A DNA stretch of 64,000 nt from Perkinsus chesapeaki ATCC PRA-425 (taxonomy: Eukaryota > Protista > Perkinsozoa). Positions 1 to 64,000 of this stretch are shown one piece after another. A model generated the notes under the pieces. It saw nothing but the letters and a program-made list of their open reading frames with translations. It was not told the DNA's origin and made no database searches. Each line of letters starts with the position of its first letter. Position 1 is the stretch's first letter. Made by a program: the position numbers and the translations under genes. The stretch covers positions 32,346 to 96,345 of the forward strand of contig JAAPAO010000064.1 in assembly GCA_013115145.1 (NCBI GenBank). Reading direction: 5' to 3'.

Positions 1-11539: not shown

Positions 11540-13024
11540 TTAACTTGACTTCGAGCTTTCTCGTATAAGGGAATGAAATGTGAGGTTGCCAGGCAGAATA
11601 ACGTCTTCCTTCACAAACAGCAACTCGTCCCACGAACTCCCTGACAATTATACCATCCCATACCATCCAGCCCGGGAATCTTACCTCCCACATTGCGGCC
11701 TTTGAGCTCGGGAAAGTCCGCCTCCAACTGAGTGCGATCTTCTCATAACACCCACTTCACCGCCCGAGACTCACCTGACTCTTGCATTTGGCCAGGAAGT
11801 CCGACACAGTGCAGCCCTGAGTGACCGCTATCGTCCGACGATGATTAGCTCCATTGAAATAGCTATACGTGATCTTTAATGGCAGACCTGAGCCGTCAAG
11901 CCTTCTATCCGGAATATGCTTTCTTACATCGATTTGTCGTATTGTAAAACCTCTATGTTTGAAATTTCAAATTCGAAAGATTGGACACGTGATACCGCCC
12001 CTAAGTGAATACAGCCTTCAGCTGACCGGTACCATATCTACCTTTCTGCTTCTCCTGCTCTTGATAGTATTCCTTTATAAGCTTCTCCCTGTCCTCTTCT
12101 AGCGTTGCATCCCTGGTAGCATCCGGGAGGAAATCCGTTCTAGCATTCGGATCCTGAAGCTCAGAGACTCCTCTATGTAACCCCACCCGCCTAACGCTAC
12201 GTCCCGCTGCCTGTACGCTCCTCCGTTGAGGACTTTATGCTATTTTTTCATTTGGACGTTGCTTCTATTAAAAAGAGTTCGATAGACGGAAGTCGAAAGA
12301 TGATTTAGTATAGGTTTCGAATCTTTCATTCTACTTTCTACCACATCTGTTCCCTACATGACCATACTATCAGCCCGCCCCTACCAAGCCCTATGAGTAT
12401 CACCTTTTTAAGCTTCGGTATGACCGCCTTCAACCGATTACCGCTCTTCTCGCTACCGTCTTCCCCTCCACTATCACTGGAGGATGATTCGTCCTCCTCC
12501 TCCTCATCCCCAAATGACAGGGCCACTTTATTGATACATTTCCGTTTCTTACTCGCAGATGTGATGCCTTCTGCACCAGACAAAACTACCAGTCGCCGAC
12601 TCTCCAAGCCCCGTACTGTTGGCCGCCGCTGGTTTCGAGGCACCCATCAACTGCGACTCTGTGGCCGAGAACTCATCTGCCTTCAATAGCTCATCGATCC
12701 TTCTCCTCTTCTCCACGTAATCAGACCTTCCCTCACCGTTCACCTCAGCTCTAGCTCTCCATCTTACCGAGACTGCAGCCCCACTGTCTGTTTATTAAAC
12801 TCGGCCTCCAACGACTCCAACTTACTAGTTGCTGATGATGGCGCCATAGCCCTAACTTCGCAAGGACGGCTAGGAAACAACTTGAGTCGCCTGCAGGGTA
12901 CCTTTTTGCCAGCTTCTCCGTCTGATGCTCGAGATCCTTCTTTTCCTTCGATAACTTCTCCCGAGTCGCCTAAAAAAACACGGTGCCGCCGGCCTTCTGT
13001 GAAGTAGTGGAATTTTGCACCCAT
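11540..13024 (-). CDS. XAP5: XAP5/FAM50 family nuclear protein (3' end unresolved)
   Basis: LESLEAEFNKQTVGL, KVALSFGDEEEE, DPNARTDFLPDATRD...EEDREKLIKEY, LKITYSYFNGANHRRTI and LLFVKEDVILP are FAM50/XAP5 signature blocks. Confidence 0.85.
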
Positions 13025-13323
13025 TCTTTATTGAATAGTGATGTATAATTGAATGCTTATTGAACCTTGGAAAATATATATTCCTAGAAAAGTGCACTAT
13101 ACAACCCACTGTGAGTTACTCACACAGTTCCTGTCTATCGCACAATTGTCGTACCACGCTATTACTAGCTTTATGTACTCGTCATATTCTACTAATTCCT
13201 CACTCTGCTCACTGCTCTATTTTCCTTCGGATGTACCTTATCCTTGTGGCGTTTAATAACACTGCAAAAGTAAAGCATTAAAATACCAAAACCTCTCCAG
13301 GAGTAGTACAGACAAAGCCTAAA

Positions 13324-13994
13324 GTGCCAGACCTAGCTCGAAACTCAGAACCGCGGGCTGCCGCACGACTCTCATTTTCTGAATGCCATTTCCCGCTTGA
13401 CTATGTTCCCTCTCCTTTTCTACGCTGCCGTTTCCTATCTGACAGTTTTTCTATCAGATTCTCCCCACATAGGCACCCATTCACCAAGCACTACCTCTCG
13501 CGCTTTTAGCAGCTTATACGCCCTTTGGCTCTCACAGGATTGAATAGTTTGCAGCACAGCATTGCCAGATTCCATACCGGCCTCCACAGAAAATATACCT
13601 GGAGAATGGCGGTCCCTTTACACTATAACGCAGTGCCCGCACGGGGAGGAGAAAGAAACAGTGGATAAGTTAGTATTGGACGTTAGTTGATGTGAGGCGA
13701 CTCAGTCCGTGATGGGGATACCTGACAAATGAGAACGAGTATCCGGATGGAGAAAACTGAGTTATACGCATATCATAGTCTGGTGACTTCAGAGAAGAGC
13801 CGAAGCTAGAAGTGTGTGCGATTAGTTTTCATTAAAAGTAGCCTTCTGAATTTCACGAATAAGAGCATGAAACCTGCTGGAATATACCAATTGAGAGTAT
13901 CAGTACAGGGTGCTGCAAAAATAGGCCCACCCCCTAGCACCCTATATGATGATGACCGTATATATAATACTACCACACTGCTATAATACAACAA
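13324..13994 (-). CDS. Possible small multi-exon membrane protein
   Basis: Hydrophobic ORF 13806-13994 (WYIPAGFMLLFVKF) and plausible short introns; the gene model is not resolved. Confidence 0.25.
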
Positions 13995-14153
13995 CAGCTG
14001 TTTGTAACTTAGTTATACCGATGGATACCAGCCCCTTCAGCCGCACTGTTATGTGGATTCGGCAAGGTTTTCCTTAAGAACTTAAGGGTCTATTAGTGCC
14101 AGACTGATAGGCGAAGCGCCCATGCTGTACTTGGCCATACCACTGTGGTGTCC

Positions 14154-15553
14154 CTATCTACCTTCCTTCTTCATCCTTTCCTCAAGCCTCTCAACAGCAG
14201 CATAGGCCGCATCTCGCTGCATCTCCTCAGTTCTAGTATTCTTCCCTATCTTATACATCCAGGTGCGGATCTCTGCCAGCCACGCCTTCACTGGCGTTTT
14301 CAACAGCAACGACACGTATATCTCGTCAACCACAGCCTTAACGTTGCACACGCGGACGCATTTGATCCAAGGCCGAAGCAGATTGAAATCTGTCGAGAGA
14401 ACTGCGGTCTTCGTCTCGTCATCGGCCGCTTTTATCTCAGCTGTCCACTCATCCCAGAACACTCGGGCGCAGTGCATGACTACTGAGGGAGTGCCTGAGC
14501 ATAAGGAAGTAACGGTTATCAATTGGAGCATCGTGGTGGTGGTGGTATATAAAGCGAGTCCATATAATATATTCCTATACCGACTACGGGGGCCTTGAGG
14601 GGGTCTCAATACGACGATACTCAAAGTAAGGTTACCATTGCACAGTATGCTGCTGCCCCCCGACATAGACACAAACGCCCCATCCTACGCCACCACTACT
14701 GAAGCCTAAGGCCGCCGCCTCCCACTATAGTACACTTCTTCCTGTCTAATATATCCTCATCTAGCAGTCTGCGTATAGACTCGATGCTTTGGACCTTTAT
14801 GGAGTGGTTAAGGAGCTCGGCCACGGCTATTCGGAGCAGAAGCTGGTACTTATTTATACGGTGTTTGTCCAGCTGTGATGGGAAGAAGAAGAACAAGTCA
14901 CGCGCCATGATATTCAAGCTAGTATTACCTTCTCCCATTGCTCATTGACTGTGAACCAGAACGCCTTCCACCAGGTTAGGTAGGCCTCTTCGTTGGTGAA
15001 GACTCGAGAAAGCTGCACCATTTGAGCTGCCGTCTACAACAACATATCGGGATCGGGGAGTAAACTTCACGCATTCTACATTCTGCTGGACACCTCGGCC
15101 ATCCGCCATCCACAGCACGAACCAGAGTCCACGCCAGAGCTTCCGAGCATCATGCTCGCCCAGGACCTCCCAGTGAGAGCCTGCCAAACCAAATGCTGCA
15201 GGAAATCTCTCTCTGCATTACCCAGCCACTTAGCAAGCATCTTGAAGCCCTTCACTCGGACAGAAGCGTCAGTGTGGGAGAGCTTTTTGCCAAAGTCGAG
15301 GGGCTCTTGAAGGTTCAACTCCTTCTTAGGTTTCGCCGATGCTATCCTCGCTCGCTTGGCCTTATCCCTGCGATAAAACTACTGCTTGTCTCTTATCTTT
15401 GAGTCTGCGTTACCCCTTGCCGGCCTCAGCAGGCTGTGCCCTCTTCTTCGGCGAGGGTGCCGCCGGCTTCGGTGCCTCCGTGATTCGAGTCGGAGCCTCC
15501 GCGGTACTGAAGCAACATACGTCTCACGCTGCGGGCGAAACTCTTTCCGACAT
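14154..15553 (-). CDS. RRP1: RRP1/Nop52 nucleolar rRNA-processing protein (5' end approximate)
   Basis: DFGKKLSHTDASVRVKGFKMLAKWL and KLWRGLWFVLWMADGRGVQQ match the Nop52 N-terminal signature (KLWKGLFYCMWM.DK). Confidence 0.8.
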
Positions 15554-15769
15554 CTTCCCAACGACACTCCCGCGGACACTGGCGGTTCGCCATAGTAAAT
15601 TCTCAGAACACTTCAGCTGTCGGTTATGTGAGAAGAGGTGTGTACAAAGATTGGTAAGTAGACCAATTTCAACTCGGAACTTTTCCAGATTTTGCCAGAG
15701 TAATTTTTACAAACAGAAAGTCTGTCCCTTGAAAGCTTTACTAAAAAATTTTCCCTCCCCCGTCCAATA

Positions 15770-16116
15770 TTACGCCTCCACTGCTGTGTCCTGTATTTCA
15801 TCGTCATGGTGGTGATCCTCGCAGTGGCAGTGGGCATGGTGCAGCATGGCCTTCTCGATAGCCAACGCCTAAAAGCCTCTGGTGACGGTGTACGTGAGGT
15901 CTTACCTTCTTCCGTCGGACTAGCTTGTTGATCCTCTCACTGGCTGAGGACATGTCGCAAAACAACAAACGTCTAAAGTCTTGGGATTGCGAAAGGATCC
16001 AATTTCGTGGCGCGCGACTTTCTCGACATACTTTCGTGGCGAGCGACTCTACCTTCTATTTTCTGGCGCGCGACATTTCGTACCTTGCGGCGCGTGACGG
16101 TTTCTTTTCTGCGCAT
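15770..16116 (-). CDS. 73-aa basic microprotein with a His/Cys-rich acidic tail, 3 exons (not in ORF track)
   Basis: Exons 16116-16032, 15943-15906 and 15868-15770, with GT-AG introns of 88 and 37 nt, splice in frame: MRRKETVTRRKVRNVARQKIEGRVARHETSERINKLVRRKKALAIEKAMLHHAHCHCEDHHHDDEIQDTAVEA*. Confidence 0.55.
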
Positions 16117-16323
16117 GATGCTTCCCTACGATCGTCCGAGGTCTTAAGCTCAGTACGGCAGCTCTTCCTCCCCTCACACTTGTACAATAACCTCTCTCAA
16201 CTCTACGGTGCTCTGTAGACGGCTGATCTTCTCAGTAGAGGGTCTTTTGGTTAAGTAAGGCTCTTATTCTCCTACCCCTTACAGTTGCCCACTTGCCCAG
16301 CAGCTGCGATATTTGGCTTTGCA

Positions 16324-18057
16324 ATGCCAAGCATATCAACGCTTCTCCGTGGTCCTCTGGTGGTCAGCGTTCTGTCGTCTATATTGGTCTTGTTTTATCG
16401 GTGGCCGGTCTACTTCCCGTCGGTCCAACTTGACCTCCCCCTGGTCTTGGTCGCGCTGCCCTCGGGCTCGCTTTGTAGTCATCCGGAGCTCCCCTCTCGG
16501 CAAGGCCCTCCCTACTGTAACGATCCCCTCCGAGGCGTCCTAGGGACCATCTGTCCGCTCAACGACTGTGAGGCCGAATGCCAGGCTGATCCTTGGTGTC
16601 GCCGGCAACGGTCGCGCTACCGCCTCCTCGAGCCCACGATCACCTCAGACGGAGTGCTCCGGGTCGGAGTTGTTGGCCCTTCTCGTCAAAGCGTGGTGAC
16701 CGGCAAGCTGGGTTGCAATGACGAGCTCTTTGGTGTGATTAGAGGCCCTGCGATTCTCCCTTTGGACTTCGTCCCTGCTTCGAGCCCGTTGGTCGCCGTT
16801 GGTGAGGAGTGCCACTACTCTGCGGTCGCACGGCTCATCGTCGGCGGCCGGTACTTGATGTCGGTCTCTGTGGAGCGCCTCGCTGACCATGCCTCGCTCG
16901 AGCCGGAGGTGTCTCTGCCAGACCGGAAGATGGTTTGTTCTGAGTTGTCCGAGCACCCTAGCAGGGTGGCATCTTTGGAGATGTTCTGGCCATTGAACGC
17001 TACAAGCGCATATCTTGGGGCTGAGGTCCTTCCCCGGCTGAGTCTGATAGACGTTAATGTTCCTCCGCTGGTCGGCTGCGGTAGGTTGTCCGAGGCTGAG
17101 CCGCAGTGGTTGCATTACACTGTGGTGGCTGATGTGGTGAAGATCTGTGGTGTCGACGTCGAAGAGTATGACCTCTCTGACAACTACATTTGGTTTAGTC
17201 CGAACCGAAGTCCTGCTTTTCTCAAATCTGACGAGCGGCTGAAAGCTCTGGGTGATCGGAAGGTCCTTTTTATCGGCGACTCTACTGTTGAGGATATCTG
17301 GCGGTTATGGTCTAGCAAGCATCTGAACGCTGTGTACGAGAAGGTTTGGGGCACATATGAGTTCATGTACTCCTCCGAGTCGAACCCTTTCATGTGTGGA
17401 GAGGAGACTATGTTGGCCGGGGGTTGGCGAAGCGTGAAGGCTGTGGCGGACAGGGTGGCCGAGGTTGAACCTGCTGTAGTCATCTTGGGTGAGAATCTTC
17501 ACACTCTGAAGAAAGTTGGTTTGGCTAGTTATCGGTCGCTGCTGCGGAAGCTGTTCGGGGCGGTACGTGGGGCTTGCAGCAATTGTGTGTTAGTTTTCAA
17601 GCCGACGACTCAGCCATCGGGGCGGCGGTGCGGTTGCTCGGAGGACATGGAGGTATCTAGGTGCGCATTTGATTTGTTTTACGGTCGGGAACGGCTTCGT
17701 CGAGCGAATGAAATGGCGAGCGAGATCGGACGAGAGTTTGGTGTTGTTACTGTTGATGATATCTATAAGGTAAGCTTGGCGAGGCCAGAACTGTCCAGGG
17801 ATGGCATACACTGGTCGAAGTCTTTCTTCCCGTGTCCCGAGGAAGAGGGGTGCAGTGCAGCGGCCTGTGAGGACTATGCAGCTGGCAATTGGCAGCCTGA
17901 GCCTCTGGGGGCGGCGGTGTCGAATAGGAGCACATCTGTCAACCCGGCGGCTTCTCGGCGGAAGAACTTTTATCGAGATTTGTATCCGGAGTCGGTCTTG
18001 GCCGTGAGCGCTGGGCTGATTGAAGAGGTTATTGCTGCTGAGTTGATGATGCATTAA
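16324..18057 (+). CDS. Type II membrane SGNH-fold esterase/O-acetyltransferase (TBL/PC-esterase/NXPE-like)
   Basis: Intronless; N-terminal TM segment, Cys-rich stalk, KVLFIGDST (GDS motif) and RDGIHW (DxxH motif). Confidence 0.7.
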   Translation: MPSISTLLRGPLVVSVLSSILVLFYRWPVYFPSVQLDLPLVLVALPSGSLCSHPELPSRQGPPYCNDPLRGVLGTICPLNDCEAECQADPWCRRQRSRYRLLEPTITSDGVLRVGVVGPSRQSVVTGKLGCNDELFGVIRGPAILPLDFVPASSPLVAVGEECHYSAVARLIVGGRYLMSVSVERLADHASLEPEVSLPDRKMVCSELSEHPSRVASLEMFWPLNATSAYLGAEVLPRLSLIDVNVPPLVGCGRLSEAEPQWLHYTVVADVVKICGVDVEEYDLSDNYIWFSPNRSPAFLKSDERLKALGDRKVLFIGDSTVEDIWRLWSSKHLNAVYEKVWGTYEFMYSSESNPFMCGEETMLAGGWRSVKAVADRVAEVEPAVVILGENLHTLKKVGLASYRSLLRKLFGAVRGACSNCVLVFKPTTQPSGRRCGCSEDMEVSRCAFDLFYGRERLRRANEMASEIGREFGVVTVDDIYKVSLARPELSRDGIHWSKSFFPCPEEEGCSAAACEDYAAGNWQPEPLGAAVSNRSTSVNPAASRRKNFYRDLYPESVLAVSAGLIEEVIAAELMMH

Positions 18058-18178
18058 CATGATAATGATAATGTGTGTCTTCATTTCTAATTAGCCAGTG
18101 TGTTGAATTAACCAATAGGCTGCCTAGAGGAGGGCTTATGCTTGCCAAGCTATTAGCATATTATCGTACACGCAAATC

Positions 18179-20550
18179 ATGACTGTCGAGATACCCACGT
18201 CGACCGTCCCCACTGAACGTCAGAGACCTAATGCAACCTTGGCGCCGTGGTTTGAGGGCTATCACCAGCCCCAGACCGTGGCCGATGCTGCTGCTACTGG
18301 GCAGCCAAAGTCAAGTCACTATGAGAAGAACAAGTCGCAGGAAGGGGCCCTTGAAGGCTTTCCTCCAGTGCAAGCTAATATCCAAGAACCATATCATAGG
18401 TAGGTGACAGCTGGGTGACGCGTGGTCATTATTTTGATCAGATCACACACCGCCGTAGAAAACGATTTCATCAGTATTCTATCCGGAACCAATTTCGACG
18501 AGTCCCCGCCGCCGCCGAGACCGGCCACTCCGACTGATGTTGAGGCTGTGGCCAGTCAGGCGGCTGCTATGATTGAGGAGGTCCTCGCTGGTGGAGGAGG
18601 GGACGCTAAGGGTAAGGGGGAGGCCTGCTGCTACGGCGGTGAGGGAGGCTGGTGAGCAGGTTTGATCGGAGAACTTGTCCAGAATTCGGACACTCTGTGC
18701 GCTCTTCTTGGCGAGCTGGAGCGTCCAGCTCAGACTGCTCAGGCCAATCCATGTAGGTTGGGTGGTATCATTGCTGCTGTTGATGAGCCTGCTTGGTTCA
18801 GGGTCAACCCCGCAGGTTACCGAACATTGTTTTTGTAAGTTGCTTATCACTCATAAGCAAGCCGGTGCCATTATTGGCAAAAACGGCGCTGAGATCGCCG
18901 CCATGGAGAAGGTACGGACATAAAGTCATTAGTTTTTATTTATGACCTTTCTTCAGGCTGCTCATGTGACCGCTAAGGTGTCCCCGGGCGGCAGCTACTT
19001 TCCTGGCACCACCGACCGTATCATGGTCCTCTCGGGGAAGGGCCACAGCATCCGTGCGGTGAGTCGACAGCAGTCTTGTGTGGGTTTTAGTACAGTGGCG
19101 TGGTCAGGCTCTGCACGAGGTTGTTAACAAATTCGATTACTGCAATCAAGTTGCTCAGGCCCAGGAGGACGCCAAGTCCACGTTCCTTGGAGCAACTAAC
19201 GTATGAACCGAGGCACCGCCTCGCTGATGCCAAACGGTCTCTCGATCAGGTTGTTAGTCGTCCTCGCCCCCTGCCGATGGTCCTGCGTATGGTGGTGCCC
19301 AACTCCAGTGTGGGGACTTTAATGGGCAAGCAGGGCAGAGATATAAGGTAGTAGCCTTACCGCCGCCAAAGGCGAGCTTTATTGCTCTCTTTGCTTAGAC
19401 AATTGGCTATAACCTGCGGAGTCCACATACAGATTTCACCGAGGCTGACAGGCGTGCTTGAGGTGAGCTGGTCTTGTTGTTGGCACCGAGTGACCAGTGT
19501 GCGTTCAGCGCGTCGTCAACATCACAGGAGCGAGTCACCAGTGCATGCTGGCTGGCTGCTCTATCGTCGAGGTGATTCGCCATAATCCACACGTCATCGA
19601 ACATTCTAACGTGCTGGTAAGCATTGCCTCGGATACCTAGGATTGAATCACCACCATGCTCTTAGATATACACACCATATCAGCACAGACTCGCCGCCAA
19701 GCAGGCCGAGTCCTTCAGAGACTACCACATGGCCGCTAACAACGATTCTCCAAGGGAGAGTCCGTTTGACCCCTCCCCGTTCGCCAGGTAGGCATCTAAC
19801 TTGAGCGTTCTCGCTTCACAAGTTTCATTTTTTCAGCACTGCTGCCGACGGTGACGCCCTATCTCGTCGTGGGTTGATGAGCAAACTGCTGGCCAAGAAA
19901 CGCGAGGAATCCCCTCCTATTGTTCGTGAAGCGAGATCGGTCAACGAGAACCTTCCTCCTCACATCGCCGCTGAAGAGAGACTAAGATGTCATGTGCGCT
20001 CGGAGATCCAGACCAATCTGGTGAAGGAGGCCAGAGTCAGGGCGGCCAGGCTTGAGAAAGAGCTCGGACCGTCCCTGTTGGGATTGGGACCCCGCGCGGA
20101 GATCAACCTCATGGTCCAGGCAGCTAACTCAAGGGTGACCGACGAGGATCAGCAGCACACCTATTCCGGCGGAGGACCACTGGCTCGTGAGACCGCCGAG
20201 TTGTACAGAAGACTCTGTGGCGAGGATGACGGAGGGAGAGTTTGCGGGGTGCCCGAGGTTATGATGACTAACGACACAGCTACAGCTATCACCGTGGCCG
20301 TGCCGGCCGTAACCTCCGGCGGCGGGGGAAGTTCGAGTTCGAGCAACATCAGCCCTGATCGCAGCAGCGCTGGTGATGGGAAGCCTAAGAAGGGCGAGTT
20401 CGCCGACTCCACTTGCAGTGAGTCCTCCATGAGATTCCTGGCCGCAGCTGGTGAGTGAGGCTGTGAGAGATTGTGTATGATGTATTCGCAGGTATTCCCG
20501 TGCCCCTTCCAGCGGTGAATGAGCAAGCTGCTGGGCATCATCAAGAGTAG
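18179..20550 (+). CDS. KH-domain RNA-binding protein (Nova/PCBP-like), intron-rich
   Basis: KH1: CKLLITHKQAGAIIGKNGAEI...FPGTTDRIMVLSG. KH2: LRMVVPNSSVGTLMGKQGRDIR...IQISP...ERVVNITG. Both carry GxxG loops. Confidence 0.85.
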
Positions 20551-21470
20551 AGCCTCGATGAAGATGTGAAGAATGAAGCTTGTTTATGAGGCTGCTCTGC
20601 CTCTTGCATCTCTAAGATCGCCAATGCGATGCACTTGCGAGATGCTGGCTTATTATTTACTATTATTTTTGTCTATTATTTCCGCCTATCTTTATTAACC
20701 CTTTCTATTGAATGGGGCCTATGCTGCCTCCTAGAGGCATCTCACGCCTTCTCGGCGCTTCTTAGTGCTGCCGAATCGGCTGGTAGTGATGATAATTACG
20801 ATGATCCTATTGTTCTAACTGAACTCGCACCCTCGCTGGAGGGTCCCAAACTTTTTGCTGTGCCCTTGTATTAGTCCAGCGCAGCGCAGGGGCGCCGGCG
20901 ACGGCATCAGCAATGGTTATTCTTTATTGAGTAATTACGGCAGCGGTAACAGTATAAGTTGCTGCCTGCTTACCCCTGCTAGTATTGAAGCCGAGTAGTC
21001 CTCCTCTTATTATTAGTAGCACTCCTCGATAACGTATGCTTTCCTAGCAGTAGGAATGACAGGCGTGTTGTATAGATTAATGATGATGATTTTTAATGCT
21101 GTTTAGTAACGTATAAGATGTCCCTTAAGGACAGCAGTATAGTGTGATGATGCATGATGATGATTATGGTTATGATGGTCTTACCACATGGTGAGCCACC
21201 GTGTCAGCAGCAGCTCTTACTGTTGTGTTATTATGCCCTGCTGTGGAGGATAAGGGACGGAGCAATCAATGGAGGAGACAACGAAAGCGATCGATAATTC
21301 CCGGGTGTTTGAGGAACTTTACGCAAGAAATTACTGCAGAAAATCTCCCGAAATTTCCTGAAATTTTTGGCAAATTATCGTTTTCTGGATTGATCTTGTA
21401 TATCTTATTTCTGCGTCTTCAGTCGATATCCCATTTGATTGATCCGTGCGGGTATCGCATCATCGCGTTG

Positions 21471-22817
21471 ATGCCTCCTCCTAGCCTGCAATTGAAATCC
21501 TTATCAACTGAGTCGTTGTTGGCACCTGACTCCGAGGAGGAGGAGGAAGAGTGAGCGTGCTTTGGTATTGCTGGAACACACACGTGTTAGGGCGACCGAC
21601 TTGAAGCCTCGAAACGACTCCTCCATTGATTGGCGGAAGACCAGCACCATTTCGACCATCGGCAGTCTGTCAGGTCTTAACGGTAAGCTACCTCCCTGAC
21701 GTATCCCGATTTGGCTGTGTTAGGCAGCGAGAGTCTCTTGGAGGCGTTGGCCGGCCTGCAGGCAGCGGTGGAGCGCAGTAATGATTTAACGGCGACGCAG
21801 CTGCAACCGGCAGCGAGAAGAAGTGGGCATGTCACAGGCGAGGGAGGATTAGGGTGGTTATTAGGTTCGGTAGTGAGCCCTTTGGCGGCGGCAACGGCGG
21901 AGCAGAAGGCTGAGATATTGATAGAGAAATACAGGGAGAGGCTGGATGCTGAGAATGAGATAGGCGTTACTGCAGCACTCATAGCAGGTGGGCCTGCGGT
22001 GTTACTCCATTTTACCCGCGTGACCTCTAATGATCTAGTTTCGTGCGGCTGGTACCAAACCTAGTTGACCCACCTACTCATATACTATTCAGTACTTAGT
22101 AAACAGAAGATGCACAAGCAGCTGATAAGTATCGATAGTCGACGGCAGAAAATGTGACGCAGCATAATATAGCATATTGCCGATATACCCTTTCAACGAC
22201 GCAGGGTCGAACTTCACAAGCCGCATCATCATCACCCTTCAGGTTTCTCCCTCTCTATGTTGACAGCAGTCGACCCAAAGATATTCGAAGTGTCTCCTTT
22301 ACTATACATCTACGTCCTTCTCCTGTCATTTGTCGGCGGCTTTAATATGCTTAACGTCATCATATCGAGCTTCGTCTACTTCACTGGTCACAGGATACTC
22401 TCCAAGACTCGAAAGGGCCCCAGGGACAACGCTCGAGATTTCGTCGCCTTCTGGGACAACGGTACGTACGCCTTCCTCAGGCGGCTCAGCCGGGACTACT
22501 TCGTTCTCTCGATACCAATGTTTCTATTTGCCGTTGGAGTCCAACTAGTTGCGGTGATGCCGTTGCCCCTCGGCGCCACCGCCTTCATTGTCCTATTTCT
22601 TCTCGGTGCGCTGGGATTCAAGTGTTCCAACTTGCTCCAGGAGAGCATGGGGGCCAAGCCGCTCCGAGCGGCCACAGTCGAGTCGGCTCAGGTGGTCCTG
22701 TACTTCCTGAGAAAACTAGCAGCCCGATACGGCCTAGCGCAGCAGGTGGCGGAGGAGGAGCTCGGTATCCACCAGACTTTGCGGTCCTCCTGGAGTTTTA
22801 CCAAGAAAGAGCTTTGA
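21471..22817 (+). CDS. Four-TM membrane protein with Orai-like TM1 motif
   Basis: Spliced VTAALIAG|FSLSMLTAVD followed by three more hydrophobic helices; introns at ~21551-21590, ~21683-21723 and 21988-22242. Confidence 0.55.
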
Positions 22818-23267
22818 GACATTCTCGTATGATATATAAAATCGCTTCATTGCAATGTACTGTTGTTGTTAAGGTTCTCTGTTGTCGTGTACTTTGTTGT
22901 GTTCATCTGCCTAAACTGTCCCTGCATGTGGTTGGGATTTTCCCAACCAGAGGTCTAGCGTTCGAGCACTTCGAACCAGTCGAGAGAACAATCCCTGAAG
23001 TTCATTCTACGTCTCGGGAAAACCGTTTCAATATGCTCATTTTCGTGGGACCCTGGGTTGAGGCTTTGAGATCGAGGCAACCGGAACAGTTGAAAATGTT
23101 GGGAGGCTCGGCAATTGGTGAAGAACGAAGACCATCGCCGTACTGTCCGTTCGATGATGCTGCCACTATGAGTTAGGCCGTGCCAGTAGCAACTGCGAGT
23201 ACTGCCGCGTTGTGGACGGAGGTCTCATTACTTTATATCTTCATTCAGCTTCTGCTTGCTTTGTTAC

Positions 23268-25534
23268 ATGACTGAGAGGAGGAGCGCTAGAGTTGCTGCA
23301 CAGGTTGCTGCGCGGGCCGAGGTGGGTAAGCAACCTCCGGCAGTTGCTAGTCCAGTGGAGCATGCCAAGCCGAGGGCCAAGACTAAGGCCAAAGCGAAGG
23401 CTAAGGCCGAGGCTGCCGTGGGTGAGCCTCCTACTAAAAGGGGAAAAATTAAAGTAGAAGATGAAGAGGTGGAGAAGAAAAGGGCCGATACTGTAAAGGC
23501 CAAACCGGGCAAGAAGAAGGCCAAGCCCGAGAAGCCAGCTGTGGCCAGGCCGCCAGTGGACGAGCATTGCCCTAAGGCTGACCAGTACAGGGTCTATATT
23601 GACGAGGAAGGAATTGTCTGGCATGCTTTGCTGAATCAAACTAACTTGAAGCAGAATAATAACAAGTACTTTAAGATCCAGGTGTTGGAGGATACGAAGA
23701 AGTGTGGGCACTACATTGCATGGTTCCGCTGGGGGAGGGTGGGCTACACTGGGCAGATGACGAGCAAGGGGAGCAACTTGGAAGAAGCCAAGGAGGCATT
23801 TGAGAAGAAATTCGCCGATAAGACTTTGAATGACTGGCATGCAGTGGCGACAGGCCAAGAGCCCTTCAGCCCGAGAGCCAACAAGTGAACCGCCGCTGTT
23901 TCCTTAGGTACTGCGTAGGGCACTGTGGTTGTGTGTAGGTATACCTATGTCGAACAGGACTTCTCAGGAGGGCCTCAGGAAGAGCCGCCTAAGAAAGGCG
24001 ATGAAGCGAAGCCTGAAATCAAGGTGAGAACGGTGAGGGCACATGAGGTGGCACGTAGTGGCAGGTCGAGGATACGAAGCTTGACGAGCAAGTCTACGAG
24101 TTAATTCGAATGATATGCGACCGTCAACTTATGGTTGACCACATGAAGGCTTCGGGGGTTGATGTCAATAAGATGCCATTGGGGAAGATATCAGAGGATA
24201 TGATCAAGAAGGGCTATGAGGCGCTCCAAGCCATCGAGGAGGAGCTGGCCAAGCCCAAGCCGAGCCGCTCGAATCTTTTGGACCTCAGCGGCCGCTTCTA
24301 CACCGTCGTCCCGCACGATTTCGGCTTCCAGAAGTAAGGGAGACGGCGGCGTGCGCGGAATTTCGAGCGGCTGGTCCTCCAGGATGCATTATTTCGTTAT
24401 TGATTCTGCGGACGTACTGAAGCAGAAGATGCAACTCTTGGAGGACCTCCAGGATATGGGCAAGGCCAATGAGGTAGTCCAGTAATGCCATGAAATAGCT
24501 GATGCACTGCGGGGGGTGTAGGTTATGGACGACAACATGCCGACAGCAGTCAAGGGCGAGGAGCCGGAAGTGACTGTTCCTAACCCAGTTGATGTTCAGT
24601 ATCAGAGGTGGCCCATGACTTGTGGAGCCCGGCAGCTGTCCATGATGATCTCAGGCTACACTGCGATTTGGAACCATTGAAGCCCGAGGACGAGGAGTTC
24701 AAGATGATTGAAGGATATATGCGAAACACACACGCTCCGACCCATGACGATTTCACCGCCAAGCCAGTTGCTATATTCAAAGCCCGTAAAGGAGGCGAAG
24801 AGGAGCAATGGGCTAAGGAGTGCCCGAAGGAAGCCAAGAAGGATAGAATGTTACTTTGGCATGGTTCAAGGCTTACCAATTGGTGTGGTATCCTGAGCAG
24901 TGGCCTCCGCATCGCTCCGCCAGAAGCGCCGGTGACAGGCTATATGTTTGGCAAAGGCTTATACTTCGCGGACTCCTTCAGCAAGAGTGCAAATTATTGT
25001 TTTGCTACACAGAATAAGAGTAGGGGGTTGATGGTCCTTTGTGATGTAAGTGGGAGTGTAGACCAGGGGTAATGAAATCAACAATCCAAGCCCGTCTAGC
25101 TCAGTCGGTAGAGCGCAAGGCTCTTAACGTTGTGGTCGTGGGTTCGAGCCCCACGGTGGGTGTTTATATATTCATTCAGGTCGCTTTGGGTCGCTCCCGT
25201 CTATGTACCGAAGCAGACAGCCGAGCTGCTTCCAAACTTGGAAAAGGGAAGAACGCCTGCTACTCAACAAAGGGTGTGGGGCGGAGCGGCCCCGATCCGA
25301 AAGACTTGCTTGTCACTAAGGATGGGCTTAAGGTCAGGGGCACGTTCGGTTGGTAATTGTATGAATTTAAGCCTGCTTTAGGTGCCTTTGGGTAAAATGA
25401 TTGAACTTCCAGAAGAGAAAGATAAGCAGCTGTCTCTTCTATATAATGAGTATATCGTATATAACACGAGTCAAGTGAGGATGAAATACCTAGTAGAGAT
25501 TGATTTCACCTTCAACACTAGCAGCATGTGGTGA
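23268..25534 (+). CDS. PARP: Poly(ADP-ribose) polymerase, WGR-regulatory-catalytic type (PARP2/3-like)
   Basis: WGR domain ([11 protein letters not shown]...WFRWGRVG), regulatory domain (KMPLGKIS...[14 protein letters not shown]) and catalytic H-Y-E triad ([22 protein letters not shown]). Confidence 0.95.
25090..25162 (+). tRNA. trnK-CTT: tRNA-Lys(CTT) inside PARP intron 25046-25179, possibly a variant or pseudogene
   Basis: Cloverleaf GCCCGTC TA GCTC AGTCGGTA GAGC G CAAGG CTCTTAA CGTTG TGGTC GTGGG TTCGAGC CCCAC GGTGGGT G, with A and B boxes; G30:G40 mismatch and G1:U72 pair. Confidence 0.9.
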
Positions 25535-25674
25535 TATGCTACTGTGTGCCGCCCCAAGTGCTTCCCGTATAGTATAAGCATCACTCAATTAGTTTCATGG
25601 CTCTCCAGGTTTACGTTGCGGTTATTGCTGGTGAATTATAGCTCCGGCTTCTCAGTTGATGTCCCTTTTGTGTC

Positions 25675-28170
25675 ATGTCTTGCTGCCGTGCGTGTCATCA
25701 GTCATCTTGTGACGTAGAAGACTGTGTTGAAGGTCCCGTGGCCAACTTCTCTCACCGTGGCTTGTCCTTCGTTCCGATCCTTGATTTTCGCGCCACGTTG
25801 GTCGGCCTCTACCTGCAGGACAACAAGCTCATTGGAGAGCTACCCCACCTCGGCAAGTTGCCGCATCTCCGCGATCTTGACCTCTCCGACAACCTCCTCT
25901 CTGGCATCCCTGAGTACAGCCTGGAGGGCTGCACTACCCTCGCCCGAGTGAGCCTGGCAAATAACCGGTGGCTCGTATCGGTGCGCGGCCTCCATGAAGT
26001 TCGTAGGACCTTGCGTGCCCTGAACCTGTCCTGTTGCCCTCGCCTCGCCAACATGTGGCCTGTTGGGTTTAGCCTAAAGCTGGCTGTATTGGTGTGTGAT
26101 TCTGGCGAACTATCTGAGGTCCAAGAGTACATGTGTCATGTCCAGCCCAGAGGCATGTGTTCTGAAGAGGAATGGCTTTATTCTGATAAGCTAGAGCGGC
26201 TGCTGGAGCGTCCAGACAGAGCAGACGAGGGGTACCATTACGACACATACACGGAGCCCGACGTAACCCCTCGTGGCTACGGCTCTGGCTTATGCGTTAA
26301 GAGCGTGGGTTGCAGCCCTCCCGGGTACGGCAAGAAGTGCTGTGGCTCGGAATGCTTAACAACGATGGACGGATGTGACGTTCTGGTGGAGCGCGAAGTT
26401 GTTGATTGCAGCGCCTCCGTGGACTCGTGGGACATGGAGCGAGATACTGGGCCGACATATACGTCAGGCCAGGTTCCTGTATTCCCGTCGGAGCTGCCGG
26501 GCACCAGAGGCTTCGAATATGAACGAGCTAGGACTGTTTCAGATGCACGGTTCATGCAGGGCCTGCCGCGGTGTCGCGATCGTGGCCCAGGTGCCCCATG
26601 CTGCGGTGGCCGCCGTGGACCCCGACCGGCCCTGACCGAGATGGTGGATTATTGGGAGGAGGACTCGGCAGATCGCATGTGTTACAGTGGGCTGGACTTG
26701 ACTGCGGCGGGGAGCTGCGAGAGAAGTCGCAGGTGTCTTATATTCGCCGCAAGGCTGGCAGAGGTCTGCTCGGGGTCGCAATACCGGAACAAGGCGATGG
26801 TCCTCGCCGAGCTGTTGGACAACGCTAGAGGAGGAGGGATGCGGAAGAGCTCTTACAGGTCCCACCCTCCCGTGCCTGGTGGTAGCGAGGTCCTGGAGCC
26901 TCTTGGAAGCTCTGGGCATGCATACGACACTGAAAACCGACACAACGCAGCAGGCAGCGCGTCATACGCCTCCGGGTATAAAGTCGCTGGGGAAAGATAC
27001 TCTTCCGGGAGCTGGCGCTCGAAAGACTCCCGCGGAGGGTCCAGCAATACGAGGTCACAAGGCTTTGAATATGGCTCTGGCTCAGGGAAGTCCTATGGAT
27101 CTATCGGTGAAAACTCTCGTAGACTGCAGGGAGCTATGGTCCATCATCATGTAAAGGATGTGGATGTTGTGCAGGTGGGCAGCAGCGGACAAGCTGGAGA
27201 ACGCCACGAAAGGAGGGAATACACGTCAATTCGAGAAGGTAATAGCCGGGAGGGCTCTGGCCGGGGTGCTAGCATGGAGCTGCAGCAGCAGGCCAGTGGT
27301 AGATATCACAGGAGTGGCATGGTCAGTAAATGGGGCAGCAGCGGCGACAGTGGTGGGAGTATTGAGGTATTGCCCAGCCAAGGAAGGAGCTTGCCCCGGA
27401 GTGGCAGTGTTGAGGTGCTCTCGTCTATGGACAGGTCCGATAGGCATACAGTGGGGGGCTCAGGAGGGCGGGGTATGGTGTACAGGAGCCGGGAAATAGT
27501 GTCAGAGAGGCAGGGTGCCGTGGGATCTGGCCAGGCCTATCGGCATGAGAGATGGGAGCGAACTAGGGAGGGTGATGGCCGCCTATCTGGCTCTCGCGGC
27601 AGTGTTGAGGTGTTGCCCAGTAGGGCCGATAGGTCCACGGAGGTACTGCCAAGTAGGGCCCATAGGTCCACGGGAGTACTGCCAAGTAGGGCCCATAGGT
27701 CCACGGAAGTACTGCCAAGTAGGGCCCATAGGTCCACTGAAGTATTAGCCAGCAGGCCCCGTGGGTCGGCGGAGGTGCTGCCGCCTAGACACATCAGGAC
27801 CGATGAAAGACAATCGACTTCTAGAGGAGGATCTATCAGACCGGGCTACCACCATGAACACTACCATGAACGAGTCGAAATAAAAGGCGGAACGAAGCCC
27901 CTAGTGGTGGATGAGTCCGTGGACATATCGAGGGTTGAGGAAACCGCTCCAGCTGCCGGAGAATCTGTTATTGTTGAGGATGCGCCGCCCCCGCTGGCCT
28001 CCATGTCCGACCGTCAAGTCCGTTCGGGCGCCGAGACCCCACCAGCCAAGAGTCTTTCGGACCGGCGGGATGAGCGACCTTCACTGCTGACAATGCCGTA
28101 TAGGTCTGCCCTAAGCAACAGAGAGGAGGATACCCTACTTAAGCTGCATGAGGCAGACAGGAGAGAGTAG
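25675..28170 (+). CDS. Leucine-rich-repeat protein with Cys-rich middle and a long G/S/R-rich repetitive tail (831 aa, intronless)
   Basis: LYLQDNKL..ELPHLGKLPHLRDLDLSDNLL and LNLSCCPRL are LRR units; low-complexity C-terminal half. Confidence 0.75.
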   Translation: MSCCRACHQSSCDVEDCVEGPVANFSHRGLSFVPILDFRATLVGLYLQDNKLIGELPHLGKLPHLRDLDLSDNLLSGIPEYSLEGCTTLARVSLANNRWLVSVRGLHEVRRTLRALNLSCCPRLANMWPVGFSLKLAVLVCDSGELSEVQEYMCHVQPRGMCSEEEWLYSDKLERLLERPDRADEGYHYDTYTEPDVTPRGYGSGLCVKSVGCSPPGYGKKCCGSECLTTMDGCDVLVEREVVDCSASVDSWDMERDTGPTYTSGQVPVFPSELPGTRGFEYERARTVSDARFMQGLPRCRDRGPGAPCCGGRRGPRPALTEMVDYWEEDSADRMCYSGLDLTAAGSCERSRRCLIFAARLAEVCSGSQYRNKAMVLAELLDNARGGGMRKSSYRSHPPVPGGSEVLEPLGSSGHAYDTENRHNAAGSASYASGYKVAGERYSSGSWRSKDSRGGSSNTRSQGFEYGSGSGKSYGSIGENSRRLQGAMVHHHVKDVDVVQVGSSGQAGERHERREYTSIREGNSREGSGRGASMELQQQASGRYHRSGMVSKWGSSGDSGGSIEVLPSQGRSLPRSGSVEVLSSMDRSDRHTVGGSGGRGMVYRSREIVSERQGAVGSGQAYRHERWERTREGDGRLSGSRGSVEVLPSRADRSTEVLPSRAHRSTGVLPSRAHRSTEVLPSRAHRSTEVLASRPRGSAEVLPPRHIRTDERQSTSRGGSIRPGYHHEHYHERVEIKGGTKPLVVDESVDISRVEETAPAAGESVIVEDAPPPLASMSDRQVRSGAETPPAKSLSDRRDERPSLLTMPYRSALSNREEDTLLKLHEADRRE
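27597..27782 (+). repeat. Coding 33-nt (11-aa) tandem repeat, S[T/V]EVLPSRA[D/H]R x ~5.5
   Basis: Repeated ggtccacggargtactgccaagtagggcccata units; degenerate copies at ~27355 and ~27405. Confidence 0.9.
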
Positions 28171-28339
28171 AGCGCTGGGGAATCATACCTAGTTTTACGA
28201 ATCTGATGTGAAGCAAACACGCCCTTTCCCCACGGCTAGCAATCGTCCTGCCTTTATGGCGCTTAATGGATTCATGTTGTCCTTACTCGCAATGCTCTTG
28301 CGTTGATAAATCCGTCGGGCAGTTTTCAGTTTTTCAAAT

Positions 28340-28531
28340 ATGCCCAGGGACTGGGTTCGCGATGCAATCAAGAGGGATTTCCGGCGGGCTGAAGCAGCCA
28401 AACGAGGGGGCTTCGGCTCGATCCATCGGCCGCGGACTCGGCTGGAGAAGAAGCTTCACGTAGAGACGCTGGATAAGATACCGTTTGAGATGGTACCGGC
28501 GATGGAAGCCAGGAGAGGAGGGGTAGTATAG
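28340..28531 (+). CDS. Possible small basic protein (63 aa)
   Basis: ATG ORF MPRDWVRDAIKRDFRRAEAAKRGG... preceded by a pyrimidine tract ending in AG; protein-like composition only. Confidence 0.3.
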   Translation: MPRDWVRDAIKRDFRRAEAAKRGGFGSIHRPRTRLEKKLHVETLDKIPFEMVPAMEARRGGVV

Positions 28532-29411
28532 GCAGGGTTAGGTTGGGTTGGCAACCTCGTCATTATCCTGAACTTCACATTTTCCGCTCTCATGGCGTTC
28601 GTATCATCCCTGTATCCTTTCTTGAACACGCTAGTCTTGCCATACTAGAATCATTTGATAAGGCCACGTTAATAAGGCCTCTGTTTTCACGCCGTGAAAA
28701 CAGAGATCACGCTTGTTCCAGAGTAAGTCTCTTGCGTTCCTCCATCTTAAACTGGTGCGATACCGTCTCACTGTTAATAAGCGTAATATTATGGCAAATT
28801 GCCATGACAACCCATTGGCAAAGACATTGCCATAACGTATCATACATTATCGTAATGAACAGAGAATTCACTCAATGCTACAGCCCAAATTCATCTCCGG
28901 CTTTTGTACTGCTCACAAAGGGGGGGATCATACGTACATTGTAGAAGCACAACATCTTCCTTTTTTGCCACGGTAAAGGCCCGTTTCCGGTCTTCAGGGA
29001 GGCCCACATCCTAGTGGTCCTACCAGATAGTAAATCATGGCCAATAGAATGCCCCATTTCTAATAACTCATTAGTAATAAGAAGGCTACGAGTCGTAGCA
29101 TATACAGACCACCATTTCCCGCCGCCTGACGCTGTGATCTATTACCTTGATATTACCTGCAACAAGTTTGGGGTGTTCTCGTCTGTGTAACAAGGCTTGA
29201 GGGGCAACTCAATGGGGAATACCAGCTCCTTGAGTGGTTACCAACGGTGGTACCGGGCTAGTAAGTTGGCTGGCCCAGGTGACGTAGAAATCCTGTGACA
29301 GAAATCCTGTCGACCAGTCGGTCACGAGGAAGTATATCGTCTTACTCGGATGGCGATCAGAGAGGGGTGATTGTGTCTGCTTTCTGTTGCAGAATGACAG
29401 CAGGTATTAGC

Positions 29412-29433
29412 TTACCAACTTGGTAATACCAAG
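29412..29433. mobile_element. Putative hAT-type excision footprint, W=ttaccaag (exact)
   Basis: ttaccaa|cttggtaa|taccaag. Confidence 0.75.
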
Positions 29434-29846
29434 TCCTGGGTCGCATGTGAGTTGGGACTTGTGGATCGTCGAACTTTAGGAACATCGAATTTTGGACGTT
29501 GATATGTCACGCCTGGCTGTCCTTGACGTGTGTCTACGACATTCACCCAACAATCGTATTTAATACTTCTCAGCCAGACTGGCTGACCCAGCTTCACGCC
29601 ATGCGAATCATTCTTCATGACCAGGTCAGATGTATGAGGTTTGCCTTGGGTACATATCGGCCGGTAAAAGTTCCTCAAGGTTTCCTTGATAATGCCGCGT
29701 GGAATTGAGTCCATGCGTGCGTGACAATTGTCCCTCGGCGTGACACCAATGGCGCTGCCAAAGCCCTCAGCTTCCCAACTTCAAGTTTTTCCTTTTTCAC
29801 TCAAGTAGCATCTTGAGCTTTGTTACAATCGCAAGTACTTATACCT

Positions 29847-30314
29847 ATGAACATTCAAGCTTCTAAGCGCAAAATGATAACTCAAAGGAAGGGTTGGTCT
29901 CTATATGGTAAAGGATGTTGTATGTTATTCCTACTTGGCATGCTGTTGACTATGCTTGGCAATGTGGGAGGCTGTAATGACCCTTCTCCAATGCCGGAAA
30001 GTGGCCTGTATAGTGGCCAGAATGGGAAGTATAGCTTCCGTTGGAATGTTCAACACTTTCCCGGCGATCTACTCAAGGGTAGGGCTTACATTGCCGCTAC
30101 TCGTCTTGATATCCCAGAGCCGAAGGAGTTCACTGCTTCTGCGGTTGCGTATTGGCGTGGTCCTCCCAAAGGGTACACTATGGACTTCAACAGATCGGAC
30201 GTTGGTTTGGTCGAGCTTTGCAAGAACCTAGAGATGAACCCCAATGATTGGTGGGGGTTCAAACATGGATCAGATTGGATTGAAGCATTCGGTGTTAAAC
30301 TACAGCGTACATAA
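29847..30314 (+). CDS. Small secreted or anchored protein, paralog 1 of 3 (155 aa)
   Basis: Intronless. GKGCC-MLFLLGMLLTMLGNVGG hydrophobic segment, then a beta-rich aromatic domain; closely similar to 38906-39373 and homologous to 34748-35250. Confidence 0.75.
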   Translation: MNIQASKRKMITQRKGWSLYGKGCCMLFLLGMLLTMLGNVGGCNDPSPMPESGLYSGQNGKYSFRWNVQHFPGDLLKGRAYIAATRLDIPEPKEFTASAVAYWRGPPKGYTMDFNRSDVGLVELCKNLEMNPNDWWGFKHGSDWIEAFGVKLQRT

Positions 30315-30367
30315 CCTCCACTTGGGAGTATGTGATCGGATCTCTCATATCCCATCTTTCAATGCTG

Positions 30368-30389
30368 AGTGAAGGCTTCACTGTGAGGC
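30368..30389. mobile_element. Putative excision footprint, W=agtgaagc (1 mismatch; duplicated at 39427-39448)
   Basis: agtgaag|gcttcact|gtgaggc. Confidence 0.6.
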
Positions 30390-30407
30390 TCAAGCATAAG
30401 TCTCAGG

Positions 30408-30429
30408 CTTACATGATGTAAGTTACATC
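30408..30429. mobile_element. Putative excision footprint, W=cttacatc (exact; decayed duplicate at 39467-39488)
   Basis: cttacat|gatgtaag|ttacatc. Confidence 0.75.
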
Positions 30430-30478
30430 CAGTAAGTGGCAATCCTTATTTTATTGTATCAATGATAACCAGTAAGTA

Positions 30479-30500
30479 GTAAGTACTACTTACTAAGTAG
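30479..30500. mobile_element. Putative excision footprint, W=gtaagtag (exact; empty site in paralog at 39538-39545)
   Basis: gtaagta|ctacttac|taagtag; the paralog has plain gtaagtag. Confidence 0.85.
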
Positions 30501-31178
30501 TCGCCAGACGAGTTTTCTCTTGCTCGCTGACCCTCTCAGCCTTGCTAATCATTGTGTTGAAAATGAGGTAAATATAATAATAGCCCAATAGGTGGATCCA
30601 GTTCACAAGCTTCCTTGCAAACGGGTGAAGTTATCCAATCGTGTGTAAATTCAACAGTCTCAATGATAAGGTCCTCCTATCCTCACTAGGCCTTCCTGTA
30701 AACTGTAGCTCCGTGGATTCATGTTATAATGGGGTGGGCTAGTGTGCCGCCCACCCGCTTGACAAGCTCTGTGGTGTACTTCTCATCATTTTAGTACATT
30801 AAGAAAACCTATCAGAATATGTGATATCTATCGGTGTTTGGAGACCATTGTCAATAGATATGACTATAATGTTACGCTCTATGCCGATCCCCCCATCAAT
30901 GCGAGTTTTTTTTCTTTTAAAGCTGAGCCAGCTGGGTGTGGTGTGAGCCAGTAGAACGCGTCCTAGGTTAGAACTCTCACCCCGTACTTCCCTGCTTCCT
31001 GCACATAGATATCGAGCATTTATAAGCTTAATAATGGTTATATATTGGCAAGTTTTGCTTAGAACATGCGGACCACTGGAGCGTCGCTCGATACTCACGC
31101 CCGCCGTGAAAACCGCGCCAGTGGATATACTAATTCTTAAAACGGATTTTATGGCTGAGTGCGCTTCTTCTCACCAAG

Positions 31179-32906
31179 TTGTTAAGCTTTGAATGTCAGG
31201 TCCTTATAGGCAGACGAAGCCGGATTGCCCTCGGTACCGATCCAGTTGAGAAGATACTCCGTAGATATGCCTCTGATCCAGCTGGGGACATCCTAGAGAC
31301 TCTCTGTAAAGCCTGTGTGGAACAGACTTCTCCAGACAATGGCCCGGTTACGGGTTCAGATCGCAAAGCTCTGTTTGATGATCTATGGGCAACTCTTGCT
31401 GATGCCGTATCGGCTACCATGGCAGAGACCGCACTCAGCAGCCTGGATGCAGCAATTGTCCTCAAATGCTTCGCCTACTGTAACAGGGTTCCTCCAAAGC
31501 CACTGTTGCTCAAGTTACTTCGGCGAGTGGTAGGCAGAGGCTCTAAGAGGCTCTCCGAATTCGGCCCGCTTTACACTTTGCAATGTATCGCGAAGTTGCC
31601 CGAAGTCGATGAGGAGGTCGGTCAGATAGCCGGTAATATTGTCGGCTTTGGTCGCCGAAGGTTGGAAAATATGTCCGTGAGCGTCCTGGGGCAGACCTTT
31701 GCCGCCGCCAGTCATCTGGCTGGCATTCCCAATCTGCCGAGGTGTCTCAAAATGAGGCCCTTCATCGACGCTCTTAGCGAGGAGTTGGCAGGGAGATGTC
31801 ACTGGGAAGGAGGGCCAGGTATGACCGAAGCTGAGCTGATGGGGCTTGTTCATGCATTGGGAAGATTGGCCCAGTCCACTCGGGGCAAAGGACTGCTCAT
31901 TGCCTTGGAACCGTGGGTCGGCAAGGCCCTGTATTCGCTGACTTTACCCGACTTGGTCGCCGTTGCGCACGCGTACACTCGAGGCGGACAAGTTGGTGAG
32001 GCCGGCAAAGTTACTGTTAATATCCTTTGTGCATGCGCTCGAGAGCTTAGAAGGATTCCTACAGAGGCTTGGGACGGTAAAAGCCTTACCATCTGTATCA
32101 ACAGCTACGCTATGGGACGGGTGGCACATGAACGTCTGCTATCAAAGCTTATAGAGGAAGTACTGCCGGCTCGAGTGGGGACCTTCAATGGGATGCAGAT
32201 TGCCCTCGTTGCACATGGTCTGACCAGATTGAAGCAGCCGGTGCCGGCCAGTGTCTGGCTGCGGGCCCAAAGTGTTGTGGAGAGCGTGAAAGATTGGCAG
32301 CAGATCACGCTTATTCTGCAGAGCTATGGAAAGAACCAAGCAAACGTGGTGGACCCGGAGGCAATGGGGGCAGCTTTAGGGCGAAGGATTAGGTCATTGA
32401 TGAGAACTCAGCGACCCACTATCGAGACGCTGCCGGTGCTTGTGTATGCTTTGTGGAAGTCAGACGTTCAGGTAGAAGCAGAGTGTTGGGAGGCGGTGGG
32501 CCTGGCCTGCGCGGATGTATTTTCTGACGAAAAAAGTGCAAAATGGCGGCTCAGTGAGGCTGCGAACATGATGTCGGCCCTAAGCAGCGTAGCTCGACCG
32601 GAAGATGTAGGTTGGATTCATGCGTTCACTGGAGGGGTCATCGATATGCTTTGGAAACACCCGGAAGCTGCCACTGGTGACGACTTAGTCAAAATAGGCT
32701 CGGCCTGCGGTAGGCTCGGTCGGACCGATGCCCTAGTTGTTCTCGAGAAAGCTGTCAGGACATCCGCTCGCAGCGTATCAGAGCTCGGTTACATCCCCAA
32801 AGGCAGACTGGCTGGGGCTATGGTGACACTGGGATGTTCCAGCCAGGATGTGCTGCAACTATTGAGCGAGACCACCCCACCGCGAAGGATATGGGCGAAA
32901 GGGTGA
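31179..32906 (+). CDS. Alpha-helical repeat protein (HPR/OPR/FASTK-like), probable organellar RNA-binding protein; start uncertain
   Basis: 575-codon intronless ORF with ~37-aa helical repeats (LPDLVAVAHAYTRGG, SLTICINSYA, QIALVAHGLTRL, QITLILQSYGK). Confidence 0.6.
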   Translation: MLSFECQVLIGRRSRIALGTDPVEKILRRYASDPAGDILETLCKACVEQTSPDNGPVTGSDRKALFDDLWATLADAVSATMAETALSSLDAAIVLKCFAYCNRVPPKPLLLKLLRRVVGRGSKRLSEFGPLYTLQCIAKLPEVDEEVGQIAGNIVGFGRRRLENMSVSVLGQTFAAASHLAGIPNLPRCLKMRPFIDALSEELAGRCHWEGGPGMTEAELMGLVHALGRLAQSTRGKGLLIALEPWVGKALYSLTLPDLVAVAHAYTRGGQVGEAGKVTVNILCACARELRRIPTEAWDGKSLTICINSYAMGRVAHERLLSKLIEEVLPARVGTFNGMQIALVAHGLTRLKQPVPASVWLRAQSVVESVKDWQQITLILQSYGKNQANVVDPEAMGAALGRRIRSLMRTQRPTIETLPVLVYALWKSDVQVEAECWEAVGLACADVFSDEKSAKWRLSEAANMMSALSSVARPEDVGWIHAFTGGVIDMLWKHPEAATGDDLVKIGSACGRLGRTDALVVLEKAVRTSARSVSELGYIPKGRLAGAMVTLGCSSQDVLQLLSETTPPRRIWAKG

Positions 32907-32910
32907 CATC

Positions 32911-33090
32911 ATGAACGTGTTTCTGTTAGCATGTGTAGTTGCGTTGGAACTTCGAACTTGGAAGCAAGAGTGACCATAAGTAGACTGGCGAGGCAACAGG
33001 TTTGCTAGTAATGAACCGCTCTTCGCCAAATGAAGCAACAAGCCAGCCGGGCAATGCTGGTATGAAGGACATTCATCATGAACAATTCAG
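32911..33090 (+). pseudogene. Disrupted copy of a small signal-peptide gene (paralog at 40094)
   Basis: MNVFLLACVVALELRTWKQE* has an early stop; the conserved GT-AG intron and NKPAGQCWYEGHS exon match MKVFLLTCVVALRAG...NKPGGQRWYKGHS. Confidence 0.45.
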
Positions 33091-33294
33091 GTAGTAGGGG
33101 AACGGAGATGGGATGGAGGGATGGTGCCTACAGGAATCAAAAAAAGCGTGCTTGTGTGGGGTGGAGCGAGGTTTTTACTGGATAATATTCTTCTAGACCA
33201 ACATACGTAAAGTCTATAACATGGACAATGCTTTTCTTAGGCTTTCCGTTTGAAGCTGGAAAGGTTGAACACTCATGAGTGTGTGTGTGGGGGG

Positions 33295-33741
33295 GTTCGT
33301 CTGTGTGGGTTCCGAACATCCCAAGTGGGTCAGAGGGATACTCATCCACTCGATGGTAACGAGCGGGTAGCAAAGTCGAGCCACGGTACTGGATGACGCG
33401 GATAACTCTGTTCAACCGCCGATCCGCAATCTGTTGCTGGAAGCAGCTTGCTGAAAGATGGCAACAACTCACGTTTCACTAAATACTGGATCGGGTGCAA
33501 GCCGAGTCTTATATCAAGCCTATAAACTATCAAAAATTGACATGTATTCTCTGCTCACGCCGGATACGACATATTTCCCTGCCATGAACAACTGGATATG
33601 TAGTGTTTGCCGATGCCTTCCGTCGCCTGACACGTCGCATTGTATGTGGCTCGTACTCTGATCGAAAACTGTAGGAACATAGTTGTAGGAGAAGCTAGAA
33701 TTAATGCTGTATTTGTCGACAGTGTCGACTCCATACCCTAC
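33295..33741 (-). pseudogene. Degenerate Rho/Rac-family GTPase relic or pseudo-GTPase
   Basis: VGYGVDT...FSYNYVPTVFDQ (switch I), LHIQLFMAG (cf. LGLWDTAG) and PLGMFGTHTD (cf. PIILVGTKLD) in correct order; P-loop GK and DxxG absent. Confidence 0.45.
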
Positions 33742-34128
33742 GGTTGACAGTGTACGATCACGTCGTAGCGAAATACAAGTGCAATTGTCTGCAGCTGTGC
33801 CAGGAAATGTATTCCAGTTCACGATTCATGAAATGACAAAGCTACGTTGGAAAATCCCGTCGAGGCTCTCGGCTCGAGGCTGAAGACTGGCAGTTCTAGA
33901 ATATATGAGCTGATTCAGCTCAGCTGACAGCTGAAGTACTGTGTCCGAATAGAAACTAGTTCCCGGGTTGATTATAAAGTTTATAAACTCTACAAAATGT
34001 TGAATCGACAAGGAATGGATTTCCAAGCTGAGAATCCCAGCGTCGACCTAGAGATTCTCCAGTGGATCAGTGGGATATGAATCCCATATTATATGTTGTA
34101 TATTCATATGCTGATATACTTCAGTATA

Positions 34129-34150
34129 GTTTGATGATCAAACTTTGATC
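34129..34150. mobile_element. Putative excision footprint, W=gtttgatc (exact)
   Basis: gtttgat|gatcaaac|tttgatc. Confidence 0.75.
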
Positions 34151-34199
34151 ATAAAGCAAAGTGAAGCGTCACGGAGCAGAAAAAAGGGACGGAAGCGGG

Positions 34200-34221
34200 T
34201 CCGACCGGGTCGGACCGACCC
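34200..34221. mobile_element. Putative excision footprint, W=tccgaccc (exact), nested in an older one (34195-34230)
   Basis: tccgacc|gggtcgga|ccgaccc. Confidence 0.75.
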
Positions 34222-34626
34222 GCCCGGTCGCTTTTCGGTCGCAAAACGAGACCGAAAGGGTTTTGCCGTAAAAGCCCTGGAGATGAATTCTCCGTCTTTT
34301 CACGTTCAATTTTGCCGGCGTCGAGCGGAGTTCGCTAAGCATCGTTGCACCTTGAGGCCACTTGGACGCTCTCTATCGGCTCACCCGAATACGTCACTAC
34401 TGGCTGTCTCCGGTGGGTGTCTATGACATTGCAGCCTTATCACTCATCTGCGATATTTCTGAAAGAGTCGTACGCCTTACAGGCTGAGCTTCATAATCGA
34501 GTGTGGATGGGCCAGCCTTGTTTTGAGTCACAGTTCGGTTAGCAAAGGCCTATTATCCCCTTTATGAGGCCATGAGGACTTAAATGTGGCATGTGTGCAT
34601 GGCCCGATTGTCAACACAACTTCTGC

Positions 34627-34648
34627 GCGTCACGGTGACGCCGTCACC
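34627..34648. mobile_element. Putative excision footprint, W=gcgtcacc (exact)
   Basis: gcgtcac|ggtgacgc|cgtcacc. Confidence 0.75.
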
Positions 34649-34747
34649 AAAGCCCTCAGCTTGTCGCACTCACTTGCGAAGGTGTTCTTCCGTCTTCATT
34701 CAAGTTGCATCTTGAGCTTTATTACGATCGCAAGAAGCCTTAACCTC

Positions 34748-35250
34748 ATGAATGTTCAAACCTCTAAAGGCCAAGCGAGGACTCAAGAGAAGGAATGGTC
34801 TCCTTATGGCAAAGGATGTTGTATGTTATTTCTACTTGGTATGATGCTGACCATGCTTGGATATGTTGGAGGCTTTCGCGACCCTCCCCCAATGCCTAGA
34901 AACGGCTTGTTCGCTGGCGTCAGTGACAAGTATCACTTTCGTTGGTTCCTTCATAACTTTGACTCCGACCCATTCGAGGGTAGGGTTTATATTGCTGCAA
35001 CTCGCCTTGATGTTATAAACCCGAAGGAATTCAATGCTACGGGTGTTTTATATTGGCGTGGTGATTCACCAAGATATGCTATGGAACTAAATAAGTCGGA
35101 TGATGGTTTGGTAAACCTTTCCCGTAACATCGGACTCCGATGATCGGAGTGGACCCCAATGATTGGCAAGGGTTCGATCATGGATCAGATTGGATTGAAG
35201 CATTCGGTGTCAGACTGCGATATGAAAAATATCCACCAGACGGCATTTAA
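34748..35250 (+). pseudogene. Small secreted protein, paralog 2 of 3, frameshifted by a 14-nt footprint
   Basis: Homologous to 29847-30314 and stops at 35143. Removing 14 nt restores ...NIGVDPNDWQGFDHGSDWIEAFGVRLRYEKYPPDGI* ending at 35250. Confidence 0.85.
35128..35149. mobile_element. Putative excision footprint, W=catcggag (exact), inside the paralog 2 CDS
   Basis: catcgga|ctccgatg|atcggag. Confidence 0.85.
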
Positions 35251-35511
35251 CGGGATAATTGGTATTCAATCCCCAAATGCTCCAAGGACTTCGATTATTA
35301 ACTCTTTAGATCAGCTTTATTAAGTAGCTTAAGCTGGTAATTCTGCCTCGTCGTCCTAGGCAGTCCTCAGATTTCATAACAATAACAGAACAATTACGAG
35401 TCGCGAAACTGGGTTTCGCTCGTTGTTGATCGGTTTGTGTTTAAAACAAGGCAAATAATTATAAGAGCTCACTAGGTGAGTTAGGTTTACAAGTTACTTT
35501 CGAGGAAATAC

Positions 35512-35533
35512 ATTCCAGCCTGGAAGTTCCAGG
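35512..35533. mobile_element. Putative excision footprint, W=attccagg (1 mismatch)
   Basis: attccag|cctggaag|ttccagg. Confidence 0.6.
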
Positions 35534-35792
35534 AGTCTTACTCTCATTAGGCCTCGCGGGAGACTGCTACTCCACTGATTGATGCTATAATAGAGAGAGC
35601 TCGCGTATCCGTAAGCTTTGACATAGACGATCCCCGCCTTTGTTTGCATTGGAGAGGTGTGACATCCACGTCATGTGGATATCACATGTGGACCACATTT
35701 AGCGTAAAATCTCACTCGAGGAAGACTTTCCTGTGAAGCACGCCAGGTCACACACATTCCAAACTTTTCAAGAGTCAGTTATTCCCGCCAGT

Positions 35793-35814
35793 TGCTGAGG
35801 CTCAGCAGCTGAGC
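35793..35814. mobile_element. Putative excision footprint, W=tgctgagc (exact)
   Basis: tgctgag|gctcagca|gctgagc. Confidence 0.75.
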
Positions 35815-36091
35815 TGAATAAAATGGTCGGCTAGCTCTGTTTTTAACGGAACGTTCGAACAGCTGGGAGTGTCGAAACCGCTCCAAGTGCTCAAGGCTTC
35901 GCTATAGTTGAAACTACCTTATTTCCGCTGACCTCAATGACCGACCGCAACTTGCGGCCAAGTCTTTGCAGGTACCAGGAGTTCGGTGCCGGAGCTCCTG
36001 CACCAAATATCGGATATTCCGGATCGACGGGACGAGTGCTCCCGTGGGTACCAAACTTGAGGCGAAGACCTTCCCCAGTAGGCGGCATGTA

Positions 36092-36828
36092 CAGGGTGTT
36101 CAATAAGTTAGGGCCCACCCCCTGTAGCTTCTTATTGGCAGTAAGTTATTGCGAACGAATTGGAACCCGAGACTCATACCATTCAAAAGCTCTCATTCTC
36201 TTCTATATACTGGCTCGTCATTCGGAGCCATTCCCATGGTGTGTGACTTGTACTATTGAACGAAACGCCACAAAAATGCACGAAAACCGCTGGCAGTCTG
36301 CCAGTAACTAAGTAAGGTGCTCAACATGGCCTCCATTCGCTTTCTGGACGAGTTTGAGTCTTCTCCTTGACCCTTCGCAAGCCTTCTTTATTGTCACGAG
36401 AGGTATCGCATCTCACGCCGCGGTGAGAAGTTCTCACTGAGAACTTGCTTCAAGTCGGCGACGGTATTGAGTTCGAGAGCACCCCCCTTGATTTGCTTCT
36501 CAGTAAAATCATCAAAATAGCGCGGAAATGCAGAACACATGGTTCTGGCACCCCAATTGGGCTTGTCCTTACGAATCGCGACGATGGAATGAAGTTGAAA
36601 ATAGTTACGCTGCTGTGGCATATGCAAAAGCCCAGCACCATGGGAGGTTCTGCCAGCCCGATTTTACGGACTTTCAACCACTAAACTCGATGGCGAGTCT
36701 TCTATAGCGTGCGAGCGAAACAGCCAAAGATATGCTCTGGTAGAAGAAAATGAGGGCTTTCGAATGGCATGAGTCTCGGGTTCCAACTCGTAATACAGGG
36801 GGTGGGCCCTAACTTATTGAACACCATG
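36092..36828. mobile_element. Non-autonomous Tc1/mariner-like element (MITE), 737 bp, TA target duplication
   Basis: TA at 36090-91 and 36829-30. 35-bp terminal IR CAGGGTGTTCAATAAGTTAGGGCCCACCCCCTGTA (34/35), plus a 50-bp subterminal IR (36156-36205 vs 36741-36790, 45/50). Confidence 0.85.
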
Positions 36829-37768
36829 TATGTTTTCTGCAAGCTCAATCAGAGTCAGCAAGGTCGATCGAAGAGGGACATTGCTGACACGATTGGGCGG
36901 TCAAAACTCGACACAACTGGGTGATGGCGCGTGCCGCGCGCCAAAGTAATCCGCGCAAGCGGCACGCACGCACATAGCTATTGAATAACCGTTATTGAAT
37001 AACCCACGCCGCAGCGCTAGCTGCTAACTCGCAGCCATCAAGGTGCCCAGGAGGCACAGGACGGGACACTAGTCCCGCTCCCCCGCGGCCATAGCCACGG
37101 GCTTAATTCTTCAAACCTGGTCTTGACACATCAGCGCTGTGCAGCACTGCCGCGAGTGAGAGCGTCAAACGGCTCGACTCACGGCACAAGTCAGTGCAAA
37201 CACGACATGCAAGGAAGACCTAACCCCATCCGAGCGGACTCGTGAATACTCGCCTATCAATGTTTCCCAATGATGAGTATTCTCAGTTGCGGCTCGAGTT
37301 TTGTCTGTTCTGGGCTTATCCGAAGCCTTCTCCAGCCCGTGTGTGTTACATCGAAATCAATGGTGCACTTTGAGTGACCGTCTCACCGATATACTATCGA
37401 AAACGAATTAGCAGTGGTAATAGCACTCATATTCCTCACTTACGGAACAATTAGGTGAGAAGCAAAAATACATCGTGTATCATACATACGCTAAAACCTC
37501 CGTCCGTGGCGGGGAAAAGTTTACAAATGAACCGGATAAAGTTGAAGATTGTTCATTCTGGCCGTGGTAAAGGGCAGTTACCAGCATGACAGAAAGTGGA
37601 CATTGTGTCAGGTGCCCGCGTGAGGCCAGAAGAGTACTTGATCCGATTAACATCTAGGAACCTTGAGCGTATCGAGAAGTTCTCCTGGAAGGTTCTCTAA
37701 GGAACCTTTCCTTAGGCTCATTGCATGATGCTGTCGAGCTCGAACCTTCGTAAGTATGAAGAGGTTTT

Positions 37769-37790
37769 CTCTATATTATAGAGTCTATAA
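37769..37790. mobile_element. Putative excision footprint, W=ctctataa (exact)
   Basis: ctctata|ttatagag|tctataa. Confidence 0.75.
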
Positions 37791-37874
37791 CAGAGCTCAA
37801 CATAGAACTTGAATGAAGAACGCCTCTCCAAGACGATAACAGGAAAATTGGGTGACCTGGAAGACTCTGATTAC

Positions 37875-38156
37875 TAGTACAATCACGTGAAGTACGTACA
37901 GTACAATTCCTACCCGCTTGTTCATTGCCAATGAATCATTGGTGATGACCGGTCACTACTATTGTTAGTACAATCACGTGAAGTACGTACAGTACAATTC
38001 CTACCCGCTTGTTCATTGCCAATGAATCATTGGTGATGAANNNNNNNNNNNNNNNNNNNNNNNNNNNNNNNNNNNNNNNNNNNNNNNNNNNNNNNNNNNN
38101 NNNNNNNNNNNNNNNNNNNNNNNNNNNNNNNNNNNNTGACCGGTCACTACTATTGT
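37875..38156. repeat. 91-bp tandem repeat spanning an assembly gap (N at 38041-38136)
   Basis: Unit tagtacaatcacgtgaag...gaccggtcactactattgt starts at 37875 and 37966; its tail resumes after the Ns. Confidence 0.85.
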
Positions 38157-38336
38157 AATCGTATGAGGCATATGTGTTGGGGTGGTCGTAGTGCATCCCA
38201 CTAAGTGTGATTCTGCCAGCCTCATGCTGGTACCCAGTTTACGACGATAGACCCTTCGTCAAAGACTATAAAAGACTACTGCTACTGCAGTGCTACTTAC
38301 ATCCATAGTACTATGTGGAGCCGCTCGGTCTCAAGC

Positions 38337-38358
38337 TGACTTCAGACGTCAGACTTCT
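38337..38358. mobile_element. Putative excision footprint, W=tgacttct (1 mismatch)
   Basis: tgacttc|agacgtca|gacttct. Confidence 0.6.
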
Positions 38359-38795
38359 TGAGTTCAGTTATCATCGCCTGAACTCTTTCTCCGCTAGTTT
38401 CAAACCAGTGGCTTGATTACTTCAGTCCGTTGCGCTTCCCGCAGCAGCAGGCGTTGCCTCGCCAAATATGCAGCCATGTGCAGATCGGCCCTTCCAGAAT
38501 ATTCAGCGGAACTCCCACGTTTTATTCTTTCCCAACTACCCTTATACGTCGCGCCTGGCTGTCTCCTGTAGCTGCTCGTGACATGTGGAGCCTAAATTGG
38601 GTTACTCGACATGTTCCACGGTACTCCTCGACGAAGCATGCGTTGCACAGGTTGTGCCACTCGATCAAGCGCGCGAGAATAACTTTGAGCACAAGCCGAC
38701 TCGCAAAGGGCTTTTCAATGTCCCTTATGACGCTGTGCGGCGCTGAAGGTGGCATGCTTGCGCGACCCGATTATTGTCGCGATTTTTGGCGTCAC

Positions 38796-38817
38796 CTGGT
38801 GCGGCACCGGTGGTGCC
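38796..38817. mobile_element. Putative excision footprint, W=ctggtgcc (1 mismatch)
   Basis: ctggtgc|ggcaccgg|tggtgcc. Confidence 0.6.
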
Positions 38818-38905
38818 CCAGCTTCTGAACTTCAAGAGGAGTTTTCTCTTCTTCACTCAAGTAGCGTCTTGAGCTTTGTTATAGTCGCAACTAGCACTCA
38901 CACCC

Positions 38906-39373
38906 ATGAACATTCAAACCTCTAAGCGACAGATGATGACTCAAGAGAAGTGTTGGTCTCTATGCGGTAAAGGATGTTGTATGTTATTCCTACTTGGCAT
39001 ACTATTGACTATGCTTGGTAATGTGGGAGGCTGTGATGACCCTCCTAAAATGCCGGAAAGTGGCGTGTATAGTGGCCAGAATGGGAAGTATGGCTTCCGT
39101 TGGAATGTTCAGCCCTTTTCCGGCGATCTACTCCACGGTAGGGCTCACATCGCCGCTTCTCGTCTTGATATCCCAGAGCCGAAGGAGTTCACTGCTTCTG
39201 CGGTTGCGTATTGGCGTGGTCCCCCCAAAGGGTACACTATGGACTTCAACCGATCGGACGTTGGTTTGGTCGAGCTTTGCAAGAACCTAGGAATGAACCC
39301 CAATGATTGGTTGGGGTTCAAACATGGATCAGATTGGATTGAAGCATTCGGTGTTAAACTACAGCGTACATAA
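38906..39373 (+). CDS. Small secreted or anchored protein, paralog 3 of 3 (155 aa)
   Basis: Intact ORF MNIQTSKRQMMTQEKCWSLCGKGCCMLFLLG...EAFGVKLQRT*. Confidence 0.75.
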   Translation: MNIQTSKRQMMTQEKCWSLCGKGCCMLFLLGILLTMLGNVGGCDDPPKMPESGVYSGQNGKYGFRWNVQPFSGDLLHGRAHIAASRLDIPEPKEFTASAVAYWRGPPKGYTMDFNRSDVGLVELCKNLGMNPNDWLGFKHGSDWIEAFGVKLQRT

Positions 39374-39613
39374 CCTCCACTTGGGAGTATGTGATCGGAT
39401 CTCTTATATCCCATCTTTCAATGCTGAGTGAAGGCTTCACTGTGAGGCTCAAGCATAAGTCTCAGGCTTACATGATGTGAGTTACATCCAGTAAGTGGCA
39501 ATCCTTATTTTATTGTATCAATGATAACCAGTAAGTAGTAAGTAGTCGCGAGACGAGTTCTCTCTCGCTCGCTGATCCTCTCAGCCTTGCTAATCATCTT
39601 GTGTTGAGAATGA

Positions 39614-39635
39614 GGTAAATTATTTACCGTAAATA
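39614..39635. mobile_element. Putative excision footprint, W=ggtaaata (exact; empty site in paralog at 30567-30574)
   Basis: ggtaaat|tatttacc|gtaaata; the paralog has plain ggtaaata. Confidence 0.85.
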
Positions 39636-39912
39636 TAATAATAGCTCAATAGGTGGATCCAGTTCACAACCTTCCTTGCAAAGGGTGAAGTTATCCAATC
39701 GTGCGTAACTTCAACAGTCTCAATGATAAGGTCCTCCTATCCTCACTAGGCCTTCCTGTAAACTGTAGCTCCACGGCATCATGTTATAATGGGGTGGGCT
39801 AATGTTCCACCAACCCGGGCTTGGCAAGCTCTGTAGTGTATGTTTCTCCCTTTGTGTGCATCAAATGCACTTTTTTGGTGGAAAAACTTTTTACGAAAAA
39901 GTGCAAAATGTT

Positions 39913-40089
39913 GCCCTAGTTGTTCTCGAGAAAGCTGTCAGGACATCTGCCCGCAGCGTATCAGAGCTCGGTTACATCCCCAAAGGCAGACTGGCTGGGG
40001 CTATGGTGACACTGGGATGTTCCAGCCAGGATGTGCTGCAGCTACTGAGCGAGACCACCCCACCGCGAGGGATATGGGCGAAAGGTTGA
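39913..40089 (+). pseudogene. 3'-terminal fragment of the helical-repeat gene
   Basis: ALVVLEKAVRTSARSVSELGYIPKGRLAGAMVTLGCSSQDVLQLLSETTPP matches the end of 31179-32906. Confidence 0.85.
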
Positions 40090-40093
40090 TACC

Positions 40094-40250
40094 ATGAAGG
40101 TGTTTCTGTTAACATGTGTGGTTGCGTTAAGGGCAGGAGTGGCCGATCGGCGATGGAACAGGTTTGCTACATAGTAATGAACTCCTCTTCGGCACATGCA
40201 GCAACAAACCAGGCGGGCAGCGCTGGTATAAAGGACATTCAGGTAGCAGT
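40094..40250 (+). CDS. 5' exons of a small signal-peptide gene (3' end unresolved)
   Basis: MKVFLLTCVVALRAGVADRRWN|SNKPGGQRWYKGHS via a GT-AG intron conserved in the 32911 copy. Confidence 0.4.
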
Positions 40251-40672
40251 GGAGCGGAGATGGGATGGATGATCCGCGTGAGGTGGAACTGGCACGTAAT
40301 GAGACTAATTCTAATAGAAATGCGTTGTTCGTCGACGAACTAGGGATCATGCGGGAAATAAAAAGTTGCTTGCTTGGCGGAAATGGAATGGAAAACTGAA
40401 TGGATATACTCTTGGACCAGAAGTCTAAGTGGGGAATTCGTTCATTTGGCTCCAAGCTCTCTCGCTTCTCTGGCCACGTTGGTATGGTTCACATGGCTTC
40501 CTCGTAAAACTGAACGCGTACCCTGATGAAGATTATAGCTCAACTCTAGATTGTAATTTCGCAACAGAATTGAGCCCCCTCATTATCATACGAATCTCGT
40601 GCACAGTCGAGAAGACTTACACCTTTCTTTGCCGAGTGTTGACCTTTGAACTGCTGCGCTTAGCGTACTCTA

Positions 40673-42782
40673 TTGGGGATCTTCGAGTACTACTCGACAC
40701 CGTCCAGCCAGCCTGGGGAGAGGATGGTCCGTGCCTCCAAGTTGAGGCGAATGTGCCTAGACAGTGGCATTGTCAGTGATGACCAGAAGAGCGTCACAGA
40801 CGTGCGAGTGGATCTCATTTTCACAAGAGTAAGGTATAACCCTTCTGTGACGCCGTGACGTTATCCATGGCCAGATTCACAGTGCCGGAGATCAGGCCGT
40901 CCAGGGCCTCAACAAGCGGCAGTTCATGGACGCCGTTGTCGCTCTGGCTGAGGAGAAGTACGTGGTGCACTCCTCAGTGTGATAGCAGTGGAACTTTTCA
41001 GGTACCAGACTGGCAATTCGGCTGCATCCCTGGCTCGGTTGTACGCGGATCATTTGTCGAGCTTTAGCCCAGCAGATGATGCGGGGACAGAGCGGGAGGG
41101 TGCTGTAGAGGCAGCCGGAGGAGAAGAGCAAACTGATGGTAGTACTTGGCAGGGAAGCATAGAGAAGTACTTGATATCGCTGGAGGGATGCCATCTGCCG
41201 CTCGTTCGCTTAGCTGGGCTTATCGTTGTCCTTCTATAACGTTCTATCAAACAGACCCCAGATGGCTCGCAATATCATAATGGAATGGTCTGATTCTCTG
41301 CGGTGGCTCATAGCAGCGTCGCTTAGTAGCCCTCGAAAATATATGAATAGATTCTGTTGCAGAACTTTTCCGAGTTATATGTGCTAGGCGGCCCCAGTTG
41401 TGAGGTGTTGACCAGCCGGAAGCGAGGAGCCGATGAAGAGGTCACCCGAGTTCTGGATGCCTGTCGACCCTCCTTAATGCGGTAAGCAACTTGAATTTAA
41501 TGGCGCGCGGTAATATTTCTGGTAGTTTGTATTGTGGGTATTTCCCCATGGAGCTGCATGGTGAGGATCCTGAGAGAGATAAAAGCGCCGCGGCCACCCA
41601 CACACTCTACGGCTACTCGCAGAAGCAGCTATCGCAGGTTTTCATTGGTAATTTTGGGGCGCGCGGGAAATTCCTCCTCAACTTGAGGGGCTCGAGTAGA
41701 CGGCTATATACTGTATAAACGGTTTATGTCAGACTTCGAGCTATGTCCGGTCATACTGCCTAAGTCGCAAATCTTCCAAGTCTTCCGTAATGTGATGAAG
41801 GATGAAAAAATCGCGGAAGCGGCGGAGCGAAGCATCGGCCTGGGTGGGAGGTATTTCACATACACACACTTCGAGGCTGCATTGCTCAGAGTAAGCCACG
41901 GGCAAGAGAGAGTCACGCGCCACGATATTATTGTCAGACGGCTCGGGCGCTGTTTGTGGACTTGGACATCGTCACGGGAGCGCCCACGTCTGCCCAGACG
42001 GACGCTGCTCGGTTGATTAGACTTTTTGATAGGATGGACCAGTCTAGGGTAGTATGAGCTCTGGATTCTTCGCAGTGCGGGAGAATATCTTCGAGGTTGA
42101 TCATGCTTTTCAGGGTCGAGTAAGATTCGCTTCTCTCCCCATGATTGCGCGAGCTTCTTCACAACCGTTGCGGTTGCTGCCACCGGACTTCGACCGAACC
42201 TCGCTGAGCTTCAAGAGCCGACCGAAATCGGCAGTCAAGTGAGCTTGCTCGTGGGAGGTTCGTAGGAGGCATTCTACTCGGCAGGATGGTGTCCCGGGCG
42301 CTGCGGAGCGACACTGTGGTGACTGACGATTGCAGCGATGTGTCGACGAACATAGAGCTGCCGGAGCAGGAGGACGACTTGGTCACTTCGGTATTCTCCT
42401 ACTATGTCATGCTGGGAAATCCGCTGAATAGAACCCAATTGGGAACGGCAAAGGTGAGTATCTTAGCTTGATGCGGGAAACGCCGGGTTACTGTGGTAGT
42501 TCCATCGGTTCCTACGAGATGCTGGATTGATGAAACCGGCTGGATCGGAGACCTTGGACACCAGCACAGCACGGGAAGGTGCGGTATAAATTCGCACTGC
42601 CTCCCACTTCGTGGCTCTCAGAACACGCCAAGGTGTCTCAGCTAAACTCGGCCGCCGCTGACCTGATCTTCTTGAGAAGTACTGAGCGCGCCAAGGACCG
42701 GAGTTCGGCCAAACATCGTCACTACTTGGACCGGGACGGCTTCCAGCGGGCCCTTGTTCGGGTGAGCTTTGCTGCGTGGTAG
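40673..42782 (+). CDS. Multi-exon protein with p25-alpha/TPPP-like and EF-hand-like repeats (boundaries approximate)
   Basis: KLRRMCLDSGIVSDDQKSVTDVRVDLIFTR resembles the p25-alpha core; repeated F..AL..[LV] helices (FMDAVVALAEEKY, FEAALLRVS, FQRALVRVS). Confidence 0.55.
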
Positions 42783-43099
42783 CTGCTCTCGGCGCCTCGT
42801 GCTAGCCTGCCGTAGAGCCATTTGCATGATCTCTCCCTAGCCTGGTCGTTCGTATAACTGTACTGCTCCAGACACTACTTGATTACGCGACTCGAGACTG
42901 ACAACGGTGCCATGCTGTTATCGGTTGTTATCTTGGTGGATGTCTGCGTGGTGGTAAGACTGTGTTCAGGTTGGTCGGGCATTCTATGGCCACCAAGTAG
43001 GAGGGACCACGGATGCTGAAGTGGTGCGTAGAATTACGAGAGAAAGGATCAAGCCGTTGCTGCAGGTAGATGATGATTGCTGCTTGCATCTCATACGGA

Positions 43100-43962
43100 A
43101 CTTCGTATATCACTCACACATACCTGTTAGTGTTATCGGTAGGTCCTCGGCTCGCCCTGCGGCGCTGACGGTGAGTTGGTCCACGAGTGCCTCAGCGACC
43201 TCCAAGATTCCCAGTCCGGTTTAAGCAAGACACTAGCGACGCTGCACCCTGGCATCCGTGCCATCTTTCAGCGCTACGCCGGAGTACGCGACTTATGGAT
43301 TTTACGCCTGAATTGCTGCTCAGGTTGAAGGCATGTCTCTGGAGGGGTTTATGGACTTTTGCAAAGACTTCGAGATCTCGTCTAATGCTCGAGAAGACAT
43401 CACTGGCTGCAGCAGGTTGCCGCTTCAGAGAATCTTTTACGATGCGAGGTTACCCGCCTACTGAATTTCCCATCTCTAGAGCCTCTCTCTCAGTCACGAG
43501 ATTGGTCATCCAGATCACCGTAATGGCAGATCGCACACCGACTCTGTGAATCACAGGGAGCAGTATAGCTCAGCGCTCACACTGTCAACTGAGGCGTTCA
43601 CCCTCTCATTTGTAAGCAGAAGCAAAATCATGCGATGACGCATATGAGCTTCAGATAATGCTGTCACGGAAGCTTATGTCGCAGTCTTTGCCGCCAGCCG
43701 AGCGACTGCAGCGATTCGCCGCTCGACTGAATCATACCAGGTAAGCCTGACCTTTTCGGATCGATGCGAAGGCCGAAGGGAGTGTCTGCGAGGTGGTCGG
43801 CGTTATTATGCCGGTTCGCGTGGTTTCTGTCATTTCTGCATTCTTCAGCGCCGCCTCCTCCCTCAATCGGTCAGCGCCATTATTTCTGATATCCCCTACA
43901 GTGGAAGTTATAGTGGGAGCCACCACCAGTGCATCCATGCGCAGCCGAACTGCCCGCGGCAT
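43100..43962 (-). CDS. Hypothetical multi-exon protein
   Basis: Open exon-like frames with GT-AG introns on the minus strand; no family recognised. Confidence 0.25.
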
Positions 43963-44227
43963 CCGGCCTGACCCGCCGGCATTTTCTAAGGCGAAGTCTC
44001 GGGCGCTTGTCGCTGGGAAGGCGACAGATCTGGTTGCTGCGGATTGGGAAACCGCACTGAGACTTTGGGAGGAGGGCTATTGAGAATTAGCATACATTGA
44101 AGCGCATGGACTTTAACATTTAGTGTGGCTGCTGCTGTGTGGTGAAACGAAGAAGACAGCGTTGTGTTCTTGTGGGCCCGCTCTGCGTCGCCGGGGCTAT
44201 CCTTATTCAGAGGATACTAGTTTCGTC

Positions 44228-45543
44228 ATGGCCATCATCACCGGTAGCGGAGGTAGCTCTGGTGTAAACCCTCAGTTCTCAGTTGATCAGCTCTTCTGTG
44301 AGCGAAACGTTTTATCGAGTCTCATATATAAGATGAATAACGCGCACGGAAGGTGAGCATCCGAGCACGGGAGTTTCACCGATCTTGCGTGGTGAGCGAT
44401 GCTCTCTCGTTGTTTATCACAGGTTGGCAAACGCCTTCTGTTATGCTACATTTGTGTCGCATAAAGGGTTTTAAACTGCACTGTTCGTGTTCCGGTTTTC
44501 ACGCTAGAATCTGTGACACTAAATCATCTTAACCTATTGTAGACTCATCGTCATGGCTACCCTATTGATGTCTCAGGCTCCCCTATTTTGGCTCCCTTCG
44601 TAAGCTGCAGCGAGATCTGGATGCGCTCCTTGGCGCCTCTGGATCGGACGAGGATAGCTGCACTGTGGGGACATGGTCTGTGGTGCTCGAGCGGGCCCAA
44701 GCAGACATGGCCAGGTAAGGGCATGACATAGAGTTGCTGAAGTGGTGCTATTTTGTTATGCTCAGTGGGCAGTACGCGAAAAGTATGATCGCTGCACTAG
44801 AGACTCTGGCACAAGACGCCATGGCCGCAGCAGCTCCCATGCGAGAACTGCTGTCTAGGGGCCATTGGCTGCCATTTGGTCTGAGTGTTGTGGGATGCAC
44901 TGCCAGAATTGTGGTCATAGCGGAGAATCTTATCATAGTAAGTAGCTTGCTTGTGTGCTCGCTGTCTCCACTCAGTGATATGATGATCGGCAGCATTTCA
45001 AGTAGTTCAGGCTGCCACGTTATCTCATTCCTTTGATGCCCAAACGTCCGCACTAACATCGTTTGTTCTCTAAGCGAAAAAAAATCGAATTCACCAAGTA
45101 CAAATCGAGAGCGAAGTCTCACGTTGAATTTTACTCTCGCCGGGCCTCCCTGTATGCTGCTACTTGTATGCGCAAACGATTGTTGTTCGTAGACAACGTG
45201 GTGCTGCCATAGTAGCATAATCGATCTTTCTGGTTGCTTAGATATCCTACAATAGCAATCTTTATGGCTTCTCTCAGTTACTACAGCCTTATGCGCGGGC
45301 AACGAAGAGATCCTCGGAAGTCACCACTTGTGCTGTGAACGCAGCTGACGCGCTGGTGGACGAGGAAGACATGGGCGTAGCTGTGGACGACCCCGGTGAA
45401 GCTAAGATGGCTGTAGAGGTATGTGAGGCACCTGCGGGCCGACGGCAGAAGAAGCGCGTCAGGCGACATTGATTTCCGTTATTATCTTCGAAAGGCTTCA
45501 TTTCCGCCGCTTCCACTGTCTGCACAATTCTTTCCCAGCCCTG
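44228..45543 (+). CDS. NEPRO/Rmp1-like (DUF4477) RNase MRP subunit homolog (3' end approximate)
   Basis: LFCERNVLSSLIYKMNNAHGR and LLSRGHWLPFGLSVVGCTARI resemble the Rmp1/NEPRO N-terminal domain; EDMGVAV near the C-terminus. Confidence 0.55.
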
Positions 45544-45589
45544 AGGGGTCTCCACGTATGCATTCCAGTGTAGTGTTGTGATGGCGGTG

Positions 45590-45960
45590 TTAGTAGCGGA
45601 AGGGGACAGTCATCCGGTTGGGCCGAAGGAATTGGTGGAGTTTGGTCGCCGATCGGATCTGTGCAAATTGTCCCTGGTCATCTCCATTGGTTATCATTGT
45701 GCGCTCTTTCAAACATTCAGCGCATTCGTTCCCCTTTGCCTCTGATACCGACATGTGCGTATAATCGAAACCTCGGGTCGGAAATATACCCTGCTTCAAT
45801 AATCTGTTTCATGACGAAGAAGGACGTCCTCACTCACGAATATGGCCAACTATACAATGGTTTATTGGAGGGTATTGTTTGATGCCTTTGATGGTTCCCC
45901 TCCATGTTGGCTCCCAAAGGTTTAACATCAAAATGGGTCGGTCCATATGGCTGAGCTGCA
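45590..45960 (-). CDS. Possible small multi-exon gene
   Basis: Terminal exon QGIFPTRGFDYTHM...ECAECLK...RPNRMTVPFRY*; upstream exon phase not resolved. Confidence 0.25.
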
Positions 45961-46027
45961 CAGTAACATTTAGAGTCGCTTGAGCTATTCCACCTCAGCA
46001 GCTTGGTTTCAACATTTCTATAAAGCT

Positions 46028-49000
46028 ATGAAGCGCTCTGCTGATCACAGGGTCATCGAAAACCGCCAGAAGAAGCCACGAGTGGCCAAGTCGAAGTCCG
46101 AGCAACCCGTCGTGAAGACAGAGCCAGCCGCCGTTCGCCCCGCAGCACAGCCTGCACTTGTAGGAGGCAGCTGCCCAATTGTCGCTGTAAAAGTATCCTG
46201 CTAGGGCGATCCTGTGGGGTCAGTTGAAGAGGGAAGGCTACAGCGTTTGAGCCTGGCCTGCAGCAAGCAGCTGGGAATGCTACCTCGCCTGCACGAGGTG
46301 CTCATTGAGCCTTTATCGTGCAGGCATTGCCAGGTCAGGTCCGGCGGGCAGTAGAGCTGTTTGAGGCCGACGGTTGCACCTTGCCGTTTGTAGCGAGGTA
46401 TCGCCGGGGGTATGTCGGTCTGCCGGAGGGGGACATTCTCAAGCTTCATAAATATCTTATGAGGGAAAGAACGGTCGAAGAGAAGAGGATAAAATGCGTG
46501 AAGTCAGCACTGGTGGTGTCGGCTATCGAGTACTCTTAGTTGACAGGACGCTTGCCTCCAGAGCAGTCTTGGACCAACAGCTGCTGCGTTACCTGTGCTC
46601 CGCTGATTGTCGTGCTGAAGACATAGCCGATATTATGGCAAGCTTGGCTCCTCAGACCAAACGGAAGACTAAGGCACAAGAAGCCATCGACGCCGGTAGG
46701 GTGATAGTGAGCGCCATTAAACAGGATATCCCGGTGAACTGCAGGATTTGGGCCAATGGCGGATCTTTTGCTGGAAGCCGCCAGAGAGCCGTGCCAGCAT
46801 TGCCCGTTGAATGTTCAGCGGTTGCTGAATCGGACTGGGGTATGAAGCGTGTCATGGGGTCTGCCGGAGGAGCAGTGTCAGGTTGGTACACCCTGGAACG
46901 AAGGTGACGTAGAGGCTGCGATCACTGCGATCCTCTGCCATCGTATAAGTAAGCCGCGTCACCCTCGGAGCTCCGTCTTGGGTTACTGCGTAGTGGCTGT
47001 GCTGCCTTCAGCTCGTGGTCAAGAGGCGAGATCCCTTTGTCGAGTGATGGTAGAAGGGAGAGCCAAGTTGGAGGTTGAAGGCATACCGGAGAATAGAAGT
47101 TCATCTCAGAAAAAGCCTAAGGGGCATTCGAGCAAAAGGAATTCTCAAATGGAGTAAGCCTTCTCGGCTGTCCTCCGGCCGGTCCCCGTTTACTGTTTCA
47201 TCCGGTTCATGGCTTGGAATTAGCACCAGAATCCATCGGTCAGTTTTGTCGACCCTTCGTTCGTTTCGAAAAAGGCTGCGGTGACAGCAAAACCTATTAG
47301 CAGGTATTTTCATTATAGTGGCTACGCGAGGAATCTGAATAAAGTGAAACCGCACGAGTGGTTGGCTATCAAGCGCGGAGAGGCCTCCAAGCAGCTGAGG
47401 GTTAAGATAGCCTTCCCTAATACGAAGGCCCTTATCGATGCTAACCAGAAGCGCTTTCTTGCTCATGGCCACAGCAGTTGCCTGTGCGCTGGTGTGATCT
47501 CGGCTGCGGTGAGGAAGGCGGTGGATTCAATAGAAAAGTCCCTCTCGAGAGAGTTGCGGTCGGAGCGGCTCACAACGCCCGCCGAGGAGTTTGCCATCAA
47601 GACCTTCACTGACAATGTCAGTGTGAAGCTGATGTGCCCGCCGTTCCCAGTGGAGACCGGTACCGCGGTAATCGGTGTCGACCCGGGTTACGTGAATGGC
47701 AACAAGTGTGTGGTTATCACGGCCACTGGCGAGGTCGTAGACGAATTCAAGTTCTGGAGCAGCTCCAGTAGGTCTACTCGAAAAGGCCTCCAGGATGTTC
47801 CTTTTTAGAGCGGATGCAAGCGGGCCCAGATGAGTTGGCTCGGCGGGTCTATCAGTGGTCGGTCAAGCTCGTTGTCGTTGGGGATGGCCAGGTGATTGCC
47901 CGCGGAGATAATGCTAGTACTCGGTGCCCAGGGATCTCAAGAAGCGACCGATGCAATACGGCAAGCCTTGGACCCTACATACAATGTGGGCATTTGCATA
48001 GTGGACGAGTGCGGCGCCAGTATATACTCCGCCGGAGATGTATGGCCTGCCTGAATGCATTACCGGGCGGCGGATCCGCTTTGTCAGGTTGCCGCGTCCG
48101 AGCTGCCCGGTATGGACATCTCATTGCGGGGCGCAGTATCCATTGCTCGCCGCGTGCTTGATCCTATCGCTGAGTTTGTCAAGTTGGAGCCCAAGCATAT
48201 AGTACAACTGTTCTAACTGGTGCGGTGGATTCCTGTCCTGCTCAGGGAGTAGGCCTTTTCCAGCACGACATGCCACCTAAGCAGCTCGAGACTGCACTGA
48301 CGCAAGCTGTTCAGTGGTGTGTCTGTCAGGTCGGAGTTGATGTCAATACCGCTAGCGTCTCGCTCTTAAAGTACCGTTGTTTGAGAAACGGGTCTACTCG
48401 ACAGGCACCTCAGATACGTCGCCGGACTTAATGCTACAACTGCTAAGCGAATAGTAGATTACCGGACACAGCAGGGGAAGCTTGGATGTCGTGAGGAGAT
48501 GAAGAAGGTGAAGGGGATAGGACCTGCTGTATTCCAACAGGCAGCTGGATTCGTAGGTGAGGCTGCTAACCATCTGGCGCCGCTTCTGTTGCGGCTCTGA
48601 TGCTTGTCTTTGTAGTAACTCTTATTGAAACTGTGCATCGGAGTCCTGCGAATTGATCTCGACACAAGTCGCTTATTAAGCCTTTGCCAGATCCGGGTCT
48701 ATGAAGGCAGCGAACCTTTGGATGCTACAGGGATCCATCCCGAGTCGTATGAGTGTGCACGTCAGCTGAAGGATATCATCAACAGGCATAGAGGGGAAGG
48801 TGAGCACGGAGCTAGAGCTGTAGAGGTCTCCATCATGGTCATCACAGACGTGAACTCCCTGCTTCAGCACTTCAGTCCAAGGGACGATTCCGAGCAAGTG
48901 AGGCTAGATGCAACTGCTTTGGCGGACGGCGGTGTGACTTAGGCGCGGACCAGCGCGGCTGAGGTCCTTACAGAGTTGCTCGAGGCCAACAGGGATGTAA

Positions 49001-49396
49001 GGTTGGAGCATCCTGAGCGGTATCGGCCACGAGAAATTGAATATCCTCCCTACAAAGCCTCGGCAAGTGCTGCACTGGAGGTGAGTCGGTTCAATGCTGA
49101 GCACGAAGACGACCGCCGCTTGATTAAGGTCGGTGCGCATCTCGAAGGATCTATCGAGAATGTGGTATCTTTCGGAGCGTTTGTTCATCTTTACTGTGAA
49201 GAACCCGCCACGGGTCTCCTACACGTTTCTAGCCTTCCTCCCGCGGTCACCCTCGACACCCTATCAGTTAACCAACGAGTAAGCAGCCGCGCTATTGCAG
49301 CCGCTATTGCCCGGTCGGACTCAGGTCAGAGTCGTTGTTGATAAGATCGACCGCTCCAAGCCTCGGAGGCCCCGAATTAGTCTTCGTATGCTCTAG
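46028..49396 (+). CDS. SRBD1: Tex/YhgF-family S1 RNA-binding protein (SRBD1), intron-rich
   Basis: [12 protein letters not shown] (Tex N-terminus), [17 protein letters not shown] (YqgF domain), [11 protein letters not shown] (HhH) and [17 protein letters not shown] (S1). Confidence 0.9.
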
Positions 49397-49574
49397 TCTC
49401 CTGCTTCCTTCGCCGGGTTGCGTTGGTCCAACGCATTGACTGCTAGGCTTGGCCTACCTAGTATTTGCCCATAGATGGCCGACACTTCTGACCTTCTGGA
49501 CGAGCTCCTGGAGGAGGCTCTCACGCCCCCCTCGGGAACTCTTTTCAGCCCTCGGCAGCCACTCGTTAGTGGAA

Positions 49575-52500
49575 ATGCGCCGGAGCAACAAGGTGGCAGT
49601 CATCCTCATGGTCTCAGTGCGTCACGCACGGTAGGATTTTAGTAAGCTTCTGTTCACCTGGGTTGGCCAGTTACCTCCATTGCCGCTGCAAGAGGCCCCC
49701 ACCATAATGGACCTCTCCGACGACCTTGATCTCCTAACACCTGTCGCCAAGGGGAAGGACGAGGACTTCGTTGTTCCATTCACAGCAGCAGATTCATCCT
49801 TGGAATCTTCGGCGGAGGCCCTTCCTACAGTACCTGCCCCGACCGCCAGTCCAACTAGCGCAGAGAGGATGGCCTCGGAATCTGATGCAGTCTTGGGAGG
49901 GAGGGATGGTCTGAAAGATCTCTGGCCAACCGACTCCGAAGACGGGAAAGATACGCCTTCGCTGAACGACTCTCGGTCGGATCAGCCACCAAGTGTGATG
50001 GAGCTTGCTGGACCGTTGACCGACGAGAATTCTCCGCCTAACGATGCCTTCGATGCGACTGGGCACAGTCTCGCTGCCTCTGTGCCGCCTCTGGGGCTGG
50101 CTGGTTCGACCCTTCCGCCGATACAGGAGGTTTCGACTGGGCGAGCGTCCTCCGGAAGTGTAACAGATTCTGCTCGCCGAAATGTCGCTGGTTTGGCTCC
50201 ATTGGCGGCTGAGCAGCAAGCGCTCCGCGTTACTGTGCGTCGCTCTGGAACGATTTGCATTTGCACTGGGAAATCAGGTTAATGAATCGAAGCTCGTTCC
50301 GGAGCTGCCCCCGCTGGATTTACGACCGGTGCGATTTTGGCTGGAGAAGATGGAGCGAGCTCGACCACAAAGCTCAGCAATTACTGACGCAAGAACTGGA
50401 GGACTCAATCCCATACAGCTCGACAATGCTCAGTCGGCTCTTGGGCACAGGCCCACAATACTCTACACCATCCGTAAGCGGTGCTTCTACTGGTTAGGAT
50501 TTTCCAATGTAAACCTCAGGCGTCGGTCGAGTGCTTGCTCCTACTGTTCCTGGGCCTGTTGCTAAAGGTGTTCTCGTATCGTACCGAGTATACGTCACCC
50601 TATTCCATCTAAGAAGCCAACTGATTATCAGTCGTACCGCTGTTGGTCCAAAAGTGGAAGCACCAGCAGGTCACGACTTTGATATGGCCGCGGAATTCTT
50701 CTTCCATACGGGCACGTCCTTAGTAGACCCCCAGATCGGAATGGTCTTCGAGCTGGCCCTGACCAGTCCTGAAGGCGACAGGCTCTCAGGGGGTTGGACT
50801 GTGGTTCCTGCTGGCCATCAAGTCAATGGCGGCGCCCTACTGCTGAACGGCACCCCTCGGCTATTACCTTTCATCAAACGCGAAGTGATTGGGGCTTTCG
50901 CAACAACTCAGACACCAACTGAGATGCTCATTGGTCTCGCCACTGGCGGGAGAATCGAGGTGGCATTCCGACAGATATCAGCTGAAGACCCAGAAGGCCA
51001 GTTCTATCGCGGAATGCTGCCACCTGGTTACGTGGCCTCACTGGGGGCTCCCGTTGGTTGCCTCAACGCCGGTGTCGCTCGCCGTGCTGAAATAGCAGTG
51101 GGAGGCGTCCGCGTTGATATTGAAAGCCATCACCTCGCGAATGAGCTTCAAGACGCGATTCGTTTCGCAGGCGAAGATTTCAGGCAGCGTTTCAAGTCTT
51201 CGGCTAGCCGGCACCAGGGTGAGGCTGAGTTGTCCAACCTCTGCACGGTGGTGCTGTATGCCCACAATGGGCTGCATCCTATCAGCCCTGAGTACGCATT
51301 CCACTTGCAAGCAGACAGCATGGGCAACCCAGTTCTTGTGAGTGCTACGCAGCACACTATTGATATGGTCTTGCATGACGACTGTGCTATTGCGGTCGAG
51401 CTGCACTACCATCTAGCTGGGGAAGGCTCGATTAACGTCCCGGTATGTTTGGGTTGGTGCCTCTTACTGCTATCCCATCTCGACCCTGTCACCGAGTGTA
51501 TGATCGCCGCCGAGCCCAGACACAGCGCCCTGCTTCGCTGTCGGTTATTGAAGGGCCCTGGGGTAACCCTAGCGGGCCGACGGGTTTGGATAGGATCTCC
51601 CACAGGAACTAACCTTTCCATCGAGCTCACCGTTACCGGCGAAGCATACATTACCTGGCTGAGGGGCCGGCAGGAGGCCTTACATGCTGACAGAGTACGG
51701 GACGCTGTAGAGATGCCCACTAGGCAGCCACCACCTGTAGTGGAGAAGCTAGAAGAGCCGACGGCCGTTCTGCCACCACCGGTGCTCCCAGGACCTCCCA
51801 TCGTAACGTATCAGCCATCCATAACGGAGCCTGTAGTCGAAGTCCCCGGATTCCCGACGAGTACCGTCCTCCTTGAGACAATGCAGCCAGGAACGCCTCC
51901 GCCTCCACCGGCTGTAGACCCATTTTCACCCATGGAGTCTGCTCTCCCCGTGGACGTCGGCGCACTGGCTGCTCCTCCACCAACGGCGATGCAGGCCGAG
52001 TTCATACCGAGAACTCCCCCGCCCACAGTGCCAGCCTCGCAACCGATCGCCAGCTTGGGTGGAGTAGTTATTGAGAGGGAAACACAGCGTGTGGTGGTGA
52101 GAGATGTGGATACCCAGTACGAGATGACTATGACTGATCCGATCGAGTCGGAGATCATTCCCGTGAGGGAGACAGTAACTCTTGTCTCAAGCCCTAGTGC
52201 GGGTGTGGAACTCAGCACTCAAGGTGGACGGCAGCCTGAGTCTCCTCAGCCCCGGAGCATGTCCCCAGCCGATAAGGCCTCTGCAGTTGCAGCTAGGCTG
52301 GTCACTGCTTCTACAGCAGAACAGGAAAGCCTAACTTCAATCGACTGGCGTCTGGAGGAGAATGACCCGCTTCTTCACGACGAGATCACTATGGCTCTCG
52401 TGGGCTGGAGGCCATCGGAAGCTGTTCAGCGACCAGGGAGCAAGCGGGTATATTTCACTGCAAAGTTATATACCTTCTCCGTACGAACCACGGAGGTCGC

Positions 52501-54517
52501 TGAGATGTCACGGAACGCCTGCCATAGTGTCCTGAGCTCAACAGAAGGTCACAGGTGGGCGCAGACTATTTTTCTTGAGTGTCATTGCTTCATTTCTCAG
52601 ATTATCGACACGTTGGTGTTGCTGTTTTCCTTCGCGGTTAGCTATGCTCCAGCGGGTAGCCAGCCATGAGGGCCATGGGATAGAGCTCGAGATGCACTGT
52701 GCGGACACTGGCATGCTCATCGCAACCGCCTCGGTGCCCCTTCATGGCCTTCCAAGACAGCAGCGGATGGTGTCAAGGCTAGAAGAAGAAGTGAGCATCA
52801 TTCGTATCTCCTCAACTCAGATTGTGACACTCAGGTGCCGTGCTGCAGTTTGGCGGCCTCTCAAGGGGCCGTCAGCGTGCTTGGCTGGCTTCAAGTGATA
52901 ATTGAGAACCGAGGTGTTCGAGATTGCGGCCAAACCGGCCATAAGCATAGCCCTCTGGTATCTTCTAGCTCGGGTGGATATGTCCGTGCCCGGGAAGCTG
53001 GTGTTCACGGGACATCGGCACCCCACTCGAAGAACGTTCGAGTGAAGGCCCCTCGGTTGCCGTGGCCAGATGAGCTCAAAAATTCGAAACAGGATGCGGC
53101 CAAGTACTTCGGAGACCAACGAGAGAGGTCTCGGCCAGAGCTAGTCCAACGCAAGATGCGCGAAGCCCTCGTAGAGAGGCGGTATCTCCCTGCCATCTCC
53201 GGTGAGGCTCGGTACTTTACTGTGCCCTTCGGGAACCCACTCCAGACCGAGAGCCTCTTCGCTGTGCGTTTTGGGAGAGTGGGCTCCGATGGCAGTGTGG
53301 TCGTTGAGCCGCCTCGGCATTCCGGTCTCTCTCTGGTCAGTGACCCTGTGGAGTGGAGGTACGTGATCACCACGAGAGGCCTTCCTGAGCCTGACTGTGG
53401 CTATGAGTTGTTCACGGCCACCGCGGAGTTTCTGCTACAGCCTTCCCAGTCCGTAGATCTGCCGTTCCGCTACTTCCCTCTGGTTGAATCCGCAGAGGAT
53501 CTTAGCTTCGAAATCAGCATAAGGCGAAGTGGCGGCGACATCGTCAGAGTTATCGAACTCGTGGTCCCTGGGCCAGTAGGCTTCCTGCCCGACCAAGTCA
53601 CTCGACTGTGGGAGCCCGAAAGAACACCCGTACGAGCAACCCTGAAGCTTGACAGGGACATTGGGCCGGATGCTCTCTGTATGGTCGTGCCAGAGGACTC
53701 TGGTATCGCGGTTGCGCGCTGTAGTTCATCTAGCTACCTCGAAGTCTCTCTGACCTCTCCTCCGTTTAACGAGAAACCTTGCGAGGCAGTTTGTTTGGTC
53801 TACCCACGAGGGGACAAGTATAATGAACGACCCACATTGGCTTTGAAGATAATCTGCATCGGTCTTTTGAGCGAATACGTCAAGGGCGCCGTTGGTCGGC
53901 AAATCGACAAAGTACTGCAGCTGCCCTCACATCTCACCCTCGGGGCATCAACTATCCTTGCCTACACTTCGAACGAGGCCCTCGCGAGGATCGAGCCTCC
54001 GCGAATTGCAATACATGAATCTGCGCCAGGCCAGATTCCCATTATCGTGACACCTTCTCGAAGTGGAGCGAGCAGTTGTCTTGTGTACGCTTCGAAGCTG
54101 GACCAGGCTGCAGTACCCGCTCGATTGCTAGCATCGTGGATACTCGACGTTCAAGCCGAGCCTCCTACTGTTACAGAAACGCACGAGCTAACTCTACCCT
54201 ATGGACGGCGATGTAGGAAGCGACTGCCATTCCGGAATCCTATAACTCGCCACACAGAGTTCGCAGTTCGAAGCTCAAACACCGAGGTTATGCAGGTAGT
54301 CGTCCGCTCCTTGATCAGGGCTTTCAATTCGGCGTGTTCATGTTTACAGGTGGTCTCCTCGAGCATGGGATTGGCCCCCCTTGCAGCATCGCATATCGAC
54401 TTGGTCTTCCCAGCGGCACAAGGCTACATTGCTAAGAAAGCCGAATGCTTCCTGTTCATCTCCAGTACAGATGGGCAGGTCTCGGACACGAGGCTTTTTA
54501 AACTGAACTATATCTAG
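49575..54517 (+). CDS. NPHP4: Nephrocystin-4, ciliary transition-zone protein
   Basis: EENDPLLHDEITM...RVYFTAKLYTF, LEMHCADTGMLIATASVPLHGLPRQ, and C-terminal Ig-like domains (RKRLPFRNP...EFAVRSSN). Confidence 0.8.
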
Positions 54518-54619
54518 TGCGCATGCTCTTGTAAACTTACCTACGTGCTGTCTCCACCAAAGCATGCTCTGCGTTCTGTAACGAGGTTATCCAGCTCGTT
54601 TTTGCAGCATTGGTCTCAG

Positions 54620-55591
54620 TGCTCATGAATGACCATCCAGAATAGGCGAGCTTCGTCAACGCACGAGGCATCGAAAAGGCATCTTGCCCGACGGGCAACC
54701 ACGGGAGGGTATCCATCGAAGCGCGTCTCCACATCAGATCCTCCACTAGTGTAATTCCTGGTAGCCGGAGTCGATGATAAGATTGGTTTTGTCAGTCCTA
54801 ACTGGCCTGGTCCGCCCAACCCCAAGCAATCTACGGTTCCAAGCGCAGCGTCGAGGGGCTCTCTTGAAAGGTAGGTTGGAGCTCACATGATCTTACTCGG
54901 ACTGTCAGTTTTTCGGTAGCTATGACTTTATCTCTGAGTGTCCGTTTCACCTTTAGTCATGTAAATACTAATCAGCGAAGCGAGCGTTCTGTCTCAAGGC
55001 GAAGAAGATCCATGGTTGACCCACGTGAAGCTCATGTGCGACTCGAGCTCGTGCTGGAAAAGCTTCCAAAAATGCGTACATCCCACACATGGTAAGACAC
55101 TGAATTACACTACACCTTACTCTGTGATTACCTTTCAGTATTGAGGACTCCATACACACTGCTCTTACATCGGCAGCTCGGCTTCCTGTGGAGTGCCTGC
55201 GGGTCTCCAAGTAAGCGACTCTTCCCCTCCAATACACTGGAGGCTGCTGCTTCAGATTCCATTGGGACCCCCTTGGTCGGCCGACTCTCGACATCCTGGT
55301 CAGGAGGTCAGAAGAGCTGGCGGCCTCTGATGCTGTCGAACGAATAGTGGCCGCACTTGATAATACACGCTCACCCTTCCGTACATCTGGGTCTGCACAG
55401 AGGGGCCTCCTAGCTGGAGCGTTCCTCCGACGTCCGACGCGGCAAAACGGTGGCTCGCAAGGACCAGACACAGCGCCGTTGCGCATTGTCGTGTCGCCTA
55501 GTTTCGAAACTTCATTAAGCACGTCTGAGTAGGCTACTTGGTATATTGGAAAGCACCTAAGTTTATGTTTTCTCAGAATCGGCGAGATCAT
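54620..55591 (-). CDS. Hypothetical multi-exon protein
   Basis: 229-codon ORF 54968-55657 with internal ATG and splice donors; no family recognised. Confidence 0.3.
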
Positions 55592-55596
55592 CCGTA

Positions 55597-58533
55597 TTGG
55601 CCTCTTGCGAGCTACAAGGTTACCTCCGAACAGCTTTAATATTGAAAAGTAATTCACATATTCACTTTCCGCGTGTACAGCGTCGCGTCAGGTGCTCCCG
55701 CCAGCAAGATGGCCAACTCTTACTCTCCCTTGTTGCCTGCGGACAAGGCCGGCTCAATGCCAATGACGTTACGGCAAAGCTTATCGCCTCTGTTGATGAC
55801 ACCTCATCCAGCGTGCACAAGGGGAGCAGTTTACTGTCAGCAATACTTGCCAATGCGAGGCTCGAAGTTGGCACTCGTCGTGCTAGTCTCCCAGATTCGA
55901 ATTCTCGCGGTCGCTCCCTTTCGACCAGGAGACCTCGAGCGCGCTCGCGAACTCCATCTAGACGTCCTTCCGTGCCGCCGAGATGTCTTAGCCAACCCCG
56001 CAGAAAGAACAAGGTCTCGGTTCCTAGTGGGAGGAAGACTGTGGATGAGATCAGCAAGCTTATACCTCTGCACCCTTCGAGCTTCCCAGATTCCATTGCA
56101 GAGGAGCTTAAGGCATGGGGAAAGAACTCTATGGCAGACTTGCTCCGCGGCGTTACTACCACAAGTGAAGCGTCTCGTACAGGCGACGGTTACAGTGTGA
56201 GGAGCAGCCGCGCGTCAGAGAGCCTTAGCTTGAACGATGCTCCGAATGACAGCGATAGACTTGTCGGCAGGGCCCGCCGAAGCCACGTTCGAGAGTTAAC
56301 TCCTAAGTTTAGTCCCGGGGGCAGCAGCCAAGTTCCAAGAACTACGGCTCGAGAAGGGCACCGGGATCAGAGAACCTATAAGGAGCGGGGGCGATCTGGG
56401 GGGGTTAACGATCAGCTTCAGCTAGTTGACGATACCTCTATTGAGGAACTTCCTGTATTTCGGGCAACAGTCAGTTCTTGCGATCGAAAGACCAAGACTG
56501 TAGGCCCGGAGGCCACAGAGAGGGACTTTCTTGATGAGATTCAAGACGAGCTTCTGGTTCTCCGTACGAGCCTTCACCCTTCTCAGCCACCTCAGGAAAC
56601 CCGAACGTCGACGGAATCTTCCATTGTAGAACCACGCCCATACGCACGTTACAGTGCCTCGAGCCCGGCCTGCATTGAGGTCAACCTCGTTGACAAGCAC
56701 GTCCCGGCCAAACCGAGTGGAAGCCAAGCCTTCCACGACTCCAATACGCTCAGGCGACGTTCTTACGGTGAAGTTAGGAAAGAAGCTGCACGGGCAAACC
56801 GAAATGCGCCAACGGCTACGTCTCCTGTGTTTGAGCCGGAGTGGTTGACCAAGCTTGCTTTGCCTGATGATAAACATGTATTAGAGCCTCAAGAGGATAT
56901 CAGTGCTCCTACGGACTACCTCGGCCAATCCGATCCTTCTAATGATAGCTCCCGTCATTCAGAACCCGCCGAGAAGTCTGCGTATCAAAGCGGTACCAGT
57001 TCTGGAAGCTCCACTGTTTCCGTGTCGGCAAACACTGAGATCTCTAGTGGCGCCTCGAGGCCCAGCGAGCTGTCGCGCAGGACGTCTTCAACATCAGTGG
57101 TGAGTGCAGCACGAAAGTCGCAGATCATCGACATGGTTCTCAAGGGCTTACCGAGAAGCCAACAAACCATTGTCGCTGGTTCGGATGTTCGACGTGCGAT
57201 TGACCGTGGGCCGCTGCGCGAATTCGATGCGAAGCCTAAACTTTCGACGACCAGCGGAGTCGACCGAACGCACTTGCAGGAAGTGGCTGCCATTGACCTA
57301 CATTTGAACCACCCTGCGTCCCGTAAACAAATAAGCAGCACTTCGAGCTCTGACAGCAGAGTATCCCCTGACGGGAGCAGCTCGGTGTATCCTGGTGAAG
57401 ATGCTGAGTCGATGCCGCCAAGCCGGCCTCCTGGTTTCTCATCTGAGCTTAGGCGCGTGAACATCTCGGGAACCGGGCATACTCCATCCTCGGTGCCCTC
57501 ACACGACGCGAAGTCGGTCGACTCTCCTGTCGCTAATGTTCACAGTATGCCGGTGGCCGTGCCTACTGGTAAGTCACTATATTGTGGGATTTTGGATGGA
57601 CCGATACCTTCTCAACCGGCTGCAGTGGAACAGGCCACCGGATGCCAGGCAATGAAGCCTTCTGGTGGATCCCTGTCCGGATATCGTACATCGGAAGGAG
57701 AACAGCAGCCGTTGAGTTCCGAGTATAGCTGGGAGAAAGAGCTGTCCCCGGCGCCGCTACCATTACATGGCATGACTGAGCCGTCTCGGCCCGAATTACC
57801 CCCTCCTTCGCCTCCCTCTGCTCTTACGGGAAGCTATGCCAGAGGTTCTCCTCGGGTTGGTACTGCAACCTGTGAAAGGCGTACATCTGATCTCCCATCA
57901 ACTGCGTTCTCAGCTCCTGTCATCAAAAGTGATAGCGAGCTACCGGTCTTCCGTGATCCATCATGGCTGATGAGTCCACGAGGTAGTACGATTAACATCG
58001 CGGGCCAGGCTGCTACCTCTGTGGATGATCAAGGAGATGGTGCAGATTCGTGGGCAGTTGGAGCAATAGACCCCTACAGTCTCCGTGACGGTTCCAAAGC
58101 ATGGCAGTGTGTAGTCAGGTCCCTTCGTCGGGGAATTCCTGACACCGTAGCTCAAGTCGGTCTTGGCATCGGTCTCTGTTCCGATCCAATCGGCGTACTT
58201 GATTGTAATCTGGTGACGGATCTGCCGTCGGCGGTCGTTCTCGGCTATGACTGTAGCGCTGTCTTTGCGAACGATGACTGGTGTGACGTGACGCAAGGGA
58301 TTAGCGAACACTGGGCGTGCAACCTTCGAGTCGGTGACGTCTTATCCCTAGTGCTCACTAGAGAAGCTCTTCACGTTCTGGTGAATTGGCAAAATGTCCA
58401 GTCTCAAGCAATAGGTTCTAGCGGCCTCACCGATCCTCACCTTGTGATCGATCTAGTAGGGACCGTAGACAGCGTAAGCCTCCATGGCCACTACCAAATT
58501 GATCTTTCGGCCCACCGACTCGTGCATCATTGA
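55597..58533 (+). CDS. Large S/R/P-rich disordered protein with C-terminal neuralized (NHR)-like beta domain; start uncertain
   Basis: 978-codon ORF; LRVGDVLSLVLTREALHVLVN...PHLVIDLVGTVDSVSL is an NHR C-terminal signature. Confidence 0.7.
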   Translation: MASCELQGYLRTALILKSNSHIHFPRVQRRVRCSRQQDGQLLLSLVACGQGRLNANDVTAKLIASVDDTSSSVHKGSSLLSAILANARLEVGTRRASLPDSNSRGRSLSTRRPRARSRTPSRRPSVPPRCLSQPRRKNKVSVPSGRKTVDEISKLIPLHPSSFPDSIAEELKAWGKNSMADLLRGVTTTSEASRTGDGYSVRSSRASESLSLNDAPNDSDRLVGRARRSHVRELTPKFSPGGSSQVPRTTAREGHRDQRTYKERGRSGGVNDQLQLVDDTSIEELPVFRATVSSCDRKTKTVGPEATERDFLDEIQDELLVLRTSLHPSQPPQETRTSTESSIVEPRPYARYSASSPACIEVNLVDKHVPAKPSGSQAFHDSNTLRRRSYGEVRKEAARANRNAPTATSPVFEPEWLTKLALPDDKHVLEPQEDISAPTDYLGQSDPSNDSSRHSEPAEKSAYQSGTSSGSSTVSVSANTEISSGASRPSELSRRTSSTSVVSAARKSQIIDMVLKGLPRSQQTIVAGSDVRRAIDRGPLREFDAKPKLSTTSGVDRTHLQEVAAIDLHLNHPASRKQISSTSSSDSRVSPDGSSSVYPGEDAESMPPSRPPGFSSELRRVNISGTGHTPSSVPSHDAKSVDSPVANVHSMPVAVPTGKSLYCGILDGPIPSQPAAVEQATGCQAMKPSGGSLSGYRTSEGEQQPLSSEYSWEKELSPAPLPLHGMTEPSRPELPPPSPPSALTGSYARGSPRVGTATCERRTSDLPSTAFSAPVIKSDSELPVFRDPSWLMSPRGSTINIAGQAATSVDDQGDGADSWAVGAIDPYSLRDGSKAWQCVVRSLRRGIPDTVAQVGLGIGLCSDPIGVLDCNLVTDLPSAVVLGYDCSAVFANDDWCDVTQGISEHWACNLRVGDVLSLVLTREALHVLVNWQNVQSQAIGSSGLTDPHLVIDLVGTVDSVSLHGHYQIDLSAHRLVHH

Positions 58534-58671
58534 TCGCTACTCAAGTGAATCATTATCATGTCTAATGGCGTTACCTTATTCACTCATATTCGCTTGTGTT
58601 TGAGTCGTCATTATGGGGTTCATCTCCTTCTCGTATTCACTTCAACAGTAGGTTTCTTTCTGCGCTTTCCA

Positions 58672-59934
58672 ATGACCACCAACGCTCGTACACTCATTGC
58701 TCAAGGATGGGGACCCGAGGTCCCGGTGAGCTACACAAAGAAGGATGTCATCCTGTACGCCCTAGGAGTCGGGGCATCAGAGCTTAAATATGTATACGAA
58801 CACAATGACGAGTTCTCTCCGCTGCCCTCTATGCCCTTCGGTACACATGGACCGCTATGGCTATGACTCACTATATTCCGTCTTCAGCTCTATCTTTCAA
58901 GGGCGCTGAATCGGCCGATATACTTCCCTTCCCTCCGCCCCATTTCAGTTCTTCGAGTGGCGGCATCCCTCCTAAAGGTAGAGCATGATGACACGAATCT
59001 CGACCATGCGACACCGTAGGTCCTGTTCTCGATGGTGAGAGATCCTTGACTCTTCTCAAGCCGCTACCAACTTCAGCTCAAAACTGGGCGATGAAAAGCA
59101 GAATCACTGCAGTATCGCAAAAGCGCTCAGGAGTGTGTGCTGTGGACATGCTTGTACCCAGCATTTGGTTGCTCAGGTGGTTGTGGAATCGGAGACGATC
59201 ATAAGCGATAAAACCTCTGGAGAGGAGTACATGGCTACTGCACTTTATTTGTAGTAGTTTTCCCCGTAGATACGTCAGGCTGGGCAACTCGATTTTCTAC
59301 GTTGGTGTCAAAGGTTTCGAATCCGCAGGCGAGCCTTCTGGACAAACAGTTGTCCTACCACAGAGCTCCGCAGATCGTGAAGCTTCAGAAATTATAAGTA
59401 TACTCTGGCGTGGCCTGGCCGACGTATACTTGAACGTCTTTAGCACTCGAAAGAGTCCAAACATATCGCCTCAGTGGAGATTACAACCCTCTACATGTTG
59501 ACGACGATGTTGCCAAGGTTCGTTGCTGCGTTCTATTTCGCTATTGATGGCTTTCCAGGCATTCGGTTTTCCGTGCGCAATAGTGCATGGCTTATGCACT
59601 CTTGGACACTCTGTCAGACACGTCATCGATCAGTTTGCTGAGGGAGATGCTTCCAGGGTCAAAGGTGCATAATGCTTCTTGTGTGGTGCATTATCCAAGA
59701 CCATTCAGGAATTCGTTGCCGGTTCTCCAAACCTGTTCTTATGGGCGAAAAGATTACCACAAAGATGTGGCGTGCTGATGCTAACAAGATCGTCTTCAAA
59801 ACATGCAAACATGTGGTACGGCTGAACGTTTGTCATCAGGACTGGCAATCTCGTTTTATCAGAGCGGGAAGGAGATTACCTGCCTTGATGGCGGGGTTAT
59901 CGAACTATTCACCAAGGAGCAGTCGAAAATGTGA
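58672..59934 (+). CDS. ECH2: Peroxisomal enoyl-CoA hydratase 2 (MaoC/hotdog fold), stand-alone
   Basis: YTKKDVILYALGVG, WRLSGDYNPLHVD (hydratase-2 motif), IVHGLCTLG; ends ...EQSKM* (PTS1). Confidence 0.9.
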
Positions 59935-60289
59935 TTTTGACCCACACAGTTTTGGTTTCATTTTACACTTTGTTTATTGTGTGTATTGTTATTACAACTG
60001 GGACACAATCCCGAGTCAGTGATATGCTAGTCGCGGAGTTACACAATACATGAGCAGATCCGATATATAATAATAAGCGATAGTAAAAACCAGCGCGGTG
60101 TTGAAGTTACAACTGCATCTCTTATCCCAGTTATCGTCCGATTAGGCCTCCGTGGTGTCGTCAGTAACCCACTTGGCGACCGCTTTACCAATGGCTTCTA
60201 CGACATACCTGGGATAAACGCTCGGTATGAATTAAGACTCTATATAATAAACCAATGTAAATCATACATGTATAAATGTGACAATGAAG

Positions 60290-63078
60290 TTATCAAAGGC
60301 ATGACTCGTTCTAGAAAACCAGAGTTCGTATGGAATATAGTATATTCAATATACCCGTGAATATGTCGACCAACGATCATTACGAGAAGCCAAATCTTCG
60401 GCACTTACGGAATTGGTCTTCTGCACCAAGCGCAGTGTGCTTCATCCTTCACCTGACGAATGTGATTGAAGCGCACTTTCCCCAATCGTACCCTTAAAAC
60501 GTCAAGGCTGGCTCGTCGTTTAGTGATGGAAGTTGGGTACCAGGGATCAGTATCGCCATTAATAGATAATATGTTTGTGGCCCCATGCAAGTTGCCACCG
60601 ACATATTCTTGTGTCCTCTCGAGGGATTCTAGTATCTTAGGATTACGAAAGCCAATTACTAGCTAACCAGGCACAGATGGAGCACTACGTCATCTCTAGA
60701 CAGGCCGAAGCCTTCCTTGCAAACCATCAGCCAGAAATCTATCCCGGTTCCTCGTGTATAAAAAGGACATGAGCCTGGCTTGCACTCTGTTAGAAGCCCG
60801 CGAGAGTAGCACACGAAGAATTGATCGAGTCTTAGCTTCCATGAGCTATTTGCATCCCTTAGGCTAAGAACACAGCATATCACAATTCAAACCGAGCCCA
60901 GTGGCGTACACCTTCATTAACAAGTCTATACTTCCTTCTCGGCAAAATCCAGGTTTTATAGGGACGTTAGTATTGTGAATATCCGCCAGCTTATCAAGGA
61001 CGGATTCGCTGAAGCGAGAATAGTTAACCACCGAAAGGGATTTCTCTCACCTCCCCTTCGCGAGTCGTTGGCAAATCCTCTTGATGTTGCAATAATCTTT
61101 CGTGCACGTGGGATCATTATATAGAAGAAAAAATCCAAAAAGGTTCCCACCAAATGTGCTGAGGAAATGATCCTTTCAGAAAACAGGAAGTCGAAATCCT
61201 CATTCCTTACGCATACAGCTGATTCGTTACGTTATCAAAAGTTCCAGGACAGAACCTAAATTTATTTTCGGTCTCTTGGCGGCCTTGAGGTGTGGCCATC
61301 ATCTTCTGGAAATCCGCATGGGCTTTTGTAACCTGCGGTTAACTACAATGAACTGTTTAGCTAATCTCCCGACTAACCGCAGCCAAACACTGTGGACTGC
61401 CTCCGAGAGATGGCCTGGACAAGTCTCGGGCTTCGACAAGGGTGTACCTTAAAAGAGATAGCGCTCAAGTTCGCTCATGAGCTCGGAAACTCCATACTAT
61501 TTGCATGTTAGGCAGTACAATGTGTGTGTGACTTTATAGTCTAACGCCAGAAATGGCTTAGACATTGTATGTCCAACTGCCGGAAGAGTTTGATACCTAT
61601 ACTGTTTTGTCACTGTATAGTTCACTCAGAAGAGTGTAACTGGTGTTAAGAGATCCTACTCCTAGCAGAATTCACTTACGCAACCGAAGGCCTGTGTACA
61701 ACTACCAGAACACAACGGCTCGCAAGGTCTGGCCCCACAAGTTTCATCTCGAGGGCTCGAAGTATTCAGTCTCGTCACGCGATCACATCCAGGTGGGCTG
61801 CCCAAAATGAGCTCAGTAAGACTATTTGACGCCCTTATCCTGTAATAGTTGGCAGTATAATAGTTGATGGTAAGATTATCCGACTACGTGTTAAACGATT
61901 CTCACCGAAGCGGTTACAAAGTGTGCATACCAACAACGTGCCGTTGCCGGAAACCATCCCGCAACCTCACATATCATCTATCAGTTTGACATTTGTTGGA
62001 GCTGAAGATACGACGGCTCCGATGAAGACGTCGGAATGTTTCTCTCGTGCCGTACCCGCGATGATCTGAAATGATTGAGCCATATACCACCGTCTTTAAA
62101 CACTTATACCCCAGCAGTGCTGCATCCAAAGACAACTATCTTAATATTTGGGAACTTTTCTTGTAACTGGCGTCCAAGGTATGCGATATCTTCGACTCTC
62201 TGCCAAGGCGTATACAGCCTTCCCAACTTTTCCGAAGAGAGTTCGTCCGTCGGAAAGCTTGATCCTCTAAATCTACACCGCAGACTTTTCGACATTCACT
62301 TGAGCCTCGTATGTGCACCTTTCTTCCACTAACAATACAAGAGCCTTAGCGTCCTTTGCCGCGCCCCATATATCATGTGCATATTCCGGGTCCATTGCAG
62401 TGATGCTCACAAATGCTATCTGAAAGAGGAACGACAACTAAAGTCTTAATCTCTAGGTATGAGATTATTTAGGTCTGAGCCTACAGGTCTCTTCGAGTCG
62501 AAAAATTGGTCTGATGACAGATAACGCTGCATAAAAACACCGGCCTCTTTACCTGAAGAGACCTCATCAAGTTAAGCGAAAGCTACCGTTACGCTCAGAC
62601 GATATATGAACCCACAACCTTGTCGTGATCTACTGTGCTACCAAAGATAAGTCGGTAATGTTAATGGAAATGCAATGAGCCGTAAACAAACAATAGTACC
62701 CAAAACACCAGGGAAAACTTATTGGCGGTCTCGTAGAGAACCAACAAACACGCCTTACCCTCGGAATGATCGACAATTTGCTCCAACAGAGACAGTTTCC
62801 AGTCTTTCAGTGATGATGCATGCCTGACACACCAGTAGATGTTGGCTGCTTCCGGTAAGAAGTAATGATGCCCAGGATGATGTTGGAGTCACCTTTCCAT
62901 AGGCAGCGCAGTATGCTGGGACTCGGTAAGGCGCGATATAATAAGAAGCAGGTGGGCTGAAAAGACCGACGGAAACTACTCGACTCGACAAGGTGAACTC
63001 ACGAATAGATACGTGGGCTCTCGTAAGACGCACCATCAGTAATATTGAAAGGAGAAAGCTGAACTTCAAGAATGACAC
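60290..63078 (-). CDS. Serine carboxypeptidase family S28 (prolylcarboxypeptidase-like), intron-rich; ends approximate
   Basis: Signal peptide at ~63078, VFMQRY, ALVLLVEER|FRGSSFP, EDIAYL...IVVFGCSTAG (nucleophile Ser), NILSINGDTDPW (Asp) and EAHC (His). Confidence 0.75.
60333..60354. mobile_element. Putative excision footprint, W=gaatatac (exact), in an S28 intron
   Basis: gaatata|gtatattc|aatatac. Confidence 0.75.
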
Positions 63079-63458
63079 AGTAGATGTCTATGCGTGCAAC
63101 TCGATATTATTATGGTTGAGACATCCACACTGCGTGCAAGCCGTATCGCAATTTTTAGAAGATCTGCCTAAGTGAACGAACCGTGTAAACACTCAACTAA
63201 CTTCTCCATTTATTCCATCCTTTCACTTTTTACCATGATCTTCACAGTAGGGTGTCAAATAGTGGAGCCAATCTGAGAAGGAGCCTGTTATTCATTGTGC
63301 GCCGCCCGCTCCATTGTACATTTGCGAGTGTAAGCTGAGTAAGACTCCTCGCTTGCAACTACTCATAGGTCGAGGTATGTCGGCAATCCTTCGCCCTGAT
63401 TTGCTTACTTAGTAGGTTACGCTGTGTAACTCCGCTTCTGTTAGTATGGAAGGCCCGT

Positions 63459-63480
63459 GTGGAGGACCTCCACTGGAGGT
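63459..63480. mobile_element. Putative excision footprint, W=gtggaggt (exact)
   Basis: gtggagg|acctccac|tggaggt. Confidence 0.75.
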
Positions 63481-64000
63481 GCACGTATGGCGCACAGTTG
63501 GCGCCGCCCAAGTAAGCTCAATCTCTCCTCGTAGGCCCAAATCTAGTATAATCTTGCTACACTATTGCTTGACCCCACCACTGGTTCAGTCTCGGAGGTT
63601 ATTGTTATGATCATTGCATGATGGATCATACCTTCGCTATAGTCCCTTAAGGACAGTTCCTTTATATTGATTCATCCGCTGCCAGTGACCTCACCAATGA
63701 TTATTGTGCTATAACACTTGTACACGTATTATGCGTTGATTACGTCTTGCTAGTCATGTCGTGTTAACTGATTTAACTCAACTTTACACTGGGCATTCAC
63801 AACCGAAACGATACATATCATAGTTGAAAGGGCACATGCTCACAGTGTTTGTATCGGGGGAATAAACCTGAACATACAAATCATGATAAGCGGATTGAGC
63901 TTGCGAATGTAGCGGCTGTGAAATCTCCAGAGATTAAGGGAGTACCGCACGCACACCCCAAATAATTTCAGACACAATGCACGAAACAAAGATATTGGAT

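Follow-up and report, generated by a model that had tools for sequence, protein, structure and literature searches.

A putative hAT excision footprint truncates a member of a species-specific gene family in Perkinsus chesapeaki

A gene of the clam and oyster parasite Perkinsus chesapeaki is truncated by a 22-nt scar that appears to be the footprint of a hAT-type element, which would have inserted in the coding sequence and later been excised, leaving what is most likely a recent loss-of-function allele; we put the probability of this reading as a whole at roughly 70%. We infer the excision from the geometry of the scar and not from an observed event, since neither an element-filled nor an unscarred allele of the gene was seen. 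The window, that is, the whole 64-kb stretch of DNA that was analysed, lies on contig JAAPAO010000064.1 (assembly GCA_013115145.1), window position x being position x + 32345 of the contig, and it contains three paralogs of a protein of about 155 aa: paralog 1 (29847–30314), paralog 2 (34748–35250) and paralog 3 (38906–39373). Paralog 2 is the broken copy, and paralogs 1 and 3 (both forward strand, 155 aa) are intact. The closest relative of paralog 2, with a DNA identity of 79% over 1.19 kb, is the intact paralog 4 (protein P0002, 162 aa) on JAAPAO010000093.1 (locus L001, 10001–10489), which is a dispersed paralog rather than an allele because its neighbours differ. The survey of family copies covered the window and other fetched P. 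chesapeaki loci (about 145 kb, 11 copies), the upstream and downstream pieces of paralog 2 were analysed separately with no joined sequence being built, and reads were checked through the Logan contigs of two sequencing studies, X1 (2020) and X2 (2022).

Alignment of paralogs 1–3, and again with paralog 4, gave a single 14-column gap that is filled in paralog 2 alone, lies inside 35128–35149 and is the sole coding-region indel in both alignments. The 22-nt scar occupying these positions, CATCGGA-CTCCGATG-ATCGGAG (net +14 nt), consists of positions 1–7 of the 8-mer CATCGGAG, then its full reverse complement and then its positions 2–8, with 0 mismatches to this model; its two palindromes have C and G at their centres, which complement the G (position 8) and the C (position 1) of the 8-mer respectively. 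At the homologous site a plain 8-mer is found in paralog 1 (CCTAGAGA), paralog 3 (CCTAGGAA) and paralog 4 (CCTCGGAA), and the insertion is derived, since all other family copies lack the 14 nt. From its ATG at 34748 the truncated reading frame of paralog 2 (34748–35143, forward strand) runs for 131 codons to a premature TGA within the scar (35141–35143) and is deposited in GenBank as hypothetical protein P0003. What follows is a stranded C-terminal piece on the same strand (35146–35250), offset by +2 from the upstream frame, with 34 open codons and a TAA (35248–35250) that has the same stop position as in paralog 4. This piece reads ...DPNDWQGFDHGSDWIEAFGV..., is colinear with paralogs 1, 3 and 4, and encodes DWxGFxHGSDWIEAFG, the most conserved motif of the family. 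Neither piece has any further stop or indel and the start codon is kept; the other family copies in the fetched loci gave uninterrupted alignments in 10 of 10 cases, paralog 2 alone being split (1 of 11). An earlier note on this DNA had claimed that the +14 nt created the TGA, that the downstream frame matched the C-termini of paralogs 1 and 3, and that the rest of the coding sequence was clean so that the event looked recent. The two alignments and the reading of open frames agree with it on each of these points.

The scar also makes an ATGA at 35140–35143, where an ATG sharing two letters with the premature TGA opens a mini-ORF of 36 codons in the frame of the C-terminal piece; this is probably an accident of the letters of the 8-mer. 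As a separate observation, the DNA of the C-terminal motif (35152–35210, 30237–30295 and 39296–39354) is almost identical in paralogs 1–3, synonymous sites included, whereas these genes are about 72% identical outside it; the read contigs branch at this DNA and have loose ends at 35210.

The family to which paralog 2 belongs appears to be confined to P. chesapeaki. No Pfam family matched the paralogs and neighbouring ORFs (five window proteins), and HMMER, run exhaustively against 1.84 billion cluster representatives, returned P0004, P0005, P0007 and P0008 as relatives (30–36% identity), all from P. chesapeaki, and none from outside the species. The C-terminal motif is kept in all seven of the other aligned family proteins. 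AlphaFold models paralog 4 (mean pLDDT of 80, above 90 at residues 50–155) with a disordered N-terminus, a hydrophobic helix at residues 20–40 and a compact beta-rich domain, and the equivalents of the last two strands of this domain (144–147 and 150–155) lie beyond the break in paralog 2. The N-terminus, with about 20 polar residues followed by a hydrophobic helix of 20 residues, looks in this model more like a signal anchor than a cleavable signal peptide. A Foldseek search against the PDB and a shape search of the ESM Atlas gave a weak likeness to small lipocalin/YedD/NlpE-like beta barrels (TM 0.4–0.5), with no structural match in the PDB at E ≤0.001. The farthest that the evidence reaches is a predicted species-specific, membrane-anchored or secreted small beta-domain protein. 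Pairwise dN/dS values within the family (0.36–0.53) indicate coding sequences under moderate constraint.

Paralog 2 is most likely a recent loss-of-function allele, a young pseudogene, because its protein loses the most conserved segment of the family, the last two strands of the beta domain. It is unlikely that the gene has escaped inactivation, whether because the 131-aa product is functional, because the frame is rescued by splicing of 26 nt, or because translation restarts at the ATG at 35140. Such an escape would agree with the annotation of the 131-aa ORF as a protein in GenBank, and the segment 35124–35149 does begin with GTAA and end with AG, its 26 nt displacing the reading frame just as far as the +14 insertion does, so that its removal would yield an in-frame product four codons short; the scar-made ATGA likewise supplies an ATG in frame with the C-terminal piece. 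However, the truncated product is without the most conserved motif and without two strands of a confidently modelled domain, one domain would not be rebuilt by two separate peptides, and 26 nt is far below the usual sizes of spliceosomal introns. The 39-nt intron in the GenBank model of paralog 3 might seem a precedent for so short an intron, but it takes out a conserved strand and probably reflects faulty annotation.

A different objection is that paralog 2 was already dead or dispensable at the time of the element's visit, the scar marking the pseudogene without having caused it. The size of the family (11 copies in about 145 kb), its fairly fast evolution (dN/dS as given above) and the scar-dense DNA around paralog 2, where any one copy may be under little selection, all leave room for it. 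Against it, neither piece of the gene has another stop, another indel or a lost start codon, and the region upstream of paralog 2 is 97–100% identical to that of the intact paralog 4. Additionally, when codon changes are polarised with paralogs 1 and 3, the lineage of paralog 2 receives 6 synonymous and 4 non-synonymous ones and that of paralog 4 receives 4 and 12 (small counts), so paralog 2 has fewer non-synonymous changes than its intact relative and a ratio far from the approximately 3.6 non-synonymous changes per synonymous change expected of long neutral drift. Prior death of the gene therefore seems improbable.

The comparison of paralogs 2 and 4 (dN/dS 0.52, dS 0.23) also bears on the age of the lesion. 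A flawless scar, the lack of any other lesion and a paralog 2 lineage that has not drifted neutrally indicate a break that is young compared with the duplication; judged from these sequences, it looks recent and is probably disabling. A tract of 240 nt (34625–34863, against L001 at about 9880–10116), made up of the last 120 nt or so before the ATG and approximately the first 115 nt of the coding sequence, is 97–100% identical between paralogs 2 and 4 although its flanks are 65–85% identical and the two genes lie on different contigs. Such identity points to a recent gene conversion or to very strong constraint, and conversion would blur the dating of the break. A further perfect scar located 100 nt upstream of the ATG of paralog 2 (34627–34648) is also present, with 1 mismatch, upstream of paralog 4, so that it either predates the duplication or was transferred by gene conversion; since it stands at the edge of the probable conversion tract, it was dropped as a dating marker.

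The scar in paralog 2 is one of many of the same form. The scar model fixes 14 positions, with a chance expectation of about 2e-4 matches per 64 kb, and the window holds 17 perfect matches, 11 with one mismatch and 9 with two mismatches, compared with means of 0, 0 and 0.1 respectively in 40 Markov shuffles. When the same geometry was sought with units of 5, 6, 7, 9, 10 and 11 bases, the window gave 2, 0, 1, 0, 0 and 0 matches, so that among unit lengths of 5–11 enrichment was seen for the 8-base geometry only. Thirteen of the 17 perfect scars of the window lie between 29.4 and 39.7 kb; near paralog 2 they include two intergenic scars upstream of the gene (34129–34150 and 34200–34221) and one downstream (35793–35814). 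Four other P. chesapeaki loci hold 28 further perfect scars, with 21 of them (plus 9 with one mismatch) in the 20 kb of L003 (JAAPAO010000159.1, 11860–32231), which carries four family copies, and 1, 1 and 5 in L001, L005 and L004 respectively; scar density thus differs more than 20-fold among loci. Perfect scars in about 145 kb supply 44 distinct 8-mers, and the composition of these is biased towards a palindromic GT....AC, with G at position 1 in 43%, T at position 2 in 43%, A at position 7 in 41% and C at position 8 in 45% (binomial p of 0.002–0.011 each). This bias resembles nTnnnnAn, which we take to be the target preference of Ac-type hAT elements; the paralog 2 site CATCGGAG has the A at position 7, but A rather than T at position 2.

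These features can be accommodated by a single excision and repair route. A cut-and-paste transposon that duplicates 8 bp of its target, most likely a member of the hAT superfamily, would have entered the coding sequence of paralog 2 at CATCGGAG. At excision the transposase would cut one strand a single base inside the flank, and each flank end would close into a hairpin whose tip is the complement of the base adjoining the element. Unfolded, the left hairpin would read as positions 1–7 followed by the reverse complement of positions 1–8, and the right hairpin as the reverse complement of positions 1–8 followed by positions 2–8. If both hairpins were opened 8 nt or more from the tip, one of the resulting single-stranded tails would carry the 8-mer and the other its reverse complement, and the two would pair perfectly over the 8 nt of the duplication and no further; annealing at this microhomology and trimming of whatever lies beyond would then put 22 nt in the place of 8, whatever the exact site of the nick within that limit. 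The proposed hairpin-annealing route would explain the fixed length of the scars, their two central bases and the +14 outcome. The flank hairpins on which it depends are an established feature of hAT, MULE and Transib elements (PMC5499845, PMC1978519), footprints of hAT excision carry palindromes centred on the complement of the element-adjoining base, and palindrome arms of up to 20 nt have been found in yeast (PMC5873905).

A structure of this kind could in principle arise without a transposon, through a template switch in replication (a quasi-palindrome mutation) or another hairpin-forming nuclease acting at a break. Strand switching can yield forward-reverse-forward triplications, and no transposon or element-filled site that would account for the scars was found in the window: a search for terminal inverted repeats (≥9 nt, 150–7000 bp apart) with 8-bp repeats on their flanks returned one weak, chance-like candidate there, and no hAT domain was seen in the Pfam scan of five window proteins or in the precomputed Pfam tags of gene calls from the fetched loci. 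On the other hand, neither a constant length nor a preferred target is expected from template switching, whereas the 8-base unit is constant at 17 perfect sites in the window and 28 in other loci with units of 5–7 and 9–11 bases unenriched, the palindrome centres always complement the outer base as in hAT hairpins, and the target 8-mers carry the palindromic GT....AC bias. An origin without a transposon accordingly has little probability, and excision of a hAT-type element is the reading retained here.

Two candidates for the source or for a filled site were considered and rejected. An element of 741 bp (36090–36830) has 37-nt terminal inverted repeats that start TACAGGG, with TA outermost, as well as 51-nt subterminal inverted repeats, and looks like a MITE of Tc1/mariner or pogo type; it could not give scars based on 8 bp. 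Its read depth is raised and a contig variant in X2 skips 613 nt, which indicates that other copies exist in the genome. The second candidate was a 1.95-kb difference between the units around paralogs 1 and 3 (30779–32728 against 39841–39911), which has neither a duplication nor inverted ends and represents a replaced segment. Apart from this difference, 1.95 kb in unit 1 against 71 nt in unit 3, the two units are 82–90% identical; the 71 nt of unit 3 contain a scar with one mismatch.

The earlier note had left open that reads might show no insertion, a doubt that is refuted as far as contigs can tell. The region 34849–35210 is spanned by a contig of 362 nt from X1 and one of 360 nt from X2, with 0 differences and 0 gaps, and the depth of these scar-spanning contigs is that of single-copy flanking contigs. 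That the 14 nt are an artefact of assembly or sequencing is hardly conceivable, for although the assembly does have an N gap nearby (38041–38136) with a duplicated 79-mer adjoining it, independent contigs from two studies cross the site identically at normal depth. No contig without the 14 nt was listed in either study (contigs can hide minor alleles), and the same contigs and the public proteins yielded no unscarred or element-filled allele of paralog 2. Contig variants near 34592–34803 were rejected as alleles of paralog 2, as their letters are those of paralog 4 (cross-mapping), and two runs guessed to be RNA contained no part of the stretch. Just before the 96-N gap, a segment of 79 nt occurs two times at a spacing of 91 nt (37870–38039), with one scar doubled (37921 and 38012); this duplication is likely to be a scaffolding artefact.

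Frameshift alleles that arise from footprints are a classical finding with Ac/Ds, Tam3 and other hAT elements, and the break in paralog 2 is a real but ordinary case of this known gene-breaking route. What is new is that the gene truncated by such a scar belongs to the host and not to a transposon; what is unusual is the uniform, long-armed +14 outcome. In the literature searched, no publication on nuclear transposon scars in Perkinsus was found. As with Ac/Ds in maize, Arabidopsis, yeast and Candida, the 8-bp duplication is kept, palindromic (P-nucleotide) additions stand on the complement of the element-adjoining base, repair after hairpin opening would use microhomology, and footprints in coding sequences give stable frameshift or insertion alleles (PMC5873905, PMC1978519). 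Ac/Ds footprints are heterogeneous, with 28 types among 128 Candida revertants and palindrome arms mostly of 0–3 nt, unlike those of P. chesapeaki, where one outcome dominates, always +14; there the palindrome on either side has arms of 7 nt, and the inverted duplication would serve as microhomology over its full 8 nt. The scar also corresponds to what Hermes/hobo-type hAT elements, with their V(D)J-like flank hairpins, would leave if two hairpins from one-base-offset nicks were opened and annealed, a correspondence read here from the sequence, and the GT....AC-like palindromic bias of the target 8-mers is a further likeness to these elements. MULEs, with duplications of 8–9 bp, make flank hairpins too (PMC5499845) and may be the source instead, although excisions of Muta1 in yeast were mostly precise. 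With regard to the gene, the family is comparable to the surface or secreted families of parasites that evolve by birth and death: it is found in P. chesapeaki only, has tandem and dispersed copies, a dN/dS of about 0.4–0.5, an N-terminal hydrophobic anchor and one freshly broken copy. Its predicted fold bears no more than the weak likeness to small lipocalin/YedD/NlpE-like barrels given above.

The generality of the effect is less certain than the lesion. It had been proposed that each excision from a coding sequence gives a frameshift; this stands for the canonical scar, since 14 is not a multiple of 3 and a +14 scar in a coding sequence always shifts the frame, but the proposal assumes that repair is always canonical. 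The companion idea of the earlier note, an irreversible off-switch for effector-like genes, fared worse. Nothing speaks for an effector-like role beyond the N-terminal hydrophobic helix and the restriction to P. chesapeaki, and in the sequence covered a recognisable coding sequence is hit in 1 of 11 family copies and by 1 of approximately 37 window scars, which makes the break an occasional accident and not a demonstrated switch. Among the open frames flanking every scar in the window and the four loci there was no second clear case of a scar-split coding sequence. In a crude test, long open frames flank about 27% of scars as against about 50% of random positions, and this deficit fits either selection against coding hits or an intergenic preference.

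The break provides a clean case from nature in which a host gene appears to have been disrupted by a transposon's footprint rather than by the inserted element. The Perkinsus scar is constant in shape, so the letters alone suffice to identify the lesion, and a genome-wide census of footprint-caused pseudogenes is feasible; the same shape gives a handle on how Perkinsus repairs hairpin-ended breaks. A more far-reaching and tentative proposal, which we regard as doubtful, is that the repair of hAT excisions in Perkinsus is nearly deterministic, proceeding through annealing of the full 8-nt inverted duplication and always giving +14, and that transposon traffic could drive the birth-and-death turnover of families, because scars pile up round clusters of species-specific membrane-protein genes (13 of the 17 perfect window scars within 10 kb; 21 in the 20 kb of L003). 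If this were true, each visit of a transposon to a coding sequence would leave a permanent, self-labelling frameshift, and transposon traffic could be a main driver of turnover in species-specific membrane-protein families, countable and datable directly from genome sequence.

Some minor observations concern the public annotation and the surroundings of the family. The public gene models of paralogs 1 and 3 look wrong: paralog 1 is fused with a downstream ORF of 575 codons into a product of 693 aa (29922–32906), and the GenBank model of paralog 3 (39011–39373) starts at an internal Met and contains the 39-nt intron discussed above. Pepsin-like (Pfam Asp) genes are found near family copies, within about 10 kb of them in L003 (1–282) and within about 1 kb in L004 (7780–8868), and the window has a pepsin-fold ORF (5929–7056) approximately 23 kb from paralog 1; a pepsin-like gene beside family copies may be a recurring neighbourhood.
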